Notes: generated by a model not told the origin, from the sequence alone. A stretch of 64,000 nucleotides of DNA from an uncultured Clostridia bacterium (GCA_964441745.1 CAYTYR010000001.1:1-64000), one strand, 5' to 3'. Positions 1 through 64,000 are shown, counted from the first letter of the stretch. Numbers and translations are program-made.

Positions 1-52
1 TGAGTCAGTTTATCCAATACAGTGCTGAGAATGATAAACTAAATATTCTCGG

Positions 53-97
53 TCAGCCTGCAGTGCCCGACCCCGTTACTTCCGACCCCGTTACTTC
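53..97 (-). repeat. Conserved array site with tandem-doubled core (CGACCCCGTTACTTC x2 at 68-82, 83-97)
   Basis: Minus strand reads GAAGTAACGGGGTCG-GAAGTAACGGGGTCGG-GCAC-TGCA-GGC-TGA; same motif at 931, 1591-1620, 3360-3388, 3519-3548. Confidence 0.85.
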
Positions 98-124
98 ATA
101 TCTTTCATAAGTAGCCCTTAATTT

Positions 125-346
125 CTATAATTTCATATTACTATCAATTATTCTGCGAAACGGTTTCTGAACATGATTGGCAAAGGCGTTAAATTCTGTC
201 AGAAAATGAATATATTTATCCAAATCAACTTTCCCCTGGTCCATAAAAGGATTATGCCTATTTTGTTCTATTCGGCGCATATCATCCCTTAATCCTGCGG
301 ATTGAGCCAATTCGCGCCATTCTTGCTTTTCTTTTTCAGTCAGCAT
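125..346 (-). CDS. Small hypothetical protein, likely partner of the adjacent nucleotidyltransferase
   Basis: 73-aa ORF overlapping the end of the upstream NTase gene; TA-like two-gene layout. Confidence 0.65.
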   Translation of the reverse strand: MLTEKEKQEWRELAQSAGLRDDMRRIEQNRHNPFMDQGKVDLDKYIHFLTEFNAFANHVQKPFRRIIDSNMKL

Positions 347-884
347 GATATTTCCTCTTTAATTCCGAATACTTATCCTGCTTGTTAAATGTTTCGAAAT
401 ATTCTTCAATAATCATCCAATCAAGTTGTTTAGCATATTGCTTCATCACGGTTTCAATATCAGTATATTCTCGGTCCTGGCGTTCCGGGTCATTAACCAA
501 AGCTTGCAGTTTTAAACCGATAATATCTTCCGGCCTTACTACCTTAATTTTATATTTGCCATCAAAGATATCTATATTGATTGTTTTCTCTAACATTCTA
601 AGCGATGGACCCCGAAAAGCAAGCAAAAAGTCTATTTCTCCCATAATTTTGACAGGCGAAATATATTGGGCAACATTTTCGCTCTTAAAAGCGCTTTCAT
701 AACCAACTGCTCTTAAAACTTGTTCGATTTTCTTAAGATCCTCTTTATTTACCAAAAAATCTAAATCCACGGTTGCCCGGGAAATACCCAGAGCTCCAAT
801 GGCAAATCCGCCAATAAGCCCATAGCGCACTTTCTCTTCATCAAATCTTTTTATGATTATCCCTAGTACCTTTTCAAAATCCAT
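336..884 (-). CDS. Nucleotidyltransferase-fold protein (AbiEii/DUF2204-like)
   Basis: LIGGFAI...RATVDLDFLV and EDIIGLK...R.DRE..DI motifs typical of this NTase family. Confidence 0.75.
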   Translation of the reverse strand: MDFEKVLGIIIKRFDEEKVRYGLIGGFAIGALGISRATVDLDFLVNKEDLKKIEQVLRAVGYESAFKSENVAQYISPVKIMGEIDFLLAFRGPSLRMLEKTINIDIFDGKYKIKVVRPEDIIGLKLQALVNDPERQDREYTDIETVMKQYAKQLDWMIIEEYFETFNKQDKYSELKRKYHAD

Positions 885-914
885 TATCAAATCCCTTGTT
901 TATTCCAATTGCTA

Positions 915-962
915 TTTTCCATTTCAAGATCTGACCCCGTTACTTCCTGACCCCGTTACTTC
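915..962 (-). repeat. Conserved array site with tandem-doubled core (CTGACCCCGTTACTTC x2 at 931-946, 947-962)
   Basis: Minus strand ...AACGGGGTCAG-ATCT-TGAA-AT-GGAAAA; exact 16-bp tandem. Confidence 0.85.
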
Positions 963-969
963 TGCTTCC

Positions 970-1022
970 CAATAAAGGCCACAATATGCCACCAGCTCTT
1001 TATCCGCAACAATTTCTTGCGT
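970..1022 (-). pseudogene. 5' fragment of a probable DUF3795-like (CGLYC) gene, truncated just before the array site
   Basis: Translates (ACG)QEIVADKELVAYCGLY after an AAGGGA RBS-like sequence, then breaks into the site repeat. Confidence 0.45.
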
Positions 1023-1035
1023 CGCAACAGTCCCT

Positions 1036-1176
1036 TTAAACCTTTTTATACACTACCTTACCATTCTCCCATATAGCTAACGGCCGACCAGTCTCTTTGT
1101 GCCTTTTTATTACTCCTTGAATCGCTTTTTTAAATGCCTCTATAGCTTTTTTCTCTAAAGTTAATCGTTTCTTCAT
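1036..1176 (-). CDS. 46-aa basic protein (MKKRLTLEKKAIEAFKKAIQGVIKRHKETGRPLAIWENGKVVYKKV), partner of the zeta-like ATPase
   Basis: Not in the ORF track; ATG at 1176 after GAGGTG RBS, TAA at 1036-1038; resembles small proteins commonly found after these ATPases. Confidence 0.7.
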   Translation of the reverse strand: MKKRLTLEKKAIEAFKKAIQGVIKRHKETGRPLAIWENGKVVYKKV

Positions 1177-1178
1177 AG

Positions 1179-1550
1179 TCACCTCGCTAATTTTTGAAAA
1201 TTCTTAAATGCTTCTTCATTAACCACTTCTATATCCGCATCCTTACCTTTTGCTATCATAGTATGTGTTGTTTTTGAATTATCAAATAACAACCAGGAAT
1301 TAAACAAAGGCCTATAAAGATTGAAAAAATTATAAATACCCCGGGTGAACCGCCGCCGAACATCTTCAGCTGGTACATCATGACCGCCTTCAGACACTCT
1401 CTCCTTAATACGAGCAATTGCTAATTCTGGATTTGGTATCCAGAGAAAGTAAAGATGCAAGGCATAACCCTTAGCTTTTAAGTGCCTTGCAAAAGTCGTC
1501 TTACCTGATCCATTCGGCCTTGCTATTATATAAACATTCTTAGTTTTCAA
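1179..1550 (-). pseudogene. Zeta-toxin-like / predicted ABC-type P-loop ATPase, internally deleted
   Basis: Walker A ARPNGSGKTT joined directly to GYALHLYFLW...RIKERVSEGGHDVP; the usual middle segment appears missing. Confidence 0.65.
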
Positions 1551-1625
1551 TATACTTCCTCAAATTATCGCCGGCTGTATATTATTAATTACTTTCACGA
1601 TTCAGTGCCTGACCCCGTTATTTTT
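1470..1625. repeat. Exact 156-bp direct repeat, copy 1 (copy 2 at 3398-3553)
   Basis: Base-by-base identity at offset 1928; includes the array site, the 5' UTR and the first ~27 codons of the ATPase. Confidence 0.95.
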
Positions 1626-2477
1626 CGGAACTTGAATATCTTGAGTAACTTGTTTTTCGGGATTCTTGCCTTGATTTTCTGTGTTTTGGGAATTATTATC
1701 TAGTGGCATTGATTGAGAAGTATCTATTTTTTGCTCTGTCGAGTTGCCTAGTTCCGTTTCTGGAATAGATTTATCTTTACTTCCAGCTCTTCTCCTACGT
1801 CCTATTTTAATAATATCTCCGTGTTTAGAAAGAACTCTATCACTTAGCAGTTTTCTTATGCTCTCAACTATTTCATCTTCATCAACTATAACCCCAGATT
1901 TCCTTCTCACTTCTCTTCTAATGGCTGTTAAAGTGGTTTCATGAAAAAGCGCTCTCACTATTGAGCTTGAATGAAGCGATAGGAACTTTTCCCAATATTT
2001 TTCTATTTCATCACCCTTCATCGCTTGATAAGATAAATAATATAGCTTTTCAGCAGATTGAACGACATCGTCACCCAATAGGTTTATGTTAAAAACCAAT
2101 GTATGCTCAATGCCTGTCTTATCAAATGTTAGATGAAAAAGATGCCATTCTGAACCATTTGTTAATATCACCCATGGCAGACCGCTTTGAGAAGCATAAC
2201 TCTCTGCCTGGAAAATATGAGATTCCTTTAAATTAGTATTGGCCGCTTTAGCCTCTATGTAAAATTTCACTTTATCATTGATTTTTATAGCTAAATCTAC
2301 ATATCTCTCTTTGATTTGATGCTCTTTTGTGATATGTTTTAATACATCATATCCCAAAACATCTTCTAAAAACTTCACTATCCTAGTAACGACATCTGCT
2401 TCGTTTAAATCGCGGTCTTTTGCTTCTTTAAACACAGGTATATATTTCTTAATCCCTTTCACAATTGGATTAGCCAT
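1602..2477 (-). CDS. Stand-alone type I restriction HsdR N-terminal-like PD-(D/E)xK nuclease protein
   Basis: NEADV, YVDLAI...YIEAKA, QAESYA and ILTNG motifs; the C-terminus NNGVRH* is encoded by the array site. Confidence 0.75.
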   Translation of the reverse strand: MANPIVKGIKKYIPVFKEAKDRDLNEADVVTRIVKFLEDVLGYDVLKHITKEHQIKERYVDLAIKINDKVKFYIEAKAANTNLKESHIFQAESYASQSGLPWVILTNGSEWHLFHLTFDKTGIEHTLVFNINLLGDDVVQSAEKLYYLSYQAMKGDEIEKYWEKFLSLHSSSIVRALFHETTLTAIRREVRRKSGVIVDEDEIVESIRKLLSDRVLSKHGDIIKIGRRRRAGSKDKSIPETELGNSTEQKIDTSQSMPLDNNSQNTENQGKNPEKQVTQDIQVPKNNGVRH

Positions 2478-2526
2478 AAATACCCTCCTTACATTTTTAA
2501 TTGTTCTTCTAATTGCATTGCCTTTG

Positions 2527-3276
2527 CTATATCAATTCAGCAAAATAACTTAGCCCCTTTAATGAAAACAAATTAATAAATTCTCTGCCAGTATAAGAGT
2601 TTACACGAATATCTTTTGTTCCCACATTATTAACTACACACAAAACAAATTTATCATTCTTTTTAGCTTGTTCAATCTCATTAGCTGTAATGACGAAGCT
2701 CTGGATCTGCCCACTAATACCTTTTACTTCAATATTAATTTCTTTTTCTTTCTTTGTGCATTTGAGATCATATCCACATCTTGCACTTTCTACGGATTTG
2801 ACCATCCAACCATTATCACTATACTTTTTAGTAATGCAGGCAATAGCTGTTTTTTCAACTATTTTGTTTTGTTTGCTACTGCCAAATCCTGCGCCTTTAT
2901 TAACAGCATAATATTTCTCGGTGCCACTGATCTTGATAATTCTATTGAATTGTGAGTCAGAAATACATTTTCCAAACTGGATATCTGTAATACCATAATC
3001 AGCAAGCCTTACTGGATTTTTATAAATCTCTGTCGAATTTACTATATATACCTTCCTCCAGCCTTCCTTTTTCTCTAGCTCTTTAGGTTTTTCTATTTTT
3101 TCAATATTCATATGACCATAAGCAAATCCATTAAAAGAAACAACAATAATATCTGCATTCTTAGCTTGAGTGTAACGAAATCGATTATCGTTCTCATATA
3201 TTCCTTCCCTTAAATATTGTATTAGTTCTTTTTCAGTAAATTCCGTTAGTCCATATACTATTATTTGTTTTCTCAT
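2527..3276 (-). CDS. DUF3883 (NOV-C) PD-(D/E)xK nuclease with a possible EVE/PUA-like N-terminal domain
   Basis: C-terminal VEKTAI...GYDLKC...IEVKG...TANE motif; N-terminal domain assignment is tentative. Confidence 0.7.
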   Translation of the reverse strand: MRKQIIVYGLTEFTEKELIQYLREGIYENDNRFRYTQAKNADIIVVSFNGFAYGHMNIEKIEKPKELEKKEGWRKVYIVNSTEIYKNPVRLADYGITDIQFGKCISDSQFNRIIKISGTEKYYAVNKGAGFGSSKQNKIVEKTAIACITKKYSDNGWMVKSVESARCGYDLKCTKKEKEINIEVKGISGQIQSFVITANEIEQAKKNDKFVLCVVNNVGTKDIRVNSYTGREFINLFSLKGLSYFAELI

Positions 3277-3359
3277 AGCCCCTCCATTTTATCGATATTA
3301 TTACAGGGACTTAGCCTCAACTGCCCTCAACCAGTAAGTTGAGATGGGTTATACTATAT

Positions 3360-3388
3360 ACTTTCAACTTTCAGCGCCTGACCCCGTT
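3360..3388 (-). repeat. Conserved array site
   Basis: Minus strand AACGGGGTCAG-GCGC-TGAA-AGT-TGAAAGT. Confidence 0.85.
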
Positions 3389-3397
3389 TTTTTCTCT

Positions 3398-3553
3398 CTT
3401 AGCTTTTAAGTGCCTTGCAAAAGTCGTCTTACCTGATCCATTCGGCCTTGCTATTATATAAACATTCTTAGTTTTCAATATACTTCCTCAAATTATCGCC
3501 GGCTGTATATTATTAATTACTTTCACGATTCAGTGCCTGACCCCGTTATTTTT
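3398..3553. repeat. Exact 156-bp direct repeat, copy 2 (site plus truncated ATPase start)
   Basis: Identical to 1470-1625; the ATPase frame is cut ~10 bp before the next site. Confidence 0.95.
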
Positions 3554-3902
3554 TAGGGATCTCATCACTCCAATGTTCAGAGTCTTTAAATGGGCCATCG
3601 ACCGAGAGCTGGGATGTTCCATCGACAATTACTACAGCATACCAGTCCTTATTAAATTTTACTAGATCGGCCTCTCCATTTCGCCAGACATCTATTCCAC
3701 CAACAAGAGTCCCCGACACGATATTTTCACTCCGATAAGGCTGCGTCACTGTCATAGTTCCACTAGCCGCAATCAGTGATACTTTATGTGCAGGTATATT
3801 TCTAAAACATGATGGTATTGCGCCCAGTTTAAGCTCTACTGGTTCCCATTCTAACTGCGCTATATTATTAAATTCTCCTTTATATATATATTTTATACGC
3901 AT
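3546..3902 (-). CDS. Hypothetical protein (118 aa from the probable ATG)
   Basis: AT-rich ORF with GGAG RBS before ATG 3902; its TAA overlaps the start of the array site. Confidence 0.6.
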   Translation of the reverse strand: MRIKYIYKGEFNNIAQLEWEPVELKLGAIPSCFRNIPAHKVSLIAASGTMTVTQPYRSENIVSGTLVGGIDVWRNGEADLVKFNKDWYAVVIVDGTSQLSVDGPFKDSEHWSDEIPKK

Positions 3903-4026
3903 TTTGACTCCTTCCAATAGATGGCCTATCTCCCAGTCCAATCTATTATCTTTCAGGGAACTGATCATTATTTTGAGCGAGCTATTTTTTTCCTATACGC
4001 TATACGCCATCCGCTATACGCTATCT

Positions 4027-5286
4027 TTACAGCTCCTCGGGGCTCGCAATGCGGCCAAGAACTGCGCTTGCCGCGGCGACAGCGGGATTCGACAGATACA
4101 CTTCACTCTGCGGATCCCCCATGCGTCCCACAAAATTCCTATTAGTCGTCGCCAGCGCCCTCTCGCCTTTGGCCAGTATGCCCATATGCCCGCCCAGGCA
4201 CGGCCCGCACGTCGGCGTAGAAATAGCCGCGCCAGCATCCATGAATATCTTAAACAGCCCTTCATCCATCGCCTGCCGCCACACTTCCTGCGTCGCCGGG
4301 ATGACGATGAGCCGCACATATTTATGAACTCTGTGTCCTTTGATGACTTCTGCTGCCAGCTCCAGGTCTTCGATACGTCCGTTGGTGCAAGAGCCGATCA
4401 CCACCTGGTCAATATTAACTTTGCCAACTTTGGAGATTGGCTTCACGTTACTTGGCAGGTGCGGGAACGCCACCATTGGTTCCAATTTAGTGACATCATA
4501 TTCCTTAGTTTCCAGATAATTGGCATTTTTGTCGCTTTCGTATGTTTCATAGGGCTCTTGGGCTCTTTTTTCTACATATTTAAGAGTGGTTTCATCCACT
4601 GCCATAATACCATTCTTACCGCCAGCTTCTATGGCCATATTACACATAGTGAACCTGTCTGACATGGGCAGGCCGTCAATAGTATCGCCGCAGAATTCCA
4701 TTGAGCGATAGAGCGCGCCATCTACGCCAATATCCCCGATCGTATGCAGAATGAGGTCTTTGCCGCCGACCCACTTGGGCAGTTTACCGCGATAGATGAA
4801 TTTCATGGCTTCAGGCACTTTGAACCAGCATTCGCCAGTGATCATAACCGCTGCCAGGTCAGTACTGCCGACCCCGGTAGAGAATGCGCCCATCGCGCCA
4901 TAGGTACAGGTATGCGAATCCGCGCCGATGATCACTTCTCCTGGCAGGACAATGCCTTGCTCAGGCAGGAGCGCATGCTCCACACCCATTTCGCCAACTT
5001 CAAAATAGTATTTCAGTTTCTGTTCTTTAGCGAACTCGCGCAGGATCTTCACCTGTTCGGCTGACTTGATATCCTTGCAGGGAGTAAAATGGTCAGGGAC
5101 AAGCACTACTTTGTCCTTGTCAAATACTCTCTTGGCTTTGGCTTTTTTGAATTCGCTGATAGCAATAGGCGCGGTGACGTCATTGCCGAGGGCAATATCC
5201 ACTTTGGCCTGTATCAGTTCACCGGCATGCACTTCATCTTTGCCGCAATGTGCCGCCAGTATCTTCTCGGTAATTGTCATTCCCAT
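4027..5286 (-). CDS. leuC: 3-isopropylmalate dehydratase large subunit
   Basis: [26 protein letters not shown] and CGPCLG aconitase-family motifs. Confidence 0.93.
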
Positions 5287-5360
5287 TTTCAACATACTCC
5301 TTTAGAATTATTATCGTGTATATAGCAACTAATTGTGTGAGTCCTGTCTCGATTGAAACC

Positions 5361-5569
5361 GTGTATCAGTGAACTGGTTATTTTTGTTCGCTCCAGTGTC
5401 GATTTTTAGCGTCAAAGGTCTTGCGTCAACTCGGTGCCGAGAAACTCGCCCCTTGGGCTCAGACAATCTCGGCATCCAGCAACCAGAAGATGCCCTCGTT
5501 GCTTGCAAGCATGCTTTGACTAAAATCGACAAGCTCGCTCAAAAAACAACCAAGTTCCCTGATTAGCAC
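5361..5569. repeat. ~200-nt imperfect rod-like hairpin
   Basis: Arms pair (ATCAG/CTGAT, GTCGATTTT/AAAATCGAC, GTCAAAG/CTTTGAC, CTTGC/GCAAG, GTGCCGAGA/TCTCGGCAT) around AAACTCGCCCCTTGGGCTCAGACA. Confidence 0.75.
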
Positions 5570-5585
5570 ATTAAGCGAAAGGCGA

Positions 5586-5743
5586 GCGCGGCCGCTGAAT
5601 GTCGTGTAGAAAACCTTCGGAAGCTTGAGTTGGCATGGACTCTTTTCCTCCCGCCTTGCGGGAGAACTCAAGCGAGATAGAGAGCGATTTCCTCGCAGGG
5701 GAAATCGACTCGTTTTTCGGAACGACTCAGCGAGACAGCGAGC
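5586..5743. other. Structured intergenic element with conserved termini (GCGCGGCC ... CAGCGAGACAGCGAGC), copy A
   Basis: Same terminal motifs at 8828-8952; internal stems GCTTGAGTT/AACTCAAGC, CTCCCGC/GCGGGAG, CGATTTCC/GGAAATCG. Confidence 0.65.
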
Positions 5744-5758
5744 CTAAAACCTTATGTT

Positions 5759-7291
5759 TTACTTACTTTTTACTGCTTTTGGGCTCAGTAGACGGTTCAC
5801 CGCATTCAGATAAGCTTTGGCGCTGGCTTCGATAATATCAGTAGAAGCGCCTTGCCCAGTCACTACTCTTCCTTTAGCCTCCGCTATCCTGACGATCACT
5901 TCACCCTGGGCATCCTGCCCGCCGCTGACCGCGCGGATCCCGTATTCCAGCAGTTTGCACTTCAGTCCGGTAATGCGGTCAATAGCTTTATAGGTGGCAT
6001 CTACCGGACCATCACCAGATGAAGCTTCCTGGAAAACCTTATCGCCTTTACGCAGGCGGATAGTCGCGGTCGGTATGGTCTGGCTGCCGCTGACAGTGTG
6101 AATATAGTCCAGTTTGTAAACCGGGACCACCTGGGAAATCTCATCCTCAACGATAGCTATCAGATCTTCATCAAAGATCTCTTTTTTCTTATCTGCCAGG
6201 ACTTTGAACCGCTCGGAAATTTTGTTCAAGTCTTGTTCTTTAAAGGTATAACCTAACGCGCTGAGCCTTTGCTTTAACGCATGCCGGCCAGAATGCTTGC
6301 CCAGGACCAGTCCTGAACCCTGCCAGCCGATGCTTTTGGCATCCATGATCTCGTAAGTGGTCTTCTCAGCCATGACCCCGTGCTGGTGAATGCCGGCTTC
6401 ATGCGCAAAGGCATTAGCGCCGACAATGGCTTTATTCGGCTGGACCGGGATACCGGTCAGAGAACTCACCATCCGGGAGGTCTTGTAAATTTCTTTGGTC
6501 TCAATGTCTGTATAGACATTGAACAGGTCTTTCCTGGTCTTGATCGCCATGACGATCTCTTCCAGGCTGGCATTGCCGGCTCTCTCTCCCAGGCCATTGA
6601 TGGTACATTCTACCTGGCGCACTCCGGCAGCCACTGCTGCCAGTGAATTAGCCACAGACAGGCCGAGATCATCGTGACAATGCACACTGATGACTGCTTT
6701 ATCCACATTAGGAACCTTATTGAAAATATTCATGAGCATCACCGCAAATTCAGCGGGAATGCTGTAGCCCACTGTATCCGGGATGTTGACCGTGGTAGCG
6801 CCGGCTTTAATGACTGCTTCTACTACCTGCCACAGGAATTCCTGATTAGAGCGTGCCGCGTCTTCAGCGCTGAATTCAATATTATCACAATAACGACTGG
6901 CATGCTTAACTGCTTTGACCGCAGCATCAAAAGCCTGTTCACGGGTCATTTTCAGTTTATATTTCAAATGTATGTCACTGGTAGCCAGGAATATATGGAT
7001 CCGCGGATGCTTACTGCATTTAACGGCGTTCCAGCAAGCGTCAATATCTTTTTCCATGGCCCGCGCCAGGCCGCAGATCTGCGGGCCTTTTACTTCCTGG
7101 GCAATTAGTTTTACCGCTTCGAAATCGCCTGGTGAACAGATCGGGAATCCGGCTTCGATCACATCTACTTTCAGCTTGGCCAGCTGCCGGCCGATCTCAA
7201 TCTTTTGCGCCGTATTCAGGCTGGCTCCCGGTGATTGTTCGCCATCACGCAGGGTTGTATCAAATATAATTATTTTATTTTTATTATTCAT
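5759..7291 (-). CDS. leuA: 2-isopropylmalate synthase
   Basis: [22 protein letters not shown] motifs; C-terminal regulatory domain. Confidence 0.95.
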
Positions 7292-8088
7292 TTTTTATCT
7301 CCTGCTCTTCTCAAATTAGGTAAATTATTCTTTTGTGATTTTCTTAACTTGCTCCAGTTATTCAATCGATAGAAGACATCGAATAGTCCACTTAAGATAT
7401 ACGCTATGAACATGATCAGGATCATGTTTTCCGGATACAACCAAACCAGCGCGCAAAACAGGATTATAAAAACAAAGTACTGCATCGGTTTGCGTTTGCC
7501 GATTTTCAATCGTTTAAAGCTGGTATAATGTATATTGGAGATCATCAAGTAGGCCAGTATAACCATTAATACGGGCATGAAGCGCAGCATTAAAGGCATA
7601 TTATTTACTACCATCGGGATAGTTCTTCTGGTGATATCCTGAATAAAGGCATTATAACTTAATACAAAGGCCGCTAATATGCCCGCTGCCCCCGGAACAG
7701 GCAAGCCAGTGAAAAACGCGGCCGGGATACCGCTATCCACTTTTACATTAAAGCGGGCTAAACGCAAAGCTGCCGCAATTATGAACAGAAAGGTAATTAC
7801 TCCGCCCAGATTACCGTAATGATGCAGAGCAACCTGATACACCAGCAGGGCAGGAGCTATGCCAAAGCTGGCCAAATCGGCCAGAGAATCAAGCTCAACC
7901 CCGAATTTACTTTCAGTTTTGGTAATACGGGCAATCCGGCCATCTAAAATATCGCAGACAATACCGGCTAGAATAGCAAAAGCAGCCTTGGGGTATCGTC
8001 CATTAATACTCAGAATGATGCTATATACGCCGGCGCCCATATTTCCCAATGTAAAAAGACTGGGTAAAAGGTAGAGCCCTTTTTTCAT
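7288..8088 (-). CDS. pssA: CDP-diacylglycerol--serine O-phosphatidyltransferase
   Basis: DILDGRIAR...[13 protein letters not shown]-alcohol motif, RLARFN. Confidence 0.9.
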
Positions 8089-8109
8089 TTTTCAATCCTT
8101 TGAAAAATT

Positions 8110-8144
8110 GATTACACAGATTACGAAAAGAGATTACACAGATT
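8110..8144 (+). repeat. Paired GATTACACAGATT boxes (8110-8122, 8132-8144)
   Basis: Dispersed 13-bp repeat family; 22-bp start-to-start spacing. Confidence 0.8.
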
Positions 8145-8784
8145 ATTTTAGTTCTGCAATTATAGTAAGTCCGGCTTTGACTTTATCCTTAACTTTTACC
8201 TTTATATCTATATTCATCGGGACATAAATATCTACTTGCGAACCAAGCTTGATCATGCCAATTCTTTCTCCCTGCGATATTCCCTGCTGCATATTCACCC
8301 ACCAGACAATGCGCCTGGCTATCAGGCCGGCGATCTGTTTGACCAATATTTTTACTTTAGTACTTTCTATGCCAATCAGGTTCTGTTCATTATCTTCACT
8401 AGCCTTGTCCAGATTGGCCGGCAGGAATTTTCCCTTTTTATATTCCAGGTAACCAATGCGGCCTTTGACCGGAGCCCGCTGGACATGCACATCTAAAGGA
8501 GTCATGAAAATTTTAATTACCATCGCTTGCGCTTTGAGGAACTTGTCTTCACTGACTTCTTTGATCTCGATCACTTCTCCATCGGCCGGAGAATAAATGC
8601 TATTGTCGTTTTCTATTGTCTTCCGGTCCGGGTCCCGGAAAAAATATACCAGGAAAAGAGTAATGAAAATAAAAATAATGCCCACTTGTCCAAATATTGC
8701 CTGCCAATAGCTCAAGATATAGCCAGCAATAGAAAGGAGCAAGAAAACCTTGATCGAATTAAATCCTGCTTTATTAATTCCCAT
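8143..8784 (-). CDS. psd: Phosphatidylserine decarboxylase proenzyme
   Basis: FFRDP, SPADG, DVHVQRAP and LGSQVD (cleavage-site) motifs. Confidence 0.9.
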   Translation of the reverse strand: MGINKAGFNSIKVFLLLSIAGYILSYWQAIFGQVGIIFIFITLFLVYFFRDPDRKTIENDNSIYSPADGEVIEIKEVSEDKFLKAQAMVIKIFMTPLDVHVQRAPVKGRIGYLEYKKGKFLPANLDKASEDNEQNLIGIESTKVKILVKQIAGLIARRIVWWVNMQQGISQGERIGMIKLGSQVDIYVPMNIDIKVKVKDKVKAGLTIIAELK

Positions 8785-8827
8785 TAAATCCTCGTTGCTT
8801 TCTATGAAACTCTATTTGAAAAGATAT

Positions 8828-8952
8828 GCGCGGCCTTCATATAAGTCAGGGAACTATTCATCTGGCAAGCGCGACCATAAGCAGTCCGCCAGTCTCTTTG
8901 GCGGAAACAAAAGGTGATAGTTTCCTGACTCTACCACAGCGAGACAGCGAGC
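8828..8952. other. Structured intergenic element with conserved termini, copy B
   Basis: GCGCGGCC at 8828, CAGCGAGACAGCGAGC at 8937-8952; stem AGTCAGGGAACTAT/ATAGTTTCCTGACT. Confidence 0.65.
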
Positions 8953-8977
8953 TCTAATCTATTAAGTTCTTCGCTCT

Positions 8978-9012
8978 AATCCGCGTGATCTGTTTTTCGA
9001 ATCCGCGTAATC
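8978..9012 (-). repeat. Paired AATCCGCGT(G/A)ATC boxes (reverse orientation of the GATTACRCRGATT family)
   Basis: 8978-8990 and 9000-9012, 22 bp apart. Confidence 0.75.
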
Positions 9013-9030
9013 ATTAGCGACCAACGGGAG

Positions 9031-10029
9031 CTATTTCTTTTTTAGCCAGCTCATCATGCTGCGCAGTTTCGCTCCGACTTTTTCGATCAACATATCATCG
9101 GTGCGTTTACGCAAAGCATTAAAGGTCGGCCGACCAGCCTGGTTCTCCAAGAGCCACTCAGTAGCAAACCTGCCGCTGCGGATCTCTTCAAGAATTTTGA
9201 CCATTTCTTTGCGGGTTTCATCCGTGATTATTCTCTTGCCGCGGGTCAGGTCGCCAAATTCAGCTGTATCGCTGACTGAATATCTCATCCGGCTGATGCC
9301 GCCTTCATAAAACAAGTCAACGATGAGTTTCAATTCATGCATGCATTCAAAATAGGCGATCTCCGGCTGGTAACCGGCTGCCACCAAGGTCTCAAACCCG
9401 GCATTAACGAGCTCGGTCACGCCGCCGCACAACACTACCTGTTCGCCAAACAAGTCAGTCTCGGTTTCTTCGGCAAAAGTAGTTTCAATGACGCCGGCCC
9501 TGGTGCCGCCAATACCTTTGGCATAAGCTAAGGCATATTTTTTCGCTTTGCCGGTAGCATCTTGGTAAATAGCGATCAGGTTCGGCACGCCGCTGCCTTC
9601 GGTAAACACTCTTCTCACTAAATGGCCGGGACCTTTGGGCGCGACCATAAACACGTCAACATTCTTCGGCGGGACGATCTGGCCAAAATGGATATTAAAT
9701 CCATGCGAAAATACCAAAGCTTTGCCAGCTTTAAAGTTTGGCTCCACCGCATCGCGGTAGATCTTAGCTTGGGTCTGGTCTGGCGCCAGCATTTGGATGA
9801 TATCTGCTTTCTGCGCCAGCTCAGCGGCAGTCATTGGTTTGAATCCATTTTTAATAGCCAATTCATAATTAGGAGCGCCTTTGAGTTCGGACACGATCAC
9901 TTCTACGCCGCTATCTCTCAAGTTCTGCGCCTGGGCATGGCCCTGGCTGCCATAACCGATAATTCCGACCACTTTCCCTTTTAATAACTTCAGATCTGCA
10001 TCCTTATCATAATACATTTTCACTGCCAT
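9031..10029 (-). CDS. ilvC: Ketol-acid reductoisomerase
   Basis: [29 protein letters not shown]. Confidence 0.97.
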
Positions 10030-10051
10030 TGCTTTGTTCCTCCTTTTTTTA

Positions 10052-10122
10052 GCGTATGGCGTATGGCGTATGGCGTATAGTTTTTGTTTTTCTACACGCT
10101 TAACGCTACCCGCTTTCCGCTA
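10052..10122. repeat. Inverted heptamer arrays (GCGTATG)x4 / (CTAYACG-like)x4
   Basis: Between ilvN and ilvC; spacer GTTTTTGTTTTT. Confidence 0.85.
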
Positions 10123-10125
10123 TTT

Positions 10126-10617
10126 TTATTTATTCCCTCTGGCCATCGCCACAATACCTGTACGCACCATTTCTTTGACGCCGAATGGTTTGACAATTTC
10201 TACGAAAGCCTTAATTTTTTCTTCATTGCCGGTCATTTCAATGATCAATGAACTTGCACCGACATCGACGATCTTGGCGCGGAAAATATTTACGATCTGC
10301 ATGATCTCCAACCTGGAATTTTTATCAGCCGTGACCTTGATCAGGATCAGATCACGCTCCAGGTGCTCAGTTTCCAGGAAATCACTCACCCTGATGACAT
10401 CGACTAATTTATTGAGCTGTTTCTCGATCTGTTCCAGGATCCTTTCATCGCCGCGCACAATAATGGTCATACGGGAAATGCTGGAATCCTCGGTTTCTCC
10501 GACAGCTAAGCTGTCAATATTATAACCCCGGGCACTGAACAGGTTGGCGATACGCGCCAGCACCCCGGCTTTGTTCTCAACTAAAACACTAATTGCATGT
10601 CTCATTACAACCTCCAA
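10126..10617 (-). CDS. ilvN: Acetolactate synthase small subunit
   Basis: VENKAGVLARIANLFSARGYNIDSL ACT domain. Confidence 0.95.
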   Translation of the reverse strand: MEVVMRHAISVLVENKAGVLARIANLFSARGYNIDSLAVGETEDSSISRMTIIVRGDERILEQIEKQLNKLVDVIRVSDFLETEHLERDLILIKVTADKNSRLEIMQIVNIFRAKIVDVGASSLIIEMTGNEEKIKAFVEIVKPFGVKEMVRTGIVAMARGNK

Positions 10618-10621
10618 ATTC

Positions 10622-10692
10622 GCTTATGGCTTATGGCTTATAGCTTATAGCTTATGGTTTTTGTTTTTTGCCATATGCTATCTGCCATATGC
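10622..10692. repeat. Inverted heptamer arrays (GCTTATR)x5 / (CYATMTG)x3
   Basis: Between ilvB and ilvN; same GTTTTTGTTTTT spacer as at 10080. Confidence 0.85.
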
Positions 10693-10697
10693 AGCTC

Positions 10698-12374
10698 TTA
10701 CGCGACTCCCTGTAATATTTCATCCAGCGCCGCGCCTGCCGGCACCATCGGAAACACATTTTCTTCCTGTTCAATCCTAAAATCAATAAACACCGGCTGG
10801 TCTATCTTGATGGCTTTCTGGATAGCGGCCTTCACATCACTTTTCTTTTCCACGCGAATACCAACAGCTCCATAGGCTTCAGCCACTTTGACAAAATCAG
10901 GGTTGCCGGAGAGCACTGTACCGGAATAACGTTTCTTATAGAAAAGTTGCTGCCACTGCCGGACCATTCCCAAATATCCATTATTCAGGATCGCCACCTT
11001 CACTGGAATTTTATTCTGCACCGCAGTTGCCAGCTCTTGGATATTCATCTGGATACTGCCGTCACCGGCAATATCAAACACAACTTTATCCGGGCAGGCG
11101 ACCTTGGCCCCGATCGCGGCCGGGAAACCATAACCCATTGTTCCCAGTCCGCCGCTGGAGATAAATGTCCGCGGTGTTTTGCTGTTAACAAATTGCGTAG
11201 CCCACATTTGGTTCTGGCCCACTTCCGTGGTGATGATGCCATTGCCCTTCATAATGTCACTGATCTGCTCAATGACATACTGGGCCCGCAGTTTGCTATC
11301 CTTTTTATAGGTCAGCGGGAAATCTTTCTTCCAGATCTCGATCTGCTTATGCCAATCGGTCATTTTGGTTTTTTTCGCCACCAGTTTCACTAATTCACCG
11401 ACAATGATCCTGGCGTCTCCCACGATCGGCACGTCCACCATAATATTCTTGGAAATACTGGTCGGATCGATGTCAATATGGATAACCTTGGCTCCGGGCG
11501 CGAATTTATCCAGCCTGCCAGTCACACGGTCGTCAAACCGCGCTCCCACGGCAATGATCAAGTCTGATTTCTGCGTAGCATGGTTGGCGCTGTAGGTTCC
11601 GTGCATTCCCACCATACCTAAAGAAAGGTCATGAGCGCTCGGGAAAGCGCCAATACCCATCAAAGTCCAGATAACCGGCAGTTGTGCTTTCTCCGCCAAG
11701 ACCAGGACTTCTTTATGCGCGCCGGAAGTAATAACGCCGCCGCCAATGTAAAGCACTGGTTTTTGCGCGTGATTAATCATTTCCGCGGCTTTTTTGATCT
11801 GGCCTGGATGCCCCTTGTAATTCGGGCGATAGCTCCTGATATCAACTTGAGCGGGATAAGAAAATTCACACTCTGCCTTCTGCACGTCAACCGGCAAATC
11901 GATCAGAACTGGTCCGGGACGCCCGGTCCGGGCAATGTAAAAAGCCTCTTTGACGGTACGCGCCAAATCGCGCACATCTTTGACCAAATAATTATGTTTG
12001 GTCACCGGCCTGGTAATACCAGTGATATCCGCTTCCTGGAACGCGTCATTGCCAATCAGGTTAGTAGCCACCTGGGCAGTGATCGCGATCATCGGGATCG
12101 AATCCATATTGGCATTGGCCAGTCCTGTCACCAGGTTGGTAGCGCCAGGGCCGCTGGTGGCAAAACAAACTCCCACCCTGCCTGAGGCCCGGGAAAAACC
12201 TTCAGCCATATGGGCCGCTCCCTGTTCATGCCTGGTCAATATAAATCTCAGCGGGGAATCGTATAACACATCGAAAGTAGGCAAAAACACGCCTCCGGGG
12301 ATGCCGAACACAACCTCCACTTTTTCCTTGAGTAATGATTCAATTATTATTTGCGCACCTGTCTTCTTCATCAA
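10698..12374 (-). CDS. ilvB: Acetolactate synthase large subunit
   Basis: RHEQGA, TSGPGATN, GDGSIQMN ThDP motif. Confidence 0.96.
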   Translation of the reverse strand: MMKKTGAQIIIESLLKEKVEVVFGIPGGVFLPTFDVLYDSPLRFILTRHEQGAAHMAEGFSRASGRVGVCFATSGPGATNLVTGLANANMDSIPMIAITAQVATNLIGNDAFQEADITGITRPVTKHNYLVKDVRDLARTVKEAFYIARTGRPGPVLIDLPVDVQKAECEFSYPAQVDIRSYRPNYKGHPGQIKKAAEMINHAQKPVLYIGGGVITSGAHKEVLVLAEKAQLPVIWTLMGIGAFPSAHDLSLGMVGMHGTYSANHATQKSDLIIAVGARFDDRVTGRLDKFAPGAKVIHIDIDPTSISKNIMVDVPIVGDARIIVGELVKLVAKKTKMTDWHKQIEIWKKDFPLTYKKDSKLRAQYVIEQISDIMKGNGIITTEVGQNQMWATQFVNSKTPRTFISSGGLGTMGYGFPAAIGAKVACPDKVVFDIAGDGSIQMNIQELATAVQNKIPVKVAILNNGYLGMVRQWQQLFYKKRYSGTVLSGNPDFVKVAEAYGAVGIRVEKKSDVKAAIQKAIKIDQPVFIDFRIEQEENVFPMVPAGAALDEILQGVA

Positions 12375-12398
12375 ACTTCCTCCAAGATTATAAAAATA

Positions 12399-12503
12399 GT
12401 TTTGAGTTTAGGTGAAGAGCTTTTTGGTATACATTTCCGCCCTTATGCTTGGCGGATCCGCCTCTGGCGGAAATTCAAAACTCAACACTCAAAACTCAAA
12501 ATT
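12399..12503. repeat. Inverted TTTTGAG/CTCAAAA heptamer arrays enclosing two TCCGCC..GGCGGA mini-hairpins
   Basis: Between ilvD and ilvB. Confidence 0.75.
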
Positions 12504-12507
12504 GCTC

Positions 12508-14172
12508 CTATTTTAAAACTGCTCCCGTGCTCGCGCTGGTAACCAGTTTCGCGTAACGTCCCAGTACTCCCTCGCGGGCTTTGGCGTTCGGCGCTTTCCA
12601 CCGGGCCAATCGGGTCTTGATCTCCATCTCGGTCAAACGGATATCCAGTCTTTTCTTAGGAATATCGATCTGGATCATATCGCCGTCCTTGATAATGGCG
12701 ATCGGACCGCCTTCAGCCGCCTCCGGGGACACATGGCCGATAGCGCAGCCGCGGGTCCCGCCGGAAAACCGGCCATCAGTGATCAAAGCGACATATTTAT
12801 CGACACCCAAGCCGCATAACGCGCTGGTCGGGGTCAGCATTTCCCGCATGCCCGGACCGCCTTTGGGGCCTTCGTAGCGAATGACAATGACATCATTTTT
12901 CTTGATCTTGTTACCCATAATAGCAGTAACTGCTTCTTCTTCGCTTTCAAAAACCCTGGCTGGACCGACATGGGTCAGCATATCCGCAACTACACCAATC
13001 TGTTTTACAACCGCGCCGTTGGGGGCTAAATTCCCCTTCAGCACAGCGAGTCCTCCTGTTGCATGCCACGGCTTATTTAAAGGCCGAATCACTTCTTTGT
13101 TTTTCACTTCCACTGCCTTGATATTATCTTCTACCGTTTTACCAGTCACGGTAATGGGAGTGGTTTTAATAAGCTTTTTCTTGCTTAATTCTTTCATAAT
13201 CGCCATAACGCCGCCGGCATTATCCAGGTCCTGCAAATGGAACGGTCCAGCTGGAGCCATATTGCAGATATGCGGGATCCTGGCGCTTATTTCATTGATC
13301 ATATTCAGGTCAAATTCAACCTGCGCTTCCTTGGCAATGGCCGGCAGGTGCAAGGCAGTATTAGATGAACCGCCAAAAGCCATATCCACGGAAAAAGCAT
13401 TATAGAAAGCATTCTTAGTCATGATATCGCGCGGCCGGATATTGCGCTTCACCAGGTCGATGATGCGCATGCCGGCATGCTTGGCCAGCCGGTAACGGGC
13501 GGCAAACACCGCCGGTATCGTGCCATTACCAGGCAAAGCAATACCTAATGCTTCACAAAGACAGTTCATGGAATTAGCAGTGTACATACCTGAGCAGGAA
13601 CCTGCCCCAGGGCAAGCCACATCTTCCAGGTCGGCTAATTCTTTTTCAGTCATTTTCTTGGCTGCCACCCGGCCCACACCTTCAAACATGCTCTGCACCA
13701 GGTCGCACGCCCTACCTTCCGCATCTTTACCAGCCAGCATGGGACCGCCGCTGATGACTATGCTCGGAATATTTAGGCGCGCGGCCGCCATCACCATCCC
13801 TGGAATAACTTTGTCACAATTAGGAATCAGCACCAGGCCGTCAAACGGCATGGCCTTACCGGTGATCTCCACCGAGTCAGCAATAACTTCACGGCTGGGC
13901 AATGAGTATTTCATACCGCCGTGATTCATGGCAATGCCATCACAAATACCGATCGTCCTGAATTCCATAGGCGTACCGCCAGCCATCCTGACGCCGGCTT
14001 TAACTGCTTCACAGATCTTATCCAGATGAATATGGCCGGGAACGATCTCGTTTGCAGAATTAGCTATGCCGATGATCGGCAGGGCCAACTCTTCATTCGT
14101 GTATCCCATAGCTTTAAATAATGAACGGTGCGGAGCTTTCTCTAAACCTTTTTTCATTGCGTCACTGCGCAT
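12508..14172 (-). CDS. ilvD: Dihydroxy-acid dehydratase
   Basis: [33 protein letters not shown]. Confidence 0.97.
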
Positions 14173-14195
14173 TTAAGAACCTCCTTCTTAACTGC

Positions 14196-14259
14196 GATTA
14201 CACCGATTAAAAGCTTTTGGTTTAAATCTGTGTAATCTCTTTACTAAATCTGTGTAATC
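14196..14259. repeat. GATTACACCGATT facing paired AATCTGTGTAATC boxes (hairpin-forming)
   Basis: 14196-14208 vs 14225-14237 and 14247-14259. Confidence 0.8.
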
Positions 14260-15817
14260 ATTTTTTCAAAAGTTTATATTCAATACTGTCTACAAGGGCT
14301 TTCCAGCTGGCTTCAATGATATTTTCACTGACGCCAACAGTTGCCCAGATCTTATCCTGATCCTGAGATTCGATCAAGACGCGAACTTTGGCGGCAGTAG
14401 CAGCGCCGGTATTCAGAACTCTCACCTTGTAATCTACCAGACGCATTTCCTTCAACTGTGGATAAAATTTCCCGAGCCCTTTGCGCAAAGCGCTATCCAG
14501 GGCATTGACCGGACCGTCGCCCTCTGCCGCGACATGGACTAATTCACCACCCACAAATAACTTGATAGTCGCTTCAGAAACCAGCTCCTCGTTTCTCTTT
14601 TCCACGATTACTTTAAATCCTTTTAATTCAAAGAAATTTTTGTGCCGGCCAGTAGCTTTCTTGATCAATATCTCCAGAGAAGCCTCAGCTGCTTCAAACT
14701 GGTATCCTTCATGCTCCAGTTCTTTGACTGTTTGTAATATCTCTTTGGTCTCCGGTTTATTCGGATCCAGCTCCAATCCCATTTTCTGAGCCAGGAAGAG
14801 AATGTTGCTTTTACCTGATAACTCAGAAACCAATACTCTCCGTTTATTACCAACCACTTCCGGTGTGATATGCTCATAAGTCTCGCTCTTTCGCTCAACC
14901 GCACTGACATGAATACCGGCTTTATGGGTAAAAGCGCTTAATCCCACATATGGCTGGTGATCATCCGGGACAACATTAGCTATTTCATTAATATACCGCG
15001 ATACTGCAGTTATTTTCTCTAACTGTTTTTGATTAAGCGTGGAAAATCCCATTTTCAAGTTCAAAGCCGGGATGATCGAACAAAGGTTAGCATTACCACA
15101 GCGCTCGCCCAGCCCGTTTATCGTCCCCTGGACATGCATGGCCCCTGATTTAACTGCCGAAAGTGAATTAGCCACGGCTGTATCAGAATCATTATGCGCG
15201 TGAATACCCAGCGGCGCTCTGACGATGCTGACCACATTAGCCACTATTTCTTCTACCTCAAACGGCAATGACCCGCCGTTGGTGTCACACAAAACCAGGC
15301 AATCTGCTCCGGCCTCTTCAGCCATTTGCAATGTCCTGATCGCGTATTCAGGATTATCCTTGAATCCGTCGAAGAAATGCTCGGCGTCATAGATAACTTC
15401 CTTGCCTTTTTTCTTCAAATATTTCACTGAATCATAGATCATGGCCAGATTGTCTTCCATTGACACCCGCAAGGCATACTTGACATGCAGATCCCAGGAT
15501 TTACCGAAGATCGTCACGACCGGGGTACCGGCCGCGATCAGGGCCTGCAAATTCGGGTCCTGCTCAGCTTTATTTTTAGCATGCCTGGTACTGCCGAAAG
15601 CAGCCACTTTGGCATGTTTCAGTTTTAGTTTCTTAGCTTTTTGGAAATAGAGTATATCTTTGGGATTGGATCCGGGCCAGCCGCCTTCGACATAATCGAT
15701 ACCCAGCTCATCCAGCTTCTGGGTGATCGCCAGCTTATCTTCCAGCGAATAGCTGATGCCCTCGGTCTGGGCCCCGTCACGCAATGTTGTATCGTATAAA
15801 TATATTTTTTTTGTCAT
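14258..15817 (-). CDS. cimA: Citramalate synthase
   Basis: [36 protein letters not shown]; lysC-cimA-ilv context. Confidence 0.9.
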
Positions 15818-15916
15818 AATACCCTCTACTTGGCACAGATGCATACGGATTATTATGGATGCAAACAGATATTCTGTATTCGTTTGAATCCGAGATCCTT
15901 CATCTGTCTGAATCGT

Positions 15917-17137
15917 TTATTTTTTCTTCTCTAAGTTAAAAGCTTTATGAATCACTTTCACCGCTTTCTCCACATTTACATTTTTGATCACGCAGGAGAT
16001 CTTGATCTCGCTGGTTGAGATCATTTCAATGTTAATGCCGGCCCGGGCCAGGGCGCTGAACATTTTGCTGGCAATACCGACATGCGAACGCATGCCCACG
16101 CCAACGATAGAGATCTTAGCCACATTTTTATCATGGATCACTTCTGTCGCCCCTAATTCCCTCTTTATTTTATCCATGACCTCCAAGGTCTTGGGCAAGT
16201 CCTTATGGCTCACGGTAAAAGAAATATCATTCCGGCCGTCAGCAGCGCTGGACTGGATGATCATATCCACATTAATGCCTTTGGCTGCCAGCTCGGTGAA
16301 CATGCTGGCGGCGACACCAGGCTTATCAGGCAGATCAATGATCGATATCTTAGCTTGGTTTTTATCACTGGCAATACCTCTGACAACGACATCTTCCATT
16401 TTACTGACCTCCCTGGTAATAATCGTTCCCTTCTCGTGAGAAAAGGTGGAACGCACATGAATATCAACATTAAACTTTTTTGCTACTTCGATCGAACGGG
16501 CCTGCATTACTTGTGCGCCTAATCCAGCCATTTCCAGCATCTCATCATAGGAAATCACATCCAGCTTCCGGGCATCGTGCACAAGACGCGGATCAGTGGT
16601 ATAAACTCCCAGTACATCCGTGAAGATCTCGCAGACATCTGCTTTTAATACCGAAGCCAGCGCTACTGCCGTCAAGTCTGACCCGCCGCGGCCCAGCGTG
16701 GTAATATCGTCATCTTCGTTAATTCCCTGAAACCCGGCAACCACGGCAATATTGCCTTTTCTTAGTTCTTTCCTGATCTTATTAGTATGAATGTGCACAA
16801 TTTTAGCCATATTATGAACCCTGTCGGTTAAGATACCGACTTGGGCACCGGTCAAGGAAATCGCCTTATATCCTTTATCCTTGAGCGCCATCGCCAATAA
16901 AGCAATGGACATCTGCTCTCCTGTAGAGAGCAGCATATCCATTTCCCGGTCATCCGGATCAGCAGTGATTTTTTCCGCCCAGGTGATCAGGTCATCAGTC
17001 GTATCCCCCGGCGCGGAAACTACTACTACTACTTTATTTCCCGCGTCCCTCGTCTCCATAACCCGTTGGGCAACATTTTTTATTTTGTCCGCATCTGCGA
17101 CGCTGGAACCGCCAAATTTCATCACTACTAAACCCAC
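15917..17137 (-). CDS. lysC: Aspartate kinase
   Basis: KFGGSS, TLGRGGSD, two ACT domains. Confidence 0.96.
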   Translation of the reverse strand: MGLVVMKFGGSSVADADKIKNVAQRVMETRDAGNKVVVVVSAPGDTTDDLITWAEKITADPDDREMDMLLSTGEQMSIALLAMALKDKGYKAISLTGAQVGILTDRVHNMAKIVHIHTNKIRKELRKGNIAVVAGFQGINEDDDITTLGRGGSDLTAVALASVLKADVCEIFTDVLGVYTTDPRLVHDARKLDVISYDEMLEMAGLGAQVMQARSIEVAKKFNVDIHVRSTFSHEKGTIITREVSKMEDVVVRGIASDKNQAKISIIDLPDKPGVAASMFTELAAKGINVDMIIQSSAADGRNDISFTVSHKDLPKTLEVMDKIKRELGATEVIHDKNVAKISIVGVGMRSHVGIASKMFSALARAGINIEMISTSEIKISCVIKNVNVEKAVKVIHKAFNLEKKK

Positions 17138-17157
17138 CGCTTTTCCTCCTGGTCAAG

Positions 17158-17242
17158 CACTAATTTCTAATATCTAAACTTTTAAAATTTGAATTTTGTG
17201 CTTTGAAATTGTTTAGTATTTCGAATTTAGAGATTAGGATTT
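17158..17242. repeat. AT-rich inverted heptamer-like arrays
   Basis: CTAATTT/CTAATAT... facing ...TTTAGAG/ATTAGGA. Confidence 0.55.
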
Positions 17243-17243
17243 G

Positions 17244-18446
17244 TTAGATTACAAATTTTTCTTTAGAAAGAAATTTTTCAATCAACTTAAAGCCCTGGTG
17301 ATAAATATTTTTAGTTTCTTTCACGGTCAGTTCATCAAACTTGCCGACGCCGCTGGACTCGATATCGCTGCCAGCAACGACAAAGGGCACTGCTTCCCGG
17401 GTATGGGTCCGCAGGGAGATCGGCGTCGGATGGTCAGGCAAGACCAAAATACGGTAATCGCCGAATTTTTTTATCCCTTCGGCTATCCGGCCGACCACTG
17501 CAAAATCAAAATCTTCCACTGCCTTCTTTTTCATCTCTATATCGCCATTGTGCCCGGCTTCATCCGGGGCTTCCACATGGACAAAAACAAAATCATTTTT
17601 TTCCAATGACCGCAGGGCGTATTCTGCCTTACCCCGGTAATTAGTATCAATATAACCGGTCGCTCCCGGGACATCGATCACATTCAGTCCGGCATACCGT
17701 CCCAAACCTTTGATCAGGTTCACGGCTGAGATCACCGAACCGGTCAAATTAAACTTTGACTGGAAGGTCGGCAACTGCGGCCGGCGTCCTTGTCCCCACA
17801 ACCAGATCATATTACCTGGCTTCTTACCATTATTAGTACGGCGCTGGTTAGTCAAGTGCTTTTCCAGTAAAGGAACCGAACTAAACATTAATTCCTGGAT
17901 AAACTCTTGTCCTTTCCCGGTTGGGAGATAGGCCCCAATTTTCTGGTTAGTGATATCATGGGGAGGCGTCGTTTTCAAACTATCATAATCACCTTTAATA
18001 ACCGTCAGGTGGCGGTAACTCATGCCGGGATAAAAACGCACTTTGTCTGTGCCCATTTTATCCTGCATATATTCGATCAGGATCTTAGCATCTTCAGTCG
18101 TGATGTGGCCGGCGCTATAATCTGTCATGATGCCATTTTCAATGTAAACAAGATTACAGCGAAAGGCGTTTTCTTCACCTTCCAGGAGCACACCCATATT
18201 GGCTGCTTCCAGGGGGCCGCGGCCGGTATAATATTTTTCCGGGTCATAGCCCATCAGGGATAACGCGGCAACATCACTGCCGGCTGGCAAAGAATCAGGG
18301 ATATTATGGACGATCCCTTCCTGGCCCATGGCGCAAAGCTTATCCATATGTTCAGTATTGGCTGCTTCCAGGACAGACTTAAAACCCAATTCAGGGATTG
18401 GATAGTCAGCCATACCATCGCCGATCAGAATTGCGTACTTCATCAA
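17244..18446 (-). CDS. Cofactor-independent phosphoglycerate mutase-family protein (ApgM-like; possible homoserine-kinase substitute)
   Basis: GDGMAD, GSDVA, HVEAPDEAGH, PDHPTP...HT metalloenzyme motifs. Confidence 0.88.
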   Translation of the reverse strand: MMKYAILIGDGMADYPIPELGFKSVLEAANTEHMDKLCAMGQEGIVHNIPDSLPAGSDVAALSLMGYDPEKYYTGRGPLEAANMGVLLEGEENAFRCNLVYIENGIMTDYSAGHITTEDAKILIEYMQDKMGTDKVRFYPGMSYRHLTVIKGDYDSLKTTPPHDITNQKIGAYLPTGKGQEFIQELMFSSVPLLEKHLTNQRRTNNGKKPGNMIWLWGQGRRPQLPTFQSKFNLTGSVISAVNLIKGLGRYAGLNVIDVPGATGYIDTNYRGKAEYALRSLEKNDFVFVHVEAPDEAGHNGDIEMKKKAVEDFDFAVVGRIAEGIKKFGDYRILVLPDHPTPISLRTHTREAVPFVVAGSDIESSGVGKFDELTVKETKNIYHQGFKLIEKFLSKEKFVI

Positions 18447-18487
18447 AAAGCTCCTTGGATTACACCTCCGCCGAAGGCGGACAGGGA

Positions 18488-19552
18488 TTACAAGCCTATC
18501 TCTTTTTTGATGATATCGATATTAGCGGCCACAACTTTGGGCTGGGTAGCGACTTTGATCGCGTTATCCGGATCTTTTAAACCATGGCCAGTCAGGATAC
18601 ACACAATTTTCGGAATACTTGATTGTTTATCAAAATAGCCTTTTCCGATATATTTTTTCAATCCAGCGACACCAGCGGCGCTGGCTGGCTCGCAGAATAC
18701 TCCTTCATATTTGGCCAGCATTTGATACGCATTGATGATTTCATCGTCGCTGACCATATCGATCACGCCACCTGATTCATCCCGGGCAGATTCAGCCTGT
18801 TTCCAGGAAGCGGGATTTCCTATTTTGATCGCGGTAGCCAGGGTTTTAGGATCTTTTACCGGATGGCCCAAAACTATCGGGGCTGATCCTGCAGCCTGGA
18901 AGCCCATCATCTTAGGTGTGTTCATGGCTTTGCCTTTTTCCTTAAATTCCTTATACCCTTTCCAATAAGCAGTAATATTACCGGCATTACCAACCGGCAT
19001 AAACTGGTAATCAGGAGCATCACCCAGCACTTCAATAATTTCAAAAGCCCCTGATTTCTGGCCTTCGATCCGATAAGGATTCAGGGAATTCACCAGGGTG
19101 ATAGGATATTTCTGGCTAATCTCTTTGACCAGCTCCAAAGCTGCGTCAAAATTACCCTGGACCTGTAATACCTGCGCGCCATGGATCATCGCCTGGGACA
19201 ATTTACCCAAGGCAATAGCCCCGTTAGGAATAAGGACAATGCACTTTATCCCGGCCCTGGCGGCATAGGCAGCAGCAGAAGCAGAAGTATTACCAGTGGA
19301 AGCGCAAATGACAGCCTTACTGCCCTCTTCCACAGCTTTGGAAATAGCCATAGTCATACCCCGGTCCTTGAAGGAACCAGTTGGGTTCAAGCCCTCATAT
19401 TTCAGGTATATTTCCACTTTGTTGCCCAGGATCCGGCTTAAGTTCTGCGCAGGAATGAGCGGAGTATTGCCTTCCAAGAGAGAAATCACCGGAGTCTTGT
19501 CCGAGACCGGTAAATACTCCCTGTATTTTTCGATTAAACCCTGATATGACAT
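18488..19552 (-). CDS. thrC: Threonine synthase
   Basis: NPTGSFKDRG, ASTGNTS, PVGNAGN. Confidence 0.96.
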   Translation of the reverse strand: MSYQGLIEKYREYLPVSDKTPVISLLEGNTPLIPAQNLSRILGNKVEIYLKYEGLNPTGSFKDRGMTMAISKAVEEGSKAVICASTGNTSASAAAYAARAGIKCIVLIPNGAIALGKLSQAMIHGAQVLQVQGNFDAALELVKEISQKYPITLVNSLNPYRIEGQKSGAFEIIEVLGDAPDYQFMPVGNAGNITAYWKGYKEFKEKGKAMNTPKMMGFQAAGSAPIVLGHPVKDPKTLATAIKIGNPASWKQAESARDESGGVIDMVSDDEIINAYQMLAKYEGVFCEPASAAGVAGLKKYIGKGYFDKQSSIPKIVCILTGHGLKDPDNAIKVATQPKVVAANIDIIKKEIGL

Positions 19553-19558
19553 TTTATC

Positions 19559-20854
19559 TTACTCCTCTATGCGTATATACACGGTATCAGACTGCACCAC
19601 CGGCAGCCGGTTGATCTCAGCCAGGGCTTTCATCACATTCTTTTCCAACGCCTTGTGAGTGATCATGATGATCGGTACCCGGTTGCGCCGGCCATAGCCC
19701 TTTTGGAAACAGGATTCAATACTGACCTTATTTTTTCCCAGGATACCGGATATCTTGGACAGCACGCCAGGTTTATCCTTGGTAGTAAAGCGCATGTAAT
19801 ATTTGGTTTCCAATTCGGAAATATTCCTGATCTTCAACTTTTTATCAGGATCATAATGCACATAGGGCATCGTGCCGGCAGTCTTATAATAAATACCGCG
19901 TGATAAGTCGATAATATCACTGACCACGGCGCTGGCAGCTGGCATTTGCCCGGCCCCCTGGCCGTAATACATGGTGTCACCAGCCGCGTCGCCGCTGATA
20001 TAAATAGCGTTATACTGGTTGTCAACCGAGGTCAGGAGGTGCTCCTTGGAGATCAAGGTCGGATGGACGCGGATCTGGATCGCCCCGTGATCATCCTTGG
20101 CAATAGCCAGCAATTTCAAAGCATACCCAAATTCCTCGTCAGCATAGATGACATCCTGCAAGGAAATTTTTTCAATTCCCTGGCAATAAATGTCTTCCGG
20201 CTTGATCCAGGAACCAAACGCAATAGAAGCCAGGATCGAGATCTTATGCCTGGAATCTATGCCTTTAATATCCAAAGATGGATTGCGTTCAGCAAAACCA
20301 AGTTTCTGCGCCTGGCGCAAGGCCTTATCGAAATCCATTTTCTCTTCGCTCATCTTAGTCAGGATAAAATTGGTAGTCCCGTTCAGGATCCCCAGGATAG
20401 ACTCAATCTTATTCGCGGCCAATCCTTCATTCAATGATTCAATAATCGGTATCCCACCGCCGACACTCGCCTCGAAATAGATCAACACGCCATATTTCCT
20501 GGCCTGGACAAAGATCTCATCCCAATACTGGGATAAAAGCGCTTTATTGGCAGTGACCACATGCTTACCCTGCTGGAAGGCCTGCAAGATGATCTTGCGG
20601 GAAAAATCAATTCCACCTACCAACTCTACCACCAGGTCAATCTCCGGATTCTGGATAATCTCCTCTGGATCTTTACAAAAAAGATCCCTGTACCGGGCTG
20701 GCACTTTATCAGCTATCCGCGGATTAAGATCGCATATTTTGACAATATTTACCGGAGCGCCCACTCTTTTTTCAATGGACCTCTGGTGTTTTTCCATAAT
20801 TTTCAGCACACCCTGACCGACGGTACCGCAGCCGATCAAGCCTATATTAATCAT
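19559..20854 (-). CDS. hom: Homoserine dehydrogenase
   Basis: GCGTVG, VTANKA, EASVGGGIP, C-terminal ACT. Confidence 0.96.
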   Translation of the reverse strand: MINIGLIGCGTVGQGVLKIMEKHQRSIEKRVGAPVNIVKICDLNPRIADKVPARYRDLFCKDPEEIIQNPEIDLVVELVGGIDFSRKIILQAFQQGKHVVTANKALLSQYWDEIFVQARKYGVLIYFEASVGGGIPIIESLNEGLAANKIESILGILNGTTNFILTKMSEEKMDFDKALRQAQKLGFAERNPSLDIKGIDSRHKISILASIAFGSWIKPEDIYCQGIEKISLQDVIYADEEFGYALKLLAIAKDDHGAIQIRVHPTLISKEHLLTSVDNQYNAIYISGDAAGDTMYYGQGAGQMPAASAVVSDIIDLSRGIYYKTAGTMPYVHYDPDKKLKIRNISELETKYYMRFTTKDKPGVLSKISGILGKNKVSIESCFQKGYGRRNRVPIIMITHKALEKNVMKALAEINRLPVVQSDTVYIRIEE

Positions 20855-20867
20855 ATATAAAATCTCC

Positions 20868-21926
20868 CTATCTTAGAATAGCCACAATAGTACTTTGCAT
20901 ATCGAAGTTTCCCTTAATTGGTATTACTTCTAATCGGTTATATCCTGAGTTGAGTTTCCACGTATACTTGCTCTTGACAACATCTTTCTGGTCATTACTG
21001 ATAACCAGATATTCACTAGTAGGAGTTAGTAATGTCTTAAACTCTATTGTCAGGATCCCTCTTTTTTGATCTTTATCAACAACTTTTATATCGCAAATAT
21101 CAGGTTTCCAATAAAATAATGGTTCACTTTGGATCCCCTGGTACAGTAAAGACGCATCTCCCCAGATCACACTTGAAGATAGCTTTTTATTTACCGCTGT
21201 TACCTTCTCATGAATATGAACCGGATGATCCCAATGGTTATTTCTTAGAATAATCGCAAACTCATAAAAACCTTGGAGATCATCACGTTCCGCTTTTTTA
21301 GTTGCAGGACCACTTACTAGTTTGACATCCGGCAATACAGCGGCGCGGCCAGCGCGACTGATCTCTAAAGCACTCAAAGGTATATCTTGCGCTTTATAAT
21401 ATCTGTCAAAGTACGGATCTATCACTATCCATTTGTTAAAATCACGCGACCACACTTCTGTCACAAAATGGCTGTCGCCATCTTTTGCCTGTAAATCCAC
21501 GTAACGTACCGGTATCCCTAGCCCAGTCAAGACCTGGGCAAAAACAATCGCAAATTGTCCACAAAAAGGATGACTTTTGCCAGACCGCACCCAAGACAAT
21601 ATAGTTTCAGCATTCCAAGGAGGATAAGGATCAGGATCACCAGGCGCTCCCAGTTGTTCTTTAACCCAATTTTTGACTTTTAATATGCCTTGAAATTCGT
21701 TGTCACTCTTGTTAAAGAGTTCTGTCAGGCCCTCTCGTTTTATAAAGGAAATTATTTCTGGATTACGCAAATCCTCGAAAATGAAATAGCTATTAGTATC
21801 AATAATTTTGACTGCTTCTATTTCTTTGATCTCAATCCGGTCATTTTGGTAATTCTTCCACCCTATAACCCAAACGCCAACCGCCAAAACTATTCCGACA
21901 AACAAGATACATGCTTTATTCTTCAA
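20868..21926 (-). CDS. Membrane-anchored transglutaminase-like protein
   Basis: N-terminal TM; FCGQFA...HFVTEVW...WIVIDP Cys-His-Asp triad. Confidence 0.75.
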   Translation of the reverse strand: MKNKACILFVGIVLAVGVWVIGWKNYQNDRIEIKEIEAVKIIDTNSYFIFEDLRNPEIISFIKREGLTELFNKSDNEFQGILKVKNWVKEQLGAPGDPDPYPPWNAETILSWVRSGKSHPFCGQFAIVFAQVLTGLGIPVRYVDLQAKDGDSHFVTEVWSRDFNKWIVIDPYFDRYYKAQDIPLSALEISRAGRAAVLPDVKLVSGPATKKAERDDLQGFYEFAIILRNNHWDHPVHIHEKVTAVNKKLSSSVIWGDASLLYQGIQSEPLFYWKPDICDIKVVDKDQKRGILTIEFKTLLTPTSEYLVISNDQKDVVKSKYTWKLNSGYNRLEVIPIKGNFDMQSTIVAILR

Positions 21927-21936
21927 AAAATCCTCT

Positions 21937-23127
21937 TTACCGCAATAATTTTTTTAATCTCATTAAAGCATCATGGAACCGGTTATCATGAGTCACCAAG
22001 GCAATACGCACATACCCTTCCCCATTTTCACCGAAACCATTTCCTGGCGAAACCGCGATGCCTGTTTCTTTGAGCAGGAACTCGCAGAACTCCAGTGATT
22101 TCATCTGCTTGAACTTATCCGGGATCGGCGCCCATAAATACATCGTGGCTTTGGGCTTGTTCACTTTCCAGCCTAACTTGTTTAATCCCTCAACCATCAG
22201 GTCGCGCCTACGCTGATAGACCTTACAGGTTTCTGTGATACAATCCTGCGGGCCAGTCAGAGCTGATACGCCGGCCAATTGCAGCGCGGTGAAAACACCA
22301 TAATCCATGTAGCTTTTGAACTTTTCCAGATAGCCCAGTATCCGGGCATTACCTACAGCAAAGCCCATGCGCCAGCCAGCCATGTTATAGGTTTTGGAAA
22401 AAGAGCCAAATTCTATAGCCACATCCCTGGCGCCAGGCACCTGCATGAAGCTGGGCGCCTTATAGCCGTCAAAGCAAATTTCTGAATAAGCCAGGTCACT
22501 GCCCACAATAATATCGTACTTTTTGGCAAAAGCCACAACTTCTTCATAAAATTTCAGGTCTTCTACCACTGCCGCTGTCGGATTATTAGGATAGTTTATG
22601 AACATCAATTTGGCTTTACGGGCAACATCTTCCGGGATCTTGGTTAAGTCGGGTAAATACTTATTTTCTTCAAGCAAAGGCATCAAATGAACCTGGCCGC
22701 CAGCCAGGATCACGCCATTATAATGCACAGGGTAACACGGTCCCGGCACCAAGGCAATATCCCCGGCATCAAGTATCGCCGCGGCTAAATGGCCCACTCC
22801 TTCTTTGGAACCGACCAGGGCTAAGGCCTCAGTCTCTGGATCAAAAGTGAGACCAAACCTGTTCTGATAGAATTGGCAAACAGCCTGCCGGAACTTCGGC
22901 ATTCCCTTGGCCTGCGGATAGCGGTGCGTATTAGGATGATTGGTCACGGTATCTACCAACCGGTCAATCACATGTTTCGGCGTTGGCAAATCAGGATTTC
23001 CCATGCTCAAGTCGATAACATCCAGTTTCTTGCTGTATGCATCTTTCATCAAATTCTTCATTACCGCGAAAACATATGGCGGCAACTTTTTTAGCTTATC
23101 TGAACATTCAACCATTTTTTCTCCCAA
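21937..23127 (-). CDS. PLP-dependent class I/II aminotransferase (AlaC / LL-DAP aminotransferase-like)
   Basis: GSKEG, NYPNNPT, DLAY, SFSKTYNMAGWRMG. Confidence 0.9.
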   Translation of the reverse strand: MGEKMVECSDKLKKLPPYVFAVMKNLMKDAYSKKLDVIDLSMGNPDLPTPKHVIDRLVDTVTNHPNTHRYPQAKGMPKFRQAVCQFYQNRFGLTFDPETEALALVGSKEGVGHLAAAILDAGDIALVPGPCYPVHYNGVILAGGQVHLMPLLEENKYLPDLTKIPEDVARKAKLMFINYPNNPTAAVVEDLKFYEEVVAFAKKYDIIVGSDLAYSEICFDGYKAPSFMQVPGARDVAIEFGSFSKTYNMAGWRMGFAVGNARILGYLEKFKSYMDYGVFTALQLAGVSALTGPQDCITETCKVYQRRRDLMVEGLNKLGWKVNKPKATMYLWAPIPDKFKQMKSLEFCEFLLKETGIAVSPGNGFGENGEGYVRIALVTHDNRFHDALMRLKKLLR

Positions 23128-23131
23128 GAAC

Positions 23132-23211
23132 AGTTTTGAGTTTTAAGTTTTGAGTTATAAGTTAAGGTTATTTCACATAAATTCAAAACTCAAAATTTAT
23201 AACTTATAACT
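23132..23211. repeat. Inverted heptamer arrays (GTTTTRA/GTTATAA)n / (CTCAAAA/TTATAAC)n
   Basis: Between lipA and the aminotransferase; overlaps the lipA stop. Confidence 0.75.
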
Positions 23212-24057
23212 GCCTTTTATTTTTTGAAAAAGTTCTTTCGCTAGATAAGAGCTCCGCATATTTGGACTCGATGCTACTGAAAGGAACCCCATATCTTGCG
23301 CTATCTTTTCATAATTCTTAAATTCTTCCCGGCTTAAGTACCTGGTTACCGGTATATTACTTTTAGTAGGCTGGAAATATTGTCCCAGTACTACGACATC
23401 GCAGTTTATTTTCCTTAAATCCTGCAAAACTGCGATAATACCTTCTTTATCTTCACCTAAACCAAGCATCAGCCCGCTCTTAGTTATCGTCTTTGGACTT
23501 TTTTGCTTACAATATTCTAAAACTTTCAAACTGCGCTGGTAATCAGCTTCCGGCCGAACCGTGTTATACAATCCCGGGACAGTTTCCACGTTATGATTAA
23601 AAATATCCGGCTGGGCAGCCAGCACCGCATCCACAGCCTGATAATTAAGCTGAAAATCCGGAGTCAGTACTTCGATCATAGAACCAGGGGTAGTTGCCCG
23701 CACCGCCTGGATTGTCTGGACAAACTGACTGGCGCCGCCATCAGCTAAATCATCCCGAGTCACTGAAGTGATGACCACATGCTCCAAGCCCAATTCCTTA
23801 ACAAATATAGCTATCCGTCCTGGTTCCTCAGCATCCAGCAATTGCGGCGTATCATTTTTCCTGACACTGCAGAATCGGCAATGGCGAGTGCAAATATCGC
23901 CCAGGATCAGGAAAGTAGCTGTTTTTTTGCCGAAACATTCACTTTTATTCGGACAGCGGGCGCTAACACATACAGTATGAAGACGGTTTTTATTCAAAAG
24001 AGCGTTTAATTCTACTATTTTAGTCAAGTCTATTTTGTTTTTTACTGAATTATTCAT
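23197..24057 (-). CDS. lipA: Lipoyl synthase
   Basis: CxxxxCxxxxxC (CVSARCPNKSEC), CTRHCRFC and RSSY motifs. Confidence 0.93.
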   Translation of the reverse strand: MNNSVKNKIDLTKIVELNALLNKNRLHTVCVSARCPNKSECFGKKTATFLILGDICTRHCRFCSVRKNDTPQLLDAEEPGRIAIFVKELGLEHVVITSVTRDDLADGGASQFVQTIQAVRATTPGSMIEVLTPDFQLNYQAVDAVLAAQPDIFNHNVETVPGLYNTVRPEADYQRSLKVLEYCKQKSPKTITKSGLMLGLGEDKEGIIAVLQDLRKINCDVVVLGQYFQPTKSNIPVTRYLSREEFKNYEKIAQDMGFLSVASSPNMRSSYLAKELFQKIKGSYKL

Positions 24058-24059
24058 AA

Positions 24060-24299
24060 TTAATTTAATTTTTTCTTCATGAACAGGAACAGCAAATATC
24101 CTACACCAACGCAAACCATGCCGTAAGTAATCTGGAATACGCCAAAACGCAGCCAGTCAGCAGCAGTGACAAATTCGCTGTCTGGCTTGTTGACACCCAG
24201 CAGCCGCAAAAACCCAAAGATCGTCACTAAAACGCCCCAGCCATAAAAGGCCCAGCCGGCTAATTTCACCAATCCCCTGATCTCTTTTTTCCCTGCCAT
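24060..24299 (-). CDS. Small two-TM membrane protein
   Basis: 79-aa ORF with RBS, tightly packed between lpdA and lipA. Confidence 0.65.
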   Translation of the reverse strand: MAGKKEIRGLVKLAGWAFYGWGVLVTIFGFLRLLGVNKPDSEFVTAADWLRFGVFQITYGMVCVGVGYLLFLFMKKKLN

Positions 24300-24301
24300 T
24301 T

Positions 24302-25690
24302 TTACCTCTTTTTGCCAATACTGATGGCCCGGCCATCCACATCTTCCATGGCTTCTTTGACTGCTTCACTCAATGTCGGATGGGCAAATACTGCCTGGGA
24401 AAACTGTTTCGTAGTCATTGTATTAGCCATAGCCAGGGCTATCTGGTTGATCAGTTCCGCTGCTTGCGGTCCAATAATATGCCCGCCCAGAATTTGTCCG
24501 GTTTCCGCTTGAGCCATAATCTTGACAAAACCCCGGGTATCACCCATAGCTTGGGCCTTGCCAAGTGCGGCAAAAGGGAATTTACCCATTTTGACCGCTC
24601 CGTCAGCTTTAGCTTCCTGCTCTCGCTGGCCAACCATGCCTATTTCCGGGGCAGTAAAGATACATTTAGGCAGCGCGGTATAATTTGCTTCTTGTTTTTC
24701 ACCGCCGGCAATATTTTCAGCTGCAATCACTGCATCATATGACGCTTTATGGGCCAGCATCGGCCCGGCAATACAATCGCCAATCGCATAAATATTTTTA
24801 GCTGTTGTTTCTAAGTGTTTATTGACCTTGATCCGGCCGCGTTCCACAGTGATTCCTGCCTGCTCCAGCCCCAAATCATCAATATTTGCCTGGCGGCCAA
24901 CGGCAGTGATCACTAAATCCACGGTTATTTCTTCTTTAGAGCTCAGGATAATTTTTATCTTGTCCTGCTCTTTGATTACCCCGGTCACAGCTAAACCAGT
25001 ATAGATCTTCATACCACTGCGGGCCATACCCACCGCCAGCATTTTGGCTATTTCCTCATCTGCTTCCGGCAGGATCTGCGCAGTTAATTCCACCAGATGG
25101 ACCTGCACTCCCAGATCATGGAAAATCTGGGCAAATTCACAGCCAATCGCTCCTCCGCCTACAATGAGGATACTGGCCGGCAGTTTAGTCAAATTAAAGA
25201 TCTGGTCACTGTTAATTATATTTTGGCCGTCTGTTTTTAAGGCTGGCAAAGCTACTGGCCTGCTGCCTGTCGCAATGATAATATTCTTAGCCTCGATCCG
25301 GCGTTGATCCGGATTATTAGCCTCTTTTACGATAATGGTGTTAGCGTCCTGTAGCCGGGCATATCCTGCCACCAAAGCGATCTTGTTCGCTTTAAACAGG
25401 GTTTCCAATCCTTTGCGCAGATTACTTATAACCGTATCTTTTTTTTGAAAAAGCTTTTCCCAAGACACTGGATATTCAGCGCTCAGGCCGGTCAGTTCCC
25501 TGGCTTTTTTCACGGTCTTTAGATTTTCAATGATGGTCTTGGTAGGGATACAACCCCAGTTTAAACATACTCCGCCTAAAAGCACGTTTTCTATTACCAC
25601 CACACTAGCGCCTAGCTGGCTAGCCCTGATGGCAGCAGTATAACCCCCTGGACCAGCGCCAATTATAGCCAGGTCGAATACTTCATTCAT
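24302..25690 (-). CDS. lpdA: Dihydrolipoyl dehydrogenase
   Basis: GAGPGG, GGVCLNWGCIP, HPTLSE. Confidence 0.95.
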   Translation of the reverse strand: MNEVFDLAIIGAGPGGYTAAIRASQLGASVVVIENVLLGGVCLNWGCIPTKTIIENLKTVKKARELTGLSAEYPVSWEKLFQKKDTVISNLRKGLETLFKANKIALVAGYARLQDANTIIVKEANNPDQRRIEAKNIIIATGSRPVALPALKTDGQNIINSDQIFNLTKLPASILIVGGGAIGCEFAQIFHDLGVQVHLVELTAQILPEADEEIAKMLAVGMARSGMKIYTGLAVTGVIKEQDKIKIILSSKEEITVDLVITAVGRQANIDDLGLEQAGITVERGRIKVNKHLETTAKNIYAIGDCIAGPMLAHKASYDAVIAAENIAGGEKQEANYTALPKCIFTAPEIGMVGQREQEAKADGAVKMGKFPFAALGKAQAMGDTRGFVKIMAQAETGQILGGHIIGPQAAELINQIALAMANTMTTKQFSQAVFAHPTLSEAVKEAMEDVDGRAISIGKKR

Positions 25691-25772
25691 AGTGTCTCAT
25701 CCGTCTATTTTAGGTTTGAAAGGGTAGGAAGAAGCTCTCCCTACCCTTGATAGTAAACACTAAATAATCTTT

Positions 25773-25806
25773 AATCTGTGTAATCCGCTTTTAAATCCGC
25801 GTAATC
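25773..25806 (-). repeat. Paired AATCYGYGTAATC boxes
   Basis: 25773-25785 and 25794-25806. Confidence 0.8.
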
Positions 25807-25837
25807 TCGGCCTGCTGTTTTTTAGCAGGCCTGGGAA

Positions 25838-26110
25838 TTACTTTACTGCATTTTTCAGAGTAGTACTCGCTTTAAAAACAGGCACTTTCCGGGCCGGAAT
25901 CTGCACGCTGGCGCCGGTTTTTGGATTACGCCCGGTACGCGCTTTACGAGTTTTCACCTTGAAAGCGCCCAAACCGGCAATGGCTACCTTCCCGTTTTGT
26001 TTTAAAGTCTGGGTGATCTCCTTGATGATGGCCAAGACGGCACGACTAGCCGCGGCTTTATTGATCTTGGCAGCTGTAGCGACTTTTTCGATCAAGATAA
26101 CTTTATTCAT
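25838..26110 (-). CDS. hup: HU family DNA-binding protein
   Basis: GLGAF...RKARTGRNPKTG...PVFKAS. Confidence 0.93.
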   Translation of the reverse strand: MNKVILIEKVATAAKINKAAASRAVLAIIKEITQTLKQNGKVAIAGLGAFKVKTRKARTGRNPKTGASVQIPARKVPVFKASTTLKNAVK

Positions 26111-26222
26111 CTTCTTACCCCCTCTGGCAAAATTCTGAGATAATTATAAAAACAGAGTTTGGTTACTATAATACCTATTTTTGCTTTATTTGTCAAGGGA
26201 TTTTTTGAGGCAAGGCCTCATC

Positions 26223-26255
26223 GATTACGCGGATTTTAACATGATTACACGGATT
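26223..26255 (+). repeat. Paired GATTACRCGGATT boxes
   Basis: 26223-26235 and 26243-26255. Confidence 0.8.
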
Positions 26256-26279
26256 AAAGATTTCAGGTAATCTATGGGG

Positions 26280-27941
26280 TTACATCTTTTCGGGGGCGGA
26301 AATACCCAGCAGGAACAACCCATCCTTGAGGACAATACTGACCGCTTTGATCAAATGAAGGCGGGCCAGACTCAATTCCCGGTTTTCCGTAACAATGCGG
26401 TGTTTGGTATAGAAGTTATGAAATACAGTAGCTACTTCTTGTAAATAAATAGTAAGCCAGTGAGGATCATAGGTCCTGGCGCAATCAGCCAGTATTTTGC
26501 TGAAATTTGCCAGTTTTTTGATCAATTGCATCTCTTCGGGCTCTTGTAGCAGCTCTAAAGTTTTTAACTGTCCGCTGTCCGCTGTCAACTGTACGCTGTT
26601 TCTTTCCGCTTCTTTGAATACGCTGGAAATACGCGCATGGGCGTATTGCACATAGTAAACCGGATTGTCTGAACTGTGTTTTTTAGCCAATTCCAGGTCA
26701 AAATCAAGAGCACTGTCCGGACTGCGCATCAAGAAGAAGAACCGGCAGGCGTCTTTGCCTACTTCATCCAAGACCTGTCGTAAAGTGACAAATTCACCAG
26801 CCCTTGTGGACATAGGAACTGTTTCTTTGCCTCTTTTAAGGCTGACCAGCTGGTATAAGATGATCTTTAATTTTTCAGCGGGATACCCCAGGGCTTGGAT
26901 TGCAGCCATCATCCTGGGCACATAGCCATGATGGTCAGCTCCCCAGATATCGATGACTTGTTCAAAACCACGCTTAAACTTATTTTCATGATACGCTATA
27001 TCGCTGGCAAAATAGGTTGGCCGGCCATCAGCCCGGAAAATCACCCGGTCCTTGTCATCGCCAAAATCAGTGGTTTTAACGAAAACCGCGCCGTCTTCCT
27101 CATATGTTCTGCCCTGTTCTCCCCGATTCAGCTGACTTAATATTTCTTTTTTTAGGTCTTTATTTTCATACAGAGTATTTTCAAAGAACCAATTATCGAA
27201 TATCACTCCAAAATCTTCCAGGTCCTTTTTTATCCAACCCAAAATCGTATTAATTGCGTATTCCCGAAAAGCGTTTTCATCTGCCATCTGCCGTCCGTCA
27301 GCTGCTATCTGTTCAGCTATTTCCTTGATATAATCGCCTTTATACCCGTCTTCCGGTATTTCCTTATCCTCAAAACGTGCCTGTACCGATTTACCCAGGA
27401 TGTTCATCTGATTACCGATATTATTCACATAGTACTCTTTCTGGATCTTATAACCCAGGGCAGCAAAGATCCTGGCTAAGGTATCGCCAGTAGCGGCTCC
27501 CCGGCCATGGCCAACATGCAATGGCCCGGTAGGATTAGCGCTAACAAATTCAATCTGTATCGACTTGTCTCTCCCGACAGTAGTCTGGCCGTATTTGCCT
27601 TGTAAGGAAAGGATTTCACTTAGTTCGCGATAAATCCTTTCTTTGGCAACAAAAAAATTAATGAATCCATTACCGGCAACTTCAACTTTTTCCAGTAATC
27701 TTGTATCTGGAGGGAGTTTTTCTACGATGAGTTTCGCTAAATTGCGCGGCGTTTTTCCATAAAAAGCAGCGCCAAAAAAAGCAATATTGGAAGCGTAATC
27801 GCCAAATTTTTCATTACTGGGCAAGGTTAAAAAAAACTTTTCGCTTGACCAAATAAATAATTTATCCTCTTTCGCCAAATCCGCAGACACAGCCTTGACC
27901 GCTGTCTCCAGCAGGTTGATGATCTCATTGTAAATAGTCAC
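26280..27941 (-). CDS. argS: Arginine--tRNA ligase
   Basis: SANPTGPLHVGH, WGADHHGY, MSTRAG, YVQYAHARI, PEKM. Confidence 0.97.
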   Translation of the reverse strand: MTIYNEIINLLETAVKAVSADLAKEDKLFIWSSEKFFLTLPSNEKFGDYASNIAFFGAAFYGKTPRNLAKLIVEKLPPDTRLLEKVEVAGNGFINFFVAKERIYRELSEILSLQGKYGQTTVGRDKSIQIEFVSANPTGPLHVGHGRGAATGDTLARIFAALGYKIQKEYYVNNIGNQMNILGKSVQARFEDKEIPEDGYKGDYIKEIAEQIAADGRQMADENAFREYAINTILGWIKKDLEDFGVIFDNWFFENTLYENKDLKKEILSQLNRGEQGRTYEEDGAVFVKTTDFGDDKDRVIFRADGRPTYFASDIAYHENKFKRGFEQVIDIWGADHHGYVPRMMAAIQALGYPAEKLKIILYQLVSLKRGKETVPMSTRAGEFVTLRQVLDEVGKDACRFFFLMRSPDSALDFDLELAKKHSSDNPVYYVQYAHARISSVFKEAERNSVQLTADSGQLKTLELLQEPEEMQLIKKLANFSKILADCARTYDPHWLTIYLQEVATVFHNFYTKHRIVTENRELSLARLHLIKAVSIVLKDGLFLLGISAPEKM

Positions 27942-28286
27942 TTAGTTCTCCCATTTCACTTTGACTGCCTTACTCCACAACCTCTCCAGGTTATAGAACT
28001 CCCTGGCTTCTTTGATAAATATATGTACCAAAACACCGGAAAAATCGAGCAATAACCACCGTTTGGACATCTGTTGCTGGCGATTACGCAGTTCTATCCC
28101 TTGATCAGACAAACTGTCGGCAATGGCTTCCCGAACAGCCTGAGCCTGTGGTTGTGAATTAACTGTGACAATAACAAAATAATCAGTAATCGGCGTTAAT
28201 TTCCGGACATCTAAGACAACAATATCCTCACTTTTTTTAGCGTTAGCTGCTTCCGCGGCAACGAGTGCAGGTTTTTTAAAGTTCAC
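27942..28286 (-). CDS. rsfS: Ribosome silencing factor
   Basis: KKSEDIVVLDV, WLLLDF, REFYNLERLW. Confidence 0.92.
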   Translation of the reverse strand: MNFKKPALVAAEAANAKKSEDIVVLDVRKLTPITDYFVIVTVNSQPQAQAVREAIADSLSDQGIELRNRQQQMSKRWLLLDFSGVLVHIFIKEAREFYNLERLWSKAVKVKWEN

Positions 28287-28357
28287 CCAGCCCTTCCTTT
28301 CCCGTTAAATAAACTATTATGTTCGCAAAAACCGTCTTTCTCATATCTCTTGATCAG

Positions 28358-29548
28358 CTAGTTATTGGAAGAGCTGGGCAAGATTTTATGTCTCCAGTCT
28401 TCCCCGATAATGATCACCGCCTGGGTCAGGGAGCTGTCACTCAGGCTGGTTTCAATCTCATCACAATTAAGTATTTTACCCAGGTAATTGGCTGTTTCTA
28501 TATTGCCGGTACGGTCAATGATCTTAGTATGGGCTAAAGTCCGTTCGAAATAGCCCCATGTTAATACATCAACGCCTTTTTGGCGTAAATATTTAGTTAC
28601 TTCCTCAACTGCATCGCGATTATGGGTACCATTCCAAATCTCTACCCGGATATTAGCAACCTTGTTATCTGCTGAGGCTGGGTCCTCCCGCAATAGTTGG
28701 GTTACTTTGTCCATCCGTGGTTTATCTATTGCCCATACCCAGGCTCCCCGTATCGATACGGGGTTACCCGGTAATTGCTGCTGACGGAAATTTTGAGTAT
28801 TTAGTTTCCTTAATTCAGAAATTAGGGTCAATAAATCATATAAACCAAGATTAGTATGAAAGGCTTTGATACTGGTCCAAGCCAGTTGCGGCATCCTGAA
28901 AATGATCGCCGGTGATTTAATTTTTGCTGTTAAGGCCCTGATAAAGTTCCGGTTGCGCTGCATCCGGCCGATATCACCTTGAACATCCTTGCGGAAACGC
29001 AAATACTCCAGGCATTGCTGGCCATTCAGGGTCTGCCGGCCAGGTTTAAAATGGATATGCAGGCTTCCCCAGTTGTCATCATAATCCATTTTTTCAGCTA
29101 TGTCGATGGTGATGCCACCCAAAGCGTCAACGATACTGATCAAGCCCTTAAAATCAATCTGGATATAATAAGGTATTTCCAGGCCCAGCAGATTTTGGGT
29201 GACCTCTCGCGTGAGAGATATTCCTTCTTCGATCCCGCCTTTTTTATAACCGTAAGCAAAGAATTCATTGATACGTAATAATTTATATTGCGGAACCCGT
29301 ACCCGGGAATCACGCGGAATAGAAAGGATATCAGCTAACCGTTGGCGGGGAAGGAAGCTGAAAAACATTAAAACGTCTGCCCTTTTGCTGTTTTCCGTTT
29401 CATCACAGCCGATCAAGAGCAGATTTATCCGTTCGCCTTTTTGCACTGTCCTATTAACCGGGCTGCAAAAGGATAAAACAATCATTATGAAAAGTAAGCC
29501 CAGAGCTAGCCCCAGGATAACTTTGGTTATTATCGATTTATTTTCCAT
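28358..29548 (-). CDS. LCP family protein with C-terminal LytR_C domain
   Basis: RADV, SIPRDS, YLRFR...DIGRMQR; VEIWNGT ... IIIGED. Confidence 0.88.
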   Translation of the reverse strand: MENKSIITKVILGLALGLLFIMIVLSFCSPVNRTVQKGERINLLLIGCDETENSKRADVLMFFSFLPRQRLADILSIPRDSRVRVPQYKLLRINEFFAYGYKKGGIEEGISLTREVTQNLLGLEIPYYIQIDFKGLISIVDALGGITIDIAEKMDYDDNWGSLHIHFKPGRQTLNGQQCLEYLRFRKDVQGDIGRMQRNRNFIRALTAKIKSPAIIFRMPQLAWTSIKAFHTNLGLYDLLTLISELRKLNTQNFRQQQLPGNPVSIRGAWVWAIDKPRMDKVTQLLREDPASADNKVANIRVEIWNGTHNRDAVEEVTKYLRQKGVDVLTWGYFERTLAHTKIIDRTGNIETANYLGKILNCDEIETSLSDSSLTQAVIIIGEDWRHKILPSSSNN

Positions 29549-29562
29549 TATTCCTTGAAGAA

Positions 29563-29584
29563 CCCTGCCTGCCGGCAGGCAGGG
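29563..29584. repeat. Perfect 22-bp palindrome CCCTGCCTGCCGGCAGGCAGGG
   Basis: Read directly; adjacent to a split GATTAC...GCAGATT box. Confidence 0.85.
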
Positions 29585-29623
29585 ATTACCCGCCAAAGAG
29601 CGCCGGCGGGCGCGGCGCAGATT

Positions 29624-30202
29624 TTATTCGTATAACTTATGCTTTTTTATATATGCAGACACAGCTTTGGGAACAAGCTTGCTAATACTTTTATTCTTGG
29701 CAATTTTTTTCCTGATCGCGGTCGCGGCCAGGGGGATACCGGTGATGCGCAAGACGAACACATTAGCAGCTGCTGACTTGTTTGGCAGCGTTATTTTATA
29801 GCCTGGCCGGTTAATGACGACAAAATGGCATAACTTTAATAATTCCCGCCAGCGGCGCCAGGTACGAATCTCGCCAAAAGCGTCTGCTCCGATAATAAAA
29901 AAGAACTCTGTTTTAGAGCCCATTTTTCTTTTTAAATACTGAACCGTTTCAATACTATAACTAATAGACTTTTTGTTGGTTTCATAGGCACTGGCCGTAA
30001 ATCTCTTTTTACCGCGCAGAGCCAGTTTGACCATAGCCAGCCGGTCTTTAGCCGTAGTCAGACTTTGCGCCTTATGAGGCAAAATACCGGCGGGAATGAA
30101 GATAACTTTGTCCAATCCCAGTTTTTGTTGCACTATCCCGGCTATTTTAAGGTGACCGTTATGGATAGGATCAAAAGTCCCGCCGAATAAACCAATTTTC
30201 AT
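29624..30202 (-). CDS. nadD: Nicotinate-nucleotide adenylyltransferase
   Basis: GGTFDPIHNGH, IIGAD, proA-nadD-rsfS context. Confidence 0.93.
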   Translation of the reverse strand: MKIGLFGGTFDPIHNGHLKIAGIVQQKLGLDKVIFIPAGILPHKAQSLTTAKDRLAMVKLALRGKKRFTASAYETNKKSISYSIETVQYLKRKMGSKTEFFFIIGADAFGEIRTWRRWRELLKLCHFVVINRPGYKITLPNKSAAANVFVLRITGIPLAATAIRKKIAKNKSISKLVPKAVSAYIKKHKLYE

Positions 30203-30206
30203 AAAC

Positions 30207-30333
30207 AAATCCTAAATTCTAAATACGAATTACTAAACAAATCCGAAATCCAAAATCATAATTCTCTAAACTTTTTCGCGTTTAGTAAATTAGAATTTAA
30301 TTATTATTTCGAATTTCGATATGCGGATTTAGC
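30207..30333. repeat. Inverted heptamer arrays (AAATYCK)n / (GAATTTM)n
   Basis: Between proA and nadD. Confidence 0.7.
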
Positions 30334-30335
30334 GC

Positions 30336-31592
30336 TTATTTTCTTATCTGTCCGCTGCCGTAAACTAAATATTTATACGAACATAGCTCATTGAGGCCCA
30401 TCGGCCCGCGGGCATGCATTTTCTGGCTGGAGATACCGATTTCGGCTCCCATACCGAATTCACCGCCATCAGTAAAGCGGGTAGAAGCATTCCAGTAAAC
30501 AGCAGCTGAATCAACTGACCGCATAAATTCTTCTGCTCTCTTTTTGTTGTTGGTCACAATACTGTCAGAATGATGTGATCCGTATTTGTTTATATGTGCT
30601 ATGGCTTCTTCCACTGTATCCACTATTTTAACTGAAAGGATCAAGTCCACATATTCAGTATACCAATCTTCTTCGCTGGCAGCTTTTATCCCTTTCAATA
30701 TAGCTAGCGTTTTTTCATCCCCGCGCAGTTCAACTTTAGCGTCGGTGAAACGTGCCGCCATTTTCGGCAGAAAGTCCATGGCTACCCCGGTATGGACCAG
30801 CATAGTCTCCATGGCATTACATACTCCCGGCCGTTGCACTTTGGCATTAAAACATATTTCCTCAGCCATTTTTAAGTCAGCTTCAACATCAACATAAGTA
30901 TGACAAACCCCTTTGCCATGCGAAATAACCGGTATCGTTGAGTGTTCTTTAATGAATTGGATCAATTCCTCCCCGCCACGCGGAATGATCACATCGATGA
31001 ATTTATCCTGTTTAACCAGTTCCAGGACAGCTTGCCGGTCAGTAGTCTCAATAAACTGGATCGCTCCCTCCGGTATACCGGCAGTATAGGCTGCGGCCGA
31101 GATCGTCTTCACCAGAATATGATTGGAATTAACTGCTTCAGAGCCTCCCCGTAAAATCACGGCATTCCCGCTTTTTAAACATAATCCGGCGGTATCAACC
31201 GTCACATTCGGCCGCGATTCATAAATGATCCCGATCACGCCCAGCGGAATGCGGACTTTATTGATCTTTAAGCCATTCGGACGTTCACTGGAGGAAATCA
31301 CTTCCCCAACGGGATCCTTTAAACCAGCTATTTCCTGCAAGCCTTGGATCATGGCCTCAATACGGGACTCGGTCAGCGACAGCCGGTCGATCATAGCTGT
31401 ACTTAAACCAGCCTCTTTAGCCGCTTCGACATCTATTTCATTCTTGAACAAAATATCCTCTTTGTTTTTTTGCAAGGCGTCAGCCATAGCCAACAAAGCT
31501 TTATTTTTAACCTCTGCCGGCACATTAGCTAGGGCATAAGCAGCCCGTTTAGCAGCGGCGGCCCGCCTGATAATTTCTTCTTTAAGTTCCAT
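30336..31592 (-). CDS. proA: Gamma-glutamyl phosphate reductase
   Basis: IYESRPNVT, CNAMET, NASTRFTDGGEFG, HARGP. Confidence 0.97.
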   Translation of the reverse strand: MELKEEIIRRAAAAKRAAYALANVPAEVKNKALLAMADALQKNKEDILFKNEIDVEAAKEAGLSTAMIDRLSLTESRIEAMIQGLQEIAGLKDPVGEVISSSERPNGLKINKVRIPLGVIGIIYESRPNVTVDTAGLCLKSGNAVILRGGSEAVNSNHILVKTISAAAYTAGIPEGAIQFIETTDRQAVLELVKQDKFIDVIIPRGGEELIQFIKEHSTIPVISHGKGVCHTYVDVEADLKMAEEICFNAKVQRPGVCNAMETMLVHTGVAMDFLPKMAARFTDAKVELRGDEKTLAILKGIKAASEEDWYTEYVDLILSVKIVDTVEEAIAHINKYGSHHSDSIVTNNKKRAEEFMRSVDSAAVYWNASTRFTDGGEFGMGAEIGISSQKMHARGPMGLNELCSYKYLVYGSGQIRK

Positions 31593-31760
31593 AGCACACC
31601 TCTGAATTATGAATAACTCGAATGATAGCGAATAAATGCCGAATAAACTATCCGCATGATTCGCTTCTGTTTGTTACTTTTACCACAAAAAAACAGTTAT
31701 ATCAATAAAATTAATTGCTAAAAACCCCTGATTCCTCTATAATAATCTGCGTAATCTAAT

Positions 31761-32915
31761 GTGCCGGAGGCACGTATGTTTAACATCATCATTGTAGGTA
31801 TTACCAGTTTATTAACCGACATTTCCACAGAAATGGTCTATCCGCTCCTGGGGATATTCCTCAGTACCACTTTGGGGGCTGCCCCCTGGATCATTGGCCT
31901 GATCGAAGGTATCGCGGAAAGTATTGCCAGCCTGCTAAAAGTATTCAGCGGTTACCTTTCTGACAAGTTCCAGAAAAGGAAACCGCTGGCGATCATGGGC
32001 TATGGTTCTTCTTCTTTCGGTAAAATATTCCTTTTTCTCGCCACCAGCTGGTGGTGGGTCCTCTTGGCGCGGGTAATTGACCGTTTCGGCAAGGGCATCC
32101 GCAACGCTCCCCGGGATGCCTTGATCGCTGATTCCAGCGCTAAAGAAAGAAGAGGCCGGGCGTTTGGCTTGCACCGGACAATGGATACGCTCGGCGCCGC
32201 TGCCGGGGTGCTCATCGCTTACTACTTCTTAACTGCTCATGCCGGCCCCATTGATTACCGCAAGTTATTCCTGCTGTCGCTAATACCGGCATTTTTGGGA
32301 CTAATGGCTCTTTTCTTTGTTAAGGAGAAAAAAGTCTCTATTAATCCGGCAGAAAAGAAACTGTCTTTTAAGTGGTCGGCCTTGCCGCTTAAGCTAAAAT
32401 TATTCTTAATAGTGACTTTGCTGTTTACCCTGGGTAATTCTTCTAACCAGTTTTTATTACTACGGGCTAAAAACATTGGTTTTACCACAACCAGTGTTCT
32501 TTTGCTTTACCTGGTTTATAATATTGTTTATGCCCTGGTTTCTTATCCTGCTGGAAGGTTGTCTGATATTATTGGCAGGAAAAAACTGCTGGTCTGGGGT
32601 TATGTTTTTTATGGAGTAGTCTATTTGGGGTTTGCTTTAACTGATAATCCGATTTTCATGTGGGGATTATTTAGCTTGTACGGAGTTTATATAGGAGTGA
32701 CTGAGGGTGTGGAAAAAGCCCTGGTTACAGATATCGCCCCGGAACACCTGCGCGCTACGATGATCGGCCTTCATGCCACACTGGTAGGTATCGGACTTTT
32801 CCCGGCATCGTTTTTGGCAGGTATCCTCTGGAACCAATTCGGGCCGGCAGCCACCTTCTACTTTGGCGGCATTACCGGCCTGTTAGCCGCGGTAGGGTTA
32901 ATGCTGGTGCTTTAG
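31761..32915 (+). CDS. MFS transporter
   Basis: GYLSDKFQKRKP and GRLSDIIGRKK loop motifs, ~12 TM. Confidence 0.9.
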   Translation: MPEARMFNIIIVGITSLLTDISTEMVYPLLGIFLSTTLGAAPWIIGLIEGIAESIASLLKVFSGYLSDKFQKRKPLAIMGYGSSSFGKIFLFLATSWWWVLLARVIDRFGKGIRNAPRDALIADSSAKERRGRAFGLHRTMDTLGAAAGVLIAYYFLTAHAGPIDYRKLFLLSLIPAFLGLMALFFVKEKKVSINPAEKKLSFKWSALPLKLKLFLIVTLLFTLGNSSNQFLLLRAKNIGFTTTSVLLLYLVYNIVYALVSYPAGRLSDIIGRKKLLVWGYVFYGVVYLGFALTDNPIFMWGLFSLYGVYIGVTEGVEKALVTDIAPEHLRATMIGLHATLVGIGLFPASFLAGILWNQFGPAATFYFGGITGLLAAVGLMLVL

Positions 32916-33274
32916 TATTTATAGGCCAGGCCTAATAAAGAAGCTTGCTTTTTTGACTTTGCGTCTAATGTCCACAAAGAGACTTCGCTTAACAACGCAG
33001 CCGCCAACAGATGCATATCAATAAGTCCAAGCCCCTTACCCATTAAATTATTCTTTTCAATAAACAATAACAATTCTTCTTCGTCTATATGTTCAACTGT
33101 AGGGAGCGTGCCAAGCAATGATAAAATCTCCTTCCTGTTCCTAATATTGCCACAGGCGAGTTCTCCAATAATAAAGGGGTGACATACTACTTCGCCGTCG
33201 TTTAGGAGCTGTTCCAGCCTGGCATTGCCATGACGCAGGTGATCTATCCATACCGATGTATCAGCAAGAATCAT
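32912..33274 (-). CDS. vapC: VapC PIN-domain toxin
   Basis: MILADTSVWID, GELACG, IDMHLL, WTLD. Confidence 0.9.
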   Translation of the reverse strand: MILADTSVWIDHLRHGNARLEQLLNDGEVVCHPFIIGELACGNIRNRKEILSLLGTLPTVEHIDEEELLLFIEKNNLMGKGLGLIDMHLLAAALLSEVSLWTLDAKSKKQASLLGLAYKY

Positions 33275-33465
33275 TAATGAGTTCTCCGGCGGGGGATACT
33301 CTGCGCATTTTTTTCGGTCCCTCCTAATTTCGCCAGCCTTTTACTGCTTTCTCTGGCGATTAAGGCTTCCAATCCTAACCTGACTAAGGTGGTCTTTTCC
33401 TTGATCCCCGTAAGGATTGACACTTTTCTGATCAAATCGTCATTAATATTTAATGTTGTTCTCAT
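33274..33465 (-). CDS. vapB: VapB antitoxin (DUF2191-like)
   Basis: MRTTLNINDDL...EKTTLVRLGL; overlaps the vapC start. Confidence 0.85.
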   Translation of the reverse strand: MRTTLNINDDLIRKVSILTGIKEKTTLVRLGLEALIARESSKRLAKLGGTEKNAQSIPRRRTH

Positions 33466-33498
33466 AGCCTTACTCCCTTCATACAATATATATGTATT

Positions 33499-33527
33499 AT
33501 TATGCATTAATTATGCATATATGTCAA
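33499..33527 (-). promoter_or_regulatory. vapBC promoter TTGACA-N17-CATAAT with overlapping palindrome TATGCAT-TAATT-ATGCATA
   Basis: -35 at 33522-33527, -10 at 33499-33504; palindrome 33501-33519 is a likely autorepression operator. Confidence 0.65.
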
Positions 33528-33563
33528 GCTCTTTATTCATAAACTTCCTTGCTATCCAAATTA

Positions 33564-33617
33564 GCTCAACGAATATATTAATGAACGGATTCCCCCGTAT
33601 TTATACCGTCGTCAGGC
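33564..33617 (-). other. Degenerate solo attC-like site upstream of vapBC
   Basis: Minus strand GCCTGAC ... GTTGAGC with an internal imperfect inverted repeat (TATA.AT.ACGG / CCGT.ATT.TATA). Confidence 0.35.
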
Positions 33618-33726
33618 GAGATTACGCGGATTACGAAACCAATTACGCGGCTTCCAAACCCCTAAAAGAACACTACGAAAGCTCTGCTGCCCAAATTGGA
33701 CACATATGATGGTGTATATATATTCA

Positions 33727-34332
33727 TTAAAACGATCCTCCAGGACGGCCCATGCCGCCACCCAGCCCGCTTCTCATCCCGCTCATCCCTTCCATCCCTT
33801 GCCTCCCGCCTCCTTCACGGTTACCCATCTGTTCTTTCATTGCTTCTCTCATTGACTGCTCTTTTTTCCTAAAATAATCAAATAATATATCTCTTTGCTT
33901 TGCTGAAAATAACAGCCGCAGTTTTGCTTTCACAGACATTCTTATCTTATATTGCCCGCTCCGCAGGTCACTAATTTGATTGATCAAGGTGTCTACCTGC
34001 GTCATATCAGGCTGGATAAATTGCCCATTGACTTTCACCAGGCTCTTGACCGGTATTTGATTTCGTAAGATACTTTCTTTGGCTGCAATTTCTTCTTCCA
34101 TGGTAACTGCTTTAGCTATTTCACTGGACAAAGCATTAAATTCCCCAGACTGCTGTTCGTTCATTTCCAATTTTTTGATCAATTTAGCATCTTTGGCCCA
34201 CTCAAAATTAAGCCCGTAGTCAGACCACTCCAAGTCCTGTCTGATCATGGATGGGGACCCTTCAGCTGCGAAACATTGAACCGCAAACAATAAAAAGCTG
34301 AGCACCAGAAACATTTTTGTTTTGCCAGGCAT
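33727..34332 (-). CDS. Exported helical protein, Spy/CpxP-like, Gly/Met-rich tail
   Basis: Signal peptide; LEMNEQQ and FSAKQR LTxxQ-like motifs. Confidence 0.55.
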   Translation of the reverse strand: MPGKTKMFLVLSFLLFAVQCFAAEGSPSMIRQDLEWSDYGLNFEWAKDAKLIKKLEMNEQQSGEFNALSSEIAKAVTMEEEIAAKESILRNQIPVKSLVKVNGQFIQPDMTQVDTLINQISDLRSGQYKIRMSVKAKLRLLFSAKQRDILFDYFRKKEQSMREAMKEQMGNREGGGRQGMEGMSGMRSGLGGGMGRPGGSF

Positions 34333-34354
34333 GCTCTTCTCCTGATTATATATT

Positions 34355-35101
34355 TTAGTTTACTTTGTTGAATTCAAAGACACTGATTGAAGTCATGATC
34401 AGGGCAAACACCCCTATATACATCAAATCCAGCCAGAGGGGATAGGTTTTCAATCCTAAAGTAATAGTACGCAGCAAGTCCACCGCGTAGGTCATAGGAT
34501 TGATTAGCACTAAATGATTAATTAGTGAAGGCAAATTGGCCAACGGGAACATGGCTCCGCTTAAAAAGAACATTGGCATAATGACGAAATTGGAAATAAC
34601 CCCGAACCCCTCAAAAGAAGTCATCCTGGCAGCGATGGCCAGCCCCAGAGCGGTGCAGGCAAAAGAAGCGAAAAACATGGCTGGCATCAGCAATAATAGT
34701 GATACTAAAGGTATATGAATATGAATGAACGGGGCAAACAGCAAGACAAACATCCCTTCGATAAACGCGATGGTTGATCCACTTAAAGTCTTTCCCAGGA
34801 CTATTGCCGTACGGGAGATAGGAGCCACCAGGATTTCTTTCAGGAAACCGAATTCCCGATCCCAAATAATACTGATAGTGGACATCATAGAGGCAAAAAG
34901 TAGATTCATAGCTATGATCCCTGGGAAAATATAGTGCAGATAATTAACCCCCTGCATACTAAAAGAACCTTTTAAGCCGGTACCCATAATCAACAGCCAA
35001 AGGATTGGCCGGCTCACTGAGCCCAGCAGCCGGGAGCGGTCGCGGAAATGCCGGATCAAATCCCTGATCCAGATCATATAAATCGCATCGAACTCGAACA
35101 T
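34355..35101 (-). CDS. ABC-2 type permease
   Basis: DREFGFLKEILVAP, FLSGAMFP, NPMTYAVD. Confidence 0.9.
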   Translation of the reverse strand: MFEFDAIYMIWIRDLIRHFRDRSRLLGSVSRPILWLLIMGTGLKGSFSMQGVNYLHYIFPGIIAMNLLFASMMSTISIIWDREFGFLKEILVAPISRTAIVLGKTLSGSTIAFIEGMFVLLFAPFIHIHIPLVSLLLLMPAMFFASFACTALGLAIAARMTSFEGFGVISNFVIMPMFFLSGAMFPLANLPSLINHLVLINPMTYAVDLLRTITLGLKTYPLWLDLMYIGVFALIMTSISVFEFNKVN

Positions 35102-35896
35102 TTATTTTAACCTTTTCTGCCTGACAATCATGCCAAAATGCTCTTTGGCCCTAGCTCCGTCTTCCCTGATTTCGTAGCCGGTAACCTGCAGGAAAACATC
35201 ATTTAAAGTGGCTTTTTGATATTTCAATTTTAAAGCTTCCGGTGTATCCAAGGCGGCGATACGACCGTGATCAATAATAGCAAGGCGGTCGCATACTTCC
35301 GCTTCATCCAAATAGTGTGTCGTAAAAAAGATGGTTATTTTTTGCTGCTGGGAGAGTTTTAATATATAATCCCAAATATGCGCGCGGGTCTGCGGGTCCA
35401 GCCCGGTGGTAGGCTCATCCAGAATCATAACCCGGGGGCGGTGCATCAATCCACGGGCGATCTCCAGCCTTCTCTTCATCCCACCGGAGAAAGTCCTGAC
35501 TATCACCTTGGTCTTATCGCTAAGACCAACCAGTTCCAGCACTTCTTTGATCCTTTGCCGGCGCAACTGATGAGACATATGATAAATCATTCCGTGAAAA
35601 TCAAGATTTTCGTAGACGGTCAGTCTTTCATCTAAGCTTGGATCCTGAAAAATAACCCCGATTGATTTGCGCACCTCATTAGGATTCAGGACTACATCAT
35701 AACCATTTAATACTACAGTACCGTTAGTGGGCCGAAGCAAACCGCAAATAATATTGATAGTTGTGGTTTTACCGGCACCGTTAGGCCCAAGGAAGGCGAA
35801 CACTTCCGCGTCTCTAACAGTGAAGGAAATATTGTCTACTGCCTTTACTGTGCCAAAAGACTTTATTAAATTATTTACCGTAATAGCATCACTCAT
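35102..35896 (-). CDS. ABC transporter ATP-binding protein (DrrA-like)
   Basis: GPNGAGKTT, FSGGMKRR, LDEPT; probable ATG at 35896. Confidence 0.92.
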   Translation of the reverse strand: MSDAITVNNLIKSFGTVKAVDNISFTVRDAEVFAFLGPNGAGKTTTINIICGLLRPTNGTVVLNGYDVVLNPNEVRKSIGVIFQDPSLDERLTVYENLDFHGMIYHMSHQLRRQRIKEVLELVGLSDKTKVIVRTFSGGMKRRLEIARGLMHRPRVMILDEPTTGLDPQTRAHIWDYILKLSQQQKITIFFTTHYLDEAEVCDRLAIIDHGRIAALDTPEALKLKYQKATLNDVFLQVTGYEIREDGARAKEHFGMIVRQKRLK

Positions 35897-37832
35897 AGCG
35901 TAATGCTTCGATCGGGTCAAGTTTAGCGGCCTGGCGCGCCGGCCAGATACCGAAGCCAACGCCGACAGCAATGGAAAAGGTAGTGGCCATGACCACTGAA
36001 GACAAGGTTACCCTGGTCGTCCAGCTGGCGACAGCTGATAGGGTAAAAGCAATGCCTGCGCCAACCGCGATACCGATCAAGCCCCCGGCCACGGTCATGA
36101 CTACTGCCTCGATCAAAAATTGGGTCAGGATATCACTGGAACGGGCGCCAATAGCTTTGCGCAATCCTATTTCCTTGACGCGTTCCCGGACTGATACTAA
36201 CATGATGTTCATTATACCGATACCACCCACCAGCAGGGAAATAGCGGCAATAGAACCTAACAGCATGGTCATGGTCTTGGTAGTACTTTGTACGGTTTGC
36301 TGAATATCATTCATATTCCTGATCTCAAAGGAATCTTCTTTATCCTGGTTTAGGTGATGGCGCTGGATAACTAAGGCTTTAATCGATTCCTGGGCTGCCT
36401 CCATCAAATTGGCGCTCTTTACTTCGAGGTCAATATAATCTACATATTCTTTGCCTAAGACCCGATACATGGCTGTCGTGACCGGAATAACGATTACATC
36501 ATCCTGATTCATCCAGCCGGTTGATCCTTTAGTAGGCAACACCCCAATAACTTTAAAATAGATACGGTTGATCTTGATGGTCATGCCAACCGGATCAACT
36601 GAATCGAATAACTCTTTAGCCACGGTCGAGCCGATCAAAGCCACTTTTTGACGTACTTGCAGCTCTTCAGCCGTAAAGAACCGGCCAACTGTCGGCATAG
36701 CAGCACGCATGGCAGGGTAATTGATCCCGGTACCAAGGATCTGGGTATTCCAATTCCTGTCACCATATACCACCTGGGCCCGGCCTCTGACGGTAGGGGA
36801 AACATTTTTTATTTCCGGCAGTTTAGCTAGGTATTCGGCATCTTGCAGTGTGAACCTGGTTACAGCGCCAGCTTCCCCAGCTACCCCATGGGTACGGTGT
36901 GAACCAGGGGTGACCATTAATAAATTAGAACCTAAAGAAGCCAGGCTTTTTTCAATTGATTCTTTGGCTCCCTGGCCGAGAGCCAGCATGGCAATAACCG
37001 CAGCTACCCCGATCAGTATTCCCAGCATGGACAGGATGGAACGCATCTTGTGGGAAACCAGGGCTTGGATCGCCTGCCGAAAGTGATCACCAAACTTTGC
37101 TCCTCCGGCAAAAGCTTCTTCTTCCTGCACAGCAGCAGGTGGCGCCGGTTCTGTGTGGGTTGGTAGTTTCTTCTCATCAGAGACAATTTTACCGTCGCGC
37201 ATATAAATTATCCGGGTACAATGCTCGGCAACTTCTTTCTCGTGGGTCACCATGACAATGGTTTTCCCTTGTTTATTCAGTTTTAGCAAGAGCGCCATAA
37301 TTTCTTCTTCATTTTTAGTATCCAGATTGCCGGTTGGCTCATCAGCAAAAAGGATCACGGGATCATTGACCAAAGAGCGGGCTATAGCTACCCGTTGTTG
37401 TTCTCCGCCGGAAAGCTCGGTTGGTAAATGCAACGCCCGGGAGGCCAGGCCGACTTCTTTTATTTTTTCCAGGGCTAATTCTTTTTCGTGATGGCAGCCG
37501 GCATAAATCAGTGGCAATTCAGCATTCTGCACTGCGGTTAACCGGGACAGCAAGTGAAATTGCTGGAAAATAAAACCAGCGGTATTATTCCTAAGCTTGG
37601 CTAGCTCATCATCGCTGTACTTGCTGACCTCTTTACCGGCGAAAGTATATGATCCTGAATCTGGCCGATCTAAAAAGCCAAGAATATGCAGCAAAGTGGA
37701 TTTTCCTGAACCAGAGGGGCCCATGATACCGACAAATTCACCCGGTTCTATATCCACGGAAACGCCGCGCAGGGCTTGTACCCCAACGCTGCCGATTTGA
37801 TATGTTTTTAAGATGTTTTTAACTTTTATCAT
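35889..37832 (-). CDS. macB: MacB-type ABC transporter (ATPase-permease fusion)
   Basis: GPSGSGKS, LSGGEQQR, GGIGIMNIMLVSV.ER.KEIG. Confidence 0.9.
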   Translation of the reverse strand: MIKVKNILKTYQIGSVGVQALRGVSVDIEPGEFVGIMGPSGSGKSTLLHILGFLDRPDSGSYTFAGKEVSKYSDDELAKLRNNTAGFIFQQFHLLSRLTAVQNAELPLIYAGCHHEKELALEKIKEVGLASRALHLPTELSGGEQQRVAIARSLVNDPVILFADEPTGNLDTKNEEEIMALLLKLNKQGKTIVMVTHEKEVAEHCTRIIYMRDGKIVSDEKKLPTHTEPAPPAAVQEEEAFAGGAKFGDHFRQAIQALVSHKMRSILSMLGILIGVAAVIAMLALGQGAKESIEKSLASLGSNLLMVTPGSHRTHGVAGEAGAVTRFTLQDAEYLAKLPEIKNVSPTVRGRAQVVYGDRNWNTQILGTGINYPAMRAAMPTVGRFFTAEELQVRQKVALIGSTVAKELFDSVDPVGMTIKINRIYFKVIGVLPTKGSTGWMNQDDVIVIPVTTAMYRVLGKEYVDYIDLEVKSANLMEAAQESIKALVIQRHHLNQDKEDSFEIRNMNDIQQTVQSTTKTMTMLLGSIAAISLLVGGIGIMNIMLVSVRERVKEIGLRKAIGARSSDILTQFLIEAVVMTVAGGLIGIAVGAGIAFTLSAVASWTTRVTLSSVVMATTFSIAVGVGFGIWPARQAAKLDPIEALRYE

Positions 37833-38830
37833 TATCTGGTATTCCTGTTCGTCTGGGTCCGCTGGGTCCGCTGGCCTGGCCGGGTTGGCATAAAGGGATT
37901 GCTGCCACTGGTTTTCTGGGTAGCTGGCATATAGGTCGCGCTTTGTATAACTACCCGATCAGTATCAGTGAGCCCGGAAATAATTTCAGTATTAGTGTCA
38001 TCAGCTAAGCCGGTTTGGATACGGCGTTGACCCGGTTTCTGCTCTTTCCCTTGGTCCAGCAGTACATATCTTCCTTCTTGGTCCTGTTTTATCGCTGCGG
38101 TAGGCAGGGTTAGCACATTTTCGCGGCTGGCTTCCAGCACTTTCACTTCAGCCGTCATACCTGAACGAAATTCTGCCGGCACTCTATCCGGCAGGATATC
38201 TACATTATAGATACTGACATTACTTACTACTTTTGACTCATAATAAATATGGTTCACTGCGCCATTCACTTTTATATCCGGATAAGCATCCAGGGTAATG
38301 ATCGCCGGTTGTCCCATCTTGATCTTGCCAATATCAGTCTCATCAAACTGGGCTTGTACGATCAGCCGGTCAGAAAGGACCAGGATAGCTTCGCTGGTCA
38401 TGACGGTCTGCCCAGGCTCGACACTCTTGACGATCACTTCACCGTCGATCGGCGCGACCAAAGGAGTTGACTTATAAACTTCCTGCCATTGTTTAACAGC
38501 TTCTTCTCCTTGGGCCCGGGCCGCATCTAACAAAGCTGCTCTTTCGGTCGAGCTCATCCAGGCGAGGGTTTGTCCCTTTTTTACCCGGTCACCTTCCTGG
38601 ACCAGGATCTTTTCCACCCGGCCGCTGATCGCTGGCTTTACTTCCAGGCGGTTTTGCGGCAAGACTGTCCCGGTGGTGGAGACGAAGGTTTGGATGTTGC
38701 CGGATACCGGATTAACGATGGTAGTATTTTCCAAGCTGTCTTTATTGTTTCCGGCTTTTACGGCCCAGAATATAGCGGCTATCACCACTAATATGCCTAA
38801 TACTATGAATTTCCATTTTTTACTCTTCAT
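37832..38830 (-). CDS. MacA-like periplasmic adaptor
   Basis: N-terminal TM, lipoyl-like VQEGDRVKKGQ, APIDG. Confidence 0.88.
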   Translation of the reverse strand: MKSKKWKFIVLGILVVIAAIFWAVKAGNNKDSLENTTIVNPVSGNIQTFVSTTGTVLPQNRLEVKPAISGRVEKILVQEGDRVKKGQTLAWMSSTERAALLDAARAQGEEAVKQWQEVYKSTPLVAPIDGEVIVKSVEPGQTVMTSEAILVLSDRLIVQAQFDETDIGKIKMGQPAIITLDAYPDIKVNGAVNHIYYESKVVSNVSIYNVDILPDRVPAEFRSGMTAEVKVLEASRENVLTLPTAAIKQDQEGRYVLLDQGKEQKPGQRRIQTGLADDTNTEIISGLTDTDRVVIQSATYMPATQKTSGSNPFMPTRPGQRTQRTQTNRNTR

Positions 38831-40085
38831 CTAAAGTCACTCCTTTGGCTTGTATCCAGTTTGCTTCGGCGATCATGGCGTTAGCCTCGTTATCTAATAT
38901 AGCTTTCTTGGCTCGGATCAGATCATCTTCGATAATGATCCAGTTGTCAAAAGACATTAACCCTATTTTATATTGCGCTTCAGCGATCTTGGACCGTTCT
39001 TCAGTCGCGGCCAGAAATTTCTGCTGTACGCTTAACTGTCCCAGGGCATCCTGGAGATTAGCCCAGCTTTCAGCCAGGGTCAGAATAACGCTAGTACGGC
39101 CATTCCTCTCCTCAGCTAGCGACTGGTTATAGGCAGATTCAGATTTTTTCCTTGCTGCTACCTGGCTGCCGCCGGAAAAGATTGGCACGCTTAAATTCAC
39201 ACCAGCTGACCATTGGCTCCGGTCAGGCGGCCAATTAGAACCACTCTTTCCGGCTGAACCACTGGCATAAACCGAAGGATACATCTCAGCGGTAGCACTT
39301 TTTAGAGAAAGCCGGGAAGCTTCTTTTTGGGCAATCAGCGCCTGCAGTAACGGCACTGATGCTGCTATTTGTTCAAAATCAGGCGCAATCGGATCCAGCC
39401 AAGTCACGGTCAGATCACCTTGAACTTGTATCGGTCTATATTTGTCATAACCTAGATCTGCGCCAAGCGTCCGGGAGGCTATTTCCAGATTTCGGGAAGC
39501 CTGGCTAACTTCAAATTCCGCTTCAGCCAGATCAGCCTGCGCGGTCAGTAATGAACCTTTATGTTCCCGGCCAGCTTCATATCCCAGCTTGATCAATTCT
39601 AAGCTTTGTTTGCGCCGCTGGGCTATTTCTGCGGTTATTGTTACTAATTTCTGTGCCTTCAACAAACTCACAAAATCTTTCTTCAGCTGCAGCCGTAGAT
39701 TGGAAGAGGTCACGGCATAGTTATAGATAGACGAACGTAAAGTAGCGGAAGAGACGGCCACATTGAATTGGGACTTTAAACCGTCAAAGATCAGTTGCCT
39801 GCCAGAAACGCCGTAAGAGTAGCTGTTACTCCGGTCAGTACCGTCTGCTTTCGAGGTTTGCGCGCCGGCGCTGCCGCTGATCTGGGGATAATAATTGCTT
39901 TTGGTTGTAGTTAAATTGACCCCAGCCTGTTTCAGTTTTTCTGTTGCTGATAATAAATTTGGATTATTCTGCCTGGCTTCCCGGACACAGTCTTCCCAAG
40001 TCAGGTCTTGAGCCATAGCACTATGCGTAACGCCTAGTCCAATTATGAACATCATTATTACTATTATAGAGATACTTCTTTTCAT
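38820..40085 (-). CDS. TolC family outer membrane protein
   Basis: Signal peptide, NNPNL, YYPQIS, SVPIFSGG repeats. Confidence 0.88.
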   Translation of the reverse strand: MKRSISIIVIMMFIIGLGVTHSAMAQDLTWEDCVREARQNNPNLLSATEKLKQAGVNLTTTKSNYYPQISGSAGAQTSKADGTDRSNSYSYGVSGRQLIFDGLKSQFNVAVSSATLRSSIYNYAVTSSNLRLQLKKDFVSLLKAQKLVTITAEIAQRRKQSLELIKLGYEAGREHKGSLLTAQADLAEAEFEVSQASRNLEIASRTLGADLGYDKYRPIQVQGDLTVTWLDPIAPDFEQIAASVPLLQALIAQKEASRLSLKSATAEMYPSVYASGSAGKSGSNWPPDRSQWSAGVNLSVPIFSGGSQVAARKKSESAYNQSLAEERNGRTSVILTLAESWANLQDALGQLSVQQKFLAATEERSKIAEAQYKIGLMSFDNWIIIEDDLIRAKKAILDNEANAMIAEANWIQAKGVTLDEE

Positions 40086-40183
40086 ACTGCTTTAACCACC
40101 TTTTAGAAGCTGCTAAAAATACAGCCTGAGTTACATCATGATACATTAGTTGAGCGATTCTGTAAAGGGCCTGTGTCCGATAA

Positions 40184-40717
40184 CTATGGGGCCATGCGAT
40201 CTGGCGGCCTTTCCTGCCTGCCCTGGCCAGGTTGGTCCAGCGGCGGGGTCATAAAACCTCTGGGCATCATTGCTTTAAATTTCTGTTGTTGTTCAGGAGT
40301 AAGACCCTTTCTCATGGTAATCAGGTGCCCCAGCACTGTCTTTTCGATCTTCGCCTGAAGAGCGGAGATATTATCAATTAATTGACCTACTTTGACATTG
40401 TCGACCGGTTCAGTATCCAATGCTGTAAACAATTCTATCCTTTTTCTTTTTAATTCTTCCCTTAGTGATTTAAGCTCCTGGTCGATATTGTTACGGCCTT
40501 GTTCCATCAGCGCGCACTGGGATTCAGTCAAGTTTAGTTCTTTTTGCATTTTCTTTTTCATCCAGCTATGCTCTCTCGGTCCCCTTTTAAAGTCTCTCCG
40601 ATTGAGCCAATGACGGCTAAACCTGGCCAATACACCAAGATTCAAGCCCAGAGAAAGAATCAAAATAATGGTCAGCGCTTTATTTTTCATCTGCCTAACC
40701 TCCAATAATATTATCAT
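40184..40717 (-). CDS. Periplasmic Spy/CpxP / heavy-metal sensor family protein
   Basis: LSLGLNLG, LNLTESQ, LTPEQQ. Confidence 0.8.
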   Translation of the reverse strand: MIILLEVRQMKNKALTIILILSLGLNLGVLARFSRHWLNRRDFKRGPREHSWMKKKMQKELNLTESQCALMEQGRNNIDQELKSLREELKRKRIELFTALDTEPVDNVKVGQLIDNISALQAKIEKTVLGHLITMRKGLTPEQQQKFKAMMPRGFMTPPLDQPGQGRQERPPDRMAP

Positions 40718-41156
40718 AGACTGCTTCTACCTGTTCATTGGGCATATCGCTGAATTCAGTCAAGGATAATTGACTGGCTAATTCGTTGCTGGCGACAACA
40801 TTCTGTTGGTTGGTAGTGCCCACCATTCCGGAAACAAGATAATTACCGGTTAGCGCCATGACCAGAAACATCGCCGCAGTAGCCAGGACCTGTAACCATT
40901 TTAGGCCTGGTTTACGCTGGTGATCTTGCTCCAGGCGGCTTTGGATCCTGGTCCACAGGAACGCGGGTGGCTCTGCAGATACTGTTTTCCGGAGAGGATC
41001 TAAGGCCAGCGTGGAAACAGCTGCCGCAAACTCGCGGCAACCAGCGCATCCCTGCAGATGGCGCTCAACTTCCTGTTTCCCTTGCTCATCAAGTTCACCG
41101 TCTACATAATCAGTGATAATGAGGTCACGGAACTTATTGCATTTCATGGTAACCAC
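40695..41156 (-). CDS. Zinc-finger (zf-HC2) anti-sigma factor
   Basis: HLQGCAGC HxxxCxxC motif plus one TM. Confidence 0.88.
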   Translation of the reverse strand: MVTMKCNKFRDLIITDYVDGELDEQGKQEVERHLQGCAGCREFAAAVSTLALDPLRKTVSAEPPAFLWTRIQSRLEQDHQRKPGLKWLQVLATAAMFLVMALTGNYLVSGMVGTTNQQNVVASNELASQLSLTEFSDMPNEQVEAVYDNIIGG

Positions 41157-41700
41157 CTCTTTTTAAAATCATTATCCTGGCCCTTTTCAGCCTGGATCTT
41201 ACCGTGTTAATATTAATTTTAAGGACTTGGGCAATTTCTTCATAGCTCAGGCCTTGCATTTCTCTTAGAATAATGCAGGTGCGATAATCTGGGGTGAGCT
41301 CGCCCAATATTTTATCAACTTGTTCCTTACGCTGGAGCTGATCCAGGGAACTATCCATCTCTTCCGCCTGAGCCGGCATCCCGGCGCTGATGTTTTCATG
41401 ATAGGCAAACTGCCGGCGGCGGTCCTGGGTAGATTTTTTCAATAAATTCAAGGTGGTGTTTACCGTAATCCGGTAGAGCCAGGTTTTAAAAGAAGACTTA
41501 AACCTGAAATCAGGTAAGCTTTTAAAAACTTTCAAGAACACTTCCTGGGTAATCTCCTGGGCATCTTCCCTGTTCCGGGCAGTCCGCAAAGCAACGTTAT
41601 ATACAAAGCCGGAAGCGTTTTTATATATCTCTTCAAAAGCTTGTATATCCCCGGCTGAAGCTTTATGTATAATGTCTGCTGAGATAGCTTGAATATCCAT
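41134..41700 (-). CDS. ECF RNA polymerase sigma factor
   Basis: DAQEITQEVF, FKTWLYRI, SYEEIA...TVRSRLKRAR. Confidence 0.93.
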   Translation of the reverse strand: MDIQAISADIIHKASAGDIQAFEEIYKNASGFVYNVALRTARNREDAQEITQEVFLKVFKSLPDFRFKSSFKTWLYRITVNTTLNLLKKSTQDRRRQFAYHENISAGMPAQAEEMDSSLDQLQRKEQVDKILGELTPDYRTCIILREMQGLSYEEIAQVLKININTVRSRLKRARIMILKRGGYHEMQ

Positions 41701-41717
41701 TTTGCCCCTTTATATAT

Positions 41718-41747
41718 TTAGACCAAGCAAGTAAAGGAAAAGTTTCA
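41718..41747 (-). promoter_or_regulatory. Putative autoregulatory ECF promoter TGAAACT-N17-GTCTAA
   Basis: Directly upstream of the ECF sigma RBS; AAAC/GTC ECF-type consensus; second copy at 47978-48007. Confidence 0.6.
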
Positions 41748-41779
41748 CTTTTGCAGGCTATACTATAGATAATGGCAGA

Positions 41780-42352
41780 TTAACGCAGGAAATGCAGGAC
41801 AGAGCCAGCCATAACCGGGATAGTAAGATTATCATCCAAGGCAATGGGTAAGGTTTCCATAATGGCGGCAATAAGCGCACTGGCCAAGATAGCATTGGCA
41901 GTAAGGTCACCCGGGAAAAAGTATCTTTTTAAGATAAAGCCGACCAAGGTCGCAATTAAAAAGAAGGCTGCGCTTCCTTCGACGCTGCGGGGTGGAAATA
42001 TTTTATGCCGGCCAATTTTCTTGCCAACCATTGCCGCGCTGACATCGCCAAAAGTCAGGAAACAGAGCGCAGTAATGGCAATTGGTTTTGAAAAAAATAA
42101 TACTGTCACCAGTATGCCGCCAATAAAATAGGGCATGCCAGTCACAGTATTTTTCTCCTGATCCTTGAAAAAACCGCGGAAATTCTTCCAAATCCATTCA
42201 TTAAATAAAGAATACTTAGCTCGCACTAACTCAAAAACAAAAACCAGGATGAGAGCAACAGCCATGATCCGGAGAAGTATTCCCCGGTCTATAAAATAGT
42301 AGGCGATAGGAAAAATCATCCCGCCTAAAAAATGGAATAATGGCCTCTGCAT
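41780..42352 (-). CDS. Dolichol/phytol kinase-like membrane protein
   Basis: GDVSAAMVG, RSVEGS, DDNLTIP. Confidence 0.82.
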   Translation of the reverse strand: MQRPLFHFLGGMIFPIAYYFIDRGILLRIMAVALILVFVFELVRAKYSLFNEWIWKNFRGFFKDQEKNTVTGMPYFIGGILVTVLFFSKPIAITALCFLTFGDVSAAMVGKKIGRHKIFPPRSVEGSAAFFLIATLVGFILKRYFFPGDLTANAILASALIAAIMETLPIALDDNLTIPVMAGSVLHFLR

Positions 42353-42365
42353 AAAAAAACTCCTT

Positions 42366-42432
42366 GATTACACTGATTTCTAAAAAAGATTACACCGATT
42401 ACAAGCTCTTGCATTTTTCTTCATCGGTAATC
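42366..42432. repeat. Paired GATTACACYGATT boxes with partial inverted copy
   Basis: 42366-42378, 42388-42400, ATCGGTAATC at 42423-42432. Confidence 0.75.
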
Positions 42433-42454
42433 ATAGTTTTCACTTTTGTGAAAA

Positions 42455-43753
42455 CTATTCTAATGTTTCACCGATGACCTTTTCCACTCTAGCTTGCGCC
42501 ATGATATATTCATAGATAGCTTGGTAATAATTTATCTCGGCCTGGGTCAGGGTCAATTCTGCATCCCGCACTTCGATATCGCTCATCAATCCTAATTTAT
42601 ACCGTTCCTGGGCAATACGCAGGTTATCTTTCGCTGTAGCTGCATTCTCGTTTTGCCCGGTAATATTGTCTTTGGCCTGGTCCAGGGTAAAATAGGCTTG
42701 TTTCACTTCAATCTTAATGCCGTCGATTAATTGGGCTTTAGTCAGCAGCGCTTGCTCTTTCTGGGATTTAGCCTGCTTGATCCTGGCATTGGTCGCGAAT
42801 CCTTCGACCAAAGGAATGGTTAAGGACAAGGTGCTCGTCCAACTGTTAGTCCATTGCTGGCCAAGGCCAGTTGGAGAATAACTTTGACGAGAAACTGCTG
42901 AATTTAAGAGCAAATTCGGCCAATGGCCGCTGCGGGCTACCGAGACATTACTATTAGCTGCTTCCTCTTACAGCATTAATTGCCGTATTTCTATTCTTTT
43001 ACTAAGGGCCTGGTTCAAACCTTCCTCATATTCCTTCACGGGTTTTTCCACATCGTCTAGCTCGCCGACAATTTTTGTTTCCAATAAAGGTTCCCGGCCT
43101 AATACATTTAATAATGAATCAACGCTTATTTTTAGATTATTTTGGGCCTTGATCAGGCTGGTTTTCTGATTAGCCAGTTGCACTTTTACCCGGCTGACAT
43201 CATAATTAGACATCTTACCTTCATTATATAAGGCTTGGCTTACTTTGAGATATGCCGCGACTACCTCATAAGCTTCCTGGCTGATCCTCACCATCTGCTG
43301 GGCCAGCAGCACATTATAAAAACTTTGCTTGACCTGAAACAGCAGGTCATCCCGCTGTTTCAAATAATCCCACTGCGCCAACTGCAGGCCGAGATCAGCC
43401 TGCCGGTTGGAGTGGTAGAGCTTGCCCCCCATAAACAAGGGCCGGGTCAGGCTTAATTTACCCAGGCATGAATCTGGTTGATCCAGATCTACTTCATTAT
43501 ATAGCTCATGATTATAGATATATGCCCCAGTGGCGCTGATCTTAGGCCAATAACTGCCGGCAGTTTCATTTTTTTTGGCTTTAGCCTTGTTAGTCTTTTC
43601 CTGTAAGAGCAGCAGCTGCTTATTATTTTCTAAAGCGATTTTAAGGCATTCATCTAAACTCAAGGCTTTCTCCTGGGCGAGGCTGGCTGATCCAGCAAAT
43701 ACCGTCACGGCAACTAGAATATTTAAGATAATTATTAGTTTTTTAGCGCTCAT
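42455..43753 (-). pseudogene. TolC family protein interrupted by an in-frame TAA (42968-42970)
   Basis: Frame continues ...RQLML*EEAANSNVSVARSGHWPNLLLN... joining both ORF-track pieces. Confidence 0.85.
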
Positions 43754-44364
43754 GCTTTGGCTCCTTCCAGGAAAACTTCCAGAATAAACTGTTTTTCCTT
43801 ATCCTGGAACTGCTTAACATTGTCGAACATGGCCCGCATAATGAACATTTGTACCATTCCCCCTAAACCTAAGGCCAGCAATTCCGGTGATTTATTTTTT
43901 AAGATCTTTTCCTTTACTCCCAGCTGCATAATAGCGATTAAGTATGATAAGATCCGTTTCATTTCCTTCATGGCTTGTTGCTGTATGTTTTTTTGTATAT
44001 CAGTACATAAAACATCCCGTTCCAGCATCATGACCATGGTCCATAAATCCCGGTTTTGTTCAAAATAATCAAAGTTATGACCAATATACAGCCTGAGCTT
44101 CTCCAAACAGCTGTTTTTTTGTTCTAAGATGCCCCGGACCAGAGTAGCCCGATCATTCAATCCTTTTTCAATCAGGGCCATAAACATTTTCTCTTTGCTG
44201 GGGAAATAGAGATATAAGGCCCCCTTACTGATCCCGGCCTCTTTAGCCACGTCATCCATAGTTGTCCGGTGAAATCCTTTGTGGGTAAAGATAATCCTGG
44301 CCGAGTTCAGTAATTCTGTCTTGCGCCAGAGAGCTTCTCGCTCTTTTAGTTTGCTTTTAATCAT
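43750..44364 (-). CDS. TetR/AcrR family regulator
   Basis: GFHRTTMDDVAKEAGISKGALYLYFPSKE. Confidence 0.95.
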   Translation of the reverse strand: MIKSKLKEREALWRKTELLNSARIIFTHKGFHRTTMDDVAKEAGISKGALYLYFPSKEKMFMALIEKGLNDRATLVRGILEQKNSCLEKLRLYIGHNFDYFEQNRDLWTMVMMLERDVLCTDIQKNIQQQAMKEMKRILSYLIAIMQLGVKEKILKNKSPELLALGLGGMVQMFIMRAMFDNVKQFQDKEKQFILEVFLEGAKA

Positions 44365-44377
44365 AAAAACTCCTTTT

Positions 44378-44412
44378 TGACTATATAGTCATTTGACTGA
44401 CTGGTCAGTCAA
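44378..44412. promoter_or_regulatory. Two palindromes, likely TetR operators (TGACTATATAGTCA; TTGACTGAC-TG-GTCAGTCAA)
   Basis: Immediately upstream of tetR. Confidence 0.7.
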
Positions 44413-44489
44413 TACTGCTATTACCATGCCGGCCAGGAGCTGTCAAGCAAATAAATCGCAATAATCTTAGCAAAATTCAATGATTAGTC

Positions 44490-44518
44490 TTGACAATTAA
44501 GGATAGATTAATTATAGT
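44490..44518 (+). promoter_or_regulatory. Sigma70 promoter TTGACA-N17-TATAGT
   Basis: Near-consensus, upstream of the 44530 ORF. Confidence 0.65.
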
Positions 44519-44529
44519 ATATATACTCT

Positions 44530-45084
44530 ATGAGGAGGAAAAATTTGCCGGCTATAATCAAAGGATATGCCTTGACTAGATCAGCAGTCCGCAGAATTAT
44601 TATTGCCCTATTTTTCCTAAGCCTGCCTTGTTCCATCTGGGCTGTACCTTCAACTGCCATTTCCGCCTTGCCTGAAGCTAAGACCACCGTTTTAGTCAGT
44701 ACGGCTACAATCACTTTACCTATACCGCTAAGCCAGGAATTGTCAGACCGGACTAATTGGCGCAAAAATCCATTTGTACCGCTCCTAGGTATGACTCAAG
44801 AGCAAAAAACCAAGGTCAAGGTACCAGTGATAGCTGGCCCGGCTGATGTGCTCCAATTACGGGATCTGGAACTAATTGGTATCGTGAAAGATGAAATAGA
44901 ATATTCAGGGATCTTCAGGAATGCCATGACCGGCAAAATATATATTACCCGGCAAAATACGTTAATAGATAAAAGAAAAAGGATCGTAAAAAATATCCAC
45001 GTTACTTATGTTGATGAAAACAGCGTTCTAATGAAGGACGCGAAGCAGGAATCGCGTTATCGGCTCAAGAAAGCAGGAGAATGA
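44530..45084 (+). CDS. PilP-like pilus assembly protein
   Basis: RKNPFVP and L.DLELIGIV motifs; directly upstream of the secretin. Confidence 0.6.
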   Translation: MRRKNLPAIIKGYALTRSAVRRIIIALFFLSLPCSIWAVPSTAISALPEAKTTVLVSTATITLPIPLSQELSDRTNWRKNPFVPLLGMTQEQKTKVKVPVIAGPADVLQLRDLELIGIVKDEIEYSGIFRNAMTGKIYITRQNTLIDKRKRIVKNIHVTYVDENSVLMKDAKQESRYRLKKAGE

Positions 45085-46775
45085 AAAAACAATTGGTTTT
45101 CATAATCATAGGTTGTGCCCTGTATCTGGGGATAGGAACGCCATTCCAACTGGCTACTGCTGAAGCAGCCCCGGCAATTTTACAGTCTATTTCTACCAAG
45201 GTAGAATCGTCCATATTTAAAGTCATCCTGCAGATTTCCGGCCCGATAACCCCTAAGGATTTTGTAAAGGCTGATCCTGATCCAAAACTAGTGCTCGATC
45301 TTATTAATACCAGGAATGCCTCTGAATTTAAGAAGCAGAAAGTAAATCTAAGCCCGATCCTGTATCTTCGTGCGGCGCAATATAAGATCACTCCGCAACC
45401 GATCACCCGGGTGGTGCTAGACTTAACCGCCAAGCCAGACTACGTGATCAAGCAGTTGGCAGAGGGGATAGAGATTGACGTCAGGCTCGATCAGGCGGCT
45501 GGTTCAGAGGAGATGCCGCCAGTCACAGAACCGTCGGTTGAGCCGATACCTGTTGAATCACCAGAACCATCAGCCTTGCCAGTCTCACCAGAACCACCGG
45601 CAATTTCAGAACCGGCAGCGCAAATATCCGGCGGCGCCGATGCGCCCAGATTATTTTCTTTTGATTTTGAAAATGCAGACGTCAAGGATGTTCTCTATGC
45701 TTTAGGATTAAAAAAAGGCATCAATATCATCATCGATGAAGATGTGAGCGGCCAGATCAGCATCAGCTTAAACAATATTTCGTTTGAAGATTCCCTGGAC
45801 ACGATCCTTAAAATAAAAAGCCTCTCCCTGACCAAGATCAGTGACCAGGTCCTCAGGATCTCAAAAAAAGAAAAAGCTGACCTGATCACTACGTTCGTAC
45901 AGTTAAAATTTGGCCGGGCTGAAGATACTGCTCCACTGGTCACCCCATTACTATCGGCTAAAGGCAATATCCAGGTAGACAAGCGCACGAACAGCTTATT
46001 GATCACCGATGCTTTAAATAATATCCAGGTAATAACCGATGCCATCAGTAAAATGGACTTAAAACCAAATGTAGTAGAGATCAAGGCTGAGATTGTGGAA
46101 GTAGACTCCAATGCTTTAAGAGAACTGGGCATCAACTGGATGGTTAGTAAAGGAGCGACTCCGCTTACTACAACCGCGACAACTGCTGGCACCAATTATG
46201 CTACTGCCCAACAAAGCTTGGGTAATTTAAGCCTTGAACTTGGCACGGTAATAGATAAGATGCAAGTAACTGCTGCGCTCAATATGCTTGGCACTAAAGG
46301 GAAAAGCCGGCTGCTGTCTTCACCCAGTATCACGACTGTTGACAATCAACCGGCAAAGATCATAATCGGCGACAAGGTCCCTTATGAGAAAAAATCAATC
46401 TCCAGCAGCGCGGCTGGGGAAACGGCTTCAGAATCAACCATAGAGTTTCTCGATGTCGGCATCAAGCTGGATGTGACTCCCACTATTAATATTAATAAGC
46501 AGATCACCATGAAAATAAGGCCTGAAGTAAGCACTTATACCCCCTCTCCCCTTGGGCCGATCGTACATACCAGGGAAGCAGAAACAACGATCATGGTCAA
46601 AAATGGAGAAACTATCGTGATTGGCGGCTTAATGAGTGAAAGCGATTTAGATACCGTGCAAACCGTGCCCTTTGTCGGAGATATACCTATTATCGGCTGG
46701 CTCTTTAAAAAATCCTCTAAAAGTAATGATAAGACTGAATTACTTATCTTCATAACCCCGCGGCTATTGGAATAA
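45081..46775 (+). CDS. pilQ: Type IV pilus secretin with AMIN domain
   Basis: TRVVLDL, FENADVKDVL, VDKRTNSL, GIKLDVTP, PIIGWLFK, ELLIFITPR. Confidence 0.88.
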   Translation: MKKQLVFIIIGCALYLGIGTPFQLATAEAAPAILQSISTKVESSIFKVILQISGPITPKDFVKADPDPKLVLDLINTRNASEFKKQKVNLSPILYLRAAQYKITPQPITRVVLDLTAKPDYVIKQLAEGIEIDVRLDQAAGSEEMPPVTEPSVEPIPVESPEPSALPVSPEPPAISEPAAQISGGADAPRLFSFDFENADVKDVLYALGLKKGINIIIDEDVSGQISISLNNISFEDSLDTILKIKSLSLTKISDQVLRISKKEKADLITTFVQLKFGRAEDTAPLVTPLLSAKGNIQVDKRTNSLLITDALNNIQVITDAISKMDLKPNVVEIKAEIVEVDSNALRELGINWMVSKGATPLTTTATTAGTNYATAQQSLGNLSLELGTVIDKMQVTAALNMLGTKGKSRLLSSPSITTVDNQPAKIIIGDKVPYEKKSISSSAAGETASESTIEFLDVGIKLDVTPTININKQITMKIRPEVSTYTPSPLGPIVHTREAETTIMVKNGETIVIGGLMSESDLDTVQTVPFVGDIPIIGWLFKKSSKSNDKTELLIFITPRLLE

Positions 46776-46783
46776 CACCTCAC

Positions 46784-47935
46784 ATGCTTTGCCCTAATTG
46801 CCAAAGATCCCTGCATACCTTTAATTATCATAGTATCACTATTGATATGTGCTCCCACTGCGGCGGCCTCTGGTTTGACCCCCAGGAATTGCCAGCTTAT
46901 ATTGCAACCTTCAGGGCCATACATGAATTCCCTCCTTTGACTATTACTGAGGTCACCCAAAAAGCCCAAAATATCTACACCCTAGCCGAACAGCATAAAA
47001 AATGCCCGCGCTGCCTGCTACCCATGAATAAATTCAATTATGCCTATAATTCAAATGTTTTTTTGGATCGTTGCCCCACTTGCCAGGGAATCTGGACTGA
47101 TCGGGATGAAATTGCCAAAGCAGTCAGGTTTAACCAGGGTAATCCCATGGTCAACAAATTAGCCGAGGTCATGGCCAAAGAACAAAAAGACCTCCGGCAG
47201 CAACTGCATACTCTGGAAAATTTATCCAGCCTGGCTATCAGCGCTCCCTTCTTTTTACTCCTGCCTAAGATCATCCTGCCTTTATCCGATGACAATCCCC
47301 GGTCTGTAGTTCCCTGGGTTACGCTTTCCCTGATCAGCCTGAACATGGCTTTATTTATGGCTCAAGTATTCTTTATCCCCTGGGAAAAATGGCCGGCGCT
47401 CTTTCAGCAATTCGGATTAATTCCTGCTCATTTTATGGCCGGGGAAATAGGTATCAGCCTAATCACTACTTTATTCCTGCATGGAGGATTGTTTCATCTA
47501 CTGGGTAATATGTTCTTTCTGTGGCTGTTCGGGGATAATATAGAAGAGAAGTTCGGAGCAATAAGATTCCTGCTTTTTTACTTAGCCTGCGGTTTAGCCG
47601 CGAGTCTTGGGCATATTTATTTTTATCAGAACAGTACTATCCCATTGATCGGCGCCAGCGGCGCAATCAGCGGGATCATGGGAGCGTACCTGATCCTGTT
47701 CCCAAAAATTAAGATCAAAACATTTTTCTTCTATAAGATACTAGAGATACCATCTGCCGCTTTTTTTATTGGCTGGCTCGGATTACAATTCCTTAATAGC
47801 TGGCTGGCGCACTTGACTCATCATGCCAGCATTGCCTGGTGGGCCCATATTGGGGGATTTGCTTTTGGCTGGGGGCTGATCTATTTAATAGACTACGGCA
47901 GGAAAATTAAGCCTAACAGAGGAGTAGCTCGGTAA
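46784..47935 (+). CDS. Rhomboid protease with two N-terminal zf-TFIIB-like zinc ribbons
   Basis: CPNC..CSHCGGLWFD, CPRC..CPTCQGIW; HLLGNM, GASG, AHIGG. Confidence 0.9.
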   Translation: MLCPNCQRSLHTFNYHSITIDMCSHCGGLWFDPQELPAYIATFRAIHEFPPLTITEVTQKAQNIYTLAEQHKKCPRCLLPMNKFNYAYNSNVFLDRCPTCQGIWTDRDEIAKAVRFNQGNPMVNKLAEVMAKEQKDLRQQLHTLENLSSLAISAPFFLLLPKIILPLSDDNPRSVVPWVTLSLISLNMALFMAQVFFIPWEKWPALFQQFGLIPAHFMAGEIGISLITTLFLHGGLFHLLGNMFFLWLFGDNIEEKFGAIRFLLFYLACGLAASLGHIYFYQNSTIPLIGASGAISGIMGAYLILFPKIKIKTFFFYKILEIPSAAFFIGWLGLQFLNSWLAHLTHHASIAWWAHIGGFAFGWGLIYLIDYGRKIKPNRGVAR

Positions 47936-47977
47936 GGCTCAAAGAACGCTGCCGTAGTCTTCTCTCTTTTCAAAAAG

Positions 47978-48007
47978 TTAGACAATACAAAGCAATAAAA
48001 AGTTTCA
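47978..48007 (-). promoter_or_regulatory. Second TGAAACT-N17-GTCTAA ECF-type promoter, antisense to the rhomboid gene
   Basis: Same boxes and spacing as 41718-41747. Confidence 0.45.
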
Positions 48008-48044
48008 AATAAAAAAGAACGATCCTAATTGGAGGATCGTTCTT
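48008..48044 (-). terminator. Rho-independent terminator after ktrB
   Basis: Stem AAGAACGATCCT/AGGATCGTTCTT followed by a U-tract on the minus strand. Confidence 0.8.
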
Positions 48045-48096
48045 GGTATTACCACTCTTATCGCCGGATAACTATCAGAAACCAATTTTATAGATT

Positions 48097-49425
48097 CTAA
48101 CCAATAAAGACATCTTCCCGGGCATATCTATAAAGCACTTTTCTTGGTTTGGTGATAACCGCTGTAGCCACAATTAATGGCCCTACCCTGCCAATAAACA
48201 TGGTCAGTGATAATATCGCCCTGCCCGCATTACTCAAAGCCGCGGTGATCCCGGTAGATAATCCGGTATTTCCCAAAGCCGAAACAATTTCAAACAAAAC
48301 CTGGATAAAAGAAGCTTTTTCCGTAAAGGCCATGACCAAGGCATCAATGAAAATAATGGCCAGGAAGAAGATAAAGATTATCACCGCATTATATATCCCT
48401 TGATCACCTATTTCCCTTTTAAAAATATTAAAATTGCGATCGCGCAGTTTAGACCAGACCAGGAGGAATAATAGGGCAAACGTCGTGGTCTTTATTCCCC
48501 CTCCGGTGCTTCCCGGGGAAGCCCCGACGAACATCAGTAGCATGATCATGATCCAACTGGTCGGGCTCATCTTACCTATATCCAGCGTGTTAAACCCGTC
48601 AGTAGTAGAAGCGGATACCGCCTGAAAAACCGAGTGCATTCCTTTTTCATAATTATTCGCGGTTATGGGCTGCCAATCTTCAGCCATATAGATCACTGCC
48701 GTACCAGCCAAAATAATAATAAAGGTGGTAATTAATACCAGCTTAGTGTGGACGGCTAATCTAGCCGGATACTGCTTCCTGATCTTGCGGCCGATATAAG
48801 TCCTGATGTCGTCCAACACAAAAAATCCTAATCCACCCGCCAGGGAGAGGATATTGATAGTTACATTCAGCAATACATTATGCTGGTATTTCATTAAGCT
48901 ATCTGGGAATAATCCGAATCCGGCGGTACAGAACGTGGAAATCGAATGAAACAAGCCCAAATATAAAGCCGGCCACAGGGGATAATCCCTCAGCCAGATC
49001 AAGCTTAAGATTATGGCCCCGCTTAATTCAAAAAAACAGGTATACAACAATACTTTGCGGAAAAAACTTTCCAACAAATTAAGATCTGATCCCACTAATG
49101 ATTCCCTGGCGACCAAAGAGGTTTTCAGAGAGCGGCCCATCCCCAACATATAAGCGGTAAAAATAATGAAAGTCATATAGCCTATCCCGCCGATCTGAAA
49201 AATAACCAGCAGGACTATCTGCCCAAATAAGGAATAATAGCTGCCTATATCCACCACTGTAAGCCCGGAGGTACTGATCCCGGAACTCGCCAGGAACAGT
49301 GCATCCAGGAAAGGCTGGGTTTTACCCTGGCTCGAGGAAATGGGCAAAGATAGTATCATAGCCCCGATTAAGGTAATAAAAATATACCCAAAAAGCAATA
49401 ATTGATAGGGAGTGAGTTTTTTCAT
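48097..49425 (-). CDS. TrkH/KtrB family K+ uptake membrane subunit
   Basis: Pore motifs STSGLT, FCTAGF, TTDGFN, GNTGLS; GASPGSTGGGIKTTT. Confidence 0.9.
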   Translation of the reverse strand: MKKLTPYQLLLFGYIFITLIGAMILSLPISSSQGKTQPFLDALFLASSGISTSGLTVVDIGSYYSLFGQIVLLVIFQIGGIGYMTFIIFTAYMLGMGRSLKTSLVARESLVGSDLNLLESFFRKVLLYTCFFELSGAIILSLIWLRDYPLWPALYLGLFHSISTFCTAGFGLFPDSLMKYQHNVLLNVTINILSLAGGLGFFVLDDIRTYIGRKIRKQYPARLAVHTKLVLITTFIIILAGTAVIYMAEDWQPITANNYEKGMHSVFQAVSASTTDGFNTLDIGKMSPTSWIMIMLLMFVGASPGSTGGGIKTTTFALLFLLVWSKLRDRNFNIFKREIGDQGIYNAVIIFIFFLAIIFIDALVMAFTEKASFIQVLFEIVSALGNTGLSTGITAALSNAGRAILSLTMFIGRVGPLIVATAVITKPRKVLYRYAREDVFIG

Positions 49426-49472
49426 ACCTAAAACTTACTCCAGGATCAAGGGGAAGGCAAATCAATAAAAGG

Positions 49473-50177
49473 TCAAAAATCTTGCAGGCGATAACCGATA
49501 CAAGGTTCGGTCAGGATATAGGTAGGACGATCAGGATCTGGCTCGATCTTACTGCGCAGGTTACTGACGGTGACACGCAATAAATGAAAAACACCTTCTA
49601 ATTCATCGGTTTTATTCCAAACTTCCTTCAGGATCTGCCTATGCGTTAACACCTTTCCCGCGTTACGTACCATAAGTTTTATTATTTCATATTCAGTCGG
49701 AGTCAATTCTACCAGTTTACCACTTACCGTTACGAGACGCTTAGTAAAATCAATAATTAGTTTCCCGGTGCGAAAAATACTTTCCTGGTCCGCTGGCGTC
49801 AGACGGCGTAAAACCGCTCTGATCCGCGCCAGAAGTTCGGCGATATTAAAAGGTTTAGTTAAATAATCATCTGCTCCTTCTTCCAGCGCCGTCACTTTAT
49901 CCCCGACTTCTTCTCTAACCGATAATATTATGATCGGGGTTTTGGAACTTTTGCGAATCTGGCGGATTACTTTTATACCATCAATGTCCGGCAGGCCTAG
50001 GTCCAGTATTATGACATCGGGATTTAAAACTATCACTTTCTCCAAAGCTTCTTTACCACTCCCGGCTTCATAAATACTATAACCGCAAGCAGCCAAAGAT
50101 ACCCGCAGGAAATTCCTGATCGCTTTTTCGTCATCAACTATGAGGATCCGGATATCCTTATTTTTTTCCATCTTCAT
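49473..50177 (-). CDS. kdpE: KdpE-like response regulator
   Basis: LDLGLPD, DDYLTKPF, KIEPDPDRPTYILTE. Confidence 0.8.
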   Translation of the reverse strand: MKMEKNKDIRILIVDDEKAIRNFLRVSLAACGYSIYEAGSGKEALEKVIVLNPDVIILDLGLPDIDGIKVIRQIRKSSKTPIIILSVREEVGDKVTALEEGADDYLTKPFNIAELLARIRAVLRRLTPADQESIFRTGKLIIDFTKRLVTVSGKLVELTPTEYEIIKLMVRNAGKVLTHRQILKEVWNKTDELEGVFHLLRVTVSNLRSKIEPDPDRPTYILTEPCIGYRLQDF

Positions 50178-51246
50178 CTTGTCCTCCGCTGGTCCCTAAA
50201 GGCAGGCTAATGGCCAGCGTTGCTCCTCCAGTTGGGTTATTGCGGGCTGCGATCGCTCCATTATGCGCTTCGATAATCCCTTTACAGATGGAAAGCCCTA
50301 ATCCTGTCCCACTTACCCGGCCGGGACTTTTTGCCCGATAAAACTTTTCAAAAATGCGTTCCAGGTCTTCCGGAGGAATGCCTGGCCCTTGATCTATTAC
50401 TTCTATCCTTACTCCGTCAGTTATGACCGCGGCCTTTATCAGGATAGGCGAGCCAGGAGGAGAATAATTGATCGCGTTATCGATCAAATTATAAAAAGCC
50501 TTGATCATAAAAGAAAAATCCAGGTAGATTTCCGGACAATCTGCCGGGATATTTATTCTAATTTCCCGGCAGCCTACTTTCTCTTTTAGTGCTTCAAGGG
50601 AAGTTCCCAGAACATCCCTTAAATCACAAGGTTTTTTAGAAATACGCAATACTCCCGCTTCCATCTTTGTCATATCCAAGAGATTACTAACCAGGCGATT
50701 AAGACGGTCCGCTTCCTGCTTTGCGCCCTTTAAAAGCTCCTGGCTGGTTTTTTTATTAAGATCAAGATCATCATGGAGTATTGTGCTTAAGCTGCCGGTA
50801 ATAGTAGCTAAGGGGGTGCGCAGGTCATGAGAAATGGAATGCAAGAGAGCTGTCTGCAATTTCTCCGTTTCCTGTAATAACTCGACTTTCTGCGCTTTAA
50901 TGGTCTGTTCCCGTACCCTGGAAGCTAAAGTACTGACCACTAATCCAACTATGAGCAAGCCGATGAAGGTAAAAATATAATGGACGCTGGCTACGGTAAA
51001 AGTATAATAGGGCGGGACTAGAAAGAAGTCAAAGGAGAGCACGCCAATAATTGAAGCAGTAATAGCCGGGCCTTTACCCCAGTTAATAGCCGCGATAACA
51101 ACCGCCAGCAGATAAAACATAACCAGGTTGGTGGGCTCTATCTTCCCTTTAATAAAAATACCAAATAAAGTAGTTATTAATACCAACCCGATACTAAATA
51201 AATACGGTAAAACTTTATTATTTTTTGCAATTAAGTTAATAGCCAT
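50158..51246 (-). CDS. Short KdpD-like sensor kinase (DUF4118 + HisKA + HATPase)
   Basis: FDFFLVPPYYT 4-TM segment, SISHDLRTPL, GLGLSIC. Confidence 0.85.
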   Translation of the reverse strand: MAINLIAKNNKVLPYLFSIGLVLITTLFGIFIKGKIEPTNLVMFYLLAVVIAAINWGKGPAITASIIGVLSFDFFLVPPYYTFTVASVHYIFTFIGLLIVGLVVSTLASRVREQTIKAQKVELLQETEKLQTALLHSISHDLRTPLATITGSLSTILHDDLDLNKKTSQELLKGAKQEADRLNRLVSNLLDMTKMEAGVLRISKKPCDLRDVLGTSLEALKEKVGCREIRINIPADCPEIYLDFSFMIKAFYNLIDNAINYSPPGSPILIKAAVITDGVRIEVIDQGPGIPPEDLERIFEKFYRAKSPGRVSGTGLGLSICKGIIEAHNGAIAARNNPTGGATLAISLPLGTSGGQDEDGKK

Positions 51247-51716
51247 TTAATTCCCACCACTCCAAAAACCAGACCCGCATTACAGGTCAAGATGCCAGCT
51301 ATGATCGCCAGGATACTTTTCCGCCGCCGCAATCCCAATAATCGCGCCAGCAAGACCCCTCCTAACACACCGCCGGTAAAAGCCGGCATCGCCACCACAA
51401 AAAAGACACCCCATCCGCCATATTTTTTAGCGGCTAAAAACGACTTGGAATGCATGATCTTGTTTCTTTGGGCTTGATATTTCTTTTTTAGCCGTTGTGC
51501 CCACACCATCCGGGAAGCCAGTGAACCAAACAGAAAATTGAAAAGCGGCACTTGTACCAGTTCGATAATAAGTAAATATATGAAAACTAATTGCCATGAA
51601 TCTAAAAGAGCAATCCCGATCGGGACTGCTCCTTTTCTGCCGGCCGCAATATAAATACCGGTTAAAGCTGCAAATGCGCTAAGATGTTTAAACATTTTCT
51701 TTTTCAATAATATCAA
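51231..51716 (-). CDS. Small multidrug-export-like membrane protein (COG2426-like)
   Basis: GAVPIG, FFVVAMP.FTGG motifs. Confidence 0.6.
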   Translation of the reverse strand: MILLKKKMFKHLSAFAALTGIYIAAGRKGAVPIGIALLDSWQLVFIYLLIIELVQVPLFNFLFGSLASRMVWAQRLKKKYQAQRNKIMHSKSFLAAKKYGGWGVFFVVAMPAFTGGVLGGVLLARLLGLRRRKSILAIIAGILTCNAGLVFGVVGIKWLLT

Positions 51717-52368
51717 TGATTTCTTTAATATCGTTTATTTCATAATCAGCGCCGCTTTCCTTGGTTTCAAATAGATTACCATAACGGGCAAAAATAGTTT
51801 TCATTCCGACTTGCTTGGCCCCCACTACATCGCGTTCCGCCCAATCTCCCACCATGACCACATGCTGCGGATCCAGTGACCATAACTCTAATAATTTACG
51901 GAAAGGTTTGGGACTGGGTTTGCGCTCACCGGTATCATCAAAGGTAATAACCTGGTCAAAGATCGGATGCAAATTAAAAGAACATAAGCGCATCCACACT
52001 GCCAGCCGGGGGGCGTCACTGATCACCGCCATCTTGATCCCCCGCTTGGCAATACCGATCAAGGTGGACATAACATGCGGATAAAGAGTCAACGCTCCTT
52101 CTTTGGCCCGGCGGTAACCGATTATACCCGCGGCCAGGATCTTGTAATCAATTTTACCGAATTCCTGTAATAATATTTTGTCAAAAATCTGCTGATCTTC
52201 GATCCCTTCAACAGAATATAGATTAAAGATCCGGTTGATCATCTCTTCCTTCGAAAGGTCCAGCCCGGCATCAATCATGGCTTCCACTGCTGCTTCTACC
52301 GCCACCCGCTTGGCTTTCATGAAATCCCAGAGGGTATTATCCAAATCAAAAACCACTGCCTGGATCAT
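51688..52368 (-). CDS. HAD superfamily hydrolase
   Basis: FDLDNTL, KPSP, MVGD...DVVGA. Confidence 0.9.
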   Translation of the reverse strand: MIQAVVFDLDNTLWDFMKAKRVAVEAAVEAMIDAGLDLSKEEMINRIFNLYSVEGIEDQQIFDKILLQEFGKIDYKILAAGIIGYRRAKEGALTLYPHVMSTLIGIAKRGIKMAVISDAPRLAVWMRLCSFNLHPIFDQVITFDDTGERKPSPKPFRKLLELWSLDPQHVVMVGDWAERDVVGAKQVGMKTIFARYGNLFETKESGADYEINDIKEIIDIIEKENV

Positions 52369-52429
52369 ATTTTATCCTTTTTATTTTTTTCATCATCTAT
52401 TTTTTCAAACCAACAGCGATCTGAGCAAA

Positions 52430-52493
52430 ACGTAACCTAAAAATCAGCGGCCTGGAAGCGGTTCATTTGAGCCGCTGGATGAAATGGTTATGC
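52430..52493 (-). repeat. attC site
   Basis: R'' GCATAAC (overlaps antitoxin stop) ... R' GTTACGT; TCAGCGG/CCGCTGG arms. Confidence 0.8.
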
Positions 52494-52760
52494 AGTCTTT
52501 ATTTTTATATCGCCTTCAATGTAACGGTGGATTATGCCGGAAATCAATGTTTGGTAGGGGATTCCCATTTCCATGGCTTTTTTCTGAATGCCCATAAAAT
52601 CATGACTATAGAGCCTGATGGTAACACTGCGGTCTTTTTTGAATGTATTATCGGCAGCGGATTTGATAGCTTCGATTTCACTTTTTGATGGCGCCGCTAG
52701 TTTGATTTTGCCTTTTTCTAATGCGTCAAGAATATATTTTTCTTCTTTACTATGTTTCAT
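52488..52760 (-). CDS. Antitoxin (CopG/BrnA-like RHH)
   Basis: VTIRL...IQKKA...GIPYQTLI. Confidence 0.85.
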   Translation of the reverse strand: MKHSKEEKYILDALEKGKIKLAAPSKSEIEAIKSAADNTFKKDRSVTIRLYSHDFMGIQKKAMEMGIPYQTLISGIIHRYIEGDIKIKTA

Positions 52761-52770
52761 ATCAAATCTC

Positions 52771-53040
52771 CTATTCTTTTCTGAATAATTTAGTTGCTTT
52801 TCGGCTGGGGATAATTGTCTTTAAAAATATATAGTCTTTTTCAATAATATGAGGCACTAAATAGATATAATTATCAATAATGAGAAAGTATATTTTTTGC
52901 CCGCGATATTTTTTTTGATCCGGGTGGTCGGCTATTTTCCAGATATTGCCTTGCGATAAATGGAAAACAACGCGTTCAAACGATATCCCGCGGTTACTTT
53001 TAAGCCATTCATTTTTGGCCGGGTCCCATTCGTATTTCAT
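52771..53040 (-). CDS. BrnT-like toxin
   Basis: WDPAKNEWLK.NRGISFE...KTIIPSRK. Confidence 0.85.
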   Translation of the reverse strand: MKYEWDPAKNEWLKSNRGISFERVVFHLSQGNIWKIADHPDQKKYRGQKIYFLIIDNYIYLVPHIIEKDYIFLKTIIPSRKATKLFRKE

Positions 53041-53046
53041 ATATTA

Positions 53047-53075
53047 AGTGTACACTATTGGTATGTACATGTCAA
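53047..53075 (-). promoter_or_regulatory. TA promoter TTGACA-N17-TACACT with TGTACA repeats; probably leaderless
   Basis: -10 ends 6 nt before the ATG at 53040; no RBS. Confidence 0.65.
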
Positions 53076-53088
53076 GGGTAATTTCTTG

Positions 53089-53134
53089 CGCCAACCTGAA
53101 CAATGCGGCAGGTTAGAAGGGCTGGTTGTTAGTA
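53089..53134 (-). repeat. Degenerate/short attC
   Basis: Minus strand TACTAAC or TTCTAAC ... GTTGGCG, only 30-46 bp. Confidence 0.45.
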
Positions 53135-53193
53135 AATAATATTTCGAATTTCTACCAATTTATTAATAGTCCATTTATCTTGCTATCCAATTA

Positions 53194-53905
53194 TTATGGC
53201 TCTATCTTTTCTTTTTCAATTTTCTGCAAATATTCTTTAAGTTTCTTTGCGTCAGCCTTAGCGATGATTAACTCTCTGACCGGTAAGCCACTGGTTTGAC
53301 CAGTGGACTCATAAAGGTTTGACCTTGCATAATGCGTAAGATAGGGAGAGGAAGTAAAATCCTCCTAATTGGCTTGGCGGACAAGACCAAAAAGAAGAGG
53401 ATGTATGGAAGGATATCAGAGTTTAGCACATTCGAGGTATGATTGTAAATATCATTTAGTGTTTGTGCCGAAGATGAGGCGGAAGAAATTGTAGGGGAAG
53501 ATACGGGAGTATCTGAAGGGAGTGTTTCACGAGTTGGCGCGACAAAAGGGAAGCGTGCGATAGCCGTGGCGCGGCATTTTTGGGAAACGGGAGAATTTTC
53601 TGGGAGAGAATCTGTGGGCGCGAGGATATGCTGTATCGACCGTTGGGTTCGAACTGGGAAAAGTGAACGCCTACATTGAGAGCCAGGAAAAACTTGAGTC
53701 GGCTCAAGAAGCGAGAAAATTCTAAGAAGACGCAAAGAGGGAAATAGCCGTCTTTGAGACGGCTCATATCCGTCAAGCCACCCTCTTTGAGGGTGCGTTC
53801 TGACTTGTAAATGCCACCAATGTATGGTTGGTATTCATCATGGGCTTCAGATTCATTATTTATACCTATTGGATCCCAATTCCCAGAGTATTTCATAAAT
53901 ATCAA
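53194..53905 (-). pseudogene. Cassette ORF (WDPIG...DEY type) split by an IS200-type relic
   Basis: Removing 53273-53804 restores ...YIGGIYK|LIIAKADAKKLKEYLQKIEKEKIEP*. Confidence 0.7.
53273..53804 (+). mobile_element. IS200/IS605-family element, 532 bp, non-autonomous (decayed tnpA at 53405-53725)
   Basis: MEGYQSLAHSRYDCKYHLVFVPK..*..ELARQKG / LWARGYAVSTVG; end hairpins; inserted 3' of TAAC, ends in TGAC, no TSD. Confidence 0.9.
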
Positions 53906-53927
53906 CCCATATTTTTTATTTTTATTA

Positions 53928-53999
53928 GTCTAACATAGAAATCAGCGGTGGACGCCGCGCGAAGCGCGGGTTACGTCCGCTGGATTGACCTTGTTAGAT
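53928..53999 (-). repeat. attC site
   Basis: R'' ATCTAAC ... R' GTTAGAC; CAGCGG-GACG-CCGCGC / GCGCGG-CGTC-CGCTG arms. Confidence 0.9.
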
Positions 54000-54024
54000 T
54001 GTTTTTCTAAAATCTTTTCTATAT

Positions 54025-54465
54025 TTATTTTTTTTTTATGATCAAGGTTGCTAAAAGGTATGGTGCTAACCCAAAAAGCACAAAGAACCCTCCTAATAAA
54101 CTACATAAAATGATTGGGGCATAAACTACAAATGGGCTATCTATCATAGATTTTCTTGATATTGGATCAAATAATACCATAACGTTATCCCCTGGTGAAT
54201 ATCCGGATGGAAACATGGCAACCGCGGATTTGAAATATATTAGTTTACCCTGAGGAGAGCGGAACTGTATTATTGGGGCGATACTGAATCCTTCTGACGA
54301 ATCAATATAATCTAAATCAACCACAATTCCGGGAATTCGAATTGCTCTATTCTTGTGCTCCATGCGTTTTGACTGTAAATAAATCCCTGCTGCGATAACC
54401 ATGAGTCCTATAAGTACAGATGGCAAAGCGATTCGCAATGAAGGAATCCATTTTTTTATATCCAT
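54025..54465 (-). CDS. DUF3592-like membrane protein (cassette)
   Basis: Two TM flanking G.VV...PIIQF...Y.PGD.V.V.FDP. Confidence 0.7.
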   Translation of the reverse strand: MDIKKWIPSLRIALPSVLIGLMVIAAGIYLQSKRMEHKNRAIRIPGIVVDLDYIDSSEGFSIAPIIQFRSPQGKLIYFKSAVAMFPSGYSPGDNVMVLFDPISRKSMIDSPFVVYAPIILCSLLGGFFVLFGLAPYLLATLIIKKK

Positions 54466-54474
54466 ATATTTTTA

Positions 54475-54550
54475 ATCTAACATCGGAAATCACCCGCTTT
54501 TTCCCAGAGCGAAGCGGCGGGAAAAAGTCGGGTGCATTGACTTGTTAGAT
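54475..54550 (-). repeat. attC site
   Basis: R'' ATCTAAC ... R' GTTAGAT; CACCCG-CTTTTTCCC / GGGAAAAAG-T-CGGGTG arms. Confidence 0.92.
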
Positions 54551-54553
54551 ATT

Positions 54554-54925
54554 TTATTCTATTTCTTTTAATATCGTTTTAGTCGTTTCTTTAAGTAATG
54601 GGATTTTATTCTTACATATTTCATAAATAGCTTCAGCATTGATATCAATGTAATGATGCGTGATAATATCTCTTAATCCTTTTACTTTTTTCCATTCAAT
54701 TTCAGGATATTGGCGTAAAATAGAATTTTCTGTGACTTTATCAAAGTTTTTGAGGCCTTCGCCAATTACGATTAGTTGCATACAAATAGAATCTAATTTT
54801 TCCATTCCCTCGGGAGTATTTGTAAAATCATTGACGCTTTCAATTGAGTCAAACCGTTTTAAAATAAGTTCAATGGCATGGTATATTTGTTGCAATATTT
54901 CTTTGGCAAGATCTTTGTCATACAT
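54554..54925 (-). CDS. HepT-like (DUF86) HEPN RNase toxin
   Basis: GLRDIITHHY Rx4H motif, IGEG, PEIEW. Confidence 0.88.
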   Translation of the reverse strand: MYDKDLAKEILQQIYHAIELILKRFDSIESVNDFTNTPEGMEKLDSICMQLIVIGEGLKNFDKVTENSILRQYPEIEWKKVKGLRDIITHHYIDINAEAIYEICKNKIPLLKETTKTILKEIE

Positions 54926-55208
54926 AAACAGCCTCCTTATCTATCCGTTTTTTCAAAAATGAATTCATTTTTTCTCTGTAACTGACAACATCTACGGGGG
55001 TATTTAAACTTTCTTCCAAGCCTTGTTTAATGCCGATAATCTCAAATAAGTCTTGTTTTGTCAGAACCACAACAATGTCAATATCACTATTGTCATTCGC
55101 TACATCTCTAGCAACTGACCCAAAAACTCCAAGACGTTCTATGTGGTATTTGTTTTTGTTTTCTTCTTTGAATTTTCTTAAATATTTTATTACTTCTTTA
55201 CGATTCAT
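54918..55208 (-). CDS. MntA-like minimal nucleotidyltransferase antitoxin
   Basis: FGSVAR...SDIDIVV, VDVV. Confidence 0.9.
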   Translation of the reverse strand: MNRKEVIKYLRKFKEENKNKYHIERLGVFGSVARDVANDNSDIDIVVVLTKQDLFEIIGIKQGLEESLNTPVDVVSYREKMNSFLKKRIDKEAVYV

Positions 55209-55246
55209 TATCGGGCCTCCTATATTTTGTTAGATGTTTTTATTCT

Positions 55247-55849
55247 TTATTCCGCAGCTCCTATTGCTTGCATATATGCAAGAGTAGGAACCTGCGCTAT
55301 GGATGCAATACCTACACCCATTCCAGATTCATAAAGTTTAATCATATTTCTGGCGGTTTTTGTAAAAACCTCTATGCATTCCTTGTCATCGCGAGTCATG
55401 GAAATTGCGTATTGCATAAGAGCTAAAGCAGAATAGACAGCTTGCTGTTCCGTGCCATGCGGAGGCAGCCAAGTTTTAATGGTTCGTTCTATTGAGCCTT
55501 TTGCATAGAATTCCCCTGCAAATTTGATATTTCCTTGTGTTACGCTGGTAGTATACTGAATAACATCATCTAAATTAGCCTTTTGAAAACAATTAGTATC
55601 TTTATTTATATCGCTCTCCACAATTTTTGTTAAGGCGCCTATGGCCATATTGGCACTTACATTATTTGGGTAGCCTAAATTATAAATCATTTTTGCCTCA
55701 TAATAAGTCCATAGTCGTATATAGTCAGGAGTAGGAATTATTGAAACATTTTTATTTACATTTACGCCAACTTTATTGTTGTCATTAAAGATAATTTCAA
55801 ACGACAACACCTTTTTTCTTCCAATGAGTGCTTCAAGAAAACCCATCAT
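55247..55849 (-). CDS. Hypothetical protein (cassette)
   Basis: 200-aa ORF with AGGAGG RBS just after the attC. Confidence 0.75.
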   Translation of the reverse strand: MMGFLEALIGRKKVLSFEIIFNDNNKVGVNVNKNVSIIPTPDYIRLWTYYEAKMIYNLGYPNNVSANMAIGALTKIVESDINKDTNCFQKANLDDVIQYTTSVTQGNIKFAGEFYAKGSIERTIKTWLPPHGTEQQAVYSALALMQYAISMTRDDKECIEVFTKTARNMIKLYESGMGVGIASIAQVPTLAYMQAIGAAE

Positions 55850-55871
55850 TTCCTCCTTTTTTTATTTTTAT

Positions 55872-55949
55872 ATTTAACACCCGAAATCAGCGGCTTTGCC
55901 GAAGCCCGAAGGGCGGCGGGTAACAGTCGGGTGTAGTGCGTCGTTATCT
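55872..55949 (-). repeat. attC site
   Basis: R'' AGATAAC ... R' GTTAAAT; shares GAAATCAGCGG with other array attCs. Confidence 0.85.
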
Positions 55950-55957
55950 GGGTTTAT

Positions 55958-56650
55958 TTATAATTCTGAGCCTTTACCCCAGTTGCATTTTTGACACAAG
56001 GTTTGTAAATTATTAATGACTGTTTCTCCACCTTTTGAAAATGGTTTTATATGGTCAATGTGCAAAAATATATTTCTGTGAGTTGCTGGGCTTCTTCCAC
56101 AATAAACACATTTAAAGTTATCTCTTTGCAATACCCGAACTCTTAATTTGTATGGAATTTCTCTCTTGTTCTTCTGTGGTATTGTTTTTGTAATTTTAGT
56201 ATTTTGGATTAGTGTTTTCTGTTTTGGTTCAGGAGATTCATTCTCTTTGAATTCTATGAATTTTAGGCAAGCATTTACCCAGCCATTGAATCGAGTTTTA
56301 TATGTTGTATAAGAATATTTAGGGCTTGAGTTGTCCCATTCATTTTTTGATGGTCTATGACCAAGTTCTTTCCATACTCGAGCTAACTCATCGAATAGTT
56401 CTTTATCAGTGATTTGAATCTTTGATATTTTGGGTCGTGGTTTCAAATTACAGCCGATTGAATCCAATGCTTTTTGCCATGAGCCAAACATATTTAGTAC
56501 CGAAGTTCCTTTGCAATTGGATGCAATTTTGTCAAATTCGTGTCTTGTAAAACGAGTATAGTTGTAGTGTTTTGCGACACGCTTTAGTTCATTGATAATT
56601 ACATCTTTTTTTATTTTATTTATTGGGTCCCGATTTATTTGATATTTCAT
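55958..56650 (-). CDS. HNH endonuclease with two homing-endonuclease-associated repeats (first cassette)
   Basis: FGSWQKAL / FNGWVNAC repeats; RDNFKCVYCG...HIDHI.P.SKGG...NLQTLCQKCN. Confidence 0.85.
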   Translation of the reverse strand: MKYQINRDPINKIKKDVIINELKRVAKHYNYTRFTRHEFDKIASNCKGTSVLNMFGSWQKALDSIGCNLKPRPKISKIQITDKELFDELARVWKELGHRPSKNEWDNSSPKYSYTTYKTRFNGWVNACLKFIEFKENESPEPKQKTLIQNTKITKTIPQKNKREIPYKLRVRVLQRDNFKCVYCGRSPATHRNIFLHIDHIKPFSKGGETVINNLQTLCQKCNWGKGSEL

Positions 56651-56662
56651 ATTATTTTTTTC

Positions 56663-56681
56663 ACATAACAATTATTATACG
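56663..56681 (-). other. Putative attI recombination point (G/TTATGT)
   Basis: GTTATGT 13 bp upstream of the first cassette ATG; matches the complement of that cassette's R'' (AGATAAC) at 6/7. Confidence 0.55.
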
Positions 56682-56720
56682 ACCTTCGTTTTTTGTGGTA
56701 CTTGTATAGTTGTTTAATTG

Positions 56721-56749
56721 AAAATACCTTAATTTTTAGCGGTTGTCAA
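56721..56749 (-). promoter_or_regulatory. Putative cassette promoter Pc, TTGACA-N17-TATTTT
   Basis: Points into the array from the intI-attI spacer. Confidence 0.55.
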
Positions 56750-56833
56750 TAAAAAAAAGTTTGCCTGATTTCTCTTTTTATGTATAATAGCACAAAATAC
56801 GTATTTCGCTTTTCATAGGGGCTCAATATTATC

Positions 56834-58132
56834 ATGTTAGATACCATTCTTCCAGAATTCCAACAATTCCTTATAGACAAAGACTTTGCCTCTCAAAAAC
56901 ACGCGCCTTTTTATGCCCGCTGGGTAAGCAAGTTTATCTCTTTTTCCAATACAGCTAACGAACTTGACCCCGAAAAAAGAATCGAGATTTTTATCACTCA
57001 TTTGTTAAAAAACTTTAATACCCCAGATTGGCAGATTGATCAAGCTCGCAATGCTTTAAAACTCTATCTTTACCATTTTAACGGAAATGACCTTTCAAAA
57101 GTATCTGCTGACAAAAAAGAGTTTAATCCGGTTCAAGATTATCCGGAAATAGAGCGGTCTTTACGCAGCTCTATGAGACTAAAGCATTATTCATATTAAA
57201 CCGAGCGGTCTTATATTGGCTGGGCTAAAAGATTTTTTGATTACACAGCCAAAGTAAAGGGAAATAATTTCAATCATAAAACTCTATCTTCATCTGAGGT
57301 CAGAGATTTCCTGAGCAATTTAGCGATAAAACAGAGAGTCTCTTCTTCTACTCAAAATCAGGCCTTTAATGCTTTGCTCTTTTTATTCAGAGATGTGCTT
57401 AAAATCGAGCTTTATGATTTAAAACAAACCGTGCGGGCCAAGCGCGGGCAAAAACTGCCGGTAGTCCTGTCTCACGAAGAAGTGGCGCAGATATTTGAAC
57501 ATACTGCCGGGAAAGACCTGCTTCTTTTACAGTTGCTTTACGGAACAGGTATGCGGCTGATGGAACTGGCGCGTTTGAGAGTGCAGGACATAGATTTTAG
57601 TTCAAATCTGGTATTTATACGCAGCAGCAAAGGAGACAAAGACCGGACAACTATTCTTCCTGAAGTTGTTAAAAACAGCCTAAGAGAACATCTACAGGAA
57701 GTAAAAATCCGGCATGAAAAAGACTTGCGCGATGGTTATGGGGAAGTCTGGCTGCCTTTCGCTCTGGGAAGGAAATATCCCAACGCTGCTAAGGAATTTG
57801 GCTGGCAATATGCTTTCCCTTCAGCGAAGCTTTCTATTGATCCGGTCTGCGGCAAAATACGTCGTTTTCATATCAGCGAAAAAACCATTCAGGTGGCCAT
57901 GGCTGAAGCAGTTAAAAAAGCAAACATAATCAAACATGCTACGGTACATTCCTTAAGACACAGCTTCGCCACGCATCTATTGATGGCCGGGGTTAATATA
58001 CGCCATATTCAGGAACTGTTAGGGCACAGCCATGTGGAAACTACTATGATTTATACCCATGTGATACGCAATATTTCTAACATCCCTCAAAGTCCTCTCG
58101 ACAAACTCTATACAGAAGCAAATCTTCAGTAG
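56834..58132 (+). pseudogene. intI: Integron integrase interrupted by one in-frame TAA (57197-57199)
   Basis: HYSY*TERSYIGW...STQNQAFNALLFLFR; GMRLME, KGDKDR, IntI insertion (LPFALGRKYPNA..WQY.FPS), HSLRHSFATH, LGH, TMIYTH. Confidence 0.93.
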
Positions 58133-58153
58133 GTCAAATACTATTAAAAGCTT

Positions 58154-58543
58154 TTAAGATAATTTAAAAGGACTACTTAATAACTTATTCATGGTAAGGA
58201 TTTTTCGTTTCCCCTTATTATTTATCAAAATTATCTTCAGCGCAGGATTGAACTCAGCTATCACTTGGCGGCAGGCGCCGCAGGGAGAAGTCAGACCTTC
58301 GGTCGGGGTAAAAATAACCAGGATCTTGAATTTAGTTTCCCCGCTGCTCACCGCTTTCACCACCGCCACCTGTTCTGCGCAAATACTCAATCCATAAGCT
58401 GAATTTTCCACATTACAGCCAGAAAATATCTTTCCATTGGAAGTCAGCAGGGCAGCTCCGACTTTAAATTTGGAATATGGAGCATACGCTTTTTCCATTG
58501 CCGTTTTAGCCGATTGTACCAGTTCTTGAATCTCTTTTTCCAT
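58154..58543 (-). CDS. cdd: Cytidine deaminase
   Basis: AYAPYSKF, NVEN, CAE, PCGACRQ. Confidence 0.95.
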   Translation of the reverse strand: MEKEIQELVQSAKTAMEKAYAPYSKFKVGAALLTSNGKIFSGCNVENSAYGLSICAEQVAVVKAVSSGETKFKILVIFTPTEGLTSPCGACRQVIAEFNPALKIILINNKGKRKILTMNKLLSSPFKLS

Positions 58544-59457
58544 TAAAGCGTCTCCTCGAAATGAGATAATCGTTTAAATTCTGTGAAGCGACGTTCAATT
58601 TCCTCGTACTGCAGTCTTTTAAACCGATTCAAGCTAAAATCTTCCACATTAAAAGACGCCATTACACTGCCAACGATAGTCGCCTGGCGAAAATACTTTT
58701 CCGAGAGTTCCCCTTTTTTAGCAAGATAGCCCATAAAGCCACCGGCAAAACTGTCGCCAGCGCCGGTCGGATCATTCACCTCTTCTAAGGGAAATCCAGG
58801 AGCGCTGAAAACAGCCCCCTGGCTAAACATGAGCGCTCCATATTCACCTTGTTTGACAATCACATGCTTAGCGCCCCAGGAGAATATTTTCTTTGACGCT
58901 TTGACCAGATTTAGTTCCTGGGTTAACTGCCGTATTTCAGCCTCATTAATGAAAAGAAGATCTACTTTAGCGATCACTTTCTGCAAGGCGTCAACTTTTT
59001 TCTCGATCCAGTAATTCATAGTATCGCCAGCGATGAATTTAGGATGCTTAACCTGCTTCAGTACTTCTAACTGTAATTCCGGATCAATGTTAGCTAGCAG
59101 GACAAAAGGCGCATCCTGATATTCCGGTGGCAAAACCGGCTTGAATTGCGCAAATACATTCAGCTGAGTATCCAGGGTCTGGGCGGTATTCAGATCATAG
59201 CTGTATTTGCCTTTCCAGCGGAATGTTTTTCCAGGAGTAATAATCAAGCCCTTAGTATCTATCTTTCGGCTTTGCAGATAGGTAATTTCTTTTTCAGGAA
59301 AATCAGACCCAACGACTGCTACCAGATTTACCGGGCTGAAAAAACTGGCGGCAACGCTAAAATAGGCAGCTGAACCACCTAAGACATCATTTACTTTCCC
59401 AAAGGGGGTTTCGACTGTATCCAAACCCATTGACCCGACCACAAGTATCTTATTCAA
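58543..59457 (-). CDS. PfkB family carbohydrate/nucleoside kinase
   Basis: GGSA, DPTGAGDSFAGG. Confidence 0.92.
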   Translation of the reverse strand: MNKILVVGSMGLDTVETPFGKVNDVLGGSAAYFSVAASFFSPVNLVAVVGSDFPEKEITYLQSRKIDTKGLIITPGKTFRWKGKYSYDLNTAQTLDTQLNVFAQFKPVLPPEYQDAPFVLLANIDPELQLEVLKQVKHPKFIAGDTMNYWIEKKVDALQKVIAKVDLLFINEAEIRQLTQELNLVKASKKIFSWGAKHVIVKQGEYGALMFSQGAVFSAPGFPLEEVNDPTGAGDSFAGGFMGYLAKKGELSEKYFRQATIVGSVMASFNVEDFSLNRFKRLQYEEIERRFTEFKRLSHFEETL

Positions 59458-59512
59458 CTAAACCTCCAAAAATAGATCCTATAAAAACCAGACCCGCGAC
59501 TCGGGACTGTAT

Positions 59513-60376
59513 TTATTTAATATATTTACCTATAATAACCTGCAAATCTTTTTTAGTTTTAACAGGGATCTTTTCCCTGGTAGTCATGATCGCGTCAGCC
59601 AAAGCCCGGTCGCAATGGCAATCTGACTTAATTGGGAGTTTGGTCATTAATTCCTTGATGATCGTCTTAGCTTTAGAAACATTGCCTAGCAAAACTTTAA
59701 CCACCCCATCGCCGCTTACCGCTGCTTCGGAAGTATGCCAAACATCATAGTCTGTGATCAGAGCCAGGGTACAGTAACAAATTTCTGCTTCCCTGGCCAG
59801 CTTGGCTTCAGTAACATTGGTCATGCCAATGACATCAACTCCCCATCTTCTATATATTTCACTTTCACTCTTGGTGGAAAACTGCGGCCCTTCGATACAA
59901 ATGTAGTTTCCGCCGCGATGAATACGGAATCCTAATTTTTGGCCGATCGCGTATACCGCACCGCTTAGAACCGGACAAACCGGGTTAGCCATGCCCACAT
60001 GCGCCACCAATCCTTTACCAAAAAAAGTAGATTTTCTCTGGTTCGTACGATCAAAAAACTGGTCTACGACCATTAGGTCTCCGGGAACCAGGTCTTCACG
60101 CATACTGCCTACCGCGCTTACTGACAGTATCTTTTCCACCCCTAATTTCTTGAAACCAAAAATATTGGCCCGGTAATTTATCTCCGAAGGGGTTATCCTG
60201 TGCCCACGGGCATGCCGGGGCAGGAAAGCTATTCTCTTACCATTAAGATCGCCGATCATATATTGATCGCTTGGCTGGCCAAAAGGTGTGGTTATAGTCT
60301 TGGCTTTTAGATTCTTGATCCCTTCAATATCGTATAAGCCGCTGCCGCCGATAATACCTAATTCGATTTTATCCAT
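59513..60376 (-). CDS. mtnP: S-methyl-5'-thioadenosine phosphorylase
   Basis: GIIGGSG, TPFG.PSD, EGPQFST, GMT, TDYD. Confidence 0.92.
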   Translation of the reverse strand: MDKIELGIIGGSGLYDIEGIKNLKAKTITTPFGQPSDQYMIGDLNGKRIAFLPRHARGHRITPSEINYRANIFGFKKLGVEKILSVSAVGSMREDLVPGDLMVVDQFFDRTNQRKSTFFGKGLVAHVGMANPVCPVLSGAVYAIGQKLGFRIHRGGNYICIEGPQFSTKSESEIYRRWGVDVIGMTNVTEAKLAREAEICYCTLALITDYDVWHTSEAAVSGDGVVKVLLGNVSKAKTIIKELMTKLPIKSDCHCDRALADAIMTTREKIPVKTKKDLQVIIGKYIK

Positions 60377-60455
60377 TATTGCTCCTCTCAGTTAGATACG
60401 ATTACCCCCCCCCTAGTTCTGCAAAAGCATAACTAGCAGGGGGGACAGGCACAGA

Positions 60456-62867
60456 TTATATCCTTCTAGAAAACTTACTAAACAATAGTACCAGGAAGAT
60501 GATCAGGGAAAAAGCGCTTAACCCTAGCCCCAAGAGCAGAGAACGCGGCCGGTAATTGAATACTACTTCATGTTCACCAGCGGGAATAGACAGCTTACTA
60601 AATGTTCCTTCTTCACGTTCCATTAAAGCCGGGATCCCATCAATAGAAGCTGCCCAGCCAGGATAGTACATTTCTTTCAATACCAGTTTGTCCGGAACAG
60701 GCAGATCTGTATAAATTTTAATTTTGCCATTATAATAATAAGCAATGATCGGCCGGGATTGCTTATTCTGTTGATAATAAGCTCGTTCCTGAAAATAGGC
60801 ATTCTCATACATATACATCTGGGCGCCATGAAAAACCTGTTTTAAGTATGATGATTTTTGTTCTTTAGAGGTAATGATATACTTAACATTTTTCTGCCCT
60901 AGCCAAGGCAAAGCCAGAGGAAGATCCAATTGTTCAATCTCCTTCAGCTGCTGATTAGTTGTTTTAATTTCCACCGGGGCATAACCGCTGACTTCGTCGA
61001 TATCCCACAACATATTCATGTCCGGGCTAAAGCCTTGACCCTGGTTTTTATAATTATATACCCTAAAATAATCCGGATCCTTTTTTAGTATATTAAGCAG
61101 CCGGTATGAAGGCATCAATTGTTTCTTTTCAGTAGCCAGATTATAACCTAAACTATAATTGAAAAGATCACACATGATCATGCCCAGCAACGCCACTTGA
61201 AAAGATTTTGATTTGAGCTCTCCCTGTAAGAATCCTTTAATGATCCAATAAACCAGGAAGAGAATGATCAGCTGGACATAGACATGGAGATTGATTAAAT
61301 TCAGGGAATATTGCAAGCCGCCGATTAACTGGTCAGCCCAGCTGGCCAGCTGATGGAAAGGAAGGCGGCTGAAGTGACCGGCTATTGATACCAGCCGTTC
61401 TTTGCCGATCAAAATCAAGCAATATCCCAAACCAAAGGCCAGCAACATAAAAGAACCGATCAAGACATATATTCTTTTTAGGACCAGGCTGAAACGTTCT
61501 TTTTTTAACAATATGATCTTTAATCCAAACCCCGCCAGTATCGCCAGACTAAAACTGACCAGCAACAGGGATCCGTAGATGCCGGCCGGATGATGGCCAA
61601 AAGAAAATACCAGGGCTGAGGCAAATATAAAAATAAAAAAGTTCAGATGCCTGGTCAAACGGAACATAATTGCTACCAGAGCCAGGACTAAAGGGGCAAT
61701 CCCGATATAACACGCTAAATCCCAATAATTAGCCAAACCATAATAATATGGGTTGGCGGCAGGACTTTGCCAGCCAAAATAATTAGGAAAAATATAGGTA
61801 ATAAGATTCCGCACCGGGAAAAAAGCAGCACCGTAATTATAGTTGGCGGAGCGTACCCCATTCATTAGCAATTCACGATAGGGCACTAATTGTATCCCAG
61901 CTAAAGATAGGCCCAAAAGAACCAAAGCTGTAAAATAAACAGCTTCCGAACGGGGCAGCTTCTCCCTGGACCAAAACCAGGCAAAATAAGCCGTATATAC
62001 AATTATGGAACATAATACTATGTGCTGGTTACCAGCCAGTGTCTGGAGAGCCACTACTAAACTGAACCAGAGCAAGAATGAGCGGTTTCGGTCTTGGATA
62101 TACCTTTCCAGGAAATAAAATCCCAACGGCAGCCAGGTAGCGGTAAAAATAATGCTAACATGCATTAAATTAGCAATTAAAAATCCGCCAAAAGTATAAA
62201 CCAAACTGGCGACTAACCCAGCGCTTTCTTCCAAACCCAAAGCGCGGGCATAAAGATAGGTAAAAAACCCGGTCAGCAGAAAATGGGAAATAAGCAAGAA
62301 CGTGAGAGCGTATTCCGGAGCGAAGAAAATATGGGCCAGGAAATTAAAAGGATAAAAAATACCCAATTGCCCTGAAGCAAAAAGCGGGAACCCGCAGTAA
62401 ATCTGAGATGCCCACAGCGGCAAGTGTTTAAGCTGCCAGGCTTCGGCCATGATGGCATGCCCGGGAAGATAATAACGGGAAATCTCGCCAAAGACAAAAA
62501 TATGATTGTTAACCAGATTATTAAAGAATACCATGAACCAAAAAAAACAGAGACTGAGTAATGTTATTAACGCCGGAGAAAAAAGGATCGATTTAAGAGA
62601 AGCGCTCCGCACTTCCCCTGCTATTTTCTTTTTATGCTGCTCAAAATGCATATGCGCTTCCGGGTATCGTTTTTTTAGTTTATCAAACAGCTTCTTGGCC
62701 CAGCTATTCTCCTTCGCCAACAAAAATAAACCAATCAGCAAAAAAAGGATCCCTTGCAAAACAGGCAAAAACAAACCTGTTATTCCCAGAAAAACAAAAA
62801 TCCAGCCGGCAATATTAAATAAAAACTTGCGGTATTGTGTACTCATTATCGTCATAGTATATTTCAA
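60456..62867 (-). CDS. YfhO-family (GT-C-like) polytopic membrane protein with an N-terminal PGPGW/DUF454-like extension
   Basis: LPLW...GFPL, FYP, YYPGW...G.HEV.F.Y.P; N-terminal GLFLPVLQG. Confidence 0.75.
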   Translation of the reverse strand: MKYTMTIMSTQYRKFLFNIAGWIFVFLGITGLFLPVLQGILFLLIGLFLLAKENSWAKKLFDKLKKRYPEAHMHFEQHKKKIAGEVRSASLKSILFSPALITLLSLCFFWFMVFFNNLVNNHIFVFGEISRYYLPGHAIMAEAWQLKHLPLWASQIYCGFPLFASGQLGIFYPFNFLAHIFFAPEYALTFLLISHFLLTGFFTYLYARALGLEESAGLVASLVYTFGGFLIANLMHVSIIFTATWLPLGFYFLERYIQDRNRSFLLWFSLVVALQTLAGNQHIVLCSIIVYTAYFAWFWSREKLPRSEAVYFTALVLLGLSLAGIQLVPYRELLMNGVRSANYNYGAAFFPVRNLITYIFPNYFGWQSPAANPYYYGLANYWDLACYIGIAPLVLALVAIMFRLTRHLNFFIFIFASALVFSFGHHPAGIYGSLLLVSFSLAILAGFGLKIILLKKERFSLVLKRIYVLIGSFMLLAFGLGYCLILIGKERLVSIAGHFSRLPFHQLASWADQLIGGLQYSLNLINLHVYVQLIILFLVYWIIKGFLQGELKSKSFQVALLGMIMCDLFNYSLGYNLATEKKQLMPSYRLLNILKKDPDYFRVYNYKNQGQGFSPDMNMLWDIDEVSGYAPVEIKTTNQQLKEIEQLDLPLALPWLGQKNVKYIITSKEQKSSYLKQVFHGAQMYMYENAYFQERAYYQQNKQSRPIIAYYYNGKIKIYTDLPVPDKLVLKEMYYPGWAASIDGIPALMEREEGTFSKLSIPAGEHEVVFNYRPRSLLLGLGLSAFSLIIFLVLLFSKFSRRI

Positions 62868-64000
62868 TCAAATTTGAAATTGCGTTTGGTAAATACAGTG
62901 AGACAGGCCTCGACCACAGCAGGGTCATACAGCGTACCTGAATGTTGTTTTAACTCGTCTAAGGCCTTTTGGATACCCAATGAAGAGCGGTAGGGACGGT
63001 GCGAACACATCGCTTCGGTGACATCAGCAACAGCCATGATCCTGGCTTCTTTAATAATGCTTTCCCCATTCAATCCTTTGGGATAACCAGTACCATTCAG
63101 CCGTTCATGGTGCTGCAAGATCACCTGCGCCACCGGCCAGGGAAATTCCAGTTCTTTCATGATCTCGTATCCGACTTCCGGATGTGTTTTGACAATACTA
63201 TATTCAAATTCATTTAACCGGCTGGGTTTAGACAGGATCTCTGCCGGCACTACGATTTTGCCAATATCATGCAGGAAAGCGGTTACTCTGATCCCGGCGA
63301 CATCATTTTTCGACAAGCCCATTTCCTCAGCAATAGCGCAAGCCAGCTTGGCTACCCTTTTTTCATGGCCGGCAGTATACGGATCTCTCTTTTCTAAAGC
63401 TGCGGCCAAGGCATTGGCCGTACCCTCTAACGTACGCTGTAATTTACTATAACTTTCCAGCAGGTTCTCTTCAATAATTTTTTGCTGGGTGATATCCTGG
63501 ATAATGCCAACAATAAATTTTTCCCCTTTTTTATCCGTATATAATGTTTTTTTAGTCAGGATAATATGGACGGCGCCGGCAGCATCGGTAAACTGTTCTT
63601 CGTTGCTGTCTTCCTTAACTTCATTAAAGACTACCTCATCCCTGGCCCAAAACACTTGCGCCTGGTCTTTCGGGAAAAAATCAAAATCAGATTTACCAAT
63701 AAGGTCTTCCCTTTTATATCCCATAAAGCGGCAATAGGCATCATTAAGCAGGGTCCACTTATGATTACGGTCCTTGACAAAAATAGGATCAGCGACCGCA
63801 TTCATGACTTTACTCAGGTATTCCTGGTTTTCTTTCAGGGATTGCTCAGTAGAGAAATCAAGTGTCGTATCACGGATTATGACCATTACCTGATTATCCA
63901 GAAAAGGCAAAAGCCAGGCCTCAAAATAATGATTATTGCCGGAGATAGTCAGCAGATATTTGATCGGGACTTTTTGTTTAGTCCTATTTACTTGTTGCAG
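62864..64000 (-). CDS. PAS + HD-GYP domain phosphodiesterase (5'-partial, frame open to the window end)
   Basis: DPYTAGH, LHDIGK, HHERLNGTGYP; PAS DPIFVKD...NDAYC. Confidence 0.9.
   Translation of the reverse strand: MQQVNRTKQKVPIKYLLTISGNNHYFEAWLLPFLDNQVMVIIRDTTLDFSTEQSLKENQEYLSKVMNAVADPIFVKDRNHKWTLLNDAYCRFMGYKREDLIGKSDFDFFPKDQAQVFWARDEVVFNEVKEDSNEEQFTDAAGAVHIILTKKTLYTDKKGEKFIVGIIQDITQQKIIEENLLESYSKLQRTLEGTANALAAALEKRDPYTAGHEKRVAKLACAIAEEMGLSKNDVAGIRVTAFLHDIGKIVVPAEILSKPSRLNEFEYSIVKTHPEVGYEIMKELEFPWPVAQVILQHHERLNGTGYPKGLNGESIIKEARIMAVADVTEAMCSHRPYRSSLGIQKALDELKQHSGTLYDPAVVEACLTVFTKRNFKFD

Follow-up and report, generated by a model that had tools for sequence, protein, structure and literature searches.

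TIRtrons were described in 2013 by Di Nocera, De Gregorio and Rocco, and in the accessible portions of that account the terminal inverted repeats (TIRs) flanking TIRYT genes share the sequence GGGGWSAS and are also present as singles, dimers and clusters (PMC3733652). Subclass 2.1 of the TnpA_REP proteins, whose members carry Bac_DnaA_C or HTH tails, probably corresponds to TIRYT, as far as the accessible part of its description goes (Quentin, Siguier, Chandler and Fichant, 2018; PMC6006769). Within those portions of the two papers, the repeats are presented solely in two roles, bordering the transposase gene and forming a dispersed family.

Base 1 of contig C1 is the first nucleotide of the whole stretch of DNA analysed here (64,000 nt, the window), and the array at its beginning is therefore truncated by the assembly. 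A first-pass annotation had noted seven co-oriented copies of AACGGGGTCRG, all of which are present, exact and on the minus strand (67-77, 82-92, 931-941, 947-957, 1609-1619, 3378-3388 and 3537-3547). Position 4868, within an aconitase-family gene, gives an eighth match, which differs at one letter; shuffled sequence held 1.01 matches on average, and none of 100 shuffles reached eight or more. Five copies had been thought to extend into a longer site. A weight matrix trained on foreign copies recovers four full sites of about 28 nt (AAC at 941, 1619, 3388 and 3547; 33-47 bits), and so the fifth proves only partial. The window holds three partial copies, namely two tandem 'stutter' copies at 957 and 92, with repeat units of 16 and 15 nt, and a left half-site at 77 that runs into other sequence. 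The stretch that follows this half-site, GCACTGCAGGCTGACCGAGAA, holds a degenerate inverted half-site, and the contig end lies 66 nt beyond. Every full site contains GGGGTCAG, and the improved consensus is AACGGGGTCAG-N3-YTGAA-N4-GAAA.

The cargo listed at first pass (NTase and partner, ATPase and partner, DUF3883 and HsdR-N, an ATPase fragment and a hypothetical gene) was found in full (Table 1), and its reported AT-richness is borne out by a GC content of 0.33-0.38 across positions 1-4000 versus 0.45-0.53 further on. Two cargo genes do end in or at a site, as had been remarked: the HsdR_N reading frame continues through the 1619 site and stops inside it (...PKNNGVRH-stop), and the 140-aa gene ends at the AAC of another. 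The first 4 kb of the window is a nested pile of modules downstream of the conserved aconitase-family gene, and at the head of each module stands a lone end whose AAC side faces outward.

Table 1. Features at the start of the window, with positions counted from its first nucleotide.
Feature	Position	Strand	Basis or remark
Two tandem partial site copies, 15-nt unit AAGTAACGGGGTCGG	67-97	-	Last is left half-site, then GCACTGCAGGCTGACCGAGAA
73-aa partner gene of NTase module	125-346	-	Kept with NTase in 5/5 genus relatives
184-aa nucleotidyltransferase, AbiEii / NTP_transf_5 / DUF2204-like	336-890	-	PF08843, E 2.4e-09
Full site (AAC at 941), head of NTase module	914-941	-	Weight matrix
Stutter, 16-nt partial copy (GAAGT + AACGGGGTCAG)	942-962	-	Upstream of full site at 941
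DUF3795-type gene 5' fragment (..KEIVADKELVAYCGLY..), truncated at site	963-1020	-	Comparison with relatives
48-aa ORF 3' of ATPase	1036-1182	-	ORF call
123-aa Zeta-toxin-like P-loop ATPase	1179-1550	-	Profile match
Full site (AAC at 1619), head of ATPase module	1592-1619	-	Weight matrix
291-aa protein, type I restriction HsdR N-terminal (PD-(D/E)XK-like) domain	1602-2477	-	Profile match
249-aa protein, NOV_C (DUF3883) domain	2527-3276	-	Profile match
Full site (AAC at 3388), head of NOV_C/HsdR_N module	3361-3388	-	Weight matrix
156-nt exact duplicate of 1470-1625	3398-3553	-	Site (AAC 3547), leader and first ~50 ATPase codons
140-aa hypothetical gene	3546-3968	-	Stop codon overlaps AAC of site
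Separate 29-nt repeat GCTCGCTCAAAATAATGAYSAGTTCCCTG	3954-3982	-	At head of 140-aa gene; 8 copies in genome
Conserved flank: aconitase-family large subunit (LeuC-like)	4027-5295	-	96-97% identity in G003, G004

The motif is very probably the terminal repeat, about 28-33 nt long, of a TIRtron family. GGGGTCAG matches the GGGGWSAS of TIRYT terminal repeats, as given in the accessible portions of PMC3733652. The TIRtron here is a 1.02-kb element encoding TIRYT, a single-strand DNA transposase of the RAYT-like Y1 HUH type that carries a DnaA-like helix-turn-helix at its C-terminus. A profile search of the genome returned eight Y1_Tnp matches, and genes joining Y1 to the DnaA-like HTH lie directly behind sites at C1:183329 and C1:187193. 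These 315-aa Y1 genes (C1:182315-183262 and 186341-187126) start about 60 nt past the sites, with a promoter, TTGACA-17-TAAAAT, in between, and both copies have the upstream repeat only. The protein matches PF01797 (E 4.6e-13), carries the motifs NHYHLLL and RYIHLNPV, in line with the HUH motif and catalytic tyrosine of a RAYT-like enzyme, and passes NF047646 REP_Tyr_transpos at 81.3 bits, where the cut-off is 80. Its C-terminal region is of the DnaA/HTH kind (Bac_DnaA_C / HTH_23 / HTH_28) that marks subclass 2.1: residues 223-311 match the DnaA equivalog (E 8e-09), and the PF08299 match (E 9.1e-05) stands at 22.8 bits, under Pfam's cut-off of 31.5. Four foreign ORFs flanking sites have a DnaA-type C-terminal domain, down to E 1.1e-10. 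An intact TIRtron of 1,021 bp with inverted ends is present in this genome, G000:C8:5330(+)/6350(-); the seven complete elements measured, this one and six foreign ones, span 1014-1022 bp from outer edge to outer edge, and an eighth inverted pair of this kind occurs at G003:C19. The family thus takes the form of autonomous elements with inverted ends, short MITE-like inverted doublets and lone ends. Given the intact element and the Y1 genes behind sites, the link to HUH (RAYT) transposases that the first-pass annotation had offered was right, whereas its site is not of a new kind, this transposon end having been described in 2013.

Comparison among relatives revealed discrete modules that start at the repeat. 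Gene content does change at the site between related species, as had been proposed, and the NTase module shows this most fully. It starts exactly at the site, has a sharp right end just past the stop codon of its second gene, and is found in all five relatives, with at least four left and at least five right contexts across six species; in G003 its site and leader lie immediately 3' of the aconitase-family gene. No conserved right-end signal was found in five contexts, four of which have no site there; in G000 the module has a site on both sides. The 73-aa partner and the 48-aa ORF gave no match when family matches were sought. The 123-aa ATPase is without residues 25-90 of the 191-aa form of G003, and its duplicated 5' end is truncated by the next site. 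G004 holds an intact copy of the DUF3795-type gene, and cut versions occur in G002, G003 and G004 as well. In G003, G004 and G005 another sequence, which bears a hairpin, takes the place of the site at the head of the ATPase module, and modules therefore also move without it.

Breakpoints fall at the outer edge of the site. Homology begins 0-6 nt before AAC in each of five comparisons (ATPase module copies; the NTase leader of G000 versus G003; Y1 copies B, C and D versus A). Among the metagenome matches listed, 50 of 91 non-Y1 pairs that share a site and downstream DNA differ upstream, a count that overstates the number of events because kin and same-study samples among the pairs are not independent; an inverted-doublet family of 274/342 bp has, among the matches listed, six copies in six contexts. 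Genes 5' of sites are often truncated 5' fragments (ATPase, NTase, DUF3795, Y1) and not whole cassettes. Across genomes, 38 partial upstream copies were counted at 104 distinct sites. Of these, 10 end after AACGGGGTCA, whereas the next commonest ending among true partials, those with six or more matched letters, occurs three times, and this preference suggests TCA^G as the joint. In G005, the NTase module begins ...TTATCA/GTCCTTGAAATGGG.

The genome carries about 22 site copies in about nine clusters, and the weight matrix gave 20 hits in G000 versus none in the reversed genome. Four of the five other genus genomes have the site, as opposed to none of 35 further genomes searched. In a genome collection it occurs in 60 stretches, mostly in records titled Omnitrophota; in a sample of that phylum it is present in 14 of 301 genomes, at 1-13 copies each, and metagenomes supply at least 120 loci. 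The 88 ORFs flanking sites in foreign genomes are mostly ordinary genes (Y1_Tnp in six, defence in only a few). A dedicated, integron-like capture platform, as envisaged at first pass, does not agree with this picture: copies are dispersed when the genome is scanned with the matrix, module right ends are usually without a site, one cluster (C11) is inverted relative to its genes, sites elsewhere flank housekeeping genes, and a search of Logan contigs for circular module junctions found none.

The explanation that we favour, and regard as somewhat probable, is that TIRtron ends head modules and are moved by TIRYT together with the DNA on their inner side. As to how this might happen, we give an even chance to a one-ended mechanism reconstructed from sequence. 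TIRYT made elsewhere in the genome would bind the repeat and nick a single strand twice, once at its outer edge and once at TCA^G, positions 10/11 from AAC. The cut strand would then be passed to another copy of the repeat or to a look-alike, such that the repeat would travel with the DNA on its own inner side. At every event the incoming repeat and its cargo would be retained and the upstream DNA severed, and short tandem partial copies would be leftovers of incomplete or repeated events. Several results count against the favoured reading: four of five NTase contexts have no site where the module ends, the C11 cluster is reversed, genes beside foreign sites are mostly ordinary, ATPase modules of three relatives have another head, and the Logan contigs yielded no circles.

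A less likely but serious alternative is that the repeat is passive. TIRYT would scatter REP-like, non-autonomous copies into tolerant intergenic DNA, and the modules would be built by homologous recombination, other mobile elements or the integron. Sites are indeed intergenic and in both orientations, mostly beside housekeeping genes in other genomes; short inverted doublets are clearly mobile alone; and a site is missing from the ATPase module of three relatives and from the place where the NTase module ends in most contexts. Against this stand the start of homology at the site edge in all five comparisons and the cut genes that form the upstream neighbours, and a non-exhaustive look turned up no pair of filled and empty loci whose sole difference was the bare repeat. 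Moreover, the lowest GC decile includes 15 of the 22 sites, whereas in Pseudomonas classical REPs avoid recently acquired DNA according to the accessible portions of PMC3390384.

We consider it improbable that the array is a true cassette system, an HUH counterpart of the integron in which TIRYT nicks two direct sites alike and frees a one-site single-strand circle that re-enters at another site. In its favour, all seven window copies and all copies at C1:183-197 kb are co-oriented, the NTase module of G000 is doubly flanked, and there is a preferred joint after TCA. Repeats spaced at 1,928 bp, where the contig graph also permits a circle or tandem, and direct arrays with small accessory/TA cargo elsewhere (e.g. 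DUF6398 and RHH-ParE in L056) are in keeping with it too. However, truncated gene fragments adjoin the outer edges of sites, four of five NTase contexts have no right-end site, and the four C11 sites are inverted relative to their own genes and also against GC skew. Neighbouring sites 0.4-5 kb apart, among the matches listed, make up 14 direct and 8 inverted pairs, with no clear rule, and the Logan contigs showed neither a circular nor an excised form.

An assembly artefact, a chimera of strain variants joined via repeats at the contig end, is very improbable. It would account for the contig end at the window start, for the exact 156-nt repeat, at which contigs of two Logan runs break and segment depths differ, and for five contig ends with a site or related end-repeat within 300 nt; the segment order across the 156-nt repeat does depend on assembly. 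Nevertheless, contigs of run X1, which may be the source, span every junction outside that repeat with no differences, those of run X2 (another sample of the same study) span most junctions too, and both the sites and the modules are found again in five related genomes as well as in hundreds of foreign contigs. Finally, an operator of defence genes or a structured transcript element with no role in DNA movement is scarcely credible, for although sites lie upstream of co-oriented genes (34 versus 13) and one adjoins the -35 box of the Y1 promoter, the site forms the inverted ends of the transposase element, is common to unrelated phyla beside unrelated genes and bears stutter copies and breakpoints that are DNA-level events, while an Rfam search of 1-6000 (E up to 5) gave no match and folding was no better than in shuffles.

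Like integron cassettes, the modules are small, promoter-poor accessory/TA genes in one orientation, punctuated by a repeated site; unlike them, the site heads a module instead of closing it, and modules are often cut. The window does contain a real, small integron at a distance of 50 kb. Folding of its attC sites at 53.9 and 54.5 kb gave z of -4.95 and -5.54 (0/200 shuffles as good), and a third stretch, 55.87-55.94 kb, reaches only -1.59. By contrast, four spacers of 1-4000 give z of -0.99 to +0.71, which excludes an integron or CALIN attC, defined by R''/R' boxes that pair in a bulged hairpin, and agrees with the first-pass statement that attC hairpins are absent from 1-4 kb, unlike 52-56 kb. 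No integrase lies beside the array: the genome has three PF00589 matches, and the nearest of them, at 57464-58063 and thus some 53 kb distant, is part of the real integron.

One-ended rolling-circle capture by IS91/ISCR elements and Helitrons is similar in its one fixed end, variable other end and carriage of neighbouring DNA. Those elements use Y2-type Rep-like HUH enzymes and distinct ori and ter ends, whereas the enzyme beside sites here is a Y1 of RAYT type. IS200/IS605 elements (IS608, ISDra2) share the Y1 HUH enzyme and, on our reading of the present sites, possibly a cut at fixed distance inside the recognised end and one-strand events. Their two ends carry differing subterminal hairpins and no inverted repeats, and the TnpA protein, about 150 aa long, has no HTH tail (in part after the accessible portion of PMC6006769). 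This family is ruled out here by ends that are inverted repeats with no hairpin and by a 315-aa protein with an extra domain.

REP/REPIN-RAYT systems of E. coli and Pseudomonas come closer, with a related Y1 single-strand transposase flanked by its own repeat, inverted doublets as mobile units and the NCBIfam RAYT model passed. Classical REP/RAYT is nevertheless rejected. The site has neither the palindromic hairpin nor the GTAG of the GTAG/CGTC tag (six sites folded as DNA gave z of -0.53 to +0.78, with 54-149 of 200 shuffles as good); copy number is low, and sites lie in recently acquired low-GC DNA.

The best match is TIRtron/TIRYT, which agrees in its RAYT-like Y1 HUH gene of about 315 aa with a DnaA-like/HTH tail, its GGGGWSAS terminal inverted repeats and the additional singles, dimers and clusters. 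Unlike the TIRtrons in the accessible portions of the published accounts, lone copies here head defence/TA cargo in co-oriented nested arrays, forming discrete modules across species with a TCA^G joint suggested by stutters. Both the lone copies heading non-transposase cargo and the stutter endings that point to this joint appear to be new. Lone TIRtron ends head small defence/TA modules that are found at differing places in related genomes.

The 2.07 Mb genome examined here (G000, 39 contigs) carries, at 1-4000 of contig C1, an array of a repeat with the core AACGGGGTCRG, interrupted by the contig's end; the window spans 1-64000 of C1. All seven co-oriented core copies reported by the first-pass annotation were recovered as exact minus-strand matches, far above shuffle expectation: with up to one mismatch there are eight matches against 1.01 expected, a number reached by 0 of 100 shuffles. 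The copies have in common a longer pattern, AACGGGGTCAG-N3-YTGAA-N4-GAAA as read on the minus strand. The full form of the repeat, here called the site, is about 28 nt long, with AAC as its outer edge. GC content is 0.33-0.38 in the array versus 0.45-0.53 in neighbouring DNA.

Positions of sites and other features (window coordinates unless a contig of G000 or a foreign locus, L030 or L031, is named; z, folding relative to shuffles)
Feature	Position	Strand	Remark
Exact cores	67, 82, 931, 947, 1609, 3378, 3537	-	n = 7
Full sites	AAC at 941, 1619, 3388, 3547	-	n = 4
Tandem partial copies	957 (16 nt), 92 (15 nt)	-	
Left half-site	77	-	
Zeta-toxin-like ATPase	1179-1550		123 aa
156-nt exact direct repeat	1470-1625 = 3398-3553		spacing 1,928 bp
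Site clusters	C1:1-3.5 kb; C1:183-197 kb; C5:71.6 kb; C5 end; C8:5.3-6.4 kb; C8:46 kb; C9 end; C11:40-44 kb; C33		
Contig ends with repeat	C1 start; C5 end; C9 end; C22 end; C26 end		C22, ATTGGGGTCAG-type related end-repeat; C26, degenerate copy
Y1_Tnp remnant	53435-53551		64-aa frame, one internal TAG
Integron	53900-58150		
attC	~53928-53998		z -4.95
attC	~54474-54550		z -5.54
attC	55873-55936		z -1.59 only
HepT/MNT pair	54554-55208		cassette
HNH endonuclease	55958-56671		cassette
GTTAGAT	56836		
Integrase, SAM-like ORF	56834-57199		121 aa
Integrase, catalytic ORF	57374-58132		252 aa
GCTCGCTCAAAATAATGAYSAGTTCCCTG copies	3954-3982; C4:96499; C5:70522; C7:90165; C7:91468; C9:68991; C12:44461; C30:1383		n = 8
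Short hairpins	3300-3345; C3:68776; C11:40540; C26:22369; C31:16670; L030 ~16560-16600; L031 ~10150-10200	- (window copy)	

The genome has eight matches to Y1_Tnp (PF01797). Two of them belong to genes that start some 60 nt past the sites at C1:183329 and C1:187193 and are preceded by a TTGACA-17-TAAAAT promoter. The full protein, of 315 aa, combines Y1_Tnp with a weak Bac_DnaA_C match and contains the motifs NHYHLLL and RYIHLNPV. It scores 81.3 bits against the NCBIfam model for REP-associated tyrosine transposases (cut-off 80), together with a DnaA C-terminal match, and a PDB sequence search with it gave no matches at E 0.01. At C8:5330-6350 a 316-aa copy lies between inverted sites. Six foreign elements are built in the same way and measure 1014-1022 bp between their outer edges; no target-site duplication was found at the seven complete elements.

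RAYT-like genes between terminal inverted repeats have been named 'TIRtrons' and their enzymes 'TIRYT', and many TIRtron repeats, which exist as singles, dimers and clusters, have GGGGWSAS in common (excerpts of PMC3733652). Long subclass 2.1 proteins with Bac_DnaA_C or HTH tails are probably TIRYT (excerpts of PMC6006769). In the excerpted text of both sources the terminal repeats are without a fold of their own, and single sites here likewise fold no better than shuffles (z -0.53 to +0.78). With Y1 genes behind sites, GGGGTCAG of the site matching GGGGWSAS, and an element bounded by inverted copies, the link to REP-associated HUH transposases (TnpA-Y1/RAYT) that had been pointed out at first pass proves correct. 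The site is almost certainly a member of the TIRtron/TIRYT repeat family; site and enzyme family are of an already known kind. Elsewhere, C22:25848-26915 holds a 334-aa Y1 gene followed by a tandem-duplicated inverted end (reverse complement of ATTGGGGTCAG); because this end is of a different subtype, it suggests a second TIRtron subfamily within the genome.

Homology between copies begins 0-6 nt before AAC in all five comparisons: the two copies of the window's ATPase module (a Zeta-toxin-like ATPase with a 48-aa ORF); the leader of the NTase module in G000 and in G003, another species of the genus, where it directly follows a conserved aconitase-family gene; and three alignments to the Y1 copy at 183329, namely of the copies at 187193 and 192402 and of the C8 element. 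Judged from these alignments, the site appears to travel with its downstream DNA. Upstream of sites there are often cut genes: site 3388 is preceded by the ATPase 5' end, site 192243 by some 30 codons of a Y1 gene, and site 947 by the 5' end of a DUF3795-type gene, which is seen likewise in relatives G002, G003 and G004; in G003 roughly 20 nt of the NTase gene stand upstream of a site.

The NTase module (about 830 nt; a 184-aa nucleotidyltransferase and a 73-aa partner) is found in all five relatives, the other species of the genus. Its homology begins with the A of AAC in G001 and G003, and it ends 1-3 nt past the partner's stop codon in all genomes. It has four different left flanks and five different right ones, the left context being common to G000 and G002. 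In G003 it stands between two conserved genes, at a place where G000 has a different module; in G005 it begins with the site's right part alone (...TTATCA followed by GTCCTTGAAATGGG); and a site after the module is found in G000 only. No relative of the NTase protein was found in a metagenome search. Among the matches listed for metagenome and genome loci, a Y1 gene follows 76 of 262 oriented sites, and the upstream DNA differs in 50 of the 91 non-Y1 pairs that have a site and downstream DNA in common, counts that are non-independent because many loci come from one study. An inverted-doublet family of 274/342 bp has six copies in six contexts among the matches listed. Small cargo in direct arrays is also met repeatedly, as with DUF6398 and RHH-ParE in the foreign locus L056.

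Partial copies, or stutters, lie immediately upstream of the site in 38 cases at 104 distinct sites. Ten of them, from several genomes, stop after AACGGGGTCA; among true partial copies, with at least six letters matched, the next commonest ending occurs three times. Stutters take in 4-12 nt of flank. Members of a subfamily, and the two ends of complete elements, show weak conservation of this flank. Since stutters include conserved flank, the start of the repeat probably lies slightly outside AAC, by a few bases. True TIRtrons bear the same stutter at their ends, so that the sites in the window resemble substrates of the TIRtron machinery.

We favour, with about even confidence, movement or recombination by TIRYT, the RAYT-like Y1 HUH transposase with a DnaA-like HTH tail. 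The enzyme would be supplied in trans, the repeat side of the moving DNA would be fixed and the opposite side open, and the joint would be made at TCA^G. Such one-ended movement would explain why left ends are fixed, why genes upstream are cut, why the modules are nested and why stutter copies occur.

The exact core occurs 16 times in the whole genome; scanning with a weight matrix derived from foreign copies gives 20 sites, and none in the reversed genome. Including partial copies there are about 22 sites in about nine clusters, 15 of the 22 in the lowest GC decile. Five contig ends have a site, a related end-repeat or a degenerate copy within 300 nt; the copy number in G000 is probably an undercount, since assembly tends to break at repeats. 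Neighbouring genes include AbiEi/AbiEii, RhuM, IrrE-HTH, Cas4/DUF2779, PD-(D/E)XK, TIR, MmeI-type and Eco57I-type genes, and the island at C1:179-197 kb is almost without counterpart in the five relatives. Passive, REP-like scatter of the repeats is possible but doubtful. Classical REPs of Pseudomonas avoid recently acquired DNA (excerpts of PMC3390384), whereas the distribution of the site is the opposite.

The site was found in four of the five other species of the genus and in none of 35 further genomes searched; the collection holds only nine genomes of the window's own phylum. A stricter 27-28-nt pattern matched 70 sites in 60 stretches of public genomes, the majority in records titled Candidatus Omnitrophota and the remainder in records titled Desulfobacterales, Geobacter, Dehalococcoidia, Elusimicrobia, Planctomycetota, Nitrospirae and Gammaproteobacteria. 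In a sample of one such phylum, 14 of 301 genomes have the site, in 1-12 copies each. A metagenome scan gave at least 120 loci, and by the matrix those listed hold 190 sites. A REPIN-like expansion, of a kind that G000 lacks, is present in one of the genomes sampled from that phylum: ten of its 12 sites form five inverted doublets, with starts about 47 nt apart.

The first-pass annotation had proposed a site-directed gene-capture platform, and several results speak against this proposal. Foreign ORFs flanking the site are mostly ordinary genes, with Y1_Tnp in 6 of 88 and few defence types. The next gene downstream has the orientation of the site in 34 cases and the opposite one in 13, and in 23 it could not be assigned. 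Of the pairs of adjacent sites spaced 0.4-5 kb among the matches listed, 14 are direct and eight inverted. The four C11 sites are inverted relative to both their genes and GC skew. Modules also occur free of the site: the ATPase modules of three relatives are headed by other, hairpin-bearing sequence. Inspection by eye found no right-end hairpin or motif common to the NTase modules of G000 and its relatives, and no circle junction is present in the Logan contigs of two public runs, X1 and X2. Strand choice by GC skew followed no rule across the few independent clusters (G-rich strand in the C1 and C5 clusters, C-rich in C11).

We consider it unlikely that TIRYT and the repeats form an HUH-driven gene-cassette system whose arrays of defence and toxin-antitoxin genes are reshuffled and spread between phyla. 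TIRYT would then nick TCA^G in consecutive direct repeats, and the intervening DNA, freed as single-strand circles, would re-enter at other repeats or TCA look-alikes, linking Omnitrophota, Desulfobacterota, Elusimicrobia-labelled lineages and others. A cassette system proper, working from site to site, is improbable. As had been noted at first pass, the array has no attC hairpins, unlike 52-56 kb: its four spacers fold no better than shuffles (z -0.99 to +0.71), and two attC of the integron fold far better. This small true integron has GTTAGAT near the start of its integrase region, an integrase split into two ORFs, cassettes that include a HepT/MNT pair and an HNH endonuclease, and a short Y1_Tnp remnant directly beside it.

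An assembly chimera is very improbable. Contigs of both runs end at the 156-nt repeat, where the contig graph equally allows linear order, a tandem or a 1,928-bp circle; the junctions outside this repeat are all bridged in X1 with 0 differences, and most are bridged in X2. One X1 contig links 3547 to 4003, bypassing a 140-aa gene, but one side is anchored by 25 nt, too little for the link to count; X2 contigs leave 1240-1416 uncovered, and depths in these assembled contigs are unequal along the array in a way that allows no interpretation. A 40-nt stretch at 16-55 has a word depth of about 35x in X1 versus about 9-11x for its neighbours, and a 1,624-nt contig extends beyond the window's start; the array probably borders on a repeat or mobile element missing from the assembly. 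That the site, standing as it does ahead of genes, is a regulatory element is scarcely credible; an Rfam search over 1-6000 at E up to 5 gave just two chance-level matches, to unrelated eukaryotic RNA families.

The genes of the array are as first listed except for the ATPase, which is a 123-aa form that has lost 66 residues (25-90) in frame relative to the 191-aa gene of G003, and which because of this loss is probably inactive. A single frameshifted gene comprising the ATPase and the 48-aa ORF is ruled out, as the loss is in frame and the ORF does not align. Two further repeats were observed. In most copies of GCTCGCTCAAAATAATGAYSAGTTCCCTG conservation extends about 40 nt further upstream, in one of two versions. 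This repeat stands at the head of the 140-aa gene in the window and, in C4, of a module located where G003 has the NTase module; it is a candidate end of another mobile element, or an RNA. A short-hairpin family, TCAACC-GCGTA-GGTTGA and variants, sometimes between YTAAC-like and GTTR-like boxes, heads the ATPase module of G003 and G004 and may represent short attC-like sites.

In the literature searched we found no description of lone repeats heading non-transposase defence or toxin-antitoxin cargo, of discrete repeat-headed modules common to species in different contexts, or of a preferred stutter joint. Among the matches listed for RAYT or REPIN associated with cargo, toxin-antitoxin, defence islands or gene cassettes, nothing was relevant. 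TIRYT and TIRtrons are seldom named in the literature searched, and in the excerpts cited they have no known mechanism or role. The locus and its relatives offer a defined candidate substrate of about 28-33 nt, a predicted joint at TCA^G, and natural cargo behind a lone repeat (AbiE-like NTase, Zeta-like ATPase, restriction-type nucleases and ParE). If TIRYT does not move adjoining DNA, the repeats are still useful markers of recombination breakpoints in these genomes. If it does move DNA adjoining one repeat, this would be a further route to defence islands in uncultured small-genome bacteria, distinct from integrons, Tn7-like elements and phage satellites.
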